A stretch of 64,000 nt of DNA, from positions 244,397-308,396 of the forward strand of contig DBYK01000001.1 in NCBI GenBank assembly GCA_002310135.1, written 5' to 3'. Under the pieces are notes generated by a model, which made no database searches, was not told the origin of the DNA, and was given only the letters and a program-made list of their open reading frames with translations. The translations under genes were made by a program, and so were the position numbers. The DNA is from Bacillales bacterium UBA1188. GTDB lineage: Bacteria; Bacillota_I; Bacilli_A; Izemoplasmatales; UBA1188. Positions 1-64,000 of this stretch are shown here, in pieces (the stretch's first letter is position 1; each line of letters begins with the position of its first letter).

Positions 1-62
1 AAAATGATATCTTGAATAAAAAAATCACTAATCAAAAGACTAGTGAAATTCGATATAGTTGT

Positions 63-137
63 TGGCAGGGGCTATAGGATTCGAACCCATACTTGTGGTT
101 TTGGAGACCATCGTGCTGCCATTGACACCAAGCCCCT
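63..137 (-). tRNA. tRNA-Trp (anticodon CCA)
   Basis: The reverse complement folds as a 75-nt cloverleaf. Acceptor AGGGGCT/AGCCCCT, anticodon loop CTCCAAA, T-loop GGGTTCGAATCC, encoded 3' CCA. Confidence 0.9.
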
Positions 138-205
138 AGGCTCTTTCTATTTTATATTTAGAAAGAGGATTTATCAAGTATTTTTTTATTTGTATATTTT
201 TATGT

Positions 206-1777
206 TTATTCTATAATAGATTCTTCCCAAGTTTTTGGAGAATCAAGTCCCATCATTTTAAGAATTGTTGGGGCAACATTCGCAAGACCGAATGCTTTAT
301 TCTTAATCACATATTTATTATCGTCATCAACTATGATGAATGGTACTGGATTAAGTGAATGAGCGGTTCTAACTTGAATTTCACCTTTTTTATTCTTTTC
401 AAGCATCTCATCTGCATTTCCATGGTCAGCTGTAACTATCATAATGTAGCCTTCTTCTTTAGCGACTTTTAAGAGTCTTCCTATTCCTAAATCTACTGCT
501 TCCATAGCGCAGATTGTCGCATCGAGTGAACCAGTATGACCTACCATATCACCATTAGGATAGTTTAGTCTAATAAAGCCATACTTGTGTGATTTTAAGG
601 CATTTATTACTTCATCAGTTATTTCAGCTGATTTCATCCAAGGTCTCTCATCAAAAGAAACTTTATCTGAATCAATTTCTTTATAAGTTTCAAGTTCTTC
701 AGATACTTTACCACTTCTATTTCCATTCCAGAAATATGTGACATGTCCATATTTTTGAGTTTCACTAATCGCAAATTCATTTATTTTAGCTTTAACTAAA
801 ACTTCAGTTAAAGTGTCTTTTATTTCTGGAGGATTAACTAAGAATCTTTTTGGGAGTTTTAAATCTCCATCGTATTGAAGCAGTCCTGCATAGCATACTT
901 TAGGATAATAAATTCTATCAAATTTATCGAAATCTTGATAATCGAATGCCATAGATATTTCAATAGCTCTATCACCTCTAAAATTGAATAATATCACTGA
1001 ATCATTATCAATAATTTTTCCAACTGGTTCGCTGTCTTTTTCTATTACAAATGCTGGAAGATCTTGATCTATACAGTTATATGTTTTTCTGTAATCTTCT
1101 ATAGCTTCTTTAGCGCATCTATAGCCTTTTGCATCACCTAAGACATGAGCGTGCCAACCAGCCTCAACCATCTTCCAATCAGCTTGGTAGCGGTCCATTG
1201 TGATCTTCATTCTTCCACCACCTGATGCGATACACACATCAAATGAAGATGATGATAATTCTTCTATGTAGTCTTCTAATTCTTTTACATATATTAAAGC
1301 GCTTGTTGCGGGAACATCTCTTCCATCAAGGAGTATATGAATTCTAACACGCTTAACTCCATCTTCTTTAGCTCTTTTAATCATCTTGAATAAATGTGAT
1401 ATGTTTGAATGAACATTACCATCTGAGAGTAGACCTAAAAAATGAAGTGTAGAGTTATTATCTTTTACATTTTTAATTACTTCATTCCAAGCAGGTGAAT
1501 TAAACATTTTAGCGCTTTCTATAGATTCATTCACAAGTTTTGCGCCTTGTGAATAGATCTGTCCACAACCAAGAGCGTTATGCCCTACTTCACTATTTCC
1601 CATATCATCATCGCTTGGAAGTCCTACTGCATCACCATGAGCTTTAAGACGAGTATTTGGATAATTTTTAAGTAGATAATCTAAATTTGGAGTATTCGCA
1701 AGTGTAACCGCATCACCAAGTCCAGTTTTACTAAATCCAACACCATCCATGATTACTAAAAGTATAGGTTTTTTCAT
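206..1777 (-). CDS. gpmI: 2,3-bisphosphoglycerate-independent phosphoglycerate mutase
   Basis: 523-aa ORF. It has the MKKPILLVIMDGVG N-terminus and the DMGNSEVGHNALG and VTADHGNADEM metal-site blocks typical of iPGM. AAAGGAG RBS upstream. Confidence 0.93.
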   Translation of the reverse strand: MKKPILLVIMDGVGFSKTGLGDAVTLANTPNLDYLLKNYPNTRLKAHGDAVGLPSDDDMGNSEVGHNALGCGQIYSQGAKLVNESIESAKMFNSPAWNEVIKNVKDNNSTLHFLGLLSDGNVHSNISHLFKMIKRAKEDGVKRVRIHILLDGRDVPATSALIYVKELEDYIEELSSSSFDVCIASGGGRMKITMDRYQADWKMVEAGWHAHVLGDAKGYRCAKEAIEDYRKTYNCIDQDLPAFVIEKDSEPVGKIIDNDSVILFNFRGDRAIEISMAFDYQDFDKFDRIYYPKVCYAGLLQYDGDLKLPKRFLVNPPEIKDTLTEVLVKAKINEFAISETQKYGHVTYFWNGNRSGKVSEELETYKEIDSDKVSFDERPWMKSAEITDEVINALKSHKYGFIRLNYPNGDMVGHTGSLDATICAMEAVDLGIGRLLKVAKEEGYIMIVTADHGNADEMLEKNKKGEIQVRTAHSLNPVPFIIVDDDNKYVIKNKAFGLANVAPTILKMMGLDSPKTWEESIIE

Positions 1778-1877
1778 ATTCTTTCTCCTTTAATACCTTA
1801 GATATTATACAACAACTCTATTCAATTTAGAAATAATATGATAAAAAAATAGAAGAAATCTTCTATTTTCTTAAATT

Positions 1878-3803
1878 CTATATTGAGTTATAAATCTTAT
1901 TAAATAATTCTTTCGCATATCTTATAGATCTTGCGCTGGATAGTTTAAGTTGTGATGGAGTAGTTTCATATGCTTTCTTACTAGATACATCTTTGAGATA
2001 ATATTTTATATTATCTAAATCATTTGCGTCTGTCGCAAAGAAAGCTTTAACTTTTCCTCTTGTGATCATTATTTTTGCGATAGTTTTATTTTTATATGAA
2101 TAAGATACATATTTCTTTGTGATAGTCTCTTTTACCCCAGGATTAGATTTAAAAGCGATTGAAAGCTCATTGGCTTTCTTCTTTTCATATACTTCAAGTT
2201 CTAGATATTTTTCTGCGTATGTCATATTAGAAAATGCGCTATATCTATCAAGTAAATCTAGGTCATCATCATCTTCATCTATAGCCTCTTTTATTGGGGC
2301 AACCTCTTTTTCTTTAGGCTCTTCTTCTTGATGCGCCTCTTCAATAATTTCTTCAGCTTTTTCTTCTTCTATAGGTTCTTCTTCTATAGGTTCTTCTAAA
2401 GACTTAGGGTTTTCTATAGATTCAAGAGTAGGAAGAGGTCTACTAAAGAGTGATGAATATTCACTTAAATCATCTTCTCTTATTTCATCGATTGGCTCAT
2501 CTTCGTCCGCTTTAATTTCTTTTATTAATCCTTTTTCTAATAATTCTATATCTTCCATATAAGGAATATAGTAATCTTGAGAAATATATTCTTCAATTTT
2601 ATCTAGTTCTTGAATTTGAGATAATAAATCTATTAGTTCTTCCGCCATTTGGAATCTTCTTGGATTCTTAATCTTGATTAAAAGTGGAGTGTCTTCATAT
2701 TTCTTTGAATCCACTAATTCATAATTAATCTTTTTATCTATTATGTCTTCTTCAGTTAAATTGAAGTAAACATATAATGTTTTACCTTTTATTCCAAATC
2801 TTAATAATTTAGTTCTCCCTTTATTAATAGTCTCAAAACTAAACGATATTCTTTCACTCACATTTTTATATGACATTACTTTATTCTTTAGAGTTGAATA
2901 ATCTTTTTTAAGTTCATCTTTGGCTTGAGATAATTTAGCCATGAATGATCTTTTATATGTTTTAGTATCTTCATCTTTTAAAGTTTCATCTTCTAATATG
3001 ATTATTTTTGTTTTTTCTTCTTCGCTTTCTTTCTTTTCTACTTTAGTAGATACAAATTCATTTAATGAATCATAATTATCTTCTTTATTATTAGATTCAA
3101 TATATGATAAATATTCATTAAAGACTAATGATTCTTTTTCATTAAGAGTAGAATCTACTACTTTAGTTTCTTTATTATTCATCATCAATTTAAATATTTT
3201 AGTTATTAATATTAATACAAAAACATCTATAACAACCACTATAACCATTAGTGTAATTGATGAATAATTGAGAATAGTCAGCCTTGATGCATTAAATGAA
3301 ATATTCGAAAGTGAGAATGTATAAATTAAAATTAAGGCAGTAGTTAAAGCGACTAAGGCGATAGTTGAAACTAAAGATGTATTATATGAATTTATATCTT
3401 TATCTTTCTTAAGGTTCAAAGAATTGAAATAACCTATTAATTTAACTAAAAAAGCCATAAATAAATAAAACATTGAATGAAGAAGATACCCATCACTAAG
3501 TTCAATAAATGTTCCATAATTATGATTTTTAAGAGGAATAAAGAACAAGAATAAAAAATATGAAGAAACTAAAGATGAAGTGATTAAAACAATCACGCTT
3601 CTTTCCCTAGAATTATTATTTTTTATATTCTTTCTTCTCTTAGAGAAAAATAAAGCGATAGTAAAGAGCACAATTACTGGAATAACTGCGAATTTAATGA
3701 TAACTTCTATAAAAGATAGTTTATCAGGTGAGAAAGGTATTATAATAAGCCCCATTAATATCAATGAAATAATTATAAAAATGTTTGTATAATCCTTTTT
3801 CAT
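1878..3803 (-). CDS. Large polytopic membrane protein of unknown function with an acidic linker and a duplicated C-terminal module
   Basis: The ORF track gives 1878-3842; I start it at ATG 3803 because AAGGAG lies about 5 nt upstream. The first ~215 aa contain several hydrophobic helices. An EEPIEEEPIEEE acidic stretch follows, then two mutually similar ~110-aa modules. I recognise no family. Confidence 0.6.
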   Translation of the reverse strand: MKKDYTNIFIIISLILMGLIIIPFSPDKLSFIEVIIKFAVIPVIVLFTIALFFSKRRKNIKNNNSRERSVIVLITSSLVSSYFLFLFFIPLKNHNYGTFIELSDGYLLHSMFYLFMAFLVKLIGYFNSLNLKKDKDINSYNTSLVSTIALVALTTALILIYTFSLSNISFNASRLTILNYSSITLMVIVVVIDVFVLILITKIFKLMMNNKETKVVDSTLNEKESLVFNEYLSYIESNNKEDNYDSLNEFVSTKVEKKESEEEKTKIIILEDETLKDEDTKTYKRSFMAKLSQAKDELKKDYSTLKNKVMSYKNVSERISFSFETINKGRTKLLRFGIKGKTLYVYFNLTEEDIIDKKINYELVDSKKYEDTPLLIKIKNPRRFQMAEELIDLLSQIQELDKIEEYISQDYYIPYMEDIELLEKGLIKEIKADEDEPIDEIREDDLSEYSSLFSRPLPTLESIENPKSLEEPIEEEPIEEEKAEEIIEEAHQEEEPKEKEVAPIKEAIDEDDDDLDLLDRYSAFSNMTYAEKYLELEVYEKKKANELSIAFKSNPGVKETITKKYVSYSYKNKTIAKIMITRGKVKAFFATDANDLDNIKYYLKDVSSKKAYETTPSQLKLSSARSIRYAKELFNKIYNSI

Positions 3804-3857
3804 ATAAGCTCCTTCATAATATATAATATATATAATATTCATATTATTATAACATAA

Positions 3858-4697
3858 TTAATCAAATCTTTTTATATAGCCACAAGTTTTGCATAAGTCA
3901 TTTGGAAGAATGTGGTTTGAGAATAAATCATAGAATTCTTTTACCTTTAGGGAATTTAAAATATCATCTAATTCTTCTTTAAATATATTACCTAGTGAAA
4001 CTATCCCATCAGCATCAAGACAACATGGAACAACTTCTCCATTAGATAATATTCCTATTTGATCTCTTAGAGCGTAGCAAAACCCAGTCTTTCTCATTTT
4101 ATCTTTATTAATATCTGGCCAATCAAATAGGTCGCCATACTCTAAATAAATATTATCTTTTAATTTATATCCAGTTCTTCCCTTAATAAAATCTGAGTCA
4201 AATTCTTCCTTTAAATAAGAAAATACTTCATCATTAAAATCTTTATATAAAGAGTCTTCTCTAATATTCCAAAGCCTAAGTGATACAAGTACTTTATTAT
4301 CACTTAAATATTTACTCATAACGATAATTTTATGAATATAATCTTTAAGGCTCATATCCATATTATTCCAACTATAAGAATGAAGTGAAATATTTATTTT
4401 ATAAATATACTTAGCTAAATCTTTATAATATAAAGGAAGAAGAGTCCCATTAGTTGTGATAATATTTTTAAAATTATAAGAAGAAGAAATCTTTAAAAAA
4501 TCAATAATATTTATATGAAGCAAAGGTTCACCCATAAGATGAAAAAATAGGTAATCGCATCTACCTTTAATTTTTTCCATTATTATCTTAAATTCATCTA
4601 AAGATAAAGATCTTTTTTCTCTTTTTGTCCCATGACAAAACTTACAAGATAAATTACAGATATTTGTGATTTCAAGATATATTTTTTTAAATCTCAC
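3858..4697 (-). CDS. Radical SAM / SPASM-domain protein
   Basis: CNLSCKFC (CxxxCxxC) sits near the N-terminus, and the C-terminus has a Cys-rich CCLDADG...CKTCGY block. I place the start at GTG 4697, preceded by AGAGGAG. The longer ORF-track N-terminus (to 4766) runs through the aldH terminator hairpin. Confidence 0.8.
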   Translation of the reverse strand: MRFKKIYLEITNICNLSCKFCHGTKREKRSLSLDEFKIIMEKIKGRCDYLFFHLMGEPLLHINIIDFLKISSSYNFKNIITTNGTLLPLYYKDLAKYIYKINISLHSYSWNNMDMSLKDYIHKIIVMSKYLSDNKVLVSLRLWNIREDSLYKDFNDEVFSYLKEEFDSDFIKGRTGYKLKDNIYLEYGDLFDWPDINKDKMRKTGFCYALRDQIGILSNGEVVPCCLDADGIVSLGNIFKEELDDILNSLKVKEFYDLFSNHILPNDLCKTCGYIKRFD

Positions 4698-4741
4698 ATT
4701 TACTCCTCTATATCTAAATAATAACACACTTAAAGATAATA

Positions 4742-4775
4742 AAAAAGAATCCTTGAGGAGTTTCAAGGATTCTTT
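4742..4775 (-). terminator. Rho-independent terminator after the aldehyde dehydrogenase gene
   Basis: Perfect 12-bp inverted repeat AAGAATCCTTGA / TCAAGGATTCTT with a 6-nt loop. A T-run follows on the minus strand, 9 nt after the stop at 4784. Confidence 0.75.
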
Positions 4776-4783
4776 AAGTAATA

Positions 4784-6205
4784 TTATTTCATGAATGATT
4801 TGAGTAAACTCTTCTTCTTCATTCCGAAGAATTTCTTATCATAAGGGTGTTCTCTTAAAGGTAAGTTCATATGAGTTTTACCAAATAAAACTGTAGATGG
4901 GTGAGTGAATTCTCTAAATCCCCATTCTCCATGATACGCACCCATTCCTGAGTGGCCTGTACCATTGAATGGAACACCTTTAACCATCAAGTGGAGACAT
5001 ACTTCATTGATACATCCACCACCGTATTGTTGAACTTGCATTTCTTTCTTTGCCCACTTCAAATCTTTAGTGAATAAATAGAGCGCAAGACCATGTTCTC
5101 TATCTCTAATTGTATCCATAAGTTCATTGATTTCGCTATCTTTATATGGAACAACTGGGAGTAGTGGACAGAATAGTTCATGGAGAACTATCTTCTCATC
5201 AATCTTAACTGGATAGATTACAGTTGTTGAATATTTTTGTGTTTCTATATCTCCTTCACCACCAAATACTATTCTATCTTTGTATTCTAATGCTTCTTCA
5301 CTACACCATTCATAAGCTTTTCTTGAGATTAGTTTTGGATATTCAGGATTTAAGAATGGACGTTCACCGATTTGACTTACTATTGCCTTCTTTAATTCTT
5401 CGATGAATTCATCTGCGACTTCTTCCGCAACCGCAACTTGGTTGATGTTTATACAAATTTGGCCAGAGTTACAAATCTTGAAGAACGCAATCTTTCTTGC
5501 GGCATCTTTGATATCTGCGTCTTTCCTTATTACACACCAGTTACCTGTCTCACCACCGAGTTCAAGTGCGACTGGAGTTAAGTTCTTACTTGCGCATTCC
5601 ATTACGTGTTTTGCGACATTTGGTGAACCAGTATAGAAAATTTTGTCTACTCTTTCATTGAGACAGAAGTCTGCGACATCGTGTCCACCATCGATTACTG
5701 TGATGTATTCTTCACTAAATGTTTCCGCAATCATCTCTTTTAATGCTTGTGTAGTGTGAGCTGATTTACTGCTTGTCTTGACAACGCAAGTATTGCCTCC
5801 AGAGATTGCGGCCGCAACTACACCCATAGATAAGAGTACAGGGAAGTTAAATGGACTTATAATTAGTGAAACACCATATGGCATCTTATATACCTTAGTT
5901 TTAGTACTAGGGAAGCATAATAAGCCACTCATGTGTGTTTCAGGTCTAGCCCACCTCTTTAGATCATGGATGCATTCATTTATTTCCATGATGACATCAC
6001 CTATATCTAGAATATAGGCTTCTGTGTCACATCTTCCAAGATCTTGGAAGAGTGCTTCTTGAATTTTTTCAGTATTATCAATTAATGCTTGTTTAAGTTT
6101 TTTGAGTTGTTCTTTTCTCCAATTAACATCAAGTGTAGTACCAGTTTTGAAAAATTCTCTTTGTTTTAAAACAATATTATGGATATCTTCTTGTGTATAT
6201 CCCAT
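4784..6205 (-). CDS. NAD(P)-dependent aldehyde dehydrogenase (class-3-like)
   Basis: 473 aa. ALDH-family blocks are present: FTGSPNVAKHV-type (YTGSPNVAKHVM), ELGGE and a catalytic-Cys region NSGQIC. GGAGGT RBS. Confidence 0.85.
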   Translation of the reverse strand: MGYTQEDIHNIVLKQREFFKTGTTLDVNWRKEQLKKLKQALIDNTEKIQEALFQDLGRCDTEAYILDIGDVIMEINECIHDLKRWARPETHMSGLLCFPSTKTKVYKMPYGVSLIISPFNFPVLLSMGVVAAAISGGNTCVVKTSSKSAHTTQALKEMIAETFSEEYITVIDGGHDVADFCLNERVDKIFYTGSPNVAKHVMECASKNLTPVALELGGETGNWCVIRKDADIKDAARKIAFFKICNSGQICININQVAVAEEVADEFIEELKKAIVSQIGERPFLNPEYPKLISRKAYEWCSEEALEYKDRIVFGGEGDIETQKYSTTVIYPVKIDEKIVLHELFCPLLPVVPYKDSEINELMDTIRDREHGLALYLFTKDLKWAKKEMQVQQYGGGCINEVCLHLMVKGVPFNGTGHSGMGAYHGEWGFREFTHPSTVLFGKTHMNLPLREHPYDKKFFGMKKKSLLKSFMK

Positions 6206-6387
6206 TTTTACCTCCTATTAAATTGAATGATTTTTCTAATATAATATTATACCAATCTTTATGAATTATTTCAATTCTATATTTTTAGGAGTTAAATTTA
6301 GGACATTTTATCTGATTCAAACTATTATTATATATTCAATAAAAAAATGTAATTTTTTAAAAACCTATATAAAGTTTTTGATTCTTG

Positions 6388-6396
6388 TGGTATAAA
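6388..6396 (+). promoter_or_regulatory. Candidate extended -10 promoter element for the thr operon
   Basis: TGgTATAAA lies 22 nt upstream of the thrC ATG. No convincing -35 was found. Confidence 0.3.
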
Positions 6397-6417
6397 TTAT
6401 TATTAAAGGATATAGCG

Positions 6418-7731
6418 ATGAAGCTTCACTCAACTAGATCAGATGATTATATCAGTCTAAAAGATGCAATAAATAAAGGTATCGCAAAAGATGGCGGTCT
6501 TTTTATTTTTGATGATTTTAAAAAAGTGGATATTGAAAAGATATTAGAACTTAATTATCACGATATGACTCTATATATATTAAATCTATTATTTGATGAT
6601 TTTGATTTTGAATCTAAGATAGAATCATATCCATCTTTTAAAATTGAACTTAAGTCATTTAAGAATTATTCATATCTTGAACTTTTTCATGGGCCAACTT
6701 TATCTTTTAAAGATGTGGCCTTAACTTTTCTTCCAAGACTAACAAGCGCCTCTCATATATTTGTCGCAACGAGTGGAGATACAGGAAGCGCAACTTTATC
6801 AGGATTTAAAGATAAAGAAGATTGTGATGTTACAATCCTTTATCCAAATAACCTAATTAGCGAAGCTCAAGAGAAACAAATGTTATATTTTAATGATGAT
6901 AAAAATAAAGCTTTTGCGTTTAAAGGTGATTTTGATGATTGTCAAAGAGTTGTAAAAGAATTATCTACTTCTAACTCTAATTTATCTAGCGCAAATTCAA
7001 TTAACATTGGAAGATTATTTCCTCAAATAATGTATTATTTTTATTCATATAAAACATTAATTAACGATAAAATAATCAAAAATGGTGATTATATTAATTT
7101 TGTAGTACCTACTGGTAATTTTGGAAATATTTTATCTGGATATATCGCAAAATTAATGGGGTTAAATATTAATAAATTAATTTGTGCATCTAATGAAAAT
7201 AAAGTATTATATGATTTCATCAATACTGGAATATATGATAAGAATAGAGAATTTATTAAAACTTATTCTCCTTCTATGGATATTTTAGTATCTTCAAATA
7301 TGGAAAGATTATTATATCTTTTCTATAAAGATACAAATAAGATAAAAGAAATATATTCAGTTTTCAATAAAACTGGAAGAGTAGAAATTAAAGAATATAA
7401 AGAATTATTTAAAGATTTTGAAGCTTTTTATGTTTCAAATTCTGAAGTATTAAAAATCATCAAAGATGAATATATTGAAAATGGTTATGTAATAGACCCT
7501 CATACAGCGGTCGCGAAGGGTGCATATCTTAAATATAATAACTCTAGTCATTATACAGTTATTGTCTCTACTGCATCTCCTTATAAATTTATTGATACAA
7601 TTAAAAAGGCAGGAGTAGAAATAAATATGGAAGATGCACCAGATTCTCTTAAGGTTATGCTTAAGACAAAGAATAAAAAGATTATAATGGATGAGAAAGG
7701 AATAAAGGATTATATAAGTGGAAAGAATTAA
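6418..7731 (+). CDS. thrC: Threonine synthase
   Basis: The FHGPTLSFKDVAL PLP-lysine block and overall length fit ThrC. ATG 6418 has AAAGGA 7 nt upstream. The TTG at 6385 in the ORF track has no RBS. Confidence 0.9.
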   Translation: MKLHSTRSDDYISLKDAINKGIAKDGGLFIFDDFKKVDIEKILELNYHDMTLYILNLLFDDFDFESKIESYPSFKIELKSFKNYSYLELFHGPTLSFKDVALTFLPRLTSASHIFVATSGDTGSATLSGFKDKEDCDVTILYPNNLISEAQEKQMLYFNDDKNKAFAFKGDFDDCQRVVKELSTSNSNLSSANSINIGRLFPQIMYYFYSYKTLINDKIIKNGDYINFVVPTGNFGNILSGYIAKLMGLNINKLICASNENKVLYDFINTGIYDKNREFIKTYSPSMDILVSSNMERLLYLFYKDTNKIKEIYSVFNKTGRVEIKEYKELFKDFEAFYVSNSEVLKIIKDEYIENGYVIDPHTAVAKGAYLKYNNSSHYTVIVSTASPYKFIDTIKKAGVEINMEDAPDSLKVMLKTKNKKIIMDEKGIKDYISGKN

Positions 7732-8590
7732 AATATCTGTGCCAGCTTCAACTTCAAATCTAGGACCTGGGTTTGATTATCTTGGGATGTCGCTAAATCT
7801 ATATAATGAATTTATATTCACAAGAAGTGAAAAGATAGAACTTCTTGGTTTTTCTAACTTAAAAAATAATTTAGTACTGGAATCATATCTTCATTTATTT
7901 AAAAAGTTAAATAAAGAAGTTATTCCAGTTAAGATAGAGTGGACTAAAAAAGATATCCCAACATCTAGAGGTCTTGGGAGTAGCGCAAGTGCGATTATTG
8001 CGGGGGTTTTAGCTTCATCATATTTTATTAATCATACTACTTCTATTAGTGATTATTTAATTAATGAGATGATTGAACTTGAAGGTCATAGAGATAATTT
8101 AATCGCTGAACTATATGGTTCTCTTGTATCATCTATTATTGATGATGGGAAGTGTATAGTGTATCACCACATAGTTAATCCTAAATTAAAGTTTTTAGTA
8201 TTAATCCCTAAATATGAAGTATCAACTAAAATGGCGAGAGAGGCTTTACCTAAGACTCTTTCTTATAGCGATCTAACATTTAATGCATCAAGAGCGCTAA
8301 ACCTTGTTCAAGCATTTAAGGTGGGTTCAATTGAAGATTTGAAAATAGTTTTAAAAGATAATATTCATGAAAAATATAGAAAAGAATTTATTAAAGAATA
8401 TGATTCTGCATTAAATATCGCATCTAAATATAACGCTATTTTAAAGATTAGTGGTAGTGGTAGTTCTATGTTAGTTATTACTACTTCTATTTCTGGCTTA
8501 AAAGATGAACTTTCATCTTTAGATTTAGATGTAATAGAAGTAAATACATCAAAAGATGTATCTACTCACCTTGAGGTATTAGATAAATGA
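7718..8590 (+). CDS. thrB: Homoserine kinase
   Basis: GHMP-kinase motifs PASTSNLGPGFD and SRGLGSSASA. It overlaps the thrC stop, which suggests translational coupling. Confidence 0.92.
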   Translation: MERIKISVPASTSNLGPGFDYLGMSLNLYNEFIFTRSEKIELLGFSNLKNNLVLESYLHLFKKLNKEVIPVKIEWTKKDIPTSRGLGSSASAIIAGVLASSYFINHTTSISDYLINEMIELEGHRDNLIAELYGSLVSSIIDDGKCIVYHHIVNPKLKFLVLIPKYEVSTKMAREALPKTLSYSDLTFNASRALNLVQAFKVGSIEDLKIVLKDNIHEKYRKEFIKEYDSALNIASKYNAILKISGSGSSMLVITTSISGLKDELSSLDLDVIEVNTSKDVSTHLEVLDK

Positions 8591-9639
8591 AAATAGGGTT
8601 ATTAGGATATGGAACAATAGGTTCTTCTGTATATGAACTTTTAAAAAATGAAATTGTGATGGTATTTGATATAGAAGAAAAAAGACATCTTATTAAAGAT
8701 GCCATCTTTACATCTTCCGCATATGATATAGTATCATCCCCTTTAATTGATACAGTGATAGAGTGCCTTGGTGGAGACAGTCTCCCATATGAACTAATCA
8801 AAACTTCTTTATTAAATGGGAAAAATGTCATCACTTCAAATAAAGAAGTTGTATCTAATCATTTACCTGAATTTATTAATTTATCTAAAGAAAATAATGT
8901 ATCTTTCTTCTTTGAGGCATCAGTTGGTGGAGGAGTCCCAATAATTAATAATTTAATTGATTTGGTGAATGTTGATGGGGTTAATCATATTTATGGAATT
9001 ATTAATGGAACGACCAATTATATCTTAACTAAAATAAGTGAAGGCTTATCATTTGATGAAGCTTTAGATCTAGCCATGAAAAATGGTTTTGCTGAAAGAG
9101 ATCCAAGTGCTGATTTAGAAGGATTAGATTTAAGAAGAAAGATTTCAATCCTTTCAAGTATAGCTTATAAAAGCTATATTAAAGATGAAGATATTAAAAC
9201 TACTCCTATGACTTTTATAAATAAAGATTTGATGGCTAAAGTCAAATCTCTTGGTTATAGTATCAAATATATTGCTGAATCTATTAAAAGTGGTAATGAG
9301 ATCAAAATAGTTGTTGAACCAGTATTATTTAAATCTATCGATTTAATTAGTAATGTGAATGATGAATTCAATATGATTATTATTAATACTCTAAATAATG
9401 GATTATTATCATTTTATGGAAAGGGGGCAGGAAAATATCCTACCGCATCTAGTATAGTTCAAGATTTAGAAAGAATTAAAAAAGGAATCAAACAAAATAT
9501 CATTTTAAATGATAATCTAATTATTAAAAATGATACAAAATCTTTATATCTAAGATATAAAGATGGAGAAATAAATTTTACTAGTAAGTTTAGCGATGAC
9601 GCTATTTATTTAAGGGTTGGGCCATATGAAGAAATATAA
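8587..9639 (+). CDS. hom: Homoserine dehydrogenase (short form, no obvious ACT domain)
   Basis: MKIGLLGYGTIGSSV Rossmann N-terminus, and NGTTNYIL and DPSADLEGLD blocks. ATGA overlap with thrB. Confidence 0.88.
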   Translation: MKIGLLGYGTIGSSVYELLKNEIVMVFDIEEKRHLIKDAIFTSSAYDIVSSPLIDTVIECLGGDSLPYELIKTSLLNGKNVITSNKEVVSNHLPEFINLSKENNVSFFFEASVGGGVPIINNLIDLVNVDGVNHIYGIINGTTNYILTKISEGLSFDEALDLAMKNGFAERDPSADLEGLDLRRKISILSSIAYKSYIKDEDIKTTPMTFINKDLMAKVKSLGYSIKYIAESIKSGNEIKIVVEPVLFKSIDLISNVNDEFNMIIINTLNNGLLSFYGKGAGKYPTASSIVQDLERIKKGIKQNIILNDNLIIKNDTKSLYLRYKDGEINFTSKFSDDAIYLRVGPYEEI

Positions 9640-10615
9640 TATCGCAATAATTGGGGCAACTGGCCTTGTAGGTTCTACTTTTCTAAAAGTGATGGATGAG
9701 AAAAATATAGATGTATCTAATCTATATCTTTATGCATCTAAAAAGAGTGAAGGTAAAATCATTAATTATAGAGGAAAAGATTATATAGTTAAAGATATAG
9801 AAAAATATAGTGATGAAAAAGTCGATTTCGCTCTTTTTAGCGCAGGAGCGAGCATATCTAAAGAATACGCAAAAAAATTTATTGATTCTGGGGCTATAGT
9901 TATAGATAATTCATCATACTTTAGGATGGATGAAAACTCTCCTTTAATTGTCCCTGAAATCAATTTTAATGATAGAGTGATAGGCAACTTAATCGCAAAT
10001 CCGAATTGTTCGACTATTACTGCTATTTTACCACTATACCATCTTGATAAAGAATTCGATTTAATAAGAGTGAATTATACAACTTATCAAGCTGTATCTG
10101 GTTCAGGCATTAAAGGAATAAATGATTATAAGAGATGCCTAAATGGAGAGGAACCAAAGTTTTATCCATATGATATAACAAAGACTTGTATTCCTGAAAT
10201 CGATATTTTTGACCAAGAAAATCATTATACTAAAGAAGAATTAAAGATGGTAAATGAGACAAGGAAGATTCTTCATAAAAAAGATCTAAAAGTATCCGCA
10301 ACTTGTATAAGAGTTCCTATCCTAAATTCACATGGAGTAGTTACTTCTTGTGAATTTAAGAAAAAGATAGATATGGATAAAGTATATGAATGCCTAAAGA
10401 ATAAAGAGGGTTTAGTATTGATAGATGATATCAATAATCATGGGTACCCAACACAAATTATTTCAAACGGAAATGATAATGTTTATGTAGGAAGAATTAG
10501 AAAAGATTTATCAAGTGATAATGGGTTAATTTTCTATTCAACCCTTGATAATGTAAGAAAAGGTGCCGCATCTAATGCAGTAGAAATAATGGAGAAGATT
10601 ATAAAGGAGATGTAA
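9626..10615 (+). CDS. asd: Aspartate-semialdehyde dehydrogenase
   Basis: IIGATGLVG N-terminus, the active-site NPNCSTI block and a YQAVSGSG block. Start moved to ATG 9626; the ORF track uses TTG 9617. Confidence 0.9.
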   Translation: MKKYNIAIIGATGLVGSTFLKVMDEKNIDVSNLYLYASKKSEGKIINYRGKDYIVKDIEKYSDEKVDFALFSAGASISKEYAKKFIDSGAIVIDNSSYFRMDENSPLIVPEINFNDRVIGNLIANPNCSTITAILPLYHLDKEFDLIRVNYTTYQAVSGSGIKGINDYKRCLNGEEPKFYPYDITKTCIPEIDIFDQENHYTKEELKMVNETRKILHKKDLKVSATCIRVPILNSHGVVTSCEFKKKIDMDKVYECLKNKEGLVLIDDINNHGYPTQIISNGNDNVYVGRIRKDLSSDNGLIFYSTLDNVRKGAASNAVEIMEKIIKEM

Positions 10616-10618
10616 GCG

Positions 10619-11920
10619 ATGGTAAAAGTTTCTAAATTTGGTGGTTCTTCTGTTTCAAACTCCAATAACTTTAAATTAGTTAAAGATATTATATTAAGTG
10701 ATGAAAATAGAAAAGTAATAGTCACAAGCGCAATAGGTAAAGAAAAAGATAAAGATAATAAAGTAACTGACTTACTTTATCTTCTTTATGCTCATTATAA
10801 ATATCATGTGAATTTTGATAATGTGCTTTCAACTATTAAAGATAAATTTATGACTATTAAAAATGAACTAAATCTAAAGATTGATTTAGAAAAAGATTTT
10901 AATGAAATAATAGAAAATATTGATCTTGGCGAAGAATATATCGTTAGTCGTGGTGAATATTTAACTGCGAAGATGTTAAGCGAATATTTAGGTTATAAAT
11001 TCATCGATAGTAAAGACTTAATAAAATTTGGATATAATTCTAAAGTTGATTATGATTTAACTACTAAAGCTATTAATGCATTAATTAAAGAAAATGATAA
11101 AGTAGTTATTCCTGGTTTTTATGGGTCATATCCAAACCAAAAGATTTGTCTTTTTAGTAGAGGTGGATCAGATATAACTGGGGCTATTCTATCTAGGTGC
11201 TTAAACGCTATCCTTTATGAAAACTTTACAGATGTAGATGGAATATTTATGGCAAGCCCAAAAATAATTGATAATCCTAAGATGATTGATGAACTCACAT
11301 ATGATGAACTTAGAGAATTATCATATATGGGCGCAAGTGTAATAAACGAAGAGACAATCTATCCTGTTCAAATCGCAAATATTCCAATAAATATCTTAAA
11401 TACTTTTAATAAAGATAATAAAGGCACTTTAATTAAAAAAGACGCAAAAGGGATGAATAATATCATCACTGGAGTTGCAGGAAAGAAAGATTTTATATCA
11501 CTAAATATCACTAAGAATAAGGCATCTAATAAAATTGATATAATCAGTTTTGCTTTAGATATACTTAAAAGAAATAAAGTATCTATTGAATCTATCCCAA
11601 CATCTATTGATTCTTTCTCAATTGTGGTTGAAAAAAGTTCAATAGAGAAGAAATTATATGATATAATCAGTGAGATTAAATCTAATGAAGATGTGATTGA
11701 TTTATCAATTGATGATAATTTATCTCTTATTGCGATAGTTGGAAGAAATATGGTATATAAACCAGGTATAAGCGCTAAATTGTTTGCGCTTCTTGGAGAA
11801 GAGAAAGTTAATATAAAGTTGATATCACAAAACACTCAAGAATTATCAATCACAATAGGTGTTGATAATAATGATTTCACTAAAGCTATTAAAGCTATAT
11901 ATAATGGAGTAATACTATAA
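10619..11920 (+). CDS. Aspartate kinase
   Basis: VSKFGGSSV N-terminus, the amino-acid-kinase fold block FSRGGSDITGA and C-terminal ACT-like repeats. AAGGAG RBS. Confidence 0.9.
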   Translation: MVKVSKFGGSSVSNSNNFKLVKDIILSDENRKVIVTSAIGKEKDKDNKVTDLLYLLYAHYKYHVNFDNVLSTIKDKFMTIKNELNLKIDLEKDFNEIIENIDLGEEYIVSRGEYLTAKMLSEYLGYKFIDSKDLIKFGYNSKVDYDLTTKAINALIKENDKVVIPGFYGSYPNQKICLFSRGGSDITGAILSRCLNAILYENFTDVDGIFMASPKIIDNPKMIDELTYDELRELSYMGASVINEETIYPVQIANIPINILNTFNKDNKGTLIKKDAKGMNNIITGVAGKKDFISLNITKNKASNKIDIISFALDILKRNKVSIESIPTSIDSFSIVVEKSSIEKKLYDIISEIKSNEDVIDLSIDDNLSLIAIVGRNMVYKPGISAKLFALLGEEKVNIKLISQNTQELSITIGVDNNDFTKAIKAIYNGVIL

Positions 11921-11935
11921 TATTACTCTTTTTTT
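11907..11935 (+). terminator. Rho-independent terminator of the thr operon
   Basis: Stem GAGTAATA/TATTACTC with a 6-nt loop that contains the stop codon. TTTTTTT follows. Confidence 0.7.
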
Positions 11936-12004
11936 ATTTGAAATAATTCTATATTTGACATACAATATATATATAGAATTTTTTTAAAAAAGAAAGGTGG
12001 CTAT

Positions 12005-12652
12005 ATGAAATACGTATTCTTAGGTATTTTTGTAATTTTTACTGCGATTCATCTTTATGCCAGTAAGAAAAAGGATCAAAATTTGAGGAATTTCTCAAAA
12101 GGGTTTATTTTATTATCTTTAATGGCATATTACACTCTTTCAACATCTCCAATCTGGGTTACATTAATCGCACTAATATTTAGTTGGCTTGGAGATATCT
12201 TCCTAATTCCAAAAGGATTAGGTTGGTTTACTGCAGGTGGAATACTATTTTTAATATCCCATGCATTCTTTATTATTTCATATAGTTATACTATAGATTT
12301 TCCTAATTTAAGTTTATTCTTAATTATTCCTGTATCTATTCTATTCTTTGTGATAGTAAGTTTTATTATGATAAAACTAAAACCATATCTTCATAAAGCA
12401 TTAGTGATACCTATGGGACTATATCTACTAATAAATGGTACAATGAATAGTTTTGCGATCTTTAGATTTGCATCAAGCATAAATATTGGTACAATTTTAA
12501 CATTAGTTGGGGCAATCCTCTTCTTCATCTCTGATACAACACTATATTTTGTAAGGTTTAAGAAAGATTCTAAACTTAAAACTCATTTCCTAGTAATGCT
12601 TACATATACTTTAGCTGAATTCTTAATAGTTGAAGGTTTAATATTAGGTTAA
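12005..12652 (+). CDS. YhhN-family (lysoplasmalogenase-like) membrane protein
   Basis: 215 aa with about 7-8 TM helices. WLGDIFLI and FFISDTTL blocks are typical of YhhN/TMEM86. AAAGGTGG RBS. Confidence 0.7.
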   Translation: MKYVFLGIFVIFTAIHLYASKKKDQNLRNFSKGFILLSLMAYYTLSTSPIWVTLIALIFSWLGDIFLIPKGLGWFTAGGILFLISHAFFIISYSYTIDFPNLSLFLIIPVSILFFVIVSFIMIKLKPYLHKALVIPMGLYLLINGTMNSFAIFRFASSINIGTILTLVGAILFFISDTTLYFVRFKKDSKLKTHFLVMLTYTLAEFLIVEGLILG

Positions 12653-12666
12653 ATATAAAGCAATAT

Positions 12667-12698
12667 AAAAACTCTTAACGATGGTGTTAAGAGTTTTT
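12667..12698. terminator. Bidirectional terminator between convergent yhhN-like and mtnN genes
   Basis: Stem AAAACTCTTAAC / GTTAAGAGTTTT with a 6-nt loop. It is flanked by A-run/T-run, so it can terminate in both directions. Confidence 0.75.
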
Positions 12699-13372
12699 TA
12701 TATACTTAATAATAATTTCTTGATTATTTCAAATGCTTTTTTAGAACTTCTTTCAACATTCAAATAATAATCTTTAGAATCTCCATCAAATGTATCACTT
12801 ATACATTTAATAGATAATACTTCTTTTTTATGGAAATTAGATACTAAGAATATACCTGCGCTTTCCATATCACAAATACTAGCCCCAAGTGAATGCAATC
12901 TTTCTTTTTCTTCTTTTATAGATACAAACTTATCTCCACTTGCGCATACTGCATCTTTAACACTTGGTTCTATTTTTTTAACTAAATCATAGAGTTTAGT
13001 TGAACCTCCAATTAAAGCACTACTATAGCCACTGTATTGATGTTTTAAAACATCATCTAGATTTGATACATCATAATCATAATGAATTGTGTGAGTCAAA
13101 ATAAAGAGGTCTTCTACTTTTAAAGATTTATCAAGTGCGCCACTAACCCCATAATTTAAGATGTAATCACAACCTAGTGATGAAATTAAAAATTCAGTAG
13201 CGCTTGATGCATAAATAATGCCACAACCACTATTTAAAACATAAATATTATTATTACCTATTTTGGTTTTATATATTTCTCTATTTGAAATTATCTCTTT
13301 TTCTAAAGTAAAGCCAGAACTTAAAAAAGTTTTGAATTCATCTATTACCGCAATTACAATACCTATATTCAT
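12698..13372 (-). CDS. mtnN: 5'-methylthioadenosine/S-adenosylhomocysteine nucleosidase
   Basis: PNP_UDP_1 fold with MNIGIVIA N-terminus, GVSGAL and a CDMESAG block. Start at ATG 13372 has AGAGG 8 nt upstream. The ORF-track start at 13411 would overlap pckA. Confidence 0.8.
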   Translation of the reverse strand: MNIGIVIAVIDEFKTFLSSGFTLEKEIISNREIYKTKIGNNNIYVLNSGCGIIYASSATEFLISSLGCDYILNYGVSGALDKSLKVEDLFILTHTIHYDYDVSNLDDVLKHQYSGYSSALIGGSTKLYDLVKKIEPSVKDAVCASGDKFVSIKEEKERLHSLGASICDMESAGIFLVSNFHKKEVLSIKCISDTFDGDSKDYYLNVERSSKKAFEIIKKLLLSI

Positions 13373-13382
13373 TTTTATACCT

Positions 13383-14975
13383 CTACTTAATAATTGGTTT
13401 TGGCCCAGCACTTACAATATTTAAATCCATATCAGGATATTTAGAATTAAAATTATCCATAAATAATTTTGCGAGAGCGTTTGATGCGCTTATATATTCA
13501 TCTATTGAATCCCACGCTAAAGCTGGATCAAGTATTTCATTTGGAATACCACTTATTTCAACTGGATAATCTAAATTAAATATATCATGATGTTTAAATT
13601 TAGCACATCTTAATGTGCCATTTAAGGCTTCTTTAACCATTTGTCTTGTGTATTCTAGTTTTATTCTTTTAGCTCCATCACTAGCTTTTCCACCAATCCA
13701 ACCAGTATTGACTAGATATACATCTATTCCATATTTATCTAATCTTTCACCAAGCATATGAGCATAAATTTTAGGGTTCATTGGCATAAATGGTTCACCG
13801 AAAAGAGTTGAGAATGTTGGTTCAGGGTTTTTAACTCCTCTTTCTGTACCAGATAGTTTACTAGTAAAACCAGTAATGAAGTGATACATCGCTTGGTTTT
13901 TATTAAGTCTTGAGATTGAAGGAAGTACTCCAAATGCATCCGCAGTTAAAAATATGATAACTTTTGGAATAGGACCTACTCCTTCTTTAACTGAATTATT
14001 AATATAATCTATTGGATATGCCACTCTTGTGTTTTCAGTTAAAGAATCATCAGAAAAATCAAATTCTTTAGTTTCTTTATTTAATATAACATTTTCAACT
14101 ACTGCGCCATATCTAATCGCATTATATATATCTGGTTCACTCTCTTTACTCAAGTTAATGCATTTAGCATAACAGCCTCCCTCAAGATTGAAGATTGAAT
14201 CTTCACTAAAGCCGTGTTCATCATCCCCAATTAACATTCTTGATGGATCCGCAGATAGTGTAGTCTTCCCAGTTCCAGATAATCCAAAAAATATTGCGCT
14301 TTCATGAGTAATAGGGTCTATATTTGCGCTACAATGCATTGGGAGGACTCCCATCTTAGTCAAACAATAATTCATTGTGGAAAATACACTTTTCTTAATC
14401 TCTCCAGCATACCCAGTTCCCGCAATTAAGATTATGTTTTCAACATAATCAATTATGATTGCGGCTTCACTATTAATCCCATATTTTTCTTTTTCTAGTT
14501 TTAAAGTTGGGCATACTAAAATAGTATAATTAGGATTATTATAATTATCTAATTCTTCTTTAGTTGGCCTAATTAAGAGTTGATGGATAAAAAGGTTTTG
14601 ACTTGGAAGTTCATTTATGATTCTAAATTTTTTACTATATTTTCTATCAGCTCCAGATAATCCATCAAATATAAATAGATCTTTATCACTTAAATAATCT
14701 ATTAATCTTTCTTTTATTTTATTATAATTTTCAATGCTTATTGGAACGTTGACTTTGCCCCAGGCAATATCACTCCTTATCTCTTCTCTATCCACAATAA
14801 ATTTATCTTTAGGACTTCTTCCAGTATATTTGCCTGTAGTAACTGATAAAGCACCAGTTTTACTTAAAGCTACATCTTCTCTTTCTAAAGATAACTTAAC
14901 TAATTCATCTACATTTAAATTCCTATAGATATTTTTATTTGTCTTAAGTCCTAAATAATTTAAATCAAGGTTCAT
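13383..14975 (-). CDS. pckA: Phosphoenolpyruvate carboxykinase (ATP)
   Basis: FFGLSGTGKTTLS kinase-1a loop plus LIGDDEHGF and GGCYAK blocks. Start at ATG 14975 (MNLDLNYLG) has a GAGGTAGG RBS. Confidence 0.93.
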   Translation of the reverse strand: MNLDLNYLGLKTNKNIYRNLNVDELVKLSLEREDVALSKTGALSVTTGKYTGRSPKDKFIVDREEIRSDIAWGKVNVPISIENYNKIKERLIDYLSDKDLFIFDGLSGADRKYSKKFRIINELPSQNLFIHQLLIRPTKEELDNYNNPNYTILVCPTLKLEKEKYGINSEAAIIIDYVENIILIAGTGYAGEIKKSVFSTMNYCLTKMGVLPMHCSANIDPITHESAIFFGLSGTGKTTLSADPSRMLIGDDEHGFSEDSIFNLEGGCYAKCINLSKESEPDIYNAIRYGAVVENVILNKETKEFDFSDDSLTENTRVAYPIDYINNSVKEGVGPIPKVIIFLTADAFGVLPSISRLNKNQAMYHFITGFTSKLSGTERGVKNPEPTFSTLFGEPFMPMNPKIYAHMLGERLDKYGIDVYLVNTGWIGGKASDGAKRIKLEYTRQMVKEALNGTLRCAKFKHHDIFNLDYPVEISGIPNEILDPALAWDSIDEYISASNALAKLFMDNFNSKYPDMDLNIVSAGPKPIIK

Positions 14976-15093
14976 AATGCTTCCTACCTCTAAAAATAAA
15001 TATATTACTATTATGTCATTATTTTTAGAAAAATAAAGCATTTAATAGAAATTTAGATATTTATAAAGAAAAAGAGTGAATTATCTTCACTCT

Positions 15094-16791
15094 TTAACTT
15101 AAAGGATATGTGTGTTCGCTTTTTAATTCATCAGTTGAAAAGATATTACAGCTATCAACTACTTTTCCTTTACTATTTACGAATTTTATAGTTTGTCTAT
15201 TATTTACAAAATCTACATTTATATATGTGCCTATATATGTTTTAGAACCATGACCATTTGAATCTCCCGCTTGGATTTCACCAGGTTTACCTACCATTAC
15301 ACCTAAGAAGTCGAAATCAGTTAGATATCCTTTCTTTGAATATTTCTCACCAGATGGATCATAATTTGTATTGTAATAGATTGGGACATTTGACTCTACT
15401 ACTCCAGGTTCAAATAAGTTTATATCGTGTTGGTGACCACATAGTAAGATATCAATATTCATATCATTTAATAGTTCAGTCCATCTATTTTTATATGATT
15501 CATGGTTAACTCTATAATTAACTAGTTGAATTGGAATATGACATACAACCAATGTGTAATCATATAAATTATATTCATGAGACGCTTTTATTTCTTCTAA
15601 GAATAAAGTCTGTTCATCTCTATAGAGATCATATTTATCAGTTCCATAACATTCCCACCAATCATCATCGTGATCTTCGCCTAAATCTAGCACTATTCCA
15701 TAAATATTAGATAGTCTAAATGTGTAATAAAATTTTTGATTCTTTGATCCTACATATTTATATAAAGTTTCAGAATATTCACCTTTACATTCGTGGTTTC
15801 CTCTTGCGTATACAACTGGCTTTTCACCTTTAGTTATTCTTGATGAAATATGATTAGTCGCATTTGCGTAGAATTCACTATCAACGCATGATGTGATATC
15901 ACCAACTATAACTAAAAAATCAATTGTCTTATCATATTCTGACACCTTTACTGCAGGATTAAATGCTTCATGCACATCAGATAAAGCTAAATAATTTATT
16001 CCATCGGTGATATCTACAGGTTTAAAGCTGTGTTTAATAGATATAATCTTACCTTTATATCCGCCAAATGGACCTCTATATATCATTTTTTGAGCGTATA
16101 TTGTATATTCTTTAGCGCTATCTAGTTTTTCTTGTGGGACTATAATTTTATGGACTTTATCATTTGATTTCATGCTTCCAGCATATAAATCATAATATTT
16201 TTCACCACCAACTTCAACCCAGGCAATAGATTTATCATTAGTTGAATAAACTATTTGATATTCATCTTCTACAGCATATACAACAGAATCAAATGTGAAA
16301 TAATTAATTTTAATATCAAATCCTAAAACAATAGTGAATACTAATGCAACAGTAGATATTAAAATTTTCACAATTTTTGATTCTACATTAAAGAATAAAA
16401 TTAGTAAGAATAATATGAATACAAGTGATATGCATAATGATTTTAAGAAATTAGGGAAAATGAAATAGAAATAATCATTTGCGCCTAAGAAATATATTAC
16501 TAGTAATATTATTATAAAGAATAAATCTAAGCTAAAAGATGTAATCCAAGGCCATTTCTTTTCTTTTTTATTTAAGAATAACATCAAAAAAGAAAATATA
16601 AATGATAAAAATGCGAGTATCGTAAAAATAAGTCCAACATTCATCACAAAAAATGATGGGTTCTTTTCAGCTCCAAGCGCTTTACTTATTCCGCTCCAGC
16701 AAGGCCTATAGGCAAGAAACATTAAAGCGGTTAAAAGACTAATAAATGAAGCAATTATCATAAGTAAATTCTTCTTTAAATATTTAATCAT
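15094..16791 (-). CDS. Membrane-anchored calcineurin-like metallophosphoesterase
   Basis: The N-terminal ~170 aa carry 5-6 TM helices. Phosphoesterase motifs follow: LSDVHE, VGDITS, RGNHE and CGHQHD. Confidence 0.75.
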   Translation of the reverse strand: MIKYLKKNLLMIIASFISLLTALMFLAYRPCWSGISKALGAEKNPSFFVMNVGLIFTILAFLSFIFSFLMLFLNKKEKKWPWITSFSLDLFFIIILLVIYFLGANDYFYFIFPNFLKSLCISLVFILFLLILFFNVESKIVKILISTVALVFTIVLGFDIKINYFTFDSVVYAVEDEYQIVYSTNDKSIAWVEVGGEKYYDLYAGSMKSNDKVHKIIVPQEKLDSAKEYTIYAQKMIYRGPFGGYKGKIISIKHSFKPVDITDGINYLALSDVHEAFNPAVKVSEYDKTIDFLVIVGDITSCVDSEFYANATNHISSRITKGEKPVVYARGNHECKGEYSETLYKYVGSKNQKFYYTFRLSNIYGIVLDLGEDHDDDWWECYGTDKYDLYRDEQTLFLEEIKASHEYNLYDYTLVVCHIPIQLVNYRVNHESYKNRWTELLNDMNIDILLCGHQHDINLFEPGVVESNVPIYYNTNYDPSGEKYSKKGYLTDFDFLGVMVGKPGEIQAGDSNGHGSKTYIGTYINVDFVNNRQTIKFVNSKGKVVDSCNIFSTDELKSEHTYPLS

Positions 16792-16859
16792 GTTTATACC
16801 ATCCTTTAATTCTATTTTACACTATTAAAAATAAAAAATCTCTTTTGTTTTAAAAGAGA

Positions 16860-18296
16860 TTAATTATTAGATCTATTAATTATTATTCCATTATATAATG
16901 CGAGCAAAATTGAATATTCCATAGTAGGTCCTAAATTGAATAAGTGACAATCAAGAAGTGATGATAAAATTAAACCTAAAATGCTTAAGAATATAAATAT
17001 TTCTTCTTCTTTAGGCTTTTTAAAGAGTGGAGTAATAGTTGATACCCTATGGATTAAATAAGTGATTATTCCAAATAATCCAGAAGAAGATAATATCTGA
17101 ACTATAGTATTATGATATCTCGCTGGGACAAAGCCAGTTTGAAGGTATGGGGCAGAATGAATTTCAAGACTAAAGAATCCAACTCCAAATAATTTATTGT
17201 TTAAAAACTGATCTATTCCATATTTATATATAGTTAATCTTCCAGAAGATATTGCGTCTAAATCTTCTTTAAGTAATGTATTTAAAATTGGTTCAACTAC
17301 TTTATCTATATATTTTTTAAATATGAAATAAGATAATATAGATAAAGATACTAAAATTAATAGAGTGATTATATTTATTAATCTTCTTTTTCTCTTAGAA
17401 TATATAATTATAAGCACAATGCTTATAATGAATAATAAAATAATTGTGAGTATTGCGGCTCTAGATAAAGTGAACACTACACTAATTAAATTTATAAATA
17501 AGAATGGAAGATATAAAAATCCAAATCTTTTCTTAATTGATAAATAAGCACTAGATACTGTAGAAAGGGTGAGTGCTCCACCGATATTATTATCTATTCC
17601 CCAGCCAGTATAGATAAATGATTTATTTACTTCACCATTGAATATATTTTCTAATCCTTGAGATAAATATATATGGGCTAGTTCAATAGTTAAAACTATT
17701 CCAAATACTAAAAGAAGATATGCGAAATAATCAACTCTTAATTTAGTAAAATCTATAGTAAGCATTAATACTAAATATGGAATAATAAATAGTCCACCAA
17801 GCACTAAACTATAATATATTGTATTAGAATTATAAAATTCAGTTAACGCCCCACCTAGCACAAAAGATATGGACATTAAAACTAAAGATATTATAAATCT
17901 TAAATTTCTTTTTCTGTCCTTTTTAATTATAAAATCTAATATTATTCTAATTAATAATAAACTAAAAATAATAGTGAAATATAAATACAAAGTATTTATA
18001 AATTCTATATTATTAAATATAGATGTATTAGTTTGATAATCATTATTAATTCTACTAATAGTAATATATCCAAAAAAAAGTGGTGGAATAATAGGAGTTA
18101 AGTCATCTAAAAAAATAAATGGAATGATAAGCCCAAATAAAGTGAACAATTTTAAAGTCAATATTTCCATTCCATATATATTAGATATTAAAGTAATAAT
18201 TCCTATTAAGGCAATATAAAAAATAGATGAGAAAAACCATCTTATAGCCTTATATACCTTACTCTTTTCTATCTCCTTAAATATATATACCAACAT
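16860..18296 (-). CDS. O-antigen ligase / polymerase-like (Wzy_C family) membrane protein
   Basis: 478 aa with at least 10 TM helices. The TLSRAAILTIILLF block and a following periplasmic-type loop are typical of O-antigen ligase-like proteins. Confidence 0.65.
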   Translation of the reverse strand: MLVYIFKEIEKSKVYKAIRWFFSSIFYIALIGIITLISNIYGMEILTLKLFTLFGLIIPFIFLDDLTPIIPPLFFGYITISRINNDYQTNTSIFNNIEFINTLYLYFTIIFSLLLIRIILDFIIKKDRKRNLRFIISLVLMSISFVLGGALTEFYNSNTIYYSLVLGGLFIIPYLVLMLTIDFTKLRVDYFAYLLLVFGIVLTIELAHIYLSQGLENIFNGEVNKSFIYTGWGIDNNIGGALTLSTVSSAYLSIKKRFGFLYLPFLFINLISVVFTLSRAAILTIILLFIISIVLIIIYSKRKRRLINIITLLILVSLSILSYFIFKKYIDKVVEPILNTLLKEDLDAISSGRLTIYKYGIDQFLNNKLFGVGFFSLEIHSAPYLQTGFVPARYHNTIVQILSSSGLFGIITYLIHRVSTITPLFKKPKEEEIFIFLSILGLILSSLLDCHLFNLGPTMEYSILLALYNGIIINRSNN

Positions 18297-18437
18297 ATAT
18301 AAATATTATATTTTAGGATACATAAAAAATCAAATGAGAGGGTTAAATAATAATATATAAAAATTATTTATTCACATTTTTTATATTTTATTTACACGAA
18401 TTTATATTTATAATATCTAATGAGGGGTTATACTTAT

Positions 18438-19499
18438 ATGAATATAATCAATATCAATACAAGAGAAAGTTATGATTGTATAGTTGGAGAGGGTCTTATT
18501 TCATTGGTGCCTTCTTTAATTAATGATTTAACTATAAATTCAAACATAGCTTTAATAACTGATGATATAGTAGATAAATTGTACGCTGATTCTTTATTTA
18601 ATGATCTAAAGAAAAATAGAAAACTAAAGACTATAAAGTTGGTTATTAAATCAGGAGAAAAATCAAAAAACAAAGAAACTCTTTTTAATATATTAGAATT
18701 CTTAGGTGATAATAATTTTAATAGGAGTGATTATCTTATTTCGCTTGGTGGAGGAGTGGTTGGTGATATAGTTGGTCTTTCAAGTGCACTTTACATGAGA
18801 GGAATTAATTATATTCAAATACCTACTACACTTCTTTCAATGGTTGATTCCGCAATAGGTGGTAAAACTGGAATAGATTTAAAATCAGGTAAAAACTTAG
18901 TAGGAGCCTTTAAAGAGCCTAAGATGGTTATATGTGACATAAATATTATTAAAGATTTACCTTCTTCTATCTTTAAAGAAGGTATGGCTGAAGTAATTAA
19001 ATGTGATATTATAGGCAATCTTGGGATAAAGAATAATATTTTAAATAATGAAATAAAAGATAATATAGAATCTATAATTAATAAATGCCTATATCTTAAA
19101 AAAGATATAGTTGAAAAAGATGAATTTGAAACAAATGGACTAAGGAAAGTATTAAATCTAGGTCATACTATAGCTCATTCGATTGAGGCAATAAGTAATT
19201 ATTCTATATCACATGGTAATGCAGTTGGAATGGGATTATTAATAGAATCAAAGATATCTTATGAACTAGGTATCATAAATAAAGAAACATTAGATGAAAT
19301 TATAAATATACTAAAGATATCTAATTTAATATTTGATTTAAAATATGATATAGATGAACTTATATCATTTATGAAGAATGATAAGAAAAATAATGATGAA
19401 CTAATATCATTTATATTAATAGAATCATTTGGAAATATAAAAGAAATAAAACTAAATGAAAAAGAATTAAAAAATATATTAAATAAGATAATGAAATAA
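18438..19499 (+). CDS. aroB: 3-dehydroquinate synthase
   Basis: SLGGGVVGDIVG, IPTTLLSMVDSAIGGKTGID and LNLGHTIAH blocks. Start at ATG 18438 has GAGGGG upstream. Confidence 0.9.
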   Translation: MNIININTRESYDCIVGEGLISLVPSLINDLTINSNIALITDDIVDKLYADSLFNDLKKNRKLKTIKLVIKSGEKSKNKETLFNILEFLGDNNFNRSDYLISLGGGVVGDIVGLSSALYMRGINYIQIPTTLLSMVDSAIGGKTGIDLKSGKNLVGAFKEPKMVICDINIIKDLPSSIFKEGMAEVIKCDIIGNLGIKNNILNNEIKDNIESIINKCLYLKKDIVEKDEFETNGLRKVLNLGHTIAHSIEAISNYSISHGNAVGMGLLIESKISYELGIINKETLDEIINILKISNLIFDLKYDIDELISFMKNDKKNNDELISFILIESFGNIKEIKLNEKELKNILNKIMK

Positions 19500-19523
19500 A
19501 AGAAGAGACACGTCTCTTCTTTT
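19498..19523. terminator. Bidirectional terminator hairpin between aroB and the convergent 129-aa ORF
   Basis: GAAGAGAC/GTCTCTTC palindrome flanked by A- and T-runs. Confidence 0.6.
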
Positions 19524-19911
19524 ATTCTTTTATATTATTTATTTCTTTATTTGCAACTTCAAGAAGTGCGGATAAGACTTTCATCATATCCTTAAATGAA
19601 TATTTTAATTCATCATCAAGAGATAGTGGCAATTTAGGTATATTTTCAATACCAATTAATATTTCAGGGAATACTAAATCTATTCCAATTATTTTAGTTG
19701 CACCTTCAGTTATTCTTTTTTTAGTATCATCATGAAGATTTAAAAATAAATCTTTTACAGTATTATTAACTTGTGAAGGCTTACCTAAAGCTTTTAGATA
19801 AAATTTTAAAGCATAAAATCCATTTATTAAAGCAGGATAGTCTTTTTCATTAGAATAAATATTATAGAAGTTATTTCCAATAGATATCAGTTCTTTTTTA
19901 AATATAGTCAT
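19522..19911 (-). CDS. Hypothetical helical protein (129 aa)
   Basis: ORF with a GGAGTAT-type RBS, co-directional with the CapF-like gene and 34 nt downstream of it. No recognisable motif. Confidence 0.45.
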   Translation of the reverse strand: MTIFKKELISIGNNFYNIYSNEKDYPALINGFYALKFYLKALGKPSQVNNTVKDLFLNLHDDTKKRITEGATKIIGIDLVFPEILIGIENIPKLPLSLDDELKYSFKDMMKVLSALLEVANKEINNIKE

Positions 19912-19944
19912 AGTTATTTATATACTCCTTATATCAAATATATT

Positions 19945-20751
19945 TTAATATATTTTTGAATAATAAAGATATAAAGAATATAATTTTTTCTTAAATTTAT
20001 CATTATTTATATTTATATGTGAATTATTCTTAAAATCATTTAATAAATTAATTATTTCATTATATGATTTTTTATATGTGTTTGGAATATATGAATATTT
20101 ACCATTAATATCATCTATTAGATTTAATCCATCATAATCACATCTTTTTTCTTTATTTTCTAATAAATCAAACATACCTTCTATAAAATCATCAATATAT
20201 AGATATTCTTTTTTAAGATCTCTATCTTTTATTTCATATTCTATATCATTTGCTACAGTATAACAGATAGTGCTTAAAGTAGAATTTGAAAATGGTTTAG
20301 CTTTACTCATCACATTAGGAAGTCTATATATTGATACTTTTGTGTTAAATTCTATGCTATAACTAAATAATAAATCTTCTCCCATCTTCTTACTTCTTCC
20401 ATAATCATTATCATACCAGTGAATAAGGGATGCTTGAATGGTAGATGCATACATTATAGGAGATTTATTATTATGTTTTTTAAGTGATTCTATTAAAGTT
20501 TTAGTAAAGAGATAATTAGAATTATAATATTCTTCTTTGTTAGTTGGTTTGAATACTCCAACTAAGTTGAAGATGAAATCAGCTTTAGATGAATATAAAT
20601 CTAAATCTTTTTCATCTCCTTTATCATATTCAAATATATCATCTATTTTTATATTAGGTCTTGATTTATTTATACCTTCTTTTATTTCTTTTAATCTCTT
20701 AACAAGCTCTAGTCCTATAGTACCTTTTGCGCCTGTGACTAATATATTCAT
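19945..20751 (-). CDS. CapF-like short-chain dehydrogenase/reductase (N-terminal SDR domain only)
   Basis: The sequence parallels the SDR half of staphylococcal CapF: MNILVTGAKGTIG, ADFIFNLVGV, MYASTIQA, YGRSKK, IYRLPNV, STICY. At 268 aa it lacks the C-terminal cupin half. Confidence 0.65.
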   Translation of the reverse strand: MNILVTGAKGTIGLELVKRLKEIKEGINKSRPNIKIDDIFEYDKGDEKDLDLYSSKADFIFNLVGVFKPTNKEEYYNSNYLFTKTLIESLKKHNNKSPIMYASTIQASLIHWYDNDYGRSKKMGEDLLFSYSIEFNTKVSIYRLPNVMSKAKPFSNSTLSTICYTVANDIEYEIKDRDLKKEYLYIDDFIEGMFDLLENKEKRCDYDGLNLIDDINGKYSYIPNTYKKSYNEIINLLNDFKNNSHININNDKFKKKLYSLYLYYSKIY

Positions 20752-20969
20752 TCTTAACTCCGTTCTTATTTAATAATTATCTTAGAGTTAGTTGTCTTTT
20801 AGTATTTAATAATATCTTTATAAAAATATATAATAATGTTTTAATAATTAAAAAAACAATATTTTTTGATGTATTATAAATATAAAATACGTCTTTTGTT
20901 TGTTTTAAATGTGAAAAATATAATTAAAAAATCAATATTTACAAAGAAAGATATTGAAAAAACATAATA

Positions 20970-21773
20970 TCATTGTATCATTATATTGCAAGATATCTTG
21001 TAAAATGCGACTTGTGAAAGACCGTCGGATGAAATAAAGCCGTTTGGATTCGATTTACCCAAGTGTAAAATTGATATTTGATTAAAGGCATATTTACGTA
21101 TGCTTTTTTCTATATTGCAAATATAGTTCTTCTTTTTAATATATGATTCAATAGAGCCTAAAGACAACATAATTAATTGTTTTAAATCATCTAATTTTAT
21201 ATCTTTATGTTTATTTTTATAATGTGCAAAATCATTTCCAATCCAAGATGCTTTTAATAATAGTTGTTTTGTTTCCTCATCAGGAGAATAACAATTGACA
21301 CATTGGGATAAAGTCATATTGGATATTTTCTCAGCGTCATTAGGATTATATTTGATTGCAAAATCCTTGATTAAAAATTCAAACGCTCTTCTATAACCAA
21401 CTCCTATAATCTCTTTACATCCTGCTTGTTCGGCTATATATGTATCATTATAAATATCGACAAATCTTTTGCTGACTTCTTTAATTTCATCAGAAAAATT
21501 CTTAGTTTGATTATTGCCAATTACCCTAAAAGGATGCAATATTTCATCATTAATTGTTTCATAATAAGAATCTGAACCTATTTCATAAAATGCAAAAATT
21601 AAGTCATCACATATAGGGCATTGATATGTGACTATAATACGATTTATATCATTGTATTTATAAATAAATTTATTTATTGTCTTAGGATCAATACCACACT
21701 TACATATAGAACAAGTATTTGGTTTAATAACTAAAAACGAGTTATTATTAACTTTAATTTTTTCTTTATTCAT
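20970..21773 (-). CDS. Zinc-ribbon + DUF4145-domain protein (defence-associated family)
   Basis: The N-terminus has CSICKC...CPICD (four Cys, zinc-ribbon-like). The C-terminal half has YRRAFEFLIKDF...ASWIGNDFAHY, which resembles the DUF4145 pattern (R..lE.l.kd ... GN..aH). Confidence 0.6.
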   Translation of the reverse strand: MNKEKIKVNNNSFLVIKPNTCSICKCGIDPKTINKFIYKYNDINRIIVTYQCPICDDLIFAFYEIGSDSYYETINDEILHPFRVIGNNQTKNFSDEIKEVSKRFVDIYNDTYIAEQAGCKEIIGVGYRRAFEFLIKDFAIKYNPNDAEKISNMTLSQCVNCYSPDEETKQLLLKASWIGNDFAHYKNKHKDIKLDDLKQLIMLSLGSIESYIKKKNYICNIEKSIRKYAFNQISILHLGKSNPNGFISSDGLSQVAFYKISCNIMIQ

Positions 21774-22027
21774 AAAAATTCTCCATTATAACTAATGATT
21801 TTATTTTTAGATATTAATTCTCGACTGTAAAGTAAAAACATTAGCATAATCAATAATTGTCATTTCTTATTATTGATTATACGTAAAACCTTTTTTGGAG
21901 CAAAAATAATTATGTTAAAAGAATCACTATCTGTAATTGCATTATAACATACATATGTTTCTTTATTAATAAAACTGCATAAATAAAATAACTACATTAT
22001 TGGAAAATTAAGCGTCAATAAAAATAT

Positions 22028-22053
22028 AATACCCTGATATATGTCAGGGTATT
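22028..22053 (-). terminator. Rho-independent terminator after the cyclase/effector genes
   Basis: 10-bp perfect stem AATACCCTGA/TCAGGGTATT with a 6-nt loop. A T-rich tail follows on the minus strand, about 70 nt after the stop at 22125. Confidence 0.7.
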
Positions 22054-22124
22054 ATTGGGCTATTTGTTTTTTAAGGTAGATAGTTGTATATACCTACAAA
22101 CTAACTTTCATTTTAAAGAACCAT

Positions 22125-22658
22125 TTAAAACACAAATACTACAAATATAATCATACACAATGTAAAGAAACCAAAACCAATAAGTGAATAAAAACCTGCT
22201 TCTAATAATTTGTGCTTTTCCTTGCAAATTTTATCATTAATAATTATTTGTTCAATAATGTCATCATCACTGTTGCTAAAAGAATCAAATTCTTTTTTAA
22301 AATCATCTTCACTCAAATTTGCATCAGCAACATCATAATAGTAGTTAATATTCAATTTATTATTTATGTAATTATCTCCATTATTCCTTTTCCTAGGGAA
22401 AATAACCAAAATAAATAATATCAGGGTTACAACTACAGAAATAATATATAAAATAAAAGAAATCTTGCATATTATTTTTGTGAATTCGTTAGAATGAATA
22501 ATAAAATTATATGAATCAAAGATGTTAAAATAATTAGACATTAGGGCAAACAAAACACCAACAATAGCTAAAAGTATCCCAGCTTTTTGATCAAATGATG
22601 CAATTTGGTTTTTTGTGTCTAATAAAAAACCATTTAAAATTTCTTTTCTATTGTCCAT
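22125..22658 (-). CDS. Pycsar-type transmembrane effector (PycTM-like)
   Basis: 177 aa. N-terminal LLDTKNQIASFDQKAGILLAIVGVLFAL resembles the Pycsar-effector (former DUF5706) signature. There are three hydrophobic helices in total. The gene starts 2 nt after the cyclase stop. Confidence 0.6.
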   Translation of the reverse strand: MDNRKEILNGFLLDTKNQIASFDQKAGILLAIVGVLFALMSNYFNIFDSYNFIIHSNEFTKIICKISFILYIISVVVTLILFILVIFPRKRNNGDNYINNKLNINYYYDVADANLSEDDFKKEFDSFSNSDDDIIEQIIINDKICKEKHKLLEAGFYSLIGFGFFTLCMIIFVVFVF

Positions 22659-22660
22659 AT

Positions 22661-23404
22661 TTAATCCTTCATTCCATTTTCAATCCAATTGTTGAATTCA
22701 GTATATATTAAATCAAAAGAATAAATATAGTCTCCCATGTATAATTTTTTTTTAGTAACATAATCGGAATAACAATACTTTTCATTAACTTTAACATCTT
22801 TTATATTATAATAGAAAGTTCCATCCATTATAATTGGTGAATTATTACTTCTGCTTCCCTCTGATGACAAATTTGATGCATTTACGACTGCAGAACCGAT
22901 CCAAATATTATCATTTATCCCAGTTCCTTTTTTACCTGCTTTAATAACCAAATCTTCAGATGCTCCTAATCCAATGCCAATCTTAAATGTTGGAAAATGT
23001 TTTTGTTCTAACACCTTATTAAACATTTTTTGAAATGTGTTAATTAGCACTGCATTATCTAAAATCCTTTCCAAATCTTCTTTATTAGGGGCTGAATAAA
23101 TTGCATATACACAATCACCTCTTATTCCAATTTGTCTATAATTTTTGTCGCTTTCTAAAATTCCAATTATTTCACTAGAAAATGCTCTCATTATACGTGC
23201 GACTTTTTCTTCTTCCCCACTTTTAAATAAGGATGATGAATCAACTATGTCGACAAAAATAGCACCGACCCAACTTCTTATTCCATTTTTAAAATTTAAA
23301 TCGTCTTCATTTTTAGGTATGGTATCACAATTTTCAATTTTTGTCTTAGAATCCAAAATATCAAGAATTCTTTTTCTTGATTCTTTATACATAAAATCAC
23401 TCAT
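22661..23404 (-). CDS. Class III nucleotidyl cyclase, Pycsar PycC-like
   Basis: 247 aa with cyclase-homology blocks: GAIFVDIVDSSSLF (metal Asp), GIRGDCVYAIY, and FKIGIGLG...DNIWIGSAVVNASNLSS. AAAGGAG RBS. Confidence 0.65.
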   Translation of the reverse strand: MSDFMYKESRKRILDILDSKTKIENCDTIPKNEDDLNFKNGIRSWVGAIFVDIVDSSSLFKSGEEEKVARIMRAFSSEIIGILESDKNYRQIGIRGDCVYAIYSAPNKEDLERILDNAVLINTFQKMFNKVLEQKHFPTFKIGIGLGASEDLVIKAGKKGTGINDNIWIGSAVVNASNLSSEGSRSNNSPIIMDGTFYYNIKDVKVNEKYCYSDYVTKKKLYMGDYIYSFDLIYTEFNNWIENGMKD

Positions 23405-23449
23405 ATTGTTTTTGCTCCTTTATGTTATATTTCTTAAATGTTGTTAACT

Positions 23450-24589
23450 TCATTCTAAATCATTAGTACTTATTCTTTCTATTAATAGTCTATTTTCTAG
23501 TTGAATTTTAGTAATGAATGAATTTGCCTCTTTTATTCCCAAAGAATCTGTTACATAATGCCTTAGAAGAGCAAAAATTTTATCATAATAATCTTGTTCA
23601 TTTTTTAAATTTTCTTCTTCACTACTGCCATAATCCGAAAATATAAAAATTAATTTTATGTTATTGTTATATATATCATAATAATTGAATAGTGAATAAA
23701 AGTATGAATAATCTTGTTCCCCCAATGAGTGACCAAAGAAAACAATATCATTTATATCGTTTTTAGGAGGAATATTAATCATTTTTTCGTGATTGTTAAT
23801 CTTTCGCCATGCCTTTGAAAATCTAAATAACTTATCATTATTACTCTCTGACTTAACATCATTACAATCAATTCCTATAATGATATTATTTTGCTCTAAA
23901 TTTCCATGAACTAACATAATGCTATCAGAATCTACAACATCTTTACTAAAAGGATTTGTATAATTAAAACTAACAATAAACAAACTACTGTTCAATACTT
24001 CATTAATTTTGTTTTCAATTTTTGCTATTAAACTATTTGCATTTGTGATGTATTTATTCTTTATTTTAATTTCTTCAGTTAGATAACTTGAAAAATCTTT
24101 TTCCATTTCTTTTAGTTCTCGAAATAATAATGATTCTACATCAAGTCCTTCATAAATATTATAATTTGCTTTTTTTAAATAAGATTGTACATAATAATTT
24201 ATATCGTATAAAAAGGAATCTGAATTATTTTTTGGAAATGAAAATGGACCAATATATAGAGGTCGAGTACTAAAATTATAAAAAAAATCTTCTATAGATT
24301 TAATTTTATTTTGCAATATTTCTTTAATAAAATATTCTATGTTCATCCAGTTATTTTCATTAGACACATTTATATTTCGAAAAAAATCAATATTAGTTCT
24401 AAAACCATAGTGAAGTAGTATATACCATATATTCTTTCTAATAAAAGTATGGTCATTTTTTTGATTATAGTGGTCTATAAAATCGCTGTATCTGCTTTTT
24501 AGTTTACATGCTAGGTCAAAGCCATTGCCTATCACTAGAATTGTATTTGGTTTTTCTGGCTTTTTGGATCCTATATCTTTGTTTATCAT
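23450..24589 (-). CDS. AbiH-family abortive-infection protein
   Basis: The N-terminal ILVIGNGFDLACKLKSRYSDF block and the later FFGHSLGEQDYSYF block match the two signature regions of AbiH (Pfam AbiH family). Confidence 0.75.
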   Translation of the reverse strand: MINKDIGSKKPEKPNTILVIGNGFDLACKLKSRYSDFIDHYNQKNDHTFIRKNIWYILLHYGFRTNIDFFRNINVSNENNWMNIEYFIKEILQNKIKSIEDFFYNFSTRPLYIGPFSFPKNNSDSFLYDINYYVQSYLKKANYNIYEGLDVESLLFRELKEMEKDFSSYLTEEIKIKNKYITNANSLIAKIENKINEVLNSSLFIVSFNYTNPFSKDVVDSDSIMLVHGNLEQNNIIIGIDCNDVKSESNNDKLFRFSKAWRKINNHEKMINIPPKNDINDIVFFGHSLGEQDYSYFYSLFNYYDIYNNNIKLIFIFSDYGSSEEENLKNEQDYYDKIFALLRHYVTDSLGIKEANSFITKIQLENRLLIERISTNDLE

Positions 24590-24809
24590 TGTTTCTTTCC
24601 TTGTATAATGTAATGTTTTTAGTGCTATTAGAAATAATATGACTTAAGTTTTATATAAATAATATGTGAAGCAAACATAAGTTTTTGTAAAAATCTTTAT
24701 ATTTTATGATTTAATCACTTATAACTTAAACAAATTCACTATCTCTTCTCATAATTTTTATGAAAATATTTTTTTGTATTTGTTATTTTCTAATTATTTA
24801 TTGTATAAG

Positions 24810-25931
24810 TTAGTTCTCCCATTCTTCATATTCTTTTTCTTCTAGAATATCAGCAATCCTTTCACAGGCATGGCCATCACCATAAGGGTTTATAGCTTTA
24901 GCCATTTTATTATAGTATTCTTTGTTATTTAATAATTCACTAAATTCTTTATATATTACTTCTTCACTAGTACCCACTAATTTTAATGTACCAGCTTCTA
25001 CTCCTTCAGGTCTTTCAGTAGTGTCTCTCATAACAAGAACAGGCACACCATATGCTGGTGCTTCTTCTTGTATTCCACCACTATCAGTAAGTATTAGATA
25101 ACTTCTTGCCTCAAAATTATGACAATCAAATACTTCTATTGGTTCTATTATATGAATCCTATCACAATCACCTAATTCTTCATCAGCTGCTTTTCTAACT
25201 AATGGATTCATATGTATAGGGTATACAGCTTTTAAATCTTTATGTTCATCTAATACTCTTCTTATTGCCCTAAACATATTATGCATAGGTTCACCTAAGT
25301 TTTCTCTTCTATGAGCAGTTATAAAGATTAATTTATTACTACCAACCCAATCTAATTCAGAATGATGATAATCATCAACAACTGTATGTTTCATAGCATC
25401 TATTACAGTATTACCAGTTACATAAATAGATTTAGGGTCTTTTCCTTCGTTTAAAAGATTTTGTTTAGCAAGTTTTGTAGGAGCGAAATTGTATTTCGCT
25501 ATTAAACCAATCCCTTGTCTATTAAATTCTTCAGGGAATGGAGAATATATATTATAAGTTCTAAGGCCTGCTTCAACATGGCCAATAGGTATTTGCATAT
25601 AGTAGCATGCAAGTGCAGTAACAAATGCAGTAGATGTATCACCATGAACTAACACTAAATCTGGTTTAATCTCTTCCATTGTCACTTGTATTTTATTTAA
25701 TATATTTGTGGTTATATCAAAAAGAGACTGACCAGGTTTCATTATCTCAAGATCATAATCTGGATATTCGTTGAAGACATCAAACACTTGATCAAGCATC
25801 TCGCGATGCTGACCAGTAGAAAGTAATATCACTTCCAAGCTATCTCTTTTTTTAAATTCTTTAACAAGTGGCATCAACTTTATACAATCAGGACGACAAC
25901 CTACTGTTAGTACTATTTTCTTTTTTATCAT
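24810..25931 (-). CDS. wecB: UDP-N-acetylglucosamine 2-epimerase (non-hydrolysing)
   Basis: 373 aa. GCRPDCIKL, STGQHREMLDQV, VHGDTSTAF, HVEAGLRT and TDSGGIQEEAP blocks. Confidence 0.9.
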   Translation of the reverse strand: MIKKKIVLTVGCRPDCIKLMPLVKEFKKRDSLEVILLSTGQHREMLDQVFDVFNEYPDYDLEIMKPGQSLFDITTNILNKIQVTMEEIKPDLVLVHGDTSTAFVTALACYYMQIPIGHVEAGLRTYNIYSPFPEEFNRQGIGLIAKYNFAPTKLAKQNLLNEGKDPKSIYVTGNTVIDAMKHTVVDDYHHSELDWVGSNKLIFITAHRRENLGEPMHNMFRAIRRVLDEHKDLKAVYPIHMNPLVRKAADEELGDCDRIHIIEPIEVFDCHNFEARSYLILTDSGGIQEEAPAYGVPVLVMRDTTERPEGVEAGTLKLVGTSEEVIYKEFSELLNNKEYYNKMAKAINPYGDGHACERIADILEEKEYEEWEN

Positions 25932-25934
25932 TGT

Positions 25935-27158
25935 TTAATCTCTTCTAAATATATCTCTTGTATATACCTTATCTATCACATCTTCTAGACATATATCATA
26001 TCTATTAGCTATTATCGCATTTGATTGTTTTTTAAATTCATCTAAATTATTTACTACTTTTGAGCCAAAGAATAATTCACCATCTTTAAGTGATGGTTCA
26101 TATACAATAACTTTAGCACCTTTTGCTTTAATTCTTTTCATTACACCTTGGATAGAAGATTGACGGAAGTTATCACTATTAGATTTCATTGTTAATCTAT
26201 AAACACCAATAACAACTTCTTTTTCTCTCTTTATATCCCAAGAAGCACTTGCCGTATAATATCCAGCAAGTTCTAATACTCTATCAGCAATATAATCTTT
26301 TCTAGTTCTATTAGATTCAACTATTGCTGATATTAAATTTTCAGGAACTCTATCAAAATTAGCTTTTAATTGTTTTGTATCTTTTGGAAGGCAGTATCCA
26401 CCATATCCAAAAGATGGATTATTGTAATGGGTTCCAATTCTAGGATCTAAACAGATCCCTTCAATAATTGCTTTTGTATCCAGCCCTTTTGACTCAGCAT
26501 AAGTATCAAGTTCATTAAAATATGATACACGTAATGCAAGATATGTATTAGCAAATAGTTTAACAGCTTCTGCTTCAGTTGTACCCATTAATAAAACAGG
26601 TACATCTTTTTTAAGCGAACAACTCTTTAATAATTGAGCAAATTCTTTTGCTTTTTCTTCTTGTTCTTTATCACACCCAACTATAATTCTACTTGGATAT
26701 AAATTATCTTCTAATGCTTTACTTTCTCTTAGAAATTCAGGAGAGAAGATAATATTATTGGTATTAAATTTTTCTTTAATAGTTTTTGTGTATCCAACTG
26801 GAATAGTTGATTTGATAACCATCATTGCATCTTTATTAACTGATAGAACAAGTTCGATAACTTGTTCAACTAAAGATGTATCAAAGAAATTCTTTACAGG
26901 ATCATAATTTGTTGGAGCAGCAATAATAACGAAACTAGTATCTTTATATGCTGATGCTCCATCTAGTGTTGCAGTTAAATTAAGATCTTTTTCTTTAAAA
27001 TACTTTTCAATATAGTTGTCTTGAATTGGACTAATTCTTTTGTTTACTTTTTCTACTTTTTCTGAAATGACATCAACAAGAACAACTTCATTCTCTTGAG
27101 AAAGAAGTGTAGCAATTGATAATCCTACATAACCAGCTCCAGCTACTGAAATTTTCAT
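25935..27158 (-). CDS. ugd: UDP-glucose 6-dehydrogenase
   Basis: 407 aa, near-collinear with streptococcal HasB-type enzymes. Blocks: [45 protein letters not shown]. Confidence 0.9.
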
Positions 27159-27160
27159 AA

Positions 27161-28201
27161 TTATTTACTTCCTTTCATATAATAATCATAGTACCATTCA
27201 GCAAATTTTCTTAAGCCTTCTCTTAAACTAGTTTTTGGTTTAAAACCAAAATCTTTTTCAAGTTCACTTGTATCTGCATAAGTAATTGGAACATCGCCTG
27301 GTTGCATTGGAACCAATTTCTTATGAGATTCAAAATCAAAATCAGGAGGTAAGATTTTTGCTCTTACTAATTCTTCTGATAATATTTGTACAAAATCTAA
27401 TAAATTTTCAGGGTTGTTATTACCTATATTGTAGATTTTATATGGTGGTATTGGCAATCCATCTTCGCCAGTTTTCTTTTCTGGTGCTTTACTCATTACC
27501 TTAATAACACCATCTACAATATCGTCTATATAAGTAAAATCTCTTTTACAATTTCCATAGTTAAATATTTCAATTGTTTCACCCTTTAATAACTTATTTG
27601 TAAAACCAAAATAAGCCATATCAGGTCTTCCCATAGGACCATATACAGTAAAGAATCTAAGACCCGTTGTTGGAATATTATATAGTTTACTATATGCATG
27701 GGCAAGGAGTTCATTAGACTTCTTTGTTGCAGCATATAGACTAACTGGGTTATCTACTTTATCATCAGTTGAGAATGGCACTTTCTTATTTCCGCCATAT
27801 ATTGATGATGATGAAGCATATACTAAATGTTCAACAGGATAATGCCTACACGCTTCTAAAATGTTATAAAAACCAATTAAGTTTGATTGAACATATGCAT
27901 CTGGGTTAATTATTGAATAGCGTACTCCTGCTTGAGCAGCTAGATTAACAACAATATTAGGGTGATATTTTTCAAAAATATCTTTTACTAAAGAAGAATC
28001 TGATAAATCTCCTTTAATAAAGATATAGTTGTCGTTCATAGAGTTCTTCAATCTTTCTTCTTTTAGTTTCACATCATAGTAGGAATTAAGATTATCAAGT
28101 CCTATAATCTTATTATTGTTCATCTTTAATATTTTATTAGTAAGAGCTGCACCAATAAAGCCTGCAGAGCCTGTTATTAAAATAGTCTTTTTATTGAACA
28201 T
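27161..28201 (-). CDS. UDP-glucuronate 4-epimerase-type NAD-dependent epimerase
   Basis: [35 protein letters not shown] and RFFTVYGP blocks are typical of the CapI/LpsL-type GlcA epimerases. Confidence 0.8.
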
Positions 28202-28294
28202 ACGAATACCTTCTTTTTATAATATATAGTCAACATGTCATTTGTGCTTGATAACTATAATATTGCATTTAAACAACTACTATGTTTTGATCAG

Positions 28295-28825
28295 CTACAA
28301 GTCAAATCCTATGCCACCATTTTTCATTTTTTCAAACTCTTCTTGACGTTCTTTTTTTGTTTTTTTAGTAACGAATGTATCAAATTTAGGTGCTATATTA
28401 AATAACTCATAGTTTTTTTGCATATAATCTGTGTAGGTTCCTATCACACGACAGGGGTTACCAACAACAACAGAATCACTAGATATATCTTTTGCAACAA
28501 CAGAACCGGCTCCTATAATTACATTTGAACCAATTTTTACATTTGGTAATATTATGGCACCTGAACCAATAAATACATTTGAACCAATTTCTACTCTCCC
28601 TATTTTAGAATATCCAAGAGTCTTTTTTGTAGAGGCATCATGTAAAAGAATTCTAGATGCTGTAGCTAATGTCACATTATCTCCTACAGTAAGCAAAAAA
28701 CAGTGGCCTTCGTCGATAATACCATAATTATGAAAATTGTATCCAATTCTAGCACCTAATTTAACTAATTCTTTTTTAGAAAGAGGCGAAAAACCGCCCA
28801 GCAACCTTTTAATTTTTCTAAACAT
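28295..28825 (-). CDS. Hexapeptide-repeat O-acetyltransferase (maltose/galactoside acetyltransferase-like)
   Basis: Left-handed beta-helix repeats: IGSNVFIGSGAIILPNVKIGSNVIIGAGSVV. Confidence 0.75.
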   Translation of the reverse strand: MFRKIKRLLGGFSPLSKKELVKLGARIGYNFHNYGIIDEGHCFLLTVGDNVTLATASRILLHDASTKKTLGYSKIGRVEIGSNVFIGSGAIILPNVKIGSNVIIGAGSVVAKDISSDSVVVGNPCRVIGTYTDYMQKNYELFNIAPKFDTFVTKKTKKERQEEFEKMKNGGIGFDL

Positions 28826-28947
28826 ATTGTCGCTTCCTCCATTATCATCACATTCTTTAAAACATATTCAAATAATTGATTCTCAAAACCAATACTAATA
28901 GTTATTTTATGCCAAACACAACCAAGTCCTTTTATTATATTAAATAA

Positions 28948-29490
28948 TTACTTTAACCCTTTATCTTTAAGATAATTATCAAAAGCTTTTTCTAAATACT
29001 TTTTTTTATCATTAAAGGAATAATTTAGTATATGAGAAAAATTATTTGCGTTTTTTTCTTTATATTCTCTTATAGTACATATTTTTTTTGCTGGAATTCC
29101 TGCCCAAACTTCATTATTGGGAATGTTTTTTGTAACTACACTTCCAGCACCAATAATTACATTTTGCCCTATCTCAACGCCAGGAAGAATTATGCTATTC
29201 GCACCTATAAAGGTGTTTTCTCTAACAATAATTGGGGCATAAATGCAAACATTTGGGTCCTCTTTTCTAAGTACATATGTCGCACCATCATGTGTTATAA
29301 AACTAACACCAAAACTAATACGAACATTATCACAAATGTAAATCAAATAGGGCTCTGAACTAACACTAATTTCCGTTCCGATAAATGAACAATTATTACC
29401 TATATTTACACCTAAATTCCGATAGTACAATGATCCACTTGGATCTTTTTTCCACAAGTACCAATCCTTAATTTTTTTTAAAAAACTCAT
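28948..29490 (-). CDS. Hexapeptide-repeat acetyltransferase
   Basis: Repeats FIGANSIILPGVEIGQNVIIGAGSVVTKNIP. ATGA overlap with the wzx stop. Confidence 0.75.
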   Translation of the reverse strand: MSFLKKIKDWYLWKKDPSGSLYYRNLGVNIGNNCSFIGTEISVSSEPYLIYICDNVRISFGVSFITHDGATYVLRKEDPNVCIYAPIIVRENTFIGANSIILPGVEIGQNVIIGAGSVVTKNIPNNEVWAGIPAKKICTIREYKEKNANNFSHILNYSFNDKKKYLEKAFDNYLKDKGLK

Positions 29491-30977
29491 TTTTCTTCAC
29501 CTCTTTTTAAAAAAGAAACAATAATTTTCCATTTAAATAGGAGGAAAACCAAAGTACCAATTGCTAAATTAATTGCAAAAACAATCATAGAATCTACAAA
29601 CCAGAATAAAAAACTATCAAATCTAATTTCAAATAAAGAATCAACAAATATAAATATAACAATAGTAACAAAATCAACAAAGATTTGAACAAAAAATTTT
29701 GTAATACTTCTATTAACTATATTTTTCCTTAAATAAAATACTGAAGCAATAAGCCTATAAAGTGTACTAATACAAGTTCCTATAGCAACACCACTTATTC
29801 CAAAAACAAAAACAAGGGCACAAGAAACAACTATATTGATGCAAATCTCAATTATGCAAATGTGTTGTGTTTCCTTAAAATGACCCGCAGAAAAAATAAT
29901 TGTTGTATACACAATTCTTAATGAAAAAAGAAAATATGCTAGACACATCAAATGTGAAAATACAGGATCTGAATAATTCAAATCAGAAACACCAATTGTA
30001 TAAAACAAAACAAATGGGACAAGCACATAATCAATTGTACCAAAAACAACAGTTGAAACATAATGCATTATTGCTTCAAAAAAGTCAAAGGAAACATTCA
30101 GTAACTTTTTCTTCCCTTCAACAATCAATTTTCCAAAAAAACTCTTAAAACTAGTTGAGAATGATTCAATTACCAATCGAAAACTATTAATAGGCAATAC
30201 ATATACATTATAAATTGATAAATTTCCAAATGTTGAAAAAAGCGTCAACACAATATAGTCAATGGTATTAGTAAGTGTGGTGGAAATATGTTGAACCATT
30301 CCGGACCATTTATTTTTTAATGTCGATGAATCGAACTTAGAATGTTTGTCAATCTCGTAATTCTTTTTTACATATAAAACCAATACAATTGGTTTAATTA
30401 AAAAAACAAGAGACGAGACAAGTTTGACTATTTGGATGCTTAATGAATAAGTTAAACACAAAAAAACACATATGGCATTTAAAACTGTTGTCACAATGTT
30501 GAGTATTGTAACAACGTATATCTTTTGGTCAGCATTCAAAAGCAAAGTGTTGGTAATTCCAAAAAGATATTGAGCAATATTGCTTATTGAAATTGATAAT
30601 ATAAGTGTAACAACATAAAACCAATCAAAAGTTTGTGTTTTAAATACAGAATAATAACCACACAAAAAAACAACATAAACGACAAGTATTACTGTTATTT
30701 TCTTAAAATAGCTTTGTGATGCACAATATATTTTTGAAATAGTTTGATTATCTCTACTTGACAATGGGCCATAAAGAGACACTTGGACAACAGAACCAAC
30801 ACCTAAATCCAAAAAAGATACTATTGTAAGCATTTGAGTTATTGAAGATACAAGCCCATTAACTTCAGAACCAAAAGCATTTAGAATTAGTCGTGGAATT
30901 ATTAAACCAATTATAATAGCTATAAATTGATATAATACCGATAAAAATGTATTAAGCGTCAATTTATTCTTCATCAA
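29487..30977 (-). CDS. wzx: Polysaccharide flippase (Wzx, MOP superfamily)
   Basis: 496 aa with about 12-14 TM helices. Its position in the EPS locus fits a flippase. Confidence 0.75.
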   Translation of the reverse strand: MMKNKLTLNTFLSVLYQFIAIIIGLIIPRLILNAFGSEVNGLVSSITQMLTIVSFLDLGVGSVVQVSLYGPLSSRDNQTISKIYCASQSYFKKITVILVVYVVFLCGYYSVFKTQTFDWFYVVTLILSISISNIAQYLFGITNTLLLNADQKIYVVTILNIVTTVLNAICVFLCLTYSLSIQIVKLVSSLVFLIKPIVLVLYVKKNYEIDKHSKFDSSTLKNKWSGMVQHISTTLTNTIDYIVLTLFSTFGNLSIYNVYVLPINSFRLVIESFSTSFKSFFGKLIVEGKKKLLNVSFDFFEAIMHYVSTVVFGTIDYVLVPFVLFYTIGVSDLNYSDPVFSHLMCLAYFLFSLRIVYTTIIFSAGHFKETQHICIIEICINIVVSCALVFVFGISGVAIGTCISTLYRLIASVFYLRKNIVNRSITKFFVQIFVDFVTIVIFIFVDSLFEIRFDSFLFWFVDSMIVFAINLAIGTLVFLLFKWKIIVSFLKRGEEK

Positions 30978-32133
30978 TCAATGACCTCCACTTTTGGCCA
31001 ATACTTTCAAGGCTAAAATCCTTAATACGAATTGATTCATTATGAATTATTTTTTGCCTTAATGCATTATTTTCCAAAAGTGTATTAATAGCATTAGACA
31101 AGAGTATTTCTTCTTTTGTTATAGGATCAAACGAAGTATAATGTGTCCCATCACAAACTGGAACTAAAATGCCACATTTTGATTCATAATCAATTTTATC
31201 AATAACTCTGAATTCTGAATTAGATTCTGGTGATAATATTTCTCTTGGTCCAAAGTCGCAATCAGAAGATATAATTGGTACACCTAATCCCATGACCTCT
31301 ATAAGTGAATTACCTAACCCTTCATATAAAGATGGAAAAACAAAACACTTAGAAGATGAAATAATATCTAGAGCATCCATACTAAATCCTAATAGTTTTA
31401 CACGCTCCTTTAAATTCAAATCATCTATCAATGAATTCAAATATCCCTCAAGCGATCCCTTCCCTAGTATAACTAAATCAACATTTGAGTTTGTTTTTTC
31501 CAACAAATACTTAAAAGCTCTAATTAAGTGCCATTGCCCTTTTTGATGTTCTAGTCTTCCCATTGTAACAATAAATGGTCTATCATTATTCATAGCAGTG
31601 TTTTTTGTTGTATATGGTAAATATGGATTATATATTGTTATAACTTTATCACTTTCTAATTGTAGTTTATTAATAATTTGAATACGAATTCCATCTGTAA
31701 TGGACACTATTCTATAACATTTTTTAACAGCAAAAGAATATCTTTTTTTGTCAACACCATTGAGTTTGTTATCAGCTAAAAGATTATTTCTTATAGAAAA
31801 TATTATTCGTTCTCCAATAGACGAATACGCATTTGTTCGATCAGCTTCAGGTAAAAAACTAATTGTACATTTCACTTTGAGTTTTCTTTTTAATCTTTTT
31901 ATCTTTAATATTTGTGTGGCCCTATTGATAATTCTAATTGGGAAAAATGATTGTTGTCTTTTATTCTCTATAAAATGGATTTTACCAGAATAATCATATT
32001 TTTCCTCACAAGGCAATAAAGAAAGAATGTGAACATCATAATAGTTAATTAAATAATGTGACAAGTTCGCAACTACTTTTTGCGCTCCCCCTCCAATTAA
32101 GTTAGGGATTATGAATAAAATGCTATTTTTCAA
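30964..32133 (-). CDS. Glycosyltransferase family 4
   Basis: FIIPNLIGGGAQKV N-terminus and a C-terminal FPSLYEGLGNSLIEVMGLGVPIISSD (EX7E) block. I use TTG 32133, preceded by AAGAGGTG at 6 nt. The ORF track extends to 32193. Confidence 0.8.
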   Translation of the reverse strand: MKNSILFIIPNLIGGGAQKVVANLSHYLINYYDVHILSLLPCEEKYDYSGKIHFIENKRQQSFFPIRIINRATQILKIKRLKRKLKVKCTISFLPEADRTNAYSSIGERIIFSIRNNLLADNKLNGVDKKRYSFAVKKCYRIVSITDGIRIQIINKLQLESDKVITIYNPYLPYTTKNTAMNNDRPFIVTMGRLEHQKGQWHLIRAFKYLLEKTNSNVDLVILGKGSLEGYLNSLIDDLNLKERVKLLGFSMDALDIISSSKCFVFPSLYEGLGNSLIEVMGLGVPIISSDCDFGPREILSPESNSEFRVIDKIDYESKCGILVPVCDGTHYTSFDPITKEEILLSNAINTLLENNALRQKIIHNESIRIKDFSLESIGQKWRSLIDEE

Positions 32134-33169
32134 AGAAAACACCTCTTGTTTCCTTGCTGTGGAATAATTTAAAAACAAACGATTTGTAGTCATATTTTAA
32201 TCTAGGAAACACAAAAAAAGATAAATATAGATAAAATGATTTTAATCTCAATACAGGTAAAATGAATTTCCGCGAATGCTTTAGCTTTAACTCAAAAGTC
32301 ATCTCACCCAAAAAACAAGCAAAATCATTTTTATCAAAAACACATTTTTCATTGTTTTGAGCAATAAGATTTGAAAAAATTCTCTGGATAATGGAAGGAT
32401 TAACAACATTATCATGGTCATAAAATAATCTTGAAATAGTGTCTAAATCCTCTTCTGGTAAGTCAAAATAATGATTAATTTGTCTTTTTACAATTTGTCT
32501 TGCAAAAGAGCATTGTTCGCTATTAGAACCTGTAGATATCTGTTCAGGATGTATTCTATAAATAAGCAAAAAATCATCAAGTACTTTTATTTTACCCATT
32601 TTGCACATTCTAGACCACAATTCAAAATCTTGGCTTTTTTTAATTCTTTCATCATAATAAATAGCATCAGAGAAAACTACACGTCTAAACATAGCTGTAG
32701 GATGTGAAACACCAGAATTGCGAAACAACATGCTGATTTTTGTATACCGATCATTTTTAGTCCAGTATGTGATTGAACGACATTTTTTGATGCCCGTGTA
32801 TCCATTGGACCCAACAACCACGACATTCTCATGCCTGTCTAGATATTTGACTTGTTTTTCAAGCCTATTAGGGAGAGAATAATCATCAGAGTCCATTCTA
32901 GCGACATATTTGCCTTTACAAATAAGTAAACATTTATTCAAACTTTTCGTTAATCCCAAATTTTTATCATTTTTAATGGCAACAATTCTATTGTCTAATT
33001 TTCGATATTGTTCAATTAAATCGGATGCACCATTTGTAGAGTAATCATCAACAATTATAAATTCAAAATCTTTGAATGACTGATTTAAAATACTATTAAT
33101 AGCAAGAGACAAATACTCAATCTTAGTATTAAAAACCGACATAATAACAGACACTTTTATTTCATTCAT
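32123..33169 (-). CDS. Glycosyltransferase family 2
   Basis: VSVIMSVFNTKIEYLSLAINSILNQSFKDFEFIIVDDYSTNG and MDSDD blocks. ATG 33169 overlaps the upstream TGA (ATGAATGA). Confidence 0.85.
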   Translation of the reverse strand: MNEIKVSVIMSVFNTKIEYLSLAINSILNQSFKDFEFIIVDDYSTNGASDLIEQYRKLDNRIVAIKNDKNLGLTKSLNKCLLICKGKYVARMDSDDYSLPNRLEKQVKYLDRHENVVVVGSNGYTGIKKCRSITYWTKNDRYTKISMLFRNSGVSHPTAMFRRVVFSDAIYYDERIKKSQDFELWSRMCKMGKIKVLDDFLLIYRIHPEQISTGSNSEQCSFARQIVKRQINHYFDLPEEDLDTISRLFYDHDNVVNPSIIQRIFSNLIAQNNEKCVFDKNDFACFLGEMTFELKLKHSRKFILPVLRLKSFYLYLSFFVFPRLKYDYKSFVFKLFHSKETRGVFFEK

Positions 33170-34307
33170 TGGTAATCTCCACATATAGTTTTTTTAATTT
33201 AGATAATTGCATGTTCAAATCATATCCAGCATCTAACACTTTCTCATAGTAAGTAATTCTATCGACATTTTGTATGTTATCGATACATTTTTGAATACAA
33301 TAACTCCAGGAAGAAATGGGGTCAGACAATGAACAGGCATAAATCAAGTCAGTGACAAAACTATCATCAGAAATATTTGAAGAAACCACACATTGCAATC
33401 CATTTGTCTGAGCTTCAATCAAAGACATACTCATACCCTCAAAAAATGAAGGAAAAACAAACAAATCAAAAGCAGATAAAAATCTAAAAACATCTGGTTT
33501 TTCGAGTAAAAATAAAACATCTTTTGTTATTCCCAGTTGATAAACCTGTTTTTTTATTGTTTCTAGTTCTTCTCCCACTCCGATTAAAGCCAGTTTTATA
33601 TTTTGATTGTTTTTCTTCAAATAGTTAAAAAGGTTAATTAAAAAAATGTGATTTTTAACTTTTGAAAACCTGCCCACGTGTCCAATTAGAATTTCTTCAT
33701 TTATTCCAAGTTCTTTTCTAACTTGTGCTCGATTAAACTCACTAAATGAAAAAGTTGAGGTTTCGATCGAATTATTGATAATAAGAGTTTTCTTTTTGAA
33801 AGAAAGATTGAGCGATTTAAGTACATTTTTAGAACAACCTATAATATAATCAGAGTTTTTTATATTTTGTATTCTAAAATGTTTTTTAAGAAAAAGTCTT
33901 AGTGCACTAATGTGTAATTCAGAATATTCAGGAGTGTGGGAATGAAGCACTATATGTTTAATACCTGCTGCTTTTGCTGTTTTTGAAACATATGGTTCAT
34001 CTGTACCATGAATATGTAAAATATCATAATCACCGCTAACAAAAAAGTTGAATAGTTTTTTTCTAAACAATGAAAAATTAGAAAAAGTGAGATGTTTGAT
34101 CCCTAATGAAAACACTTCAAAGCCACTTTTTTTGTATTTATTATAAAAATCACTGTCAAAATAGCAAAATCTAGTAACAAAAGCTAAATCAACATCATAA
34201 TCATCTTTAAAAAAATTCATAGAGTTATAAATGAAAGATTCAATTCCACCTGAGCTTTCAGCAAAACCACTTACATAAAATAGTACTTTTATTTTATTTG
34301 TTTTCAT
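33162..34307 (-). CDS. Glycosyltransferase family 4
   Basis: IKVLFYVSGFAESSGG N-terminus and FPSFFEGMSMSLIEAQTNGL C-terminal block. The start is ambiguous: ATG 34307 or GTG 34325. Confidence 0.78.
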   Translation of the reverse strand: MKTNKIKVLFYVSGFAESSGGIESFIYNSMNFFKDDYDVDLAFVTRFCYFDSDFYNKYKKSGFEVFSLGIKHLTFSNFSLFRKKLFNFFVSGDYDILHIHGTDEPYVSKTAKAAGIKHIVLHSHTPEYSELHISALRLFLKKHFRIQNIKNSDYIIGCSKNVLKSLNLSFKKKTLIINNSIETSTFSFSEFNRAQVRKELGINEEILIGHVGRFSKVKNHIFLINLFNYLKKNNQNIKLALIGVGEELETIKKQVYQLGITKDVLFLLEKPDVFRFLSAFDLFVFPSFFEGMSMSLIEAQTNGLQCVVSSNISDDSFVTDLIYACSLSDPISSWSYCIQKCIDNIQNVDRITYYEKVLDAGYDLNMQLSKLKKLYVEITNE

Positions 34308-35583
34308 ATGCCTTATGTTCTTCACCTTTTAATAATAAAAATAAACTGAATGTATAGGGCAGCATAGTTACCCATGTTTCGCCTTTCATTTCAAATAAAA
34401 GTAAGATAATAATCAAAGAAATAGAAAGCATCTTTAATAAACTGTTCTTGCTTTGTTTTATTGTGCCAATAAGGGGCGCAACGAAAGTTAAATATTGTGT
34501 TATTAGACCAAATATTCCAAAGTATAAGATCATTCTAACAAAACCAATATCATTTTTCATATAATAGCCACCAGTAGCCTTATCAATATAAAAACCATCC
34601 CCAATTAAAAATGTATCAAATTTAATTTTAATATCATACATTTTTAGCAAACCATCTGATGAGTCGGTGACAAAACCATACCCTTCTTTGTAATTTATTA
34701 ACAATTCAAACATCCAAGATAATGCGTGATTATTTGAAATTACATCGTAAAAAAAAGGAGCAATTGCAATAAAGACAACAACTATAATAATAATATATTT
34801 TATGATTTTTTTAATTCTCTTAAATTTTGAAAATATATTAAACAACCCCATCAAAATTGCAATCAAACCAATAAGTGCTCCAGTTCTTGCATACATGAAA
34901 CATCCAATCAACAAAAGTAAAACAAGGACAATACAACCAAATATATCTTTTTTGTTATCTATATATTTAATGAGAAGGAATTGTAAAAAAGCGATACCTA
35001 AAACACACTTCATAGAAGTTGTGAAACTCGATAACCCGGCCCAACCAAATCTTGTAGCATAGTATGAATATGAAATAATGTCTAAATCCTTTTCTGACAT
35101 GTAAATAGAAGATATTATTACATCTCGGAGAGATGGTATAAAATAAATAATTAATGAACCCACAACATAGCATGCCATACTTAATGAAAATGTAAGTAAA
35201 TAACTATCAAATTTAGATATAATTCTATTATCCTTAAAGATTATAACAGCAGGAACCAAACTATATACAAAACCACTTAACAATTTTAAAAAAGTTGTAG
35301 ATAAAAATGAAAAATCAAAGGTTAAATGTGCGATAGGGGACAATATAGAAAACAGTACAAAAAGAATAAAGAATAAAGCTGCTTCCGATATTTTTTTTCT
35401 AATTGCACACTTATTAAACATAGAAGACAAAACATTAATGTTGAAAAACAAAAACAGTCCAGTAGTGCCCCATACTAATAGTTGCTGAATCAATACATAG
35501 TCTTTAAAATAAAATGAATTGATCAAATAAATTGAAACACCTAATGCAAAGATGTTCAAATTATGATTTTTTTTATGAATCAT
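34294..35583 (-). CDS. wzy: Repeat-unit polymerase (Wzy-like) membrane protein
   Basis: About 430 aa with at least 10 TM helices and a large loop near the C-terminal third. It sits between GT genes. The start is either ATG 35583 (overlaps the upstream stop) or 35607. Confidence 0.65.
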   Translation of the reverse strand: MIHKKNHNLNIFALGVSIYLINSFYFKDYVLIQQLLVWGTTGLFLFFNINVLSSMFNKCAIRKKISEAALFFILFVLFSILSPIAHLTFDFSFLSTTFLKLLSGFVYSLVPAVIIFKDNRIISKFDSYLLTFSLSMACYVVGSLIIYFIPSLRDVIISSIYMSEKDLDIISYSYYATRFGWAGLSSFTTSMKCVLGIAFLQFLLIKYIDNKKDIFGCIVLVLLLLIGCFMYARTGALIGLIAILMGLFNIFSKFKRIKKIIKYIIIIVVVFIAIAPFFYDVISNNHALSWMFELLINYKEGYGFVTDSSDGLLKMYDIKIKFDTFLIGDGFYIDKATGGYYMKNDIGFVRMILYFGIFGLITQYLTFVAPLIGTIKQSKNSLLKMLSISLIIILLLFEMKGETWVTMLPYTFSLFLLLKGEEHKAYENK

Positions 35584-36697
35584 TGCACATTTCCTCATAT
35601 GCAGCAAGTAATTTTACAATAGTTGTTTTAAAAGAATTTGCTTCATAAAAAACTTTGCAATTGTGCTGCAATTCTTCTTTATTTAAAACTCTAACATCAT
35701 TTATTTTTTTAATTAAATCGCTTTTATCGCCATCAATAACATCAAAACCTAATTTATATTTATTCACTATTTCAGCTAAATATACTCCATGGGATACTAT
35801 AATTGGTATTCCACAAAATGCACCCTCATATAATTTGTTGGGTAAAGCAATTCTTACATTTTTTATAGTTGTATCATATTGAACGTATAGGCAATCAATC
35901 CTACTATAAATGCTAGCAATCTGGCTATCATAATCATATTGTCCTATAAAGAAGACATTCTTATTGTGTTTAGAATATTCTCTTAATGCTTTTTCGTAGA
36001 CACCACCACCAGCAAACAAAACATCAATATCCATATCATTAGAAATATCTATTAACATTTTCATTTGATTAGGATATCTAATGCTTCCAACAAAACCAAC
36101 TGTAAAACGACCCTTATGTGGAAAAAAACTAGAAAACACAGATTCATTTGGAGAATTTGTAACAAAAATAATTTGTTCTTTGTTATAAAAGTTAAAATAA
36201 TATTCTTCAAAAAATTTTGGCGAAGTAATAAGCAAACGATTAACATAATAACTACATTTTTTTTCAAAATTATATAATTGTTTTTTTATCATTCTTGAAA
36301 AGAAAGAATTGTTATCATTATATGCTAAATTGTGCATATCGCTAACATCATAAACAATCCTAACGTTATTATTTTTGTTTCTTTTGTACTCACTAGCAAC
36401 CAATAATGAATCCAACTTTGAAACATGAATACAAGATGGTTGAGTTTTTGTAATTTCTTTTAATAGTTTTTTCTGAAATAAAAAAGTTCGAAAAATCCTT
36501 AATAATGGCTTGTGATCATTTGCTCTAATAAGTATTGGAGTGACTTCACAGTTGCTGTTTTTATAAGTTAAACTATTTTTCTTTTTTTCCCAGTATATTA
36601 CTTTGACATTGAATTTTTGCTTAACTGCGTTAATTATGTTTGTATTTCTTGGCTCCGGATAACTTGGAAGTATGAACAAGATATCACATTTATCCAT
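35573..36697 (-). CDS. Glycosyltransferase (GT-B, GT4-like)
   Basis: 374 aa. GFVGSIRY...LFAGGG and a C-terminal LPNKLYEGAFCGIPIIVS block fit the GT-B architecture. Confidence 0.65.
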   Translation of the reverse strand: MDKCDILFILPSYPEPRNTNIINAVKQKFNVKVIYWEKKKNSLTYKNSNCEVTPILIRANDHKPLLRIFRTFLFQKKLLKEITKTQPSCIHVSKLDSLLVASEYKRNKNNNVRIVYDVSDMHNLAYNDNNSFFSRMIKKQLYNFEKKCSYYVNRLLITSPKFFEEYYFNFYNKEQIIFVTNSPNESVFSSFFPHKGRFTVGFVGSIRYPNQMKMLIDISNDMDIDVLFAGGGVYEKALREYSKHNKNVFFIGQYDYDSQIASIYSRIDCLYVQYDTTIKNVRIALPNKLYEGAFCGIPIIVSHGVYLAEIVNKYKLGFDVIDGDKSDLIKKINDVRVLNKEELQHNCKVFYEANSFKTTIVKLLAAYEEMCNDS

Positions 36698-37905
36698 TAT
36701 TTTTCTCCTAATAAAGATTCAATCATTAAAATAATTCTTTTGAATGAGTTTTTTCTATCAAATTCAATTTCTGCAATTTTTCTAGCATTTTTCCCCATCC
36801 GTTTGCTTATTTGAGGGTTGTTTTTTAATAAAAGGATGGCATCGCTTAATTCTTGAGGATTGTCGGGATTAACATTAATACCAAAATCATCATTTTCAAC
36901 CTTTTTTCTGAATTCTTTGTCTTCACCAGTATTTATTAAAGGAATGCCTGCTGCTAAATAATCACCAATCTTAGATACAATGCTTTGAGCAGCACCTTTG
37001 ACAAGCGAATTAACTGATACATTAGACTTTTTTAAGTAAGCAGCCATCTTTTTATAATCTACATATCCTAAAAAAACAACATTACATTCTTTTTCATTTG
37101 CATACTTTTCAAAATCTATTCTTAATGGACCATCACCTAAAATATAAAACTTTATTTCTTTATATTTGGAAAGAAGGCACGCTGAATCAATCATTGTTTT
37201 TATTCCATAACTGCTTCCTAGTGAACCTGCATATGTAACCCAGTACTCATTATTATTTTTTTCAATTTCCTTAGAATACTGAGATACTCCCTCATCGAAA
37301 ATTGACATTTCATTACCAACATAAATTGTTTCACTAAGGTCACACACAACACCATATTTGTTTGGCTCATTTTTATAAGTATCCGATGAGCCAATAAAAC
37401 CCGATGCATTTCTATAAGTTCTTTTAGCATCTCGTGAAAAATAAGAAAACAATAATGAACTAATAATTGGAATATTAAAAACCATTTTCATTGCTTCGGG
37501 CCATAAATCTTCAATATCAACAATAAAAGGAATATTATTATGCTTAGCATATTTTGATGCTAAAAAAGCAACATGATTATCTGGAATATCACAATATACC
37601 AAATCAAACTGCTTTGGTTTTATGTAATTATAAATTTTATTTGCTAATAAAAAATGACTTATTATACGTTTAGGGTCAATATTCCTCTTATAACCAATCT
37701 CATGAATTAGTTTCACTTTAATGTTGTCAATAAATAAATTAGAATCAATTTTTCTATGTTTTTTATCCCAATGTTGGAAATCACTAGTTATTAGTTCAAT
37801 ATCAAACCCATTATTAGATAATAAATTTGCTATATAAAACATTCTATTCAATCCTTTTTCACCAGGAAATGCTGTTGATGTTGTAATAACAGCTATTTTT
37901 TTCAT
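36697..37905 (-). CDS. Glycosyltransferase family 4 (WbuB-like)
   Basis: MKKIAVITTSTAFPGEKG N-terminus, YAGSLGSSYG and a C-terminal GAAQSIVSKIGDYLAAGIPLIN block. ATG 37905 has GGGGG 6 nt upstream. Confidence 0.75.
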   Translation of the reverse strand: MKKIAVITTSTAFPGEKGLNRMFYIANLLSNNGFDIELITSDFQHWDKKHRKIDSNLFIDNIKVKLIHEIGYKRNIDPKRIISHFLLANKIYNYIKPKQFDLVYCDIPDNHVAFLASKYAKHNNIPFIVDIEDLWPEAMKMVFNIPIISSLLFSYFSRDAKRTYRNASGFIGSSDTYKNEPNKYGVVCDLSETIYVGNEMSIFDEGVSQYSKEIEKNNNEYWVTYAGSLGSSYGIKTMIDSACLLSKYKEIKFYILGDGPLRIDFEKYANEKECNVVFLGYVDYKKMAAYLKKSNVSVNSLVKGAAQSIVSKIGDYLAAGIPLINTGEDKEFRKKVENDDFGINVNPDNPQELSDAILLLKNNPQISKRMGKNARKIAEIEFDRKNSFKRIILMIESLLGEK

Positions 37906-37919
37906 ATACAACCCCCAAC

Positions 37920-38618
37920 TTAATTATTGCTTTTTTTAAAAACCGCAAAAACAGTCATGAACATAATTTTTATATCTCTCCAAAAACTATATTTCTTTAT
38001 TTCCTCTAAGTTCCACTTCATCTTCTTTGGCAATACATCTTCAATATATGCTAGGTCAACATCTTCTTTGCCCTCTAAAAGTTTATCTTCATCTTTGAAC
38101 ATTATCGAAGCCATTGACGTTACTCCAGATGGTAATAGCAATGTTGCTAAGTACTCAGGTTTATATTTGTCAACATATTTAGGAACTTCAGGTCTAGTTG
38201 AAACAAATGTCATAGTTCCTCTAAATATATCAATAAGTTGACTAAATTCATCAATTCTAAGTTTTCTAATAAACTTACCAACTTTTGTTATTCTATCATC
38301 GTTTTCAATGGTAACCAAAGACCCTTTTTTATTTGCATTGCTTACCATTGAGCGAAACTTAAAAATTCTAAAACGCTTCCCATATTGAGTTACTCTTTCT
38401 TGCCTAAAGAAAACTCCACCCTTGCTATCAATCACTATTGCGAGAGATATGATTAAAAATAGTGGAAACAATATTAACAGCATTATTCCAGAAACGAATA
38501 TATCAAATACCCTTTTCCAAAATAAACTAAAGTTCTTCTTTCTTAAGAATTCATAATATGGTTTAACTTCGTCTATTTGTAATTCCTTGGGTAATTTTTC
38601 CCATTTTTTAATCAACAT
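37920..38618 (-). CDS. Undecaprenyl-phosphate sugar phosphotransferase (small PglC/WcfS-type initiating transferase)
   Basis: 232 aa with a single N-terminal TM. KRVFDIFVSG, RFRIFKFRSM and IDEFSQL blocks belong to the bacterial sugar transferase family. Confidence 0.85.
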   Translation of the reverse strand: MLIKKWEKLPKELQIDEVKPYYEFLRKKNFSLFWKRVFDIFVSGIMLLILFPLFLIISLAIVIDSKGGVFFRQERVTQYGKRFRIFKFRSMVSNANKKGSLVTIENDDRITKVGKFIRKLRIDEFSQLIDIFRGTMTFVSTRPEVPKYVDKYKPEYLATLLLPSGVTSMASIMFKDEDKLLEGKEDVDLAYIEDVLPKKMKWNLEEIKKYSFWRDIKIMFMTVFAVFKKSNN

Positions 38619-39855
38619 AGTCTTTTAAAACCTTTTTAAAAGTATCGATTATGTAATCTACTTCTTCATCAGTTAAGCATGTATGAAGAGGTAACGTTAC
38701 TTCATTTTCATAATGAGCATATGCATTAGGATAATTCTTTATATCAAATCCTAGATGCTTATAAGCAGTGTGCATAGGAAGTGGTTTGTAATGGACATTA
38801 CAGGATACTCCCTCTTCTGCCATTTTTATAATTATTTTTCTTCTTTGTTCATTTATTATGCCTGGAATTCTAGTGATATATAAATGACCTGATGAAGAAT
38901 AATCATCAGTATAATGCATAAGAGTTTCAACTCCAAGTGGTTTGAATGCATTATCATATCTTGTGATAATGCCTTTTCTTCTTTGAAGCATACCTGGATA
39001 TCGTTCAAACTGTTTTAAGCCAATAGCCGCAACAACATCAGTCATATTACATTTATACCAAGTTCCAACAATATCATATTCCCACATGCCAGGTTTATTT
39101 TTATTTAAAGCATCTTTTGATTGACCATGAAGAGAATATAATTGAACTTGATGATATATTTCAGAATCGTCTATTCCCTCTATATGATTCCACATCATTG
39201 CTCCACCTTCAGCAGTTGTAAAATTCTTAACTGCATGAAAACTAAAATTGGTAAAATCAGCGATAGATCCGACCATCTTTCCTTTATAAGAAGCACCAAT
39301 AGCGTGAGCTGCATCATCAACTATTGCTACTCTCCCAATTGCTTTTTGTATTTTATTAGATGGTTTAAATAGACCCTTCTTTCTTTCAACAATCTCAAAA
39401 ATTCGATCATAATTACATGGAATACCACCTAAATCAATTGGAATAATTGCCTTAGTATGTTCATTTATTGCCTTTTCTAATGCATCATAATCCATTTCTA
39501 GATTGTTCTTTTGACAATCAATCAAAACTAATTTTGCACCTATATGGCAAACAACTGATGCGGAAGCAGTGTATGTATATGCACATGTGATTACTTCATC
39601 AAGTTCACTTCCACCTTCTTGTGGGCCAATTCCTAACAATCTAAGAGATAATTCACCACAAGCAGTTTGTGAATTTAGGCAAACACAATTTGGAGCATCT
39701 ATAGGTACTCCAACATACTTTGCTAATTTCTTTTCTAGTTCTTTAACCCTAGGCCCTGTAGTAATCCACCCAGACTTTAAAACTTTTGTTACTTCTTCAA
39801 TTTCTAATTCACTAATGTCGGGTGGACTAAATGGTATGTTCATTTTTTTTGTCAT
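38608..39855 (-). CDS. DegT/DnrJ/EryC1-family sugar aminotransferase (4-keto-6-deoxy-HexNAc aminotransferase-like)
   Basis: 415 aa. PFSPPDISELEIEEV, DDAAHAIGA and FSFHAVKNFTTAEGG (PLP Lys) blocks. Confidence 0.85.
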   Translation of the reverse strand: MTKKMNIPFSPPDISELEIEEVTKVLKSGWITTGPRVKELEKKLAKYVGVPIDAPNCVCLNSQTACGELSLRLLGIGPQEGGSELDEVITCAYTYTASASVVCHIGAKLVLIDCQKNNLEMDYDALEKAINEHTKAIIPIDLGGIPCNYDRIFEIVERKKGLFKPSNKIQKAIGRVAIVDDAAHAIGASYKGKMVGSIADFTNFSFHAVKNFTTAEGGAMMWNHIEGIDDSEIYHQVQLYSLHGQSKDALNKNKPGMWEYDIVGTWYKCNMTDVVAAIGLKQFERYPGMLQRRKGIITRYDNAFKPLGVETLMHYTDDYSSSGHLYITRIPGIINEQRRKIIIKMAEEGVSCNVHYKPLPMHTAYKHLGFDIKNYPNAYAHYENEVTLPLHTCLTDEEVDYIIDTFKKVLKDYVD

Positions 39856-39874
39856 TTTTCTCCTAATAAATAAC

Positions 39875-40462
39875 TTAATCTAATAAACCAAGGAGAGAAG
39901 ATAAGTTACTGTGTGAATTATTATCGCCTATTTTCTTTGCAGGAACACCCCCCCATGTTGTTCCTGGTTCTTCAACACTTTTACAAACAACTGCATTAGC
40001 ACCAATTGCTACATCATTCGCAATACAAATGTCGCCAATTATTTTGGCGCCTGTGCCAATAAAAACATTGTTTCCAATAGTAGCAGATTTTGAAGAACCA
40101 TTCGTAGCCCCAATTGTAACACCTTCTTGTATTCTGCAATTACTTCCAATTATAGCATTATCGCCAATTACTATTGAACCATAGTGAACCAAACATAAAC
40201 CCGGTCCAATATTAAAAGAAGCAATAGAAAAGCATAATCTATGGCTTAATACTGAAAAACGATAATTATAAAACAACTTAAAAGGCAATATTAAAATAGA
40301 TTTGAATCTATTTTTAATATTCGAGTAATAATCTTTTTTTCTATATGCAATAATAAACTTCCAAATGTCATCTCCAAAAAACCGTGGTCTAATTGATTTC
40401 CTTCCATTTGCTTTTGCATCTTCCTGAAGAAAGTATAGTAGTTCATCCTTACTGTAAATCAT
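39875..40462 (-). CDS. Hexapeptide acetyltransferase (serine-acetyltransferase-like fold)
   Basis: VHYGSIVIGDNAIIGSNCRIQEGVTIG...IGNNVFIGTGAKIIGDICIANDVAIGANAVV. Confidence 0.75.
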   Translation of the reverse strand: MIYSKDELLYFLQEDAKANGRKSIRPRFFGDDIWKFIIAYRKKDYYSNIKNRFKSILILPFKLFYNYRFSVLSHRLCFSIASFNIGPGLCLVHYGSIVIGDNAIIGSNCRIQEGVTIGATNGSSKSATIGNNVFIGTGAKIIGDICIANDVAIGANAVVCKSVEEPGTTWGGVPAKKIGDNNSHSNLSSLLGLLD

Positions 40463-40541
40463 AATATCCTCTAAAAATCTAAAACAAAAAATAATTTTAG
40501 CATTCTTAGTATTCTATAAATAGTTTACTAATAAGCCACAA

Positions 40542-41873
40542 TTATTTATTTGCTCTTCTATATTCTCTAGTTAATTTTTTAAAATCAACACAAAGATTAA
40601 CAATTAATCCAATCAAGAGGGAACAGAAGAATGCAATCACAATATACTTCACTCTTGATATTGGGTTTTCTACTACTACAACTGAGTTATTATCAAAATA
40701 TAAGAATGAATTATTATTGACTACTTCTTTTGCGAGTGTAGTATATTGTTCTGTTTCAATTGTTAATTTTTGATATATTTGGTCTAATCTTTGTTCGAAA
40801 GATTCTAGTGATAAAACATATGTTTCATCACGAGATGGGTCTGTATCACTTACTCTTGATATGTGATTTAGTTTTTTTTCTAATAATTCTAGTTCTTTAT
40901 CGATTTCTAAAATTCTTGTGGATAGTGATATTATCTTTTCATTATATGAAGTTAATTCAACTGAATACATTGAACCAGCTAGTTGAATTAACTGTTTTCT
41001 TTGTTCAATTAGTTCGTCTTTTAAAAGACTATTATATTTCTTTTCTAAAGTTAATGATTCTTTAGTACTTAATAGAGTGCTTTCATAATTTTCAAAATCT
41101 TTAACATATCCAAATTGATTTAATTCATTTCTTAAAGAAGCGAATGAATAATTTTGGAAATATTCCTGAAGCATTCTACTTCTATCTGATATTTTTTCTG
41201 AATCAGATATTACTAAATCACCAAACTCATTTATGAGTTTACTGTAATTATTAATTAGTGTGTAATATTGATTTTCAAGGTAATTTATTGATAAATCATA
41301 TATTTTTGATTGGTTATAAAGCAATAAATCCCTTGTATAATTAACTTTTTCAATTTTTTCTTTAGTAAGTTTAACTGGTTCTTTTGCAACTAGTTCAACT
41401 AATGCTTGAGCTTCTTCTTTAGTGAATAGCTTTTTATCTAAAACTATTCTAAATCCTTCTTTATCTAACAAATAATCGACATCATCTTTATTTATTTTTT
41501 GTTCATTTTTAACATATAATTTTTCATATTTAAATGACATTATTGCATTTTTGTAATAGATCTTTTCCATATCAAGATTACTTAGTATTGAACTTGATTC
41601 TTTATATTCATTTAGTTTTTCTAAAGTGATAAGATCTCTTACATCAAATCTTGTGCCATCTAAATATTCATTATTTTGAAAACCCGATAAATTGTATTCA
41701 AAAATTGAACTATAAGTTTGTTTTCTTGAGTTATAAAATAAAATACCTAAAGTTGATATAATAAACAAACTTAAAGTTACAATTAGAAGAAGAATTTTTC
41801 TTCCAAATAATACTTGTAGTAAATCGCTTAAGGTAATGCCTTCATCTTCGATAAGATATTGTTTTTCTTCCAT
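40542..41873 (-). CDS. Wzz-like polysaccharide chain-length determinant (PCP) protein
   Basis: 443 aa. One TM lies near each end (ILLLIVTLSLFIISTLGILF and YIVIAFFCSLLIGLIVNLCV), with a long coiled-coil-like central region. No kinase domain or adjacent kinase gene. Confidence 0.65.
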   Translation of the reverse strand: MEEKQYLIEDEGITLSDLLQVLFGRKILLLIVTLSLFIISTLGILFYNSRKQTYSSIFEYNLSGFQNNEYLDGTRFDVRDLITLEKLNEYKESSSILSNLDMEKIYYKNAIMSFKYEKLYVKNEQKINKDDVDYLLDKEGFRIVLDKKLFTKEEAQALVELVAKEPVKLTKEKIEKVNYTRDLLLYNQSKIYDLSINYLENQYYTLINNYSKLINEFGDLVISDSEKISDRSRMLQEYFQNYSFASLRNELNQFGYVKDFENYESTLLSTKESLTLEKKYNSLLKDELIEQRKQLIQLAGSMYSVELTSYNEKIISLSTRILEIDKELELLEKKLNHISRVSDTDPSRDETYVLSLESFEQRLDQIYQKLTIETEQYTTLAKEVVNNNSFLYFDNNSVVVVENPISRVKYIVIAFFCSLLIGLIVNLCVDFKKLTREYRRANK

Positions 41874-41946
41874 AAAATCTCCTTAAAAACTACCTTAATC
41901 ATTGAGTACATTATCTTTTAGTATCTAGTAGATTATTTATTAAATA

Positions 41947-41971
41947 AATCCAACTAATTTTTAGTTGGATT
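41947..41971 (-). terminator. Terminator-like hairpin overlapping the loaP stop codon (intra-operon)
   Basis: Perfect 10-bp stem AATCCAACTA/TAGTTGGATT with a 5-nt loop. The tail TATTTAATAAA is only moderately U-rich. Confidence 0.4.
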
Positions 41972-42511
41972 ATCTATTATTTTCTCTTCTATTATATCGA
42001 TTCCAAGTATAGTATCTACTAATTGACCCATAAGGTTAATTAAAACTGTAGCTTGTCTTTTATGTAGGTTAACATTTGATATTTTACCTTCAAGACCTTT
42101 AAGTGGCCCATCGACAACTACTATATCTTTTCCTTCTTTTAAATAGATATGAGATATTTCAATAGTTCTTGATGTGCCGCTTTTTCCAATAAGAACATTA
42201 ATCATTTCTTCTTCATCCCTTCTTAAAGGAGCGATATAGTCTTTATGTTTCTTATCTATTCCAAGAAGTTTAGTTAGTGTTTTGATGTTGTAGAGTTGTT
42301 TTTTAAGTTCAACTATATTATCTGTTTCAATAAAGAGATAACCAGGAAAACAAGTCTCAACAACCTCAAACATCTTTCCTTCTTTTTTTCTCATTCTTTT
42401 TCTTTTTGGAACGAATATATCATATTCAAAAGAAGGAAGAGTTATTTCCTTTAAAAATCTCTTTTTTGTTTCTTCTTCTTTTCCACTAAAAACTTGAATT
42501 ACATAATACAT
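41954..42511 (-). CDS. loaP: NusG-paralog transcription antiterminator (LoaP-type)
   Basis: 185 aa. It has an NGN-like N-terminus (MYYVIQVFSGKEEETKKRF...FPGYLFIE) and a KOW-like C-terminus (GKDIVVVDGPLKGLEGKISNV). It is embedded in a polysaccharide operon. Confidence 0.75.
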   Translation of the reverse strand: MYYVIQVFSGKEEETKKRFLKEITLPSFEYDIFVPKRKRMRKKEGKMFEVVETCFPGYLFIETDNIVELKKQLYNIKTLTKLLGIDKKHKDYIAPLRRDEEEMINVLIGKSGTSRTIEISHIYLKEGKDIVVVDGPLKGLEGKISNVNLHKRQATVLINLMGQLVDTILGIDIIEEKIIDNPTKN

Positions 42512-42620
42512 AAAGTCATGCCTACGGCTAGCGCGTGCATTAATGCATGTGCTAGATGAATCGATATAACACCAATTATTTTTAAGTGTGCCTAGCTTCG
42601 CTTAAAAATAATGAGATAAT
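42512..42620 (-). promoter_or_regulatory. GC-rich structured leader between capD-like gene and loaP (candidate antitermination/processing RNA element)
   Basis: This 109-nt spacer contains an imperfect 13-bp hairpin at 42528-42555 (CTAGCACAUGCAU/AUGCACGCGCUAG on the RNA) and repeated GCUAG motifs. It is far more GC-rich than its surroundings. Confidence 0.45.
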
Positions 42621-44450
42621 TTAAATTTTATAAGTTGGAACTAACTCCTTAACTATTGGTTTAATTCCTTCACTTTCATTATAAGCTTCTATGCATAACC
42701 TATCTAAGCATTCGAAGAATTTATCTTCATCGAATTCTATAGGTTTTGCAATATTAATTAATCCATTATCAGTAGTCTTTAGGCCTTCTTCATCCATAAG
42801 TCTTTCCTCATATAATTTCTCTCCAGGTCTGAGTCCTGTGACTTGAATCTTTATATCTTTATGAGGAATAAATCCTGATAATCTAATTAGAGTTTCTGCA
42901 AGATCATATATCTTTACTGGTTCACCCATATCAAGAACATAGATCTCACCACCTTTAGCGTATGCACCAGCTTGTAAGATTAATGTTACAGCTTCAGGTA
43001 TAGTCATAAAATATCTTGTGATTTCTCTGTGTGTTACAGTAACAGGGCCACCAAGCGCAATTTGTTTTTTAAATAGTGGTATTACTGAACCATTTGAACC
43101 AAGAACATTGCCAAATCTTACAGCAACAAATTCAGTATTTTTAGATCTTCTTCCTATTGCTTGAATAATCATCTCGCATATGCGCTTAGATGCGCCCATG
43201 ATATTTGTTGGATTAACTGCTTTATCAGTAGATATTTGAACAAATCTTTTAACCTTGTATTCATCTGCGAGTTTAGCAAGGTTTAGGGTTCCAAATACAT
43301 TGTTTTTAATGGCCTCATTAGGACTTGTCTCCATTAATGGAACATGTTTATGAGCTGCGGCATTAAAAACAATATCGATTTTATATTTTTTGAAAACATC
43401 TTCCAACTTATTTTTATCTCTAATACTTGCGATTAGTACTAAGAGATTTAAATAAGGGAAGTTTCTTTTAAGTTCTTGTTCTATGTCATATGCATTATTC
43501 TCATAGATATCAAGAATTATTAATCTTTTTGGGTTGTGTGCTGCAACTTGTCTTGAAAGTTCAGAACCAATTGAACCTCCACCACCAGTTATAAGCACAA
43601 CTCTATTTTCTATATACCCCATTATCTCATCTAGATTAACTTTGATTTCACCACGACCGAGTAAATCAGTGATTTCAACGTGTCTAATTGATCTAATAGA
43701 TACTGTACCATTCACAAGTTGATAGATCCCTGGGATGATATCAACTTGACAATTTGTTTTCTCACAAATACTTAATAGTTGTCTTGTTTCATATCTTGTA
43801 ATTGATGGAATCGCAACTATTATTTCTTTAACATCATATTTCTTCACAGCTTCAGGAATCATATCCCTTCCACCAACAATAGGAACACCAAGTATTGAAG
43901 TCTGTCTTTTTTGTTCATCATCATCTATAAAACATACTGGTATCTTATTAACTTTTTCTGAGTTTATGAGTTCCCTTGCGACCATAGTTCCAGCGTCTCC
44001 CGCTCCAACTATCATCACATGGATATTATCTGGTTGTTTTTGGAAGAGGTCATTATTCTTAACTTGAATCGCAAGTCTGATTGAGAATCTCGCAAAAGAA
44101 AGTAGGATCGCAAGAATAACATTATTTACCACAATAAATTTGAGTGATAGATATGCTCCATCAGTAATTAAGACAAAAAGTATTCCCGCAACGAAGTTCG
44201 CAAAGATTGTAATCATTATCTTAAGTAAGTCTATCATTGATACATACTTAAGGAGTGATCTATATAGTCTTGATATAGAAAACGCAAATATTATGATTGC
44301 GGATTCAGCCACGCAACATAATACATAAAATAAAAGATTGCTTCTATCTAGTTTAATTGAGAGTAGGTAGTTTGAGAATAAAAATGAGAACACTACAATC
44401 GCTATATCAATAACTATTAAAGAAATAATTCTACTAATGTTTTTCTTCAT
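42621..44450 (-). CDS. Membrane-anchored UDP-HexNAc 4,6-dehydratase (CapD/PglF/EpsC family)
   Basis: 609 aa. Four N-terminal TM helices are followed by two Rossmann regions (VGAGDAGT; VLITGGGGSIGSEL) and a STDKAVNPTNIMGASKR block. Confidence 0.88.
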   Translation of the reverse strand: MKKNISRIISLIVIDIAIVVFSFLFSNYLLSIKLDRSNLLFYVLCCVAESAIIIFAFSISRLYRSLLKYVSMIDLLKIMITIFANFVAGILFVLITDGAYLSLKFIVVNNVILAILLSFARFSIRLAIQVKNNDLFQKQPDNIHVMIVGAGDAGTMVARELINSEKVNKIPVCFIDDDEQKRQTSILGVPIVGGRDMIPEAVKKYDVKEIIVAIPSITRYETRQLLSICEKTNCQVDIIPGIYQLVNGTVSIRSIRHVEITDLLGRGEIKVNLDEIMGYIENRVVLITGGGGSIGSELSRQVAAHNPKRLIILDIYENNAYDIEQELKRNFPYLNLLVLIASIRDKNKLEDVFKKYKIDIVFNAAAHKHVPLMETSPNEAIKNNVFGTLNLAKLADEYKVKRFVQISTDKAVNPTNIMGASKRICEMIIQAIGRRSKNTEFVAVRFGNVLGSNGSVIPLFKKQIALGGPVTVTHREITRYFMTIPEAVTLILQAGAYAKGGEIYVLDMGEPVKIYDLAETLIRLSGFIPHKDIKIQVTGLRPGEKLYEERLMDEEGLKTTDNGLINIAKPIEFDEDKFFECLDRLCIEAYNESEGIKPIVKELVPTYKI

Positions 44451-44897
44451 AACTAACCTTCCTTTTCAAAGGATAACGCAATCTTAATTGATTATATTTA
44501 GGATAAATAATTAATTATTTATGCTTATATAATTTTAAACTATTTAGAAAGAAATTAAAAGAAAAATCTAATGAACAGGTAAAATATTTTTTATTTTAAA
44601 ATAAAAATGGTCAAAAAATGACCAATACGCCTATATTTATAAAAACAAAAAAGTATACCCATTATATAGTTTTTAAAATCTTTTTTTATTTAAAATCTGA
44701 TTTTTTAATAAATCATAAAATATGTCAATTAATAATTGGCAATCTAATTTATGGAATATCTTTATATTTAGGAATATTTTTTATATAAATAAATTAATAA
44801 TTACTTAATATTTTAAAAATATATTTTGTCAAATATGTTTGATTTGATATATCTTTATTTTTATTTCTTTTTTAAAAGTTGAAAGATATTAAATAAT

Positions 44898-44948
44898 GAA
44901 AAAAGAATCTAATTTAAAGTTGTGTTTTTTTAAAGAAAATTAGATTCT
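44898..44948 (-). terminator. Terminator-like hairpin at the end of the 179-aa membrane protein gene
   Basis: 12-bp arms AGAATCTAATTT / AAATTAGATTCT around a ~21-nt loop. A T-run follows on the minus strand. The large loop lowers confidence. Confidence 0.45.
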
Positions 44949-45469
44949 TCTTCTTTTATATTATTATCTTTTTGTCTAAACAGTGGAATTATCGCAGTTA
45001 AAATTAATTCAACCGAAAGTAAATATGAATAAATTAAAGCTGTCTCTTCATTTGGATTAATAATTAATATTGTGGATAATACAATTACTACTAATGATTC
45101 TATGATAGTTACTATGCTTAAGATAAGAGGAATTCCTTTTAAGAGTCCGTTTACTATTTCTTCTATCTCTATTGATTCTCTTAATATTGACCATATAGCC
45201 CAAGTAACACAAATAGTTGTGAAATCACTAATGAATACTAAGAGGATTATTCCAAGTAATAATTCAATAGAACCGAAATAGAAACTACCTTCTTTATAGA
45301 ATTCTTTTTTGTGTTTAATTAAGATATGTAAGAATTCAAAAATACCATATGCCATCATAAGTGATGGGATATAGTATTCTAAATTGAGCACAAAATGATC
45401 TCTTATAAAGAAAAGAGTCATAGAAAATGATATAAAGAGTATTGCTTTAATTATCTTAAGTAATCTCAT
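44930..45469 (-). CDS. Hypothetical membrane protein (5-6 TM)
   Basis: 179-aa hydrophobic ORF with no recognisable family. Confidence 0.5.
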   Translation of the reverse strand: MRLLKIIKAILFISFSMTLFFIRDHFVLNLEYYIPSLMMAYGIFEFLHILIKHKKEFYKEGSFYFGSIELLLGIILLVFISDFTTICVTWAIWSILRESIEIEEIVNGLLKGIPLILSIVTIIESLVVIVLSTILIINPNEETALIYSYLLSVELILTAIIPLFRQKDNNIKEEESNFL

Positions 45470-45481
45470 ATTTATCCTTTT

Positions 45482-46234
45482 TTATTTTATTGAATATATG
45501 GCGGTTAAATTCTTTTTCTTGTTTACATTTTCTTCAATATATAATTCTTTTGTATATTCTATATTATTATTCTCAAGACATACATCTAAGAAACATAAAA
45601 GAATACCTATGTCTATCCTATTTAGATAATTCACAAACTTCATAGGTAATATTCCAGTTTTAGAATCTCTTCTAATTCTATAAACTTTAATATTATCTTT
45701 AGATGTTTCTAAAAACCATGGTTGTGAATTAACTGCACTAGGTGCATATCTTATATCTTTTATGATGTCTTTATAATAATCTCCAGAAATTATTTTAGAT
45801 AATTCTAATCTTGGTACATCATCGATATTTTTCCTAAATAAAGATGAATCAACTTTTTTAATTGCGATCATTATCACAAAATCAAGACCATCTTCTTTTT
45901 TCATCTTAGTTTTGCCGAGTCCAAACCATAGTGCACCTATATTGATAGATGCAAGATATAAATCTAATTGTTCACCGAGATAACCTATATTTTGAAGATA
46001 ATTATCTTTCTTTTGAGAATACATGAAGATTAAATATTCTTGATTCTTTTTATAATTCTCATTATCTTTTACAAATTTGATTTTAACTTTTATGTCTTTA
46101 ATTAAAGGAGTAAAACTATAGAATTTATTTTCTATATCTTTTATGGTTTCATCACTAATTTTTGAATCAGGAATATCTTTAAAATTATGAAAAGATTTTC
46201 TTTTAAATATCATATCATAAAAACATTTTTCCAT
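45482..46234 (-). CDS. Nitroreductase-family protein
   Basis: N-terminal FKRKSFHNFKD (RRS.R.F-type motif) and a C-terminal YAPSAVNSQPW block. Confidence 0.7.
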   Translation of the reverse strand: MEKCFYDMIFKRKSFHNFKDIPDSKISDETIKDIENKFYSFTPLIKDIKVKIKFVKDNENYKKNQEYLIFMYSQKKDNYLQNIGYLGEQLDLYLASINIGALWFGLGKTKMKKEDGLDFVIMIAIKKVDSSLFRKNIDDVPRLELSKIISGDYYKDIIKDIRYAPSAVNSQPWFLETSKDNIKVYRIRRDSKTGILPMKFVNYLNRIDIGILLCFLDVCLENNNIEYTKELYIEENVNKKKNLTAIYSIK

Positions 46235-46285
46235 TTAAAATGTACCTCCTATTATTTTTAATTATATCAATAATTAATATAATAT

Positions 46286-46310
46286 AAAAGCACTTTTTTG
46301 GAGTGCTTCT
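46286..46310 (-). terminator. Terminator after the GNAT gene
   Basis: AAGCACT/AGTGCTT stem with a 7-nt loop and a T-rich tail on the minus strand. Confidence 0.55.
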
Positions 46311-46776
46311 ATATTATTAATTCCATTTCTATCTCTTTTATCTTTAAGCCAAGCTTTTTATAGAATTCTTTAGCTTTATCATTACCTTCCCATACATTAA
46401 GAGTTATTTCATATAAACCTAATTCTTTTGATATATTTTTGATATATTCAAAAAGCATAGTTCCTATTCCTTTTCCTCTTTCTTTCTCATTAACACATAT
46501 ATCATCAATATATAGATAACTAAAGTTATGCATAGTATGATTATTAGTCTTTTTTATTATTCCCATGATATACCCAACTATAGTATCATCTTCAAGCGCA
46601 ACTAAAGTTATTCTATTTTTATCATTTATGATATTTTCAACTTCATCTTTAGTATATTTAGTTGTTCCACTTTTAAAGATATCAGGTCTAATTAAACTAT
46701 GAACTTCTAATACTTCTTTTAATAATTCAATTATTGAGTCTTTATCGCTATCAACTGCATATCTTATCTTTATCAT
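46309..46776 (-). CDS. GNAT-family N-acetyltransferase
   Basis: 155 aa. The acetyl-CoA block is VNEKERGKGIGTMLFEY. Confidence 0.8.
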   Translation of the reverse strand: MIKIRYAVDSDKDSIIELLKEVLEVHSLIRPDIFKSGTTKYTKDEVENIINDKNRITLVALEDDTIVGYIMGIIKKTNNHTMHNFSYLYIDDICVNEKERGKGIGTMLFEYIKNISKELGLYEITLNVWEGNDKAKEFYKKLGLKIKEIEMELII

Positions 46777-46804
46777 ATGAATCCTCTTTTTAATATTCTA
46801 ACAT

Positions 46805-46839
46805 AAAAAAATATAAGTCAAGGCGACTTATATCTTTTT
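46805..46839 (-). terminator. Rho-independent terminator closing the BMP-ABC/catabolic operon
   Basis: Stem ATATAAGTC/GACTTATAT with a 5-nt loop and T7 on the minus strand, immediately after the stop at 46840. Confidence 0.7.
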
Positions 46840-47556
46840 TTACTCTATTATCTTTTTGAATTCTTTAATTGTGCTTTTTAGCTTTTCCATGTCACTGTGA
46901 AGCTTTAAAAATGTACTTCCAACAAATACCCCATCAGCACCGGCATCTTTAACTAGTTTTGCGTCCATTAAAGTTTTCACTCCTACCCCACAATATATCT
47001 TTTTATTTTTACCTTCATTATCTCTTAGATAATATATTACATCTTTTAATGTAGGGTATTTTGGGTTAATATCATCTGACTTCGCTTGAAGGTAGATAAA
47101 ACCGTTACTTAATTTAGATGCATCTAAATCTTCCTCGTTTAGATTAAGAGGAATATAAGACGCTAATCTTATATTTCCTTTAATCAATCTCTTCTTAATG
47201 GTTTTATCATTTCCACCAACATAAATCATATTCTCTATGTTAGCTTCATTCATAAAATTAATGAATTTAGATACACCAATCTCTTTAACTGTCTCTTCAT
47301 AACATAATATAAATATTTCTTGATTAGGATATTTATCTTTAATATATAAGACTGCGTCCATATATTCATTATAATCACTTGAAACCTCAAGCGCTTTAAG
47401 CATCCTATTTCTTATGAATTCACTATCTAAATATGGATTTTTAGATGGCATATCAATTTCGAGGACATCTATGCCGCTTTCTATATATACTCCCGCAATA
47501 TCTATAGTCTTTTTTATGTTTGGGTATCCTAAAGAGAGGTAACCAATTAATTTCAT
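46840..47556 (-). CDS. Tryptophan synthase alpha-chain-like TIM-barrel protein (orphan TrpA paralog)
   Basis: LIGYLSLGYPNIKKTIDIAGVYIESGIDVLEIDMPSKNPYLD parallels the TrpA N-terminal catalytic region (E..D). The C-terminal GADGVFVGSTF parallels the phosphate-binding GxxxGS site. No trpB or other trp genes are in the window. ATG 47556 has AGAGGTG 6 nt upstream. Confidence 0.65.
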   Translation of the reverse strand: MKLIGYLSLGYPNIKKTIDIAGVYIESGIDVLEIDMPSKNPYLDSEFIRNRMLKALEVSSDYNEYMDAVLYIKDKYPNQEIFILCYEETVKEIGVSKFINFMNEANIENMIYVGGNDKTIKKRLIKGNIRLASYIPLNLNEEDLDASKLSNGFIYLQAKSDDINPKYPTLKDVIYYLRDNEGKNKKIYCGVGVKTLMDAKLVKDAGADGVFVGSTFLKLHSDMEKLKSTIKEFKKIIE

Positions 47557-47557
47557 A

Positions 47558-48706
47558 TTAGTCACCTCTATAAGCTCTTAAGATGATTTTTCTAATATCG
47601 CTTGGTTTTGGTGTAACTGGATTAGTTTTAGTACAGCCATCTTCTAAAGCAAGTGATATTACTTCATCTAATTTATTCATTAAATCATCTTGAGAAATAT
47701 ATAAAGATAAATCATCTTTTATTTCTAAATCTTTAATTAATCTTTTTATTCCAAGAGTTAAGTTCTTCTCACCAATCCATTTAGCGATATCACTATATCT
47801 TCTAAGTGTTATAGGATTATTACGATTGAATTCTATAACATATGGAAGCAAAATAGCGTTTAATATTCCGTGAGGAACGTGGAATATACTTCCTAAAGAA
47901 TGAGAAATAGAATGCACTATTCCTAAAGATGCATTAGTGAAAGAGAGTCCTGCGACCATACTCGCATTTAACATCTTCTCTCTTAAATCAATATCATTTA
48001 AATTGACATATACTTTTGGAAGAGTGTCGAATATATCAATTATAGCTGCCTTCGCTAAAATATCAGTTAAATAGTTCGCTCTATTTGAGGTATACGCTTC
48101 TATTGCGTGTGTTAGAGCGTCAAATCCAGTTTGGGCAGTTAAATGTTTTGGAAGAGATATGGTTGTGATAGGGTCAAGTATAGCGACATCTGGCATCATC
48201 TCCATATTTCCAATACCGCATTTATAACCTGTCATACTATCTGTGATTACAATAGATCTTGATACTTCAGATGCAGTACCTGCGGTTGTAGGAATACAAC
48301 CTAGGTGCGCTTTCAATCTAAGTTTTGGAAATTTAGATTTATCCATAAGTTCATCTAGCCCTTTAGTTTCTGGGTGCTCATAGAAAATCCACATCGCTTT
48401 TGCGGCATCCATTACACTTCCACCACCAATGGCTAGAATGAAGTCAGGTTTTTCTTCTTCCATAAATTTTGCGCCTCTTTCTACAGTATCAAGCCCAGGG
48501 TCAGATTCAACCCCTATAAATACAGAATATGGTATATCTGCGTTAGTTAAATGATTCTCAACTATCCTCATCACACCATTTTTATATACTACATCATCTC
48601 CTAAAACTATAACTATCTTTTTAGCTTTAATATTTTCTAAATAACTTAAGCTATCTTGGCCGAATATTAATTCATCTCCAGCTAGCTTCATCGGTCTTTC
48701 TATCAT
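47558..48706 (-). CDS. Iron-containing (group III) alcohol dehydrogenase
   Basis: 382 aa. AIGGGSVMDAAKA, PTTAGTASE and the metal-His blocks FDALTHAIEAY and HSISHSLG. Confidence 0.85.
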   Translation of the reverse strand: MIERPMKLAGDELIFGQDSLSYLENIKAKKIVIVLGDDVVYKNGVMRIVENHLTNADIPYSVFIGVESDPGLDTVERGAKFMEEEKPDFILAIGGGSVMDAAKAMWIFYEHPETKGLDELMDKSKFPKLRLKAHLGCIPTTAGTASEVSRSIVITDSMTGYKCGIGNMEMMPDVAILDPITTISLPKHLTAQTGFDALTHAIEAYTSNRANYLTDILAKAAIIDIFDTLPKVYVNLNDIDLREKMLNASMVAGLSFTNASLGIVHSISHSLGSIFHVPHGILNAILLPYVIEFNRNNPITLRRYSDIAKWIGEKNLTLGIKRLIKDLEIKDDLSLYISQDDLMNKLDEVISLALEDGCTKTNPVTPKPSDIRKIILRAYRGD

Positions 48707-48709
48707 AAA

Positions 48710-49495
48710 TTACTTTCCTATCTTTTCTAATAATTTTCTTGTAAGTTCAAAAGAAATTGGATTTTCTATTTTCTTATCTTTTTTCAAAGATGAACCCACA
48801 ATTGCCCCATCGGCAATACTTAGTTCCTTAAGGATATTTGATTCACTTAAGCCACTACCAATAAATACTGGAATCTTTACGATTCTTTTAACTCTTTCTA
48901 CTAAATCTATAGGAGTTTCATCTCCACTAGATGATCCAGTCACAATAACAGCATCCGCATGATTAGCCTCAGCCATTTTAGCGCTATCTTCTATTTTTAT
49001 ATTTTGATTTAGCATATATGTGTATTTAACTTGAATATCCGCTAAAATCTTAACATCATTAGCCATTATTTCTTTTCTATATTCAATTGCGCTTGCACCT
49101 TTAGGATAAATAATCCCATTATGATAAATTACAGTATCTACAAATACTGGAATTCTTATGAAAGATGCACCAGTTGCCTTAGAAATTGATAGTGATGTTT
49201 TATAATCATTGAATGCTGCATCAACTCCAACTGGAATATTTACTGCATCAACTATTTTAGATACTATTACGGCTAACATAATAGCTTGTTCATGTTTTAA
49301 TGTTTCTCTTAAAGGAGAGTCTCCCATATTTTCAACCATTATGGCATCTACATTTGCTCCCTCAAGTGTCTTCGCATCTTCAATTGCTCTATTTATTATT
49401 TCTTCATTATTGTCTTTATAATGAGTAGTATTAATCAGTGGAAGCAAATGTACCATACCTATAATCATATTCTTTTTAAATTCAAATTTTGGCAT
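48710..49495 (-). CDS. BtpA/SgcQ-family TIM-barrel protein
   Basis: 261 aa. GMVHLLPL N-terminus plus VENMGDSP and GSGLS...DGAIVGSSLKKD blocks are characteristic of the BtpA/SgcQ family. Its biochemical function is unknown. Confidence 0.7.
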   Translation of the reverse strand: MPKFEFKKNMIIGMVHLLPLINTTHYKDNNEEIINRAIEDAKTLEGANVDAIMVENMGDSPLRETLKHEQAIMLAVIVSKIVDAVNIPVGVDAAFNDYKTSLSISKATGASFIRIPVFVDTVIYHNGIIYPKGASAIEYRKEIMANDVKILADIQVKYTYMLNQNIKIEDSAKMAEANHADAVIVTGSSSGDETPIDLVERVKRIVKIPVFIGSGLSESNILKELSIADGAIVGSSLKKDKKIENPISFELTRKLLEKIGK

Positions 49496-50249
49496 CTTTC
49501 CTCCTTAAACTATATTCATAAATACTATCAAGTGCGATTAAAGATAATTCTTTTTCTCCTTTTATCCTTTCATCTTCACCTAAAAAACCTTTTAGATTCT
49601 CAAGGACACTTGCGAGTGTTAAAACTGCAGTTTTAACTCCCATTAGTCTTCCAAGGACTAAAATAAGGCTTGATTCCATATCAATCCCAACAATTCCTAA
49701 AGATTTAGCTTTAATAAATGTTTTAGATATGTCTCTAGACATTTCTTTAGATAATTTTGATTCTTTCATTAAAGAATAAAATCCATCTAAAGTTAAATTT
49801 AGACCATTATCACATATCTTATTCCTTTTCTTAACTTCTTCACTTATTACACTCACAAATTCATGGTCCGCTACTGCAGGATAATCTCTATCTACATAAG
49901 TTAGACTAGTCCTTTCTGACCTAACGGATGCGATAGGCACTATATAGTGGCCTAGAAGTTCTTCTTTTAGGCTCATCACAGTTCCCATCCTTAGCGCTAC
50001 TTCCATTCCACATTCATACATCTCTTCCATTGCGATAGCGGAAGATGGGGAACCTATTCCTGTAGAAGTTATAGTGACTTTTAATCCTTTATAAAAGCCT
50101 GTATAAGTATTGAATTCTCTTGAGTGTGATACTTGAATAGGATTATCTAAGAATTGTTTTAAAATTTCTACTCTAAAAGGATCACCACTAAATATCACAT
50201 ATTTAGATATATCATCCTTCCCTGCTTCTAAATATAAAGTCTTTTTCAT
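49482..50249 (-). CDS. Nucleoside phosphorylase, uridine-phosphorylase-like (PNP_UDP_1)
   Basis: FSGDPFRVE, SREFNTYTGFYKGLKVTITSTGIGSPSSAIAMEE, LRMGT and IDMESS blocks. Confidence 0.75.
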   Translation of the reverse strand: MKKTLYLEAGKDDISKYVIFSGDPFRVEILKQFLDNPIQVSHSREFNTYTGFYKGLKVTITSTGIGSPSSAIAMEEMYECGMEVALRMGTVMSLKEELLGHYIVPIASVRSERTSLTYVDRDYPAVADHEFVSVISEEVKKRNKICDNGLNLTLDGFYSLMKESKLSKEMSRDISKTFIKAKSLGIVGIDMESSLILVLGRLMGVKTAVLTLASVLENLKGFLGEDERIKGEKELSLIALDSIYEYSLRRKDAKI

Positions 50250-51181
50250 TTTTCAACTCCATATAATTTTAAATATCTTTTATGAAACTTGTCGTAGGTT
50301 GGAATGTTTGAGATGCAACCCATCTTTTCAATGATAAATGATGATAGAACACTCCCATATCTTCCACAAGTTTCATAACATCTATTATTTAAATAACCAA
50401 ATATAAAACCAGAAAGATATGCATCTCCTGCCCCAGTTGTATCAACAATTTTCTTGCCTTCAACAATATCGATTTTTATAGTATTTTTTCTTGTGTAGAT
50501 TGTGCTTCCTTTTTTGCCTCTAGTCACAACGAAAGAATCCAATCTTTCAAATTTAAAGAACTCTTTTATATTATTAAATCCGAAAAGATTTTTAAGTTCT
50601 TTCGCTTCTTCTTTATTAGCGAATATTATTTTTGTTTGATTCATGACATCCCTAATTACATCATCAGTGAATCCACTTCTATCTAATTTCATTCCAAGAA
50701 TGATATCTAAATCATATTTTTTAGCGAGTTTAATAATCTCTAGATTATCTTTCATTGAATTAATTGTCATAATCACAACTTTTGCGTTTTCAAATAATGA
50801 TTCATCATAACTCTCAAAATAATCTTGGGACATTGCGCCGGGTGAAAAAAGAGTAATATGATCTCCATTTTTAAGCTCAATTAGATATGAACAACTAGTC
50901 TTTTCACCTTTTATTTCTTTTACTCCTTTTAAATCTACATTGTGTTTTAGAAGAAATGATTTATATTTAGTCTTTTCAAAATCATCACCAACTCTAATAA
51001 TTGGTGTAGATATTAGACCTAACCTTGATAATATAGAACTAATATTAACTGAACATCCACCATAATAAATATTACCTGAATTCTTATTAGTGACTAGACT
51101 AGTTTCACCCACTTTTAGTTCTTTATCAACCTTGATTATTCTATCCAGACTAGGATAACCACAAACTAATATATTTTTCAT
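50246..51181 (-). CDS. PfkB-family carbohydrate/nucleoside kinase
   Basis: 311 aa. YYGGCSVN sits near the N-terminus and VDTTGAGDAYLSGF is the catalytic block. Confidence 0.8.
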   Translation of the reverse strand: MKNILVCGYPSLDRIIKVDKELKVGETSLVTNKNSGNIYYGGCSVNISSILSRLGLISTPIIRVGDDFEKTKYKSFLLKHNVDLKGVKEIKGEKTSCSYLIELKNGDHITLFSPGAMSQDYFESYDESLFENAKVVIMTINSMKDNLEIIKLAKKYDLDIILGMKLDRSGFTDDVIRDVMNQTKIIFANKEEAKELKNLFGFNNIKEFFKFERLDSFVVTRGKKGSTIYTRKNTIKIDIVEGKKIVDTTGAGDAYLSGFIFGYLNNRCYETCGRYGSVLSSFIIEKMGCISNIPTYDKFHKRYLKLYGVEK

Positions 51182-51741
51182 AATTCACCAAATGAAAGCA
51201 TATTTTTATATTCTATTAGTGTGATAGTCTTTCCTATATATTTGTTGATGGTTTCTAAAAACATGAGCCCAACACTATCATCTTTAGTCGCAACCGCATC
51301 TTCTATAACGAAGACATTATAATTTAAATAATATGCATCAAGGGCAGAAGAGAATATGCAGTTATCAGTTTTAATTCCAACTAATACTACATTTTCAATT
51401 GAATTCTCTTTTAAAACTAAATCTAGATCTGTTGCAAAGAACGAACTATATCTTCTCTTATTTATGATATAGTCAGTAGGTTTAGTTTCTAACTCTTTAA
51501 TAATCTCTGAGCCAATAGTGCCCTCGATTAAACACTCCCTCATATTTAAGAGATTCTTATCATATTTATCTTTTCTATAAGAATGTTTCATAAATATGAT
51601 GAGCTTATCATATCTTCTAGATAACTCTAATGCATATTTAACATCAGGAATGATTTTCCTATATTTAGGATAGAATACTTTACCATTTTCTTCTAAAAAA
51701 TCATTAAGCATATCTACTACAATAAAAGCTGTCTTATTCAT
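51178..51741 (-). CDS. Isochorismatase-family cysteine hydrolase
   Basis: The catalytic-triad context fits: FIVVDMLNDF (Asp), INKRRYS (Lys), GIKTDNCI (Cys). Confidence 0.8.
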   Translation of the reverse strand: MNKTAFIVVDMLNDFLEENGKVFYPKYRKIIPDVKYALELSRRYDKLIIFMKHSYRKDKYDKNLLNMRECLIEGTIGSEIIKELETKPTDYIINKRRYSSFFATDLDLVLKENSIENVVLVGIKTDNCIFSSALDAYYLNYNVFVIEDAVATKDDSVGLMFLETINKYIGKTITLIEYKNMLSFGEL

Positions 51742-52651
51742 CTTGATACACTCCTCTCATAAGTGATTTTCTTCTTTTTATAATTGCGGTAACTGTGAGA
51801 ACTATGACTATCGCAACATACGGAACTATTTTTAAGATTCCTTCCACTTGAGGCATATTGAATGCGAGAGTGAAAGCGAGCGCTTTCGCAAGCCCAAAAA
51901 GTAGGGCATAAAGAAGGGATGATGAAGGCTTACCGTTACCACAATAAAAGGCTGCGATAGCGATAAAACCAGTACCCGCAATTATATCAGGGGTAAATAG
52001 TTTTATCTGTTCAACAGCGATAGCGAATCCTCCAAGACCCACTATTAAAGCTGACAATATTAAAGCTAAATATTTTATTAAATCAACTTTTATTCCTTGA
52101 GCTCTTGCGGCTTTTTCATTTTCTCCAATTACCTTTATATAAGTCCCAAATCTAGTTGAATTGAATATTACTACAAGTAATATAAATATAATAATAGTGA
52201 TAAAAAACATTGGGCTATGTGAATTGATGAGTCCATTAAGTATTGGTATGTTTTCAGTTCCACTAAACACAAGTTTTAGATTTTCTGCGTTTACTACATT
52301 TAAATCTAAATCTTTTCTATCCATCGTTATTAAAATATAGGCGGATAGTGCCCCCGCAATTACATTTATTGCGAATCCAGTAATGATGAAATTGGATTTT
52401 AATTTAATCGCAAAAAATGCATATATTAGGCCAATTAGACCTGAAAATATAAGACATATCAATAAACCTACTACATAACTTTTGGTGTAATAGACTCCAA
52501 GCCCTGAGAATAATCCTCCAAGAAGCATAAATCCTTCAAGTCCAATATTTACTATATTCAATTTATATGCGATTAATCCTCCAAGAGTTGAAAGGACAAT
52601 TGGAAGCGCAAATATAAATGTGTTTATCAATATAACATCTATTACTTTCAT
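51734..52651 (-). CDS. ABC transporter permease (BMP/nucleoside-type, NupQ/YufQ-like)
   Basis: 305 aa with about 8-9 TM helices. It overlaps both neighbours within the ABC cassette. Confidence 0.8.
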   Translation of the reverse strand: MKVIDVILINTFIFALPIVLSTLGGLIAYKLNIVNIGLEGFMLLGGLFSGLGVYYTKSYVVGLLICLIFSGLIGLIYAFFAIKLKSNFIITGFAINVIAGALSAYILITMDRKDLDLNVVNAENLKLVFSGTENIPILNGLINSHSPMFFITIIIFILLVVIFNSTRFGTYIKVIGENEKAARAQGIKVDLIKYLALILSALIVGLGGFAIAVEQIKLFTPDIIAGTGFIAIAAFYCGNGKPSSSLLYALLFGLAKALAFTLAFNMPQVEGILKIVPYVAIVIVLTVTAIIKRRKSLMRGVYQDE

Positions 52652-53799
52652 TCTTTATCCACCTCTATTTTTTGTCTTTTATTCTTTTTCTTTTCAAAAT
52701 AGAGTTCACATTTATTGATGAAGTTTTTAAGCCTAATATATTCAATAGATGATTTGTTTGTGAAAATCTTAAATGATAAGAATAAGATTAATAATCCTTG
52801 GATGATTAAAATAATTTGGCCTGGGACAATTGTGTTAAAACTAACATAATTAACTCCCGCTTTTAATATCCCATAAAATAGTGATGAAATTAATATACCT
52901 ATTGGTGAATGAGCACCAAGAAGCGATATAACCATTCCATCCCAACCAAGTCCAGGACTACCAGAAAAATCTAGAGCATATGATTTTTTATCTGACATTA
53001 ACCATCCTGCACCAGCAATTCCAGCGATTGCCCCAGATAGAAGCATGATTCCAATAATGCTTTTTTTAACATTGAGTCCTACTGCCTCACTATAGCAAGT
53101 ATTCTTCCCAAGGGCATCTATTCTATAACCTAACTTAGTTCTTTTAATTAGGAATAATAATATGAAGAAAATGAGTATTGCGATAAAGAAAAATAGGGTA
53201 AATGAACTACCTAAAAACCCGGTTAAACTAGCATTTTGCCCTATTGTGAATGTCTTTATGTATCCTGCTTGTTTATCTCTTATTCCATCAACATAAGTTG
53301 TTAGATACTTGAGTATATCTATATATGCATAATTTAGAAGTAGTGTTACAACCATCTCATTAACGTTTAAATAAGCTTTTAAGATTGCGGGGATTATTAA
53401 TACAATTATCCCACAGATTGCGCCTACTAAAAATAAGAATGGAATTAGGACTCCTTTAGGCCAACTTTTAAGATAATATCCAAGTACCGCAGTCACAAAA
53501 CCTGAAACTATAACTCCACTTTCAACTCCCATATTGAATAGTCCTGCCTTAAAGCTTATTCCAATAGCCATACCAGTTAAAATTAGAGGAGCCATAGTGT
53601 GAAACAAAGTTGCGATATTATCAAAACTTGTGAAGTTTCCAAATATCATATAGAAATATACTTTAAATGGATTTTCATTTTGAATTAAGATAGGAATTAT
53701 AGCGATTATAAGTGCGAGTAGGATAGGAACTAATACATTGATTAAAGTCGATAAAATTCCTGTCTTCTTCTCTATTTTTTTATTAAGTTTGGCTTCCAA
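52648..53799 (-). CDS. ABC transporter permease (NupP/YufP-like)
   Basis: 383 aa, polytopic, adjacent to the duplicated ATPase. Confidence 0.8.
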   Translation of the reverse strand: MEAKLNKKIEKKTGILSTLINVLVPILLALIIAIIPILIQNENPFKVYFYMIFGNFTSFDNIATLFHTMAPLILTGMAIGISFKAGLFNMGVESGVIVSGFVTAVLGYYLKSWPKGVLIPFLFLVGAICGIIVLIIPAILKAYLNVNEMVVTLLLNYAYIDILKYLTTYVDGIRDKQAGYIKTFTIGQNASLTGFLGSSFTLFFFIAILIFFILLFLIKRTKLGYRIDALGKNTCYSEAVGLNVKKSIIGIMLLSGAIAGIAGAGWLMSDKKSYALDFSGSPGLGWDGMVISLLGAHSPIGILISSLFYGILKAGVNYVSFNTIVPGQIILIIQGLLILFLSFKIFTNKSSIEYIRLKNFINKCELYFEKKKNKRQKIEVDKE

Positions 53800-55351
53800 A
53801 TCCTACACCTCCCATAAGAAGTCCAAGTTCCTCGAGTGTAGTATTTTTTGCATCAACTTCTCCTATTATTTTTCCTTTATACATCACGATAATTCTATCG
53901 CTTAACGACATAATCTCAGATATCTCACTTGAGATTAATAAGATTGCCTTTCCATTTTTTGAATAATTGAGTAATGAGTTATGAATAAATTCAATCGCTC
54001 CAATGTCAATTCCTCTTGTCGGTTGAGAACAGATTAATACATCAGGCCTTTTCTCAAGTTCTCTTGCGATAATAATCTTTTGAGCATTTCCACCTGAGAG
54101 TGATGATATATTTCCTTTTTTCTCACTCAACCTTATATCATATTTATCTATTAAATTATCGCAGTGTCTATCTATTTCTTTAGTTTGAAATATTCCTCTT
54201 TTACAAATATTCTCATCATCTAGAGAAGATGCGATTAAATTATTTGTGATGGACATCTCTTCACAAAGTCCATATAAATATCTATCTTCTGGAATAATAC
54301 CTAGTCCTATTTTTCTCAATTCTTTAGGCCAAAAAGAAGTTATTCTTTGATCTTTATAATAGATATCACCAGAAGTTGGCAACATCATTCCAGTTAAAAG
54401 ATGAGCAAGTGGTGTTTGACCATTACCTTCAACTCCCGCAACACCTAATATCTCTCCAGATTTTATTTCAAAAGATACATTATCTACTACCGTTTTTCCA
54501 TCTTTATCTTTAGTTGATAAGTTTTGAACTCTATATATTACTTTTTCATTAGATAAATCTCTATATTTCTTATCTACTTTAAGAAGAACACTTCTTCCAA
54601 CCATGAGGTTCGCAATTTCTGCTTCACTAGTGTTAGAAGTTTTTAGGTAATCTATGATTTTCCCTTGTTTGATAACGTAGACGTTATCACTTATTTCCAT
54701 AACTTCTTTTAATTTATGAGTTATGATAATAATAGTTTTACCTTTTTCTTTTATCTTTTTAACGTTCTCAAAAAACTCCTCAATCTCTTGTGGAATTAAA
54801 ACCGCAGTTGGTTCATCAAATATCAAGATATCTGCGTTTCTTTGAAGCATTTTTAAAATCTCAACTTTTTGTTTAGCACCAACTGTGAGATCTTTAACTT
54901 TTTTTGATGGATCTATGTTGAAATTGTTTTCTTCTATAAGATTTTTGATTATTTCTTTTTCTTCTTTTTTCTTGATGAAACCAGTTTTTAATTTAAAAAC
55001 TTTATCTTTTCTGTATTTGATATCTAATTCAAAAACATCTTCATTACCTAAAAATATATTCTCATATACAGTAAGAGATGGAACTAATTTAAAATGTTGA
55101 TGCACCATACCGATGCCATGTTTAATAGCATCGGCAGGCGACCTAAAATCAACTTTTTCATCATTTACATATATTTCACCAGAAGTAGGCTTTAATAAGC
55201 CATATAACATATTCATTAGTGTTGTTTTGCCAGCACCATTCTCGCCCACGATTGCTAAGATTTTGCCTTTCTCAACATTAATAGAAATGTTATCGTTAGC
55301 AATAAATTCACCGAATTTCTTCGTTAAAGCAACTGTTTTAATAGCAAACAT
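53783..55351 (-). CDS. ABC transporter ATP-binding protein with two fused ATPase domains
   Basis: Walker A GENGAGKTT, signature LTVGAKQKVEI, Walker B ILIFDEPT. The second domain has GVEGNGQT, LSGGNAQK and ICSQPTRGID. Confidence 0.9.
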   Translation of the reverse strand: MFAIKTVALTKKFGEFIANDNISINVEKGKILAIVGENGAGKTTLMNMLYGLLKPTSGEIYVNDEKVDFRSPADAIKHGIGMVHQHFKLVPSLTVYENIFLGNEDVFELDIKYRKDKVFKLKTGFIKKKEEKEIIKNLIEENNFNIDPSKKVKDLTVGAKQKVEILKMLQRNADILIFDEPTAVLIPQEIEEFFENVKKIKEKGKTIIIITHKLKEVMEISDNVYVIKQGKIIDYLKTSNTSEAEIANLMVGRSVLLKVDKKYRDLSNEKVIYRVQNLSTKDKDGKTVVDNVSFEIKSGEILGVAGVEGNGQTPLAHLLTGMMLPTSGDIYYKDQRITSFWPKELRKIGLGIIPEDRYLYGLCEEMSITNNLIASSLDDENICKRGIFQTKEIDRHCDNLIDKYDIRLSEKKGNISSLSGGNAQKIIIARELEKRPDVLICSQPTRGIDIGAIEFIHNSLLNYSKNGKAILLISSEISEIMSLSDRIIVMYKGKIIGEVDAKNTTLEELGLLMGGVGFGSQT

Positions 55352-55390
55352 TCTTAAAACCTCTTTTAATAAAATATATAAATATATTTA

Positions 55391-56533
55391 TTATCTAAAA
55401 TTGAGGTTTGTAAGAGTTGTTTTGTCTAAAACTTCGTGATTTTGTGCATCAATGACATCTATTGTACCGTTTATAATAGCTGCCTTTGCATCTCTAATTT
55501 TTCTTTTAATTTCATTCCATTTAGCAATCTTTTCTTCTTTAATGAATCTTGAAATAGTGCTTAAATCTGTGATATCAGTTCCTGAATTTGCTAAGTTATA
55601 ATTTCTTACCTTTCCACCTTCAAATGTTTTGTTTTTTAATTCTTTTATGAGTTCATATACTGCAGCATCAGTTTTCTTAAGAACACTTGTTAGAACATAT
55701 CCTGGTTTTAATTCGTCTTGATTAGCATCTACATCTATCATAAATCTTTTAGCTGTTTCAGCTTCAGTTCTTATGTTTGATGCAACACCACCAGCTGCAC
55801 CATATACTGTAGATACTCCATTATCATAATATCCTTTAATCTTTTGAGCCATTTCAGTAGATGCACCAAAACCTGCTTCATATGTTTCATAAATATCATA
55901 TGTTACACCAGCTTCATGCGCTGCAGCGTTAGCTCCTTGGTAGAAACCATAACTAAATACTGTAATACCTTCACTATTAGTTCCACCAACGAATGCTAAT
56001 GCTCTATTATTAGGGAACAAATATGTGTTATCAATGAATATATCTCTATTTTCATATGCAAGAACTGCGAGCATTCCTGCAAGATATGATGATTCATTGA
56101 CACCGAATAATACTTCTGTTACATTACTATGAATCTTATTTCCCTGTTCGTTAGTGTTTGCGAAGGCATTGAATATTACAAATTGTGTATTAGGGTATTT
56201 TTCTGCGATTGGTTTTCCATTGTTGTATGATGTGATTAATCCATCAAAATTGTACTCTAGTAAAAATACTAGATCATATTTTTGTTGACCAAATTGATCT
56301 AAAGTTTTATTGATATCAACACCACTTGTGATATCAACTGTTTTAATTGTTATGTCAAATTCTTTTTCGGCTTTCTTTAAACCATCAACAGCGAATTGGT
56401 TATAGCCTTTATCATTTAGTCCTGCTGCTGACCCAATAAGTCCAACTTTTAACTTTTTGGATGTATTTTCCCTACATCCAACGAGTGCTACTGCCATAAC
56501 TATGGCAATGAGCAATCCAAATAATTTTTTCAT
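55391..56533 (-). CDS. BMP-family (Med/PnrA-like) substrate-binding lipoprotein
   Basis: Signal peptide with the lipobox ALVGC. The GSAAGLNDKGYNQ block is typical of basic membrane protein nucleoside binders. Confidence 0.85.
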   Translation of the reverse strand: MKKLFGLLIAIVMAVALVGCRENTSKKLKVGLIGSAAGLNDKGYNQFAVDGLKKAEKEFDITIKTVDITSGVDINKTLDQFGQQKYDLVFLLEYNFDGLITSYNNGKPIAEKYPNTQFVIFNAFANTNEQGNKIHSNVTEVLFGVNESSYLAGMLAVLAYENRDIFIDNTYLFPNNRALAFVGGTNSEGITVFSYGFYQGANAAAHEAGVTYDIYETYEAGFGASTEMAQKIKGYYDNGVSTVYGAAGGVASNIRTEAETAKRFMIDVDANQDELKPGYVLTSVLKKTDAAVYELIKELKNKTFEGGKVRNYNLANSGTDITDLSTISRFIKEEKIAKWNEIKRKIRDAKAAIINGTIDVIDAQNHEVLDKTTLTNLNFR

Positions 56534-56542
56534 AAAATCCTC

Positions 56543-57262
56543 CTATCTTATTTGGTTTATGTGAAACTTTATTTTGTCAGTTCTATAACTCGATTTAAAA
56601 CTTTCTATTGCGACTTCCCTTTCATTAATTATTCCATATGTAACTGCTCTAAAGAGTATTATTGGTGTATTGTTATTAATTTGTAATAATTTTGTTGTAT
56701 CTCCATATGAAAGAACGGCTTCTAATGTTCTTTTAGCTCTTGTTATTTTAACATTATATTTAGTTTCTAATATCTCATATAGTGAATATTTAGAAAAATC
56801 ATATTTATCAATTCCAGGAAAATACTTAATTGGTAAATATGTAATAGTTCTATTAACTGGATTTAAATCTGCATAATAAACTCTATCTAATTTAAATAAT
56901 TTTTCATTAGGTGATAATTCTAGTTCTTTCATCCTTTTAGGATAAGCATCAACAATTCCTTGAAAAATTGTTTTTCTGCTTGGAGTCATATGAGCTTTTT
57001 CGATATCTGATGAACAGCTATCAATAAAGAATAGATCTTGACTTGCTTCTATTTTTTTAACATATGTTCCTTTTCCATGGACTCTATAAAGTAGTCCTTC
57101 GACTACTAATTCATCAATCGCTTTTCTTACAGTGATTCTGCTTAATGAATATCTCTCACATAGTTCTCTTTCACTTGGGATTGGTTCATCTTCACCAACA
57201 CTCCCATCATCAATAAGTCTTACTAATTCTTGTTTCAAAAGATCATATTTAGGTAATCCCAT
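56543..57262 (-). CDS. GntR-family transcriptional regulator, HutC subfamily (UTRA effector domain)
   Basis: The wHTH block is IPSERELCERYSLSRITVRKAIDELVVEGLLYRVHGKGTYV. ATG 57262 has an AAGGTGG RBS. The ORF track starts at GTG 57274. Confidence 0.88.
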   Translation of the reverse strand: MGLPKYDLLKQELVRLIDDGSVGEDEPIPSERELCERYSLSRITVRKAIDELVVEGLLYRVHGKGTYVKKIEASQDLFFIDSCSSDIEKAHMTPSRKTIFQGIVDAYPKRMKELELSPNEKLFKLDRVYYADLNPVNRTITYLPIKYFPGIDKYDFSKYSLYEILETKYNVKITRAKRTLEAVLSYGDTTKLLQINNNTPIILFRAVTYGIINEREVAIESFKSSYRTDKIKFHINQIR

Positions 57263-57277
57263 ATTTACACCCACCTT

Positions 57278-57301
57278 ACTGGTAATGACATCATAACCAC
57301 T
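57278..57301 (-). promoter_or_regulatory. Candidate HutC-type operator (imperfect palindrome ACTGGTAATGAC/ATCATAACCACT)
   Basis: Its outer arms ACTGGT...ACCACT resemble the known DasR/NagR-class consensus (ACTGGTCTAGACCACT). It sits between the predicted -10 and the RBS of the regulator gene. Confidence 0.5.
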
Positions 57302-57304
57302 TAT

Positions 57305-57333
57305 ATTTTATATTGAATAATTGAATAGGTCAA
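57305..57333 (-). promoter_or_regulatory. Sigma-A-type promoter of the GntR/BMP-ABC operon
   Basis: On the minus strand: TTGACC, a 17-nt spacer, then TAAAAT. Confidence 0.55.
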
Positions 57334-57592
57334 GCCAAATCAATTATTGACTTAATCATTTGATTAATTTTTCAGAAATAATTCAAATAAAAATAGATTG
57401 ACTTATCAATCTAAGATTATTTTGTATGATTAATTAGCAAATGATTGAATAAATATAAATGTATTTTTTATATTGTTTATTTATTTTAACATATTTATTA
57501 TGTTTTTATATAATTTATTTAATTACATTTTATATGTTGTATAATTCACCTTCATTATTAATATGCCTGAATATAACCCTTCTCTTCTTTAT

Positions 57593-57622
57593 CAAAAAAG
57601 ACCTTGAACAATTCAAGATCTT
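57593..57622 (-). terminator. Terminator downstream of the vat-like gene
   Basis: 11-bp stem AAGACCTTGAA/TTCAAGATCTT with one mismatch, a short loop and T6 on the minus strand. Confidence 0.55.
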
Positions 57623-57707
57623 ATATTTTTAATATTGGCAAAGATATACAATTTTGATACAAAACGTTTGCCACTAGTTTTTATATAATTTCGTACAAAT
57701 GAAGAAA

Positions 57708-58337
57708 CTAAATTAATCTCAATAACTCTTCCTTTGTAGGATTTGCTTTAGTTATTAAAGGAATAATCTTTTGTATCTCATCAACACTTTTATCCCACCA
57801 TTTTAATTCTTCTAATACTTTTATAATATCCTCGCTAAATCTCATTTTCTTAACAACGCATGGATTTCCTGCACAGATTGAATATGATGGCAAATCCTTA
57901 CTTACTACTGAATTGGCACCTATTATTACACCATTACCAATATGAACTCCAGGTAATATTATCACATTTTGACCAATCCAACAATCATTGCCCACTATTG
58001 TATCACCTTTAAATGGCAAGTCTTTAATTTTTGGTGCATCCTGTTTCCATCCATCCATTACATAAAAGGGGAATGTTGTAGCCGCATTTATTTGATGATT
58101 TGCGCCATTCATAATAAATTCCACATTATTACCTATTTGGCAGAATTTACCAATTATCAATTTATCACCTAAAAAATCATAATGGTGTGTAACTCTAGAT
58201 TCAAAATCATTACCACTATAATATGAATAATCTCCAACTATTATATTTTTTCTTGTAATTGTTGGTTTTATATTTTTCATATTATAAAAACCTGCTTTTG
58301 GATATGTAAAATCAGGGTCTGGTACTTTGATATCCAT
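57708..58337 (-). CDS. vat: Vat-family streptogramin A / xenobiotic O-acetyltransferase
   Basis: From the internal Met at 58337 the sequence is collinear with VatD-type enzymes: VGDYSYYSG, HHYDFLGDKLIIGKFCQIGNNVEFIMNGANHQ, LPFKGDTIVGNDCWIGQNVIILPGVHIGNGVIIGANSVV, AGNPCVVKKMRF, KWWD. The 210-aa length fits the family. The open frame continues upstream to 58670 into RhuM-like sequence. Confidence 0.8.
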   Translation of the reverse strand: MDIKVPDPDFTYPKAGFYNMKNIKPTITRKNIIVGDYSYYSGNDFESRVTHHYDFLGDKLIIGKFCQIGNNVEFIMNGANHQINAATTFPFYVMDGWKQDAPKIKDLPFKGDTIVGNDCWIGQNVIILPGVHIGNGVIIGANSVVSKDLPSYSICAGNPCVVKKMRFSEDIIKVLEELKWWDKSVDEIQKIIPLITKANPTKEELLRLI

Positions 58338-58519
58338 AATTCCTTTTTCATCTATAATTGTACTACCTAATTCAATAGCTAAAGAATCGAATATGTCACC
58401 ATTAACCATTAATTTTTCTTTTTTATAACTCAATTCATTATTTTCTATATGTTGCAATCTTGAATCTATAGAATCGACCCTATTTATTAAATTAATATAA
58501 TTCTCGTTTGTTACAAGTG

Positions 58520-59209
58520 TTCTATTTTCATTTATAACAAATCCCTTAAGCAAGTATTCTTTTAATATTTTATTGGCCCATTTTCTGAAAATAATTCCAT
58601 TTTGTGATTTAACTCTATATCCAATAGAAATAATCATATCCAAGTTATAATACTCAATACTTCTTTTCACTTCTCTGTTCCCCTCTTTTTGAACCTGTGC
58701 AAAAAATGCACACGTTGAATCATCGAGTTCTTTTTCTTTATGTTTGAATTATCAATCTTTTGGATATATTTTTCTATTTCTTTCCTTGAAATAGTTTTTT
58801 CTTTTTCAGTTGCGTTTTTTATTACATAATTTGTTAATTCATCACCAAGTCTATCTTTTAAAACAACTTCACTAGACATTGAATGTGTATATACCAGATT
58901 ACCATATTTATCTGTCATATATATATATATATTAAAATATTCAGGATTTTTATTATTGTGAGAGTATTCTATATTATATGTTTGAGCAATTCTATCATTT
59001 TGTTCAAATGTCAATTCTTTTGCGAACTTAAGATTTTCTAATTCACTCTTTCTCGTAATCCCTAACTTATTTTTCACATCTTGTGATAAATCACCAGAGA
59101 ATAAAGGAATTTGCTTGTAAATATCAAGAAATTGTTTTATAGTTATATTGGAAAGGGTGTCTGCCTGTAAAGCAGAATTCACTCCTTTTTTTGTATTTAC
59201 AGCATACAA
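58520..59209 (-). pseudogene. RhuM-family gene remnant, frameshifted and 3'-truncated, running in frame into the vat ORF
   Basis: ELDDSTCAFFAQVQKEGNREVKRSIEYYNLDMIISIGYRVKSQNGIIFRKWANKILKEYLLKGFVINENR is the conserved RhuM core. Its upstream part (ISRKEIEKYIQKI...) lies in another frame, the 180-aa ORF 58667-59209. The frame switches at an A-rich run near 58725. Confidence 0.6.
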
Positions 59210-59227
59210 ATTAATTGTTTTGAACTA

Positions 59228-59258
59228 CAAAAAAAGTGATACTTTTTATCGTATCACT
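59228..59258 (-). terminator. Terminator after the AAA ATPase gene
   Basis: 8-bp stem AGTGATAC/GTATCACT with an 8-nt loop and T7 on the minus strand. Confidence 0.6.
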
Positions 59259-59272
59259 ATATTTTTAAATAT

Positions 59273-59305
59273 TGGCGGAGCAGTGGATAATGGTATTCGA
59301 ACCAA
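59273..59305 (-). pseudogene. tRNA 3'-end fragment (duplicate of the tRNA-Ser acceptor end)
   Basis: TGGCGGAGCAG at 59273-59283 is identical to the 3' end of tRNA-Ser at 60518-60528. A degenerate T-loop-like GGTATTCGAACC follows. The 5' half of a tRNA is absent. Confidence 0.55.
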
Positions 59306-59307
59306 AT

Positions 59308-60348
59308 CTAGTCAAACAAGAAAACATTTCTTATGTATTCTTTAAATCTAGGTAGTGCAAATGTTATTTTACCTCTTTGTTTTGATATAAGCACCCCATA
59401 CTTTATTAATCTATCTCTATATACAGAAAAAGTTTTTTTATCCATATCAATTTTTTCTATTATTTCATTAATATCGTTAGATTCACAAATGCTATGAAGG
59501 ATTTCTATTTCTTTGTTTGATAGTCCTTCCCAAATCTTATCATATACAAAACTTTTTAAATAATAATCATATTCTGATAATATTTTTTTTGAAATAGTTT
59601 TTGTATTAGAATTCCAAAGTAGATATCCTAATACTTGATAGGCATAAGCGTATCCATTAGTAAGCTTAGCCATTTTTACTGCTTCATCTTCATTTATATT
59701 AAATATTTCTTGGTAACTATCTTTTATTGAAGGCAAGTCTAATGGATTTAAAATAATTTGTGATGATCTAGATAAGAATGTTAATGACTTATTTTTTTGA
59801 AGCGCTGATAAATTTTCATATAAACCAGTCATTAGCATAAATACTTTATAATCTTTCCTAAGTAATGCTTGAAATGTATGAGCAAATACTTTTAGATTAT
59901 TATTGCTAGTTGCATCATCGATAGTAATTAATAATTTTATATTTTTACTAGAAAGATATTCTATCATTTTAAATATGATAATTTCTATATCATTTGATGG
60001 TTGATTATTTTCTATAGATAAACCAATACCATTAAATGAAAAATTAAATTTTGCTTTAAGAAAAAGATGTTTTACTTTTGAATTATTATAAATTTGAGAG
60101 GCAAGAGAATTTAACATATCTCTTTCAGGATTCAAATCTACAACAACCCAATCTTTATTCTTTTCAAATTCCTTAGCAAGACGAGACAAAAATACTGTTT
60201 TGCCAGTACCTCTTACACCAGTAATCATAAATACTTGTTTAGGTCTTGTTTCACTATAAAAATTTTCTTCAACTTCCTGTACAAAATTTATTCTTGGAAT
60301 AAAATTTATTGGTTCTCTACCAAAGGATAATACGAACGGATTATTCAT
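59308..60348 (-). CDS. AAA-type ATPase with C-terminal winged-helix/LuxR-like domain
   Basis: Walker A GVRGTGKTV, Walker B-like LLITIDDA, and C-terminal LSNKEIEILHSICE...TFSVYRDRLIKYGVL. ATG 60348 has GAGGTG 6 nt upstream. Confidence 0.7.
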   Translation of the reverse strand: MNNPFVLSFGREPINFIPRINFVQEVEENFYSETRPKQVFMITGVRGTGKTVFLSRLAKEFEKNKDWVVVDLNPERDMLNSLASQIYNNSKVKHLFLKAKFNFSFNGIGLSIENNQPSNDIEIIIFKMIEYLSSKNIKLLITIDDATSNNNLKVFAHTFQALLRKDYKVFMLMTGLYENLSALQKNKSLTFLSRSSQIILNPLDLPSIKDSYQEIFNINEDEAVKMAKLTNGYAYAYQVLGYLLWNSNTKTISKKILSEYDYYLKSFVYDKIWEGLSNKEIEILHSICESNDINEIIEKIDMDKKTFSVYRDRLIKYGVLISKQRGKITFALPRFKEYIRNVFLFD

Positions 60349-60380
60349 TATATTCACCTCATCATTATTATTTCATATTT

Positions 60381-60445
60381 TTGTTAGAAAATCAATATTT
60401 TGTTAGATATTGTTAGAAATTGTTAGTTTAAATTTTTGTTGTTAG
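60381..60445. repeat. Five phased direct repeats of TTGTTAG (iteron-like array)
   Basis: Copies start at 60381, 60400, 60410, 60420 and 60439, giving spacings of 19/10/10/19 nt. The array lies between the ATPase start and tRNA-Ser. Confidence 0.8.
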
Positions 60446-60517
60446 CAATCTCGCAAATAGGAAGCAAAACATAAAAATAAAAAGGCACCTGTTTAAGATA
60501 CCTTGTCATTTTCAAGT

Positions 60518-60609
60518 TGGCGGAGCAGGGGAGATTTGAACTCCCGCACCGGTATTACCAATCTACACGCTCTCCAAGCGCGCCTCTTAAGCCTCTTGAG
60601 TACTGCTCC
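60518..60609 (-). tRNA. tRNA-Ser (anticodon GGA), class II with long variable arm
   Basis: Reverse complement: acceptor GGAGCAG/CTGCTCC, anticodon stem-loop CGCGC-TTGGAGA-GCGTG, an 18-nt variable arm, T arm GGGAG-TTCAAAT-CTCCC, encoded CCA. Confidence 0.9.
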
Positions 60610-60647
60610 AATCAAATATGATTATATCAAATTATCTATACCAAGAA

Positions 60648-60677
60648 AAGAAAAAAGAGCCGCTAGAAACGGCTCTT
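60648..60677 (-). terminator. Rho-independent terminator after the 149-aa membrane protein gene
   Basis: Stem AGAGCCG/CGGCTCT with a 7-nt loop and T6-7 on the minus strand. Confidence 0.75.
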
Positions 60678-60689
60678 TAAACTTCTTAA

Positions 60690-61139
60690 TTATTTTAATA
60701 ACTTTTTATTTGGTACAAATTCTGAAGCACATAGAGCTAATGCTGCAACAATTGCGAAAATTCCAGATACAATTGGTGCACCAGCTAATTTATACAAATT
60801 AGCACCAATATTACTATTAACTACAGATGCTTCAATAAATACAAATACTGCACCTAATATTAATAATAATGCTAAACCAAGGCTAATAAGTTTTCCTACT
60901 TTTGGATCTAATCCCATAAATACTAATGCGCATACTGCAACGCTAGATAGACCAATAAATAGATAACCTATAAATGATACTACAGCCCCTAAATCACCAA
61001 AGAATGCATCACTAAATTTAACTCTTGTTTCAAGTAAATTACCAATTAATTGATCAGCAAACATAAGGAAGAATGCTACAAGTCCAAATACTACAGCTGA
61101 AGCCTTGATAACATTAGATAATGTAAATAATTTTTTCAT
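60690..61139 (-). CDS. Small hypothetical membrane protein (4 TM)
   Basis: 149-aa hydrophobic ORF with a GGGGGAC-type RBS. No recognisable family. Confidence 0.55.
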   Translation of the reverse strand: MKKLFTLSNVIKASAVVFGLVAFFLMFADQLIGNLLETRVKFSDAFFGDLGAVVSFIGYLFIGLSSVAVCALVFMGLDPKVGKLISLGLALLLILGAVFVFIEASVVNSNIGANLYKLAGAPIVSGIFAIVAALALCASEFVPNKKLLK

Positions 61140-61270
61140 TTTTTTAGTCCCCCATAATTAATATTTTTTTACATATCATTTTTATAATATCATAATTATA
61201 AAAAATATGAGGATATAATTTAAAATAATCCTTAAAAAATGGTTTTTGATATTTATATTTCCTATCAGTT

Positions 61271-61493
61271 TTGACCTTTATTATACAAGTAAAAAAGACC
61301 TATGAATTATTTAAAGATACATATGTATTTGATTTTTTAGATAAAGAAAAGATAAAGAATGAAAAAGAATTAAAGAACCAATTAATAGATAATATAATTG
61401 GATTCTTAAATGAGTTAGGCACAGGATTCTTATCTTGTAGGAAAAGAATATAGGTTTATTACTCCTACTAATAAAGAATTCTATATAGATTAA
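61271..61493 (+). pseudogene. Fragment of a DUF1016/YhcG-type PDDEXK nuclease gene
   Basis: DTYVFDFLDKEK...ELKNQLIDNIIGFLNELGTGF resembles the conserved core (YvfdFL...E..Le..Li..l..FLlELG.GF). A frameshift leads to ...YRFITPTNKEFYID. Only about 75 codons of a family that is normally ~340 aa are present. Confidence 0.55.
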
Positions 61494-61574
61494 TTGAGGA
61501 ATTACCTAAATATTTAGAAAAGAGATTAGAATAAAAAACTAGAATCTTAAAGATTCTAGTAAGATAATTATAAT

Positions 61575-61648
61575 TGGAGGAGCCTCCCGGATTTGAACCG
61601 GGGGTCAGGGAGTTGCAGTCCCTTGCCTTACCGCTTGGCTAAGGCTCC
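61575..61648 (-). tRNA. tRNA-Cys (anticodon GCA)
   Basis: Acceptor GGAGCCT/AGGCTCC, anticodon stem-loop AGGGA-CTGCAAC-TCCCT, T arm CCCGG-TTCAAAT-CCGGG, CCA encoded. Confidence 0.9.
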
Positions 61649-61665
61649 ATCTATTAAGATAAAAA

Positions 61666-61742
61666 TGGTCGGAAAGACAGGATTCGAACCTGCGACCTCC
61701 TGGTCCCAAACCAGGCGCTCTACCAAGCTAAGCTACTTTCCG
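61666..61742 (-). tRNA. tRNA-Pro (anticodon TGG)
   Basis: Acceptor CGGAAAG/CTTTCCG, anticodon stem-loop CCTGG-TTTGGGA-CCAGG, T-loop GGTTCGAATCC, CCA encoded. Confidence 0.9.
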
Positions 61743-61762
61743 ATTTTTGAATATTTCCCTAC

Positions 61763-61839
61763 TGGCACGCCCAGCAGGAGTCGAACCCGCAACCTTTTGA
61801 TCCGTAGTCAAACGCTCTATCCAATTGAGCTATGGGCGC
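61763..61839 (-). tRNA. tRNA-Arg (anticodon ACG)
   Basis: Acceptor GCGCCCA/TGGGCGT, anticodon stem-loop TTTGA-CTACGGA-TCAAA, T arm GCGGG-TTCGACT-CCTGC, CCA encoded. Confidence 0.9.
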
Positions 61840-61933
61840 GTATCGAACTTTTTTTACGCATAACTATTATATACTATTTTTTTTATAAATCAAGTAAAAA
61901 ATTAAGGTGTGGCTAAAAGTCACACCCATAATT

Positions 61934-64000
61934 TTAAATATCATATTTTTTAATAATCTCAACTGGAGTTTTTGAGAGTAATATTAGTATAGGAATAGCG
62001 GTACTTATCAAGTTCACAAAATAAATTGAGACTATTCCAACTATAAATGCGATTATAGATGGATTAATTATTTGGAAACCAAAATCAGATAAACTGAAAT
62101 TATATGAATAATAGAATAAGAATAAGAAAGATGCGCTAAACGATATCAGTCCTGTCTTTGTGGTGTATGCGAACATATCACCTACATACATAGAAATGAT
62201 ATCTTTTTTGTATACACCTATACTTCTTAATATTCCTATCTCTTTTATTTTTTGGAAAAGAGTCGCCCTGATCATAAATATTAGATAAAGTGATAGACCT
62301 ACTATTAATACTGCATCAAACACAATAGATAGACCATTTCTATCTATGACTTCTAAAAAATAATTCCATTTTGCGTTTTTAGATACGTCTTTAACTGTAG
62401 AATATTTTTCTTTGAGTATTCTAATCATTTCATCTTTATTTTCGCACTCTATATAAGCATTATAATAATAATTTGGATACGAATCTTTATAATCAGATGG
62501 ATGTATGAATATAGATGGAGATTTCTCATTAGAAATTCCTACAATTGTTACTATTTTTCTATCATTATCCTGATAGTAACTAACATTCACAGATAATCCA
62601 ACTAAATCACTAAATTCCATAAAGCCACCAAGCTTTGCGGATGTTGAATTTAGAGCATCTTCTGCGATCCATCTCGATAGGACTATTTCTCCTTCTCCTT
62701 GAATCTTTCTTCCACAGCCTTCCATAATATCATAATTATGATTTATATCTTTAATAGCGAATACATTTGAATAGAACATTCCTCTATTAAAATATACTGT
62801 TTGGTAGCTTCCGGATAATGGAATTTCTATTCCATAACTATTATCGGCTTGGAATGAAATAAATCCAGGTACTTCTTTAGCATCATTATAAATTGTTGAA
62901 AGTGAATAACTATTTAATTCTCTATCATTTAATTCTACTTTAACTACGTCACTTGGAGTTTTAATGTAATCTCTTTCAGTGATATTTAAATCTGAACTTA
63001 ATCTTGAGAAAAGGAATGAAAAGAATACTGCGCTTATTATAAGTGCGAGAGACGTTATTCTGCTTCTTTTAATGAGATTCTCGTTTTTAAAACCATTTTT
63101 AATTGCCTTAAAGAATGAAATATATCTTCTTTTAGATTTTTTATCTTTAGTATAATCATCACTGAAATCATCAAAAGAGAAATCAACATTCTTGTTTTCG
63201 ATTTCTTTGATAAAATCACTTGATTTCTTATCTAGAAACTTAACTTCACTAGAATCATTTACTAGGTGGACTTTACTTGGACCATTTGATTTGATATAGA
63301 TGTCTCCATCTTTCATAACTATATCAAATGAAATATCATTATCTTCATTTGAATAAAGACTAACATCTATGTTTTTATCTTTAATTTCAGTCTTTTGATA
63401 ATCTTTAAGATAAATATTTCTTGAATCTTCATGGAAAAGACTTGAGCCTTCATTTACTCTATCGCCCACAATCATTCCATCATTTAATTCTATTATTCTA
63501 TCTGCGTAGAAGTCTACTAAGTTTTTCTCATGAGATACTAGAATAACTAATCTTTCTTTTGAAATCTTTTTAATGATGTTCATTATTTCAAAAGTATTAT
63601 TTGAATCAAGGTTACCGGTAGGTTCATCTGCGAGTAATACTTTAGGATCTTTTACTAAAGCTCTTGCGATGGCGACTCTTTGGCGTTCACCACCAGATAG
63701 AGCTAAGGTATTTCTTTTCTTGTATTTTAATAGGCCAACAAGGCTTAAAGCTTTTTCTATTCTTCTTTTCCTTTCTTCTTTATCATTTAAGCCTATCATA
63801 TCTAATACTATGTTTAGGTTTCCTTCAATTGACATAGTATCTATAAGGTTATAATTTTGGAAGATGAAACCTATATAATTATTTCTAAAATCATCTGCGG
63901 TTTTAGGGATATATTTCTTTGTCTCTTTTTCGAAATAAGTGATAGATCCACTATCGAATTTATCAAGACATCCTATCACATTTAAAAGAGTTGTCTTTCC
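61934..64000 (-). CDS. Fused ABC ATPase + FtsX-type permease (MacB-like), 5' end beyond the window
   Basis: The frame stays open to the window edge (…GKTTLLNVIGCLD is the end of Walker A). Signature LSGGERQRVAIARAL, Walker B LLADEPTGNLD, and a C-terminal FtsX block EIGILRSIGVYKKDI with TM helices. Confidence 0.85.
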   Translation of the reverse strand, partial: GKTTLLNVIGCLDKFDSGSITYFEKETKKYIPKTADDFRNNYIGFIFQNYNLIDTMSIEGNLNIVLDMIGLNDKEERKRRIEKALSLVGLLKYKKRNTLALSGGERQRVAIARALVKDPKVLLADEPTGNLDSNNTFEIMNIIKKISKERLVILVSHEKNLVDFYADRIIELNDGMIVGDRVNEGSSLFHEDSRNIYLKDYQKTEIKDKNIDVSLYSNEDNDISFDIVMKDGDIYIKSNGPSKVHLVNDSSEVKFLDKKSSDFIKEIENKNVDFSFDDFSDDYTKDKKSKRRYISFFKAIKNGFKNENLIKRSRITSLALIISAVFFSFLFSRLSSDLNITERDYIKTPSDVVKVELNDRELNSYSLSTIYNDAKEVPGFISFQADNSYGIEIPLSGSYQTVYFNRGMFYSNVFAIKDINHNYDIMEGCGRKIQGEGEIVLSRWIAEDALNSTSAKLGGFMEFSDLVGLSVNVSYYQDNDRKIVTIVGISNEKSPSIFIHPSDYKDSYPNYYYNAYIECENKDEMIRILKEKYSTVKDVSKNAKWNYFLEVIDRNGLSIVFDAVLIVGLSLYLIFMIRATLFQKIKEIGILRSIGVYKKDIISMYVGDMFAYTTKTGLISFSASFLFLFYYSYNFSLSDFGFQIINPSIIAFIVGIVSIYFVNLISTAIPILILLSKTPVEIIKKYDI

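Follow-up and report, generated by a model that had tools for sequence, protein, structure and literature searches.

A capsule/polysaccharide operon in the window (the whole stretch of 64,000 nt that was analyzed) has at its 3' end three tightly packed genes on the same strand, encoding an AbiH-family protein, a Pycsar pyrimidine cyclase (PycC), and a Pycsar membrane effector (PycTM) (Table 1). The question raised by this locus is whether such packing reflects a common mechanism. The sequence-only reading that preceded this analysis proposed that AbiH may be the third member of a cyclic-nucleotide system and offered, as a fallback, that a single operon simply combines two stacked systems. Since the adjacency of AbiH and cyclase genes is not recurrent, the evidence favors the fallback. 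Two known, self-sufficient systems probably lie side by side here, their juxtaposition being a lineage-specific accident of defense-island packing without functional dependency. The island has a GC content of ~19-26%, compared to 28-32% in the capsule genes; Rfam matches in the window are confined to tRNAs.

Table 1. Coordinates of the three defense genes and of the associated sequence signals, given as positions of the window.
Feature	Position	Strand	Basis
Candidate promoter region 5' of the AbiH-like gene	24640..24680	-	AT-rich block ...CACATATTATTTATATAAAAC...
AbiH-family gene, 379 aa	23450..24589	-	PF14253, PADLOC AbiH
AbiH-PycC spacer, 45 nt	23405..23449	-	sequence; AAAGGAG ribosome-binding site at 23415-23421
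PycC, short Pycsar pyrimidine cyclase, 247 aa	22661..23404	-	PADLOC PDLC02368
PycTM, Pycsar membrane effector, 177 aa	22125..22658	-	PF18967, PDLC02364, hydropathy
Intrinsic terminator closing the unit	22026..22055	-	12-bp stem, 6-nt loop, T-run

AbiH, one of the Abi genes, dates from 1996. The first gene of the trio had been ascribed to this family by two signature blocks (ILVIGNGFDLACKLKSRYSDF and FFGHSLGEQDYSYF), both of which are present in the translation, and profile searches support the assignment: PF14253 is matched with an E-value of 5.7e-25 (89.3 bits, cut-off 30.9) over profile positions 1-251 of 260, and the PADLOC AbiH model with 9.3e-9. All 30 aligned relatives match PF14253 as well. 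Pfam detects no domain beyond it in the window protein or in these relatives, be it a cNMP-binding, SLOG, or other sensor domain, and no Pfam SIR2 family is matched. The positions invariant among the 30 relatives (G21-N22-G23-x-D25, N209-Y210, H228-G229, and G286-H287-S288-L289-G290) are all retained in the window protein, including the N-terminal GNGFD and the C-terminal GHSLG motifs. Together with FNYT and VHG, these motifs are what we take to be the counterparts of four sirtuin motifs. The AF2 model (pLDDT 83.7) is confident and combines a sheet of the Rossmann type with a large helical insert, and the top four Foldseek matches in the PDB are ThsA and SIR2-HerA, all of them weak (E 0.14-0.2, TM ~0.3); the ThsA structures among the matches are 8bto, 8btp, and 7uxt. 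A sequence-profile search of the PDB with AbiH returned nothing significant, and Foldseek of BFVD nothing useful. From homology and published work the window AbiH is predicted to be a SIR2-like, NAD+-consuming abortive-infection protein. To our knowledge, no trigger of AbiH has been described, and we know of no AbiH for which NADase activity has been demonstrated. The window protein is similar in length to AbiH of Lactococcus lactis, a single-gene system (PF14253) of the SIR2-like 'SIRim' group, but it is only ~25-30% identical to the plasmid-encoded AbiH of lactic acid bacteria and its gene resides in a capsule locus instead of an integrative conjugative element or plasmid. At most 45% identity to the window protein is reached by the closest AbiH in the searched databases. 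Published work classes AbiH as SIR2-like, and AbiH cloned alone conferred 5.7 logs of protection as a one-gene SIR2-like system (10.1101/2024.06.14.598830).

The second and third genes resemble a canonical Pycsar system, with the cyclase followed directly by the membrane effector, a two-gene core common to ~80 related loci. PADLOC identifies the cyclase over its full length (PDLC02368, E 9.9e-82; profile positions 2-234 of 234 aligned to residues 2-245), and the blocks by which it had been recognized (GAIFVDIVDSSSLF, GIRGDCVYAIY, and KIGIGLG...IWIGSAVVNASNL) are found in the translation. The match to Guanylate_cyc does not reach significance: PF00211 is matched partially with an E-value of 0.0045, and the score of 17.0 bits falls below the cut-off of 21.9. 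As many PycC homologs have a precomputed PF00211 match, the relationship is real but distant. None of 25 homologs deviates at the two metal-binding aspartates, D52 (FVDIVDSS) and D97 (RGDCVY), whose counterparts in 7r65 and 8jsz are the D...GD positions. The closest proteins of known structure are uridylate and cytidylate cyclases; a profile of the 25 homologs matches the uridylate cyclase 8jsz (3.7e-6), 7r65 (2.5e-5), and the cytidylate cyclase 8jsf (3.8e-5). Judged by these best structural relatives, cUMP would be a more likely product of the window PycC than cCMP. The effector identity is sustained by PF18967 (E 5.8e-7, 30.3 bits, cut-off 27.2) and by the PADLOC PycTM model (PDLC02364, E 6.8e-21). 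Its N-terminal motif (DQKAGILLAIVG) occurs in the translation, and the three hydrophobic helices reported for it correspond to three hydrophobic stretches in the hydropathy profile (approximately residues 25-47, 58-91, and 153-177). A PycTM-like gene adjoins PycC in most related loci. NCBIfam provides no name for any of the three proteins AbiH, PycC, and PycTM. Compared with known Pycsar systems the window pair shows no essential difference; its particularities are the AbiH gene 45 nt upstream and a best non-self PycC homolog of 64% identity. The locus thus adds divergent members to two known defense families.

The layout of the locus agrees with the sequence-only reading. The three open reading frames have exactly the boundaries given there and are separated by 45 and 2 nt. 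The ribosome-binding site in the longer gap is placed 10 nt ahead of the PycC ATG, and this gap is free of hairpins: together with the 3' end of AbiH it folds with an MFE of -6.6 kcal/mol (z = 0.00), and no terminator-like site lies in it. The only such site in the searched interval 20800-25000 follows the third gene and folds far better than shuffled sequences (z = -3.28). The short unstructured gap and the single downstream terminator make co-transcription of AbiH, PycC, and PycTM plausible. The start of PycTM 2 nt past the PycC stop suggests that these two genes are translationally coupled. However, the 220-nt spacer between the UDP-GlcNAc 2-epimerase gene (24810-25931) and AbiH is also devoid of a terminator, so that the argument of one unit from a missing terminator would include the capsule operon, too. 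Promoter-like matches occur at the frequency expected by chance in the AT-rich DNA of this region (42 found, 38.8 expected); sequence therefore cannot decide on an internal promoter of PycC, which the cyclase may have. Upstream of AbiH, the AT-rich block listed as a candidate promoter region aligns partly with the equivalent spacer of the metagenome locus L074, where it reads TTGATATAAT (pairwise alignment of the epimerase-AbiH spacers).

The favored reading, two stacked systems, envisages two abortive-infection systems that follow each other head to tail within a small defense islet of low GC content. The trio would probably be transcribed from a promoter upstream of AbiH up to the terminator downstream of PycTM, and read-through from the capsule operon could also contribute. 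The first system would consist of the single AbiH protein with its SIR2-like Rossmann core and large helical insertion, which, on a phage cue, is predicted from homology and published work to consume NAD+. The second would be a canonical two-gene Pycsar system, in which infection leads PycC to produce a cyclic pyrimidine nucleotide; as judged from the family, this nucleotide would activate PycTM, and the membrane would be compromised. Synergy between AbiH and Pycsar is possible.

Whether the genes depend on each other can be approached by their occurrence in other genomes. In total, ~80 PycC and ~15 AbiH loci were surveyed, many of the metagenome contigs being too short to be informative. For PycC, 73 loci, each from a different GTDB species, were retrieved, of which 63 extend at least 1.2 kb upstream and were regarded as informative. 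In none of the 63 did tblastn or an HMM of 120 AbiH homologs reveal an adjacent AbiH gene. A distant AbiH-family gene was present only in two loci (L038 and L059), 3.3-3.6 kb upstream of PycC and separated from it by a type I hsdR gene. Likewise, AbiH is missing upstream of all four closest homologs with readable upstream sequence, P0003 (64% identity), P0004 (61%), P0005 (61%), and P0006 (60%); P0002 (62%) was left out of this comparison. Other genes are found 11-59 nt ahead of PycC homologs or overlapping them, namely those for a DpnII endonuclease, a DndB-like protein, an N6_N4 methylase, BrxL, an Eco57I-type enzyme, Abi_C, Bpu10I, and Lamassu LmuB. For PycC, tight same-strand packing behind another gene is not specific to AbiH. 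With at least eight unrelated defense genes equally close to the PycC family, the locus serves as a clear illustration that genes packed tightly on one strand of a defense island, without terminators, need not share a mechanism. A conserved small open reading frame 5' of PycC was considered as a hidden third gene and rejected, because the 71-100-aa frames at this position are mutually unrelated.

These data bear on the idea of an integrated three-component system, in which AbiH would be either a phage sensor licensing PycC or a second, NAD+-depleting effector responding to the cyclic pyrimidine; such a system would be limited to one small lineage of gut Firmicutes that evolves fast. The tight packing of three genes in one probable transcription unit speaks for it, as does the fact that nucleotide signals drive SIR2-type effectors elsewhere. 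Thoeris ThsA, the top Foldseek match to AbiH, provides the conceptual model of such a signal-driven SIR2 protein, but the structural match is weak (E > 0.1) and ThsA possesses a SLOG sensor domain, whereas none is detectable in the window AbiH by Pfam. The latter consists of PF14253 alone and keeps all family-invariant residues, and AbiH functions alone in published tests. Furthermore, the PycC-PycTM pair is complete and occurs without AbiH everywhere else, the adjacency is not conserved, and the closest AbiH relatives are stand-alone genes. An integrated system is consequently highly improbable, although it would, if true, provide the first mechanistic context for AbiH and add a SIR2 effector to cyclic-pyrimidine signaling.

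Viewed from AbiH, the picture is similar. PycC is absent downstream of AbiH in 13 distinct loci (each with at least 370 nt of downstream sequence), and a scan of JGI metagenomes by AbiH alignment yielded 13 loci, none with PycC. The trio AbiH-PycC-PycTM recurs in a single case, the metagenome locus L074/L075 (1/14 non-self AbiH loci), a point in favor of the integrated system. There, it follows a 3' remnant, now decayed, of the 2-epimerase gene that also precedes the trio in the window (82% nucleotide identity over 300 nt), which renders the locus syntenic with the window. The proteins have diverged considerably (AbiH 45%, PycC 58%, and PycTM 35% identity), and the AbiH-PycC gap is short in both lineages (45 nt in the window and 23 nt in L074/L075), without an intervening terminator. 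In the AbiH phylogeny the L074/L075 protein is the sister of the window protein (bootstrap 93%), and the pair is nested among stand-alone AbiH genes within clades of 92% and 99% support. A sister pair in this position looks like a single juxtaposition event. The PycC phylogeny groups the window with the L074 cyclase (P0053) and P0010 at a bootstrap of just 19% and therefore neither proves nor disproves co-inheritance of the Pycsar pair; the P0010 contig, with merely 69 nt upstream of PycC, is uninformative on neighbors. Further AbiH relatives occupy the same type of capsule locus with other cargo, PARIS and AbiE in L077 and retron II-A and SoFic in L096, or lie alone in the same kind of locus (L097-99). 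In L100, the AbiH homolog is followed by a 235-aa gene, which was considered as a cryptic cyclase and discarded, as neither the PycC HMM nor PADLOC matches it.

That the trio has been kept in two lineages despite protein divergence, next to an epimerase remnant whose DNA has retained 82% identity, argues against stacking by accident; some force may hold the genes together, or the trio may travel as a single cassette. The two systems could accordingly be mechanistically independent with their operon linkage selected, for co-expression, co-transfer, or a broader or synergistic protection by NAD+ depletion and membrane damage. The absence of terminators between the genes fits this proposal, and a precedent exists: clade F Pycsar and type IV Thoeris form one operon in 107/149 cases, act independently without cross-activation, and yet synergize (PMC13069673). 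The window resembles this arrangement, Liu-DS6, in combining a Pycsar pair with a second, independent NAD/nucleotide-linked abortive-infection system in one operon. In contrast to the frequent association and the measured synergy there, the trio is rare, restricted to one lineage, and known from sequence, and both the partner system and the Pycsar clade differ. In addition, the sister AbiH genes are solitary or paired with other systems, and two occurrences of one event cannot distinguish selection from hitch-hiking. Selected linkage is hence unlikely, and accidental stacking remains the preferred reading.

Mobile elements were included in the comparison. The plasmid database contains PycC homologs in 36 records and AbiH homologs in 51; no accession is common to both among the records listed, and two L. 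plantarum strains harbor the PycC and AbiH homologs on separate plasmids. A scan of IMG/VR viral contigs for relatives of AbiH and PycC gave no confirmed match and hence no sign of a phage-borne module.

Finally, one or more of the three genes might be inactive relics of a decaying island. Decay is indeed visible in the surroundings, where the match of a 268-aa SDR (19945-20751) to a WbcJ/CapF-type reductase covers just the N-terminal half of the latter, and in the epimerase remnant of L074. This explanation is scarcely credible for the trio itself, since the three open reading frames are full length with respect to their profiles, retain the invariant and catalytic residues, are preceded by good ribosome-binding sites, and end at a proper terminator.

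The AbiH-family gene, PycC and PycTM are best explained as a head-to-tail stack of two autonomous systems that probably share a transcript. The first would be AbiH alone, predicted to deplete NAD+, and the second the PycC-PycTM pair, which forms a complete canonical Pycsar. The sequence-only reading had put forward a three-gene defence module, with stacking as its fallback. The former is unsupported, since the adjacency does not recur beyond one syntenic locus; the latter is favored by this non-recurrence, the solo AbiH relatives, and the completeness of the Pycsar pair.

The three ORFs lie on one strand, separated by 45 nt (AbiH-PycC) and 2 nt (PycC-PycTM) as had been described, and all peptide blocks quoted earlier were found in their translations. 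The reported AAAGGAG motif is present in the 45-nt gap without a hairpin, RNA structure there being no greater than chance (fold z = 0.00). The terminator behind the third gene folds strongly (z = -3.28) and is the sole terminator-like site in 20800-25000. Neither junction of the trio contains a terminator, a layout pointing to probable co-transcription. Nor does a terminator separate AbiH from the UDP-GlcNAc 2-epimerase gene ahead of it (220-nt spacer), and sigma-70-like matches occur at chance level (42 seen vs 38.8 expected). Therefore, the 5' end of the unit is not fixable from sequence alone, and an internal promoter may exist.

Features of the trio and its surroundings in the window
Feature	Position	Strand	Remarks
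Sugar-nucleotide enzyme genes	27161-28201, 25935-27158, 24810-25931	minus	upstream of trio
AbiH-family gene	23450-24589	minus	ORF, 379 aa
AAAGGAG	23415-23421	minus	within AbiH-PycC gap
PycC	22661-23404	minus	ORF, 247 aa
PycTM	22125-22658	minus	ORF, 177 aa
Terminator	22055..22026	minus	12-bp stem and T-run
267-aa protein gene	20970-21773	minus	Cys-rich zinc-ribbon-like N-terminus; weak DUF4145 match
SDR protein gene, 268 aa	19945-20751	minus	WbcJ/CapF-type reductase model, positions 1-192 of 372 only
129-aa ORF	19522-19911	minus	adjoins SDR gene; no match in any library

Gene 1 encodes an AbiH-family protein, as had been proposed, scoring well over the PF14253 cut-off (89.3 vs 30.9 bits, E 5.7e-25) and matching the PADLOC AbiH model (E 9.3e-9). 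Invariant among 30 aligned relatives are GNGxD (21-25), N209-Y210, H228-G229, and GHSLG (286-290), which we take to occupy the places of sirtuin GAGxS, TQNxD, xHG, and GTSL. The confident AlphaFold model (pLDDT 83.7, pTM 0.84) shows a parallel sheet broken by a helical insert (residues 81-196); its best PDB matches, ThsA and SIR2-HerA, are non-significant (E 0.14-0.2, TM about 0.3), and no SIR2 Pfam family matched. AbiH has been placed in the immune SIR2 ("SIRim") group, with NAD+ depletion proposed (10.1101/2024.09.18.613514; PMC13064643), and a single cloned AbiH gave 5.7 logs of protection (10.1101/2024.06.14.598830). The window protein is a putative NADase.

Gene 2 encodes a PycC cyclase. 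It matches PADLOC PDLC02368 over its full length (E 9.9e-82), and a 25-homolog profile leads to the solved structures 8jsz (uridylate cyclase), 7r65, and 8jsf (cytidylate cyclase). The proposed cyclase identity stands. Pfam Guanylate_cyc stays under its cut-off (17 vs 21.9 bits). The two catalytic aspartates that bind metal, D52 and D97, do not vary among the homologs. Because of the nearest solved relatives, cUMP is the more likely product. Gene 3 encodes the expected PycTM effector (PF18967, 30.3 bits, cut-off 27.2; PADLOC PycTM, E 6.8e-21) with three hydrophobic stretches, and would act by membrane disruption.

PycC has 675 homologs (best non-self, 64% identity). When one genome per GTDB species was scanned, 73 loci were recovered from Bacilli, Clostridia, and Mollicutes-type genomes. 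PycTM-like genes adjoin PycC in most of them. The upstream neighbor varies nearly every time, e.g. DpnII endonuclease, DndB-like, N6_N4 methylase, BrxL, Eco57I-type enzyme, Abi_C, Bpu10I, integrase, or Lamassu LmuB; many share the strand of PycC, with a gap of just 11-59 nt or an overlap. An AbiH HMM made from 120 homologs detected no AbiH gene adjoining PycC in the 63 informative loci (at least 1.2 kb upstream). None precedes the closest readable homologs P0003 (64%), P0004 (61%), P0005 (61%), and P0006 (60%), P0002 (62%) being left out. Both counts (0/63 and 0/4) speak against a conserved AbiH-cyclase unit. In L038 and L059, a distant AbiH-family gene lies 3.3-3.6 kb upstream of PycC with a type I hsdR gene in between, so the two share an island without being adjacent.

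In these two regions (L038:1324-7330, L059:969-7031), the AbiH-family genes differ from each other and fill the same slot of a type I restriction-modification locus, immediately before hsdR; an hsdS-like fragment lies still further upstream in L038, and a 76-77-aa Cys-rich ORF and Pycsar follow directly downstream of hsdR. A further arrangement is a dual-cyclase Pycsar (PycC and PycTM followed by another PycC paralog) conserved in at least 12 Clostridia species representatives (L022, L027, L028, L029, L032, L034-L037, L039, L040, L059; e.g. L037:5998-8087). Both cyclases match PDLC02368 (E 1e-87 to 1e-90), and L002:1428-3513 shows the order PycC-PycC-PycTM. Recurrence across species sets this three-gene layout apart from the AbiH link.

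The closest AbiH homolog (P0122, 45% identity) is found on metagenome contigs L074/L075 in the order of the window: AbiH, a 23-nt gap, PycC (P0053, 58% identical), and PycTM (35% identical). Just upstream, L074 retains a decayed 300-nt 3' remnant of the 2-epimerase gene with 82% DNA identity to window 24810-25109, making the locus syntenic with the window. The rest of the epimerase is replaced by a 788-aa PHP/ATPase defence-type gene (PADLOC PDC-M49A / Ppl). The frame of the remnant is broken, and two small ORFs accompany the 788-aa gene (L074:30-3431). In L095:170-3691, a Lamassu system (MC2-domain protein and LmuB, PADLOC E 1.5e-95) ends before a same-strand PycC-PycTM pair. Its LmuB-PycC gap is also 23 nt, showing that this spacing arises between unrelated systems too.

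Beside other AbiH relatives, PycC occurs in 0 of 13 distinct loci with usable context; adjacency is thus non-recurrent save the syntenic L074/L075 case. In a neighbor-joining tree, the window AbiH and P0122 are sisters (93% bootstrap), nested within clades of stand-alone AbiH genes (92% and 99%); the PycC tree groups the window, P0053, and P0010 at 19% only. Most simply, the genes were brought together once, in an ancestor shared by two lineages. Genuine integration into a three-component system is unlikely: AbiH shows no additional sensor domain in Pfam, retains every family-invariant residue, and has solo genes as nearest relatives, and in all other loci the Pycsar pair is complete in its absence. 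Real functional coupling has a slim chance. A minority hypothesis draws on one point: the three genes remained linked although their proteins diverged far beyond the flanking epimerase remnant. [quoted passage not shown] However, that association is frequent (107/149; PMC13069673), whereas AbiH-Pycsar is limited to one lineage. The window AbiH and the Pycsar pair each add a new, divergent member to a known kind.

The trio terminates a long minus-strand polysaccharide operon, its GC content being about 19-26% vs 28-32% in the operon. Close AbiH relatives repeatedly lie inside or end polysaccharide/capsule loci (L077, L096, L097, window 19500-24600) with varying defence cargo: PARIS AriAB, DUF6577/AbiEii (AbiE-type), and an SLFN-type helicase in L077:2608-10567, retron II-A and SoFic in L096:559-5083, and no other defence gene in L097-99, with AbiH alone between glycosyltransferase and UDP-glucose dehydrogenase genes in L097:3019-6612. 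Such differing cargo is what a defence hot spot shows when independent systems are shuffled through it, and it suggests that the capsule locus of these gut Firmicutes is one. The 267-aa gene, a separate unit just past the Pycsar terminator, may be another defence-island gene; its product has no PADLOC or NCBIfam match and a DUF4145 hit under the cut-off (E 5e-4), a domain also forming the N-terminus of the L038 HsdR. The 268-aa SDR may derive from a capsule gene that was truncated and left isolated beyond the defence islet.
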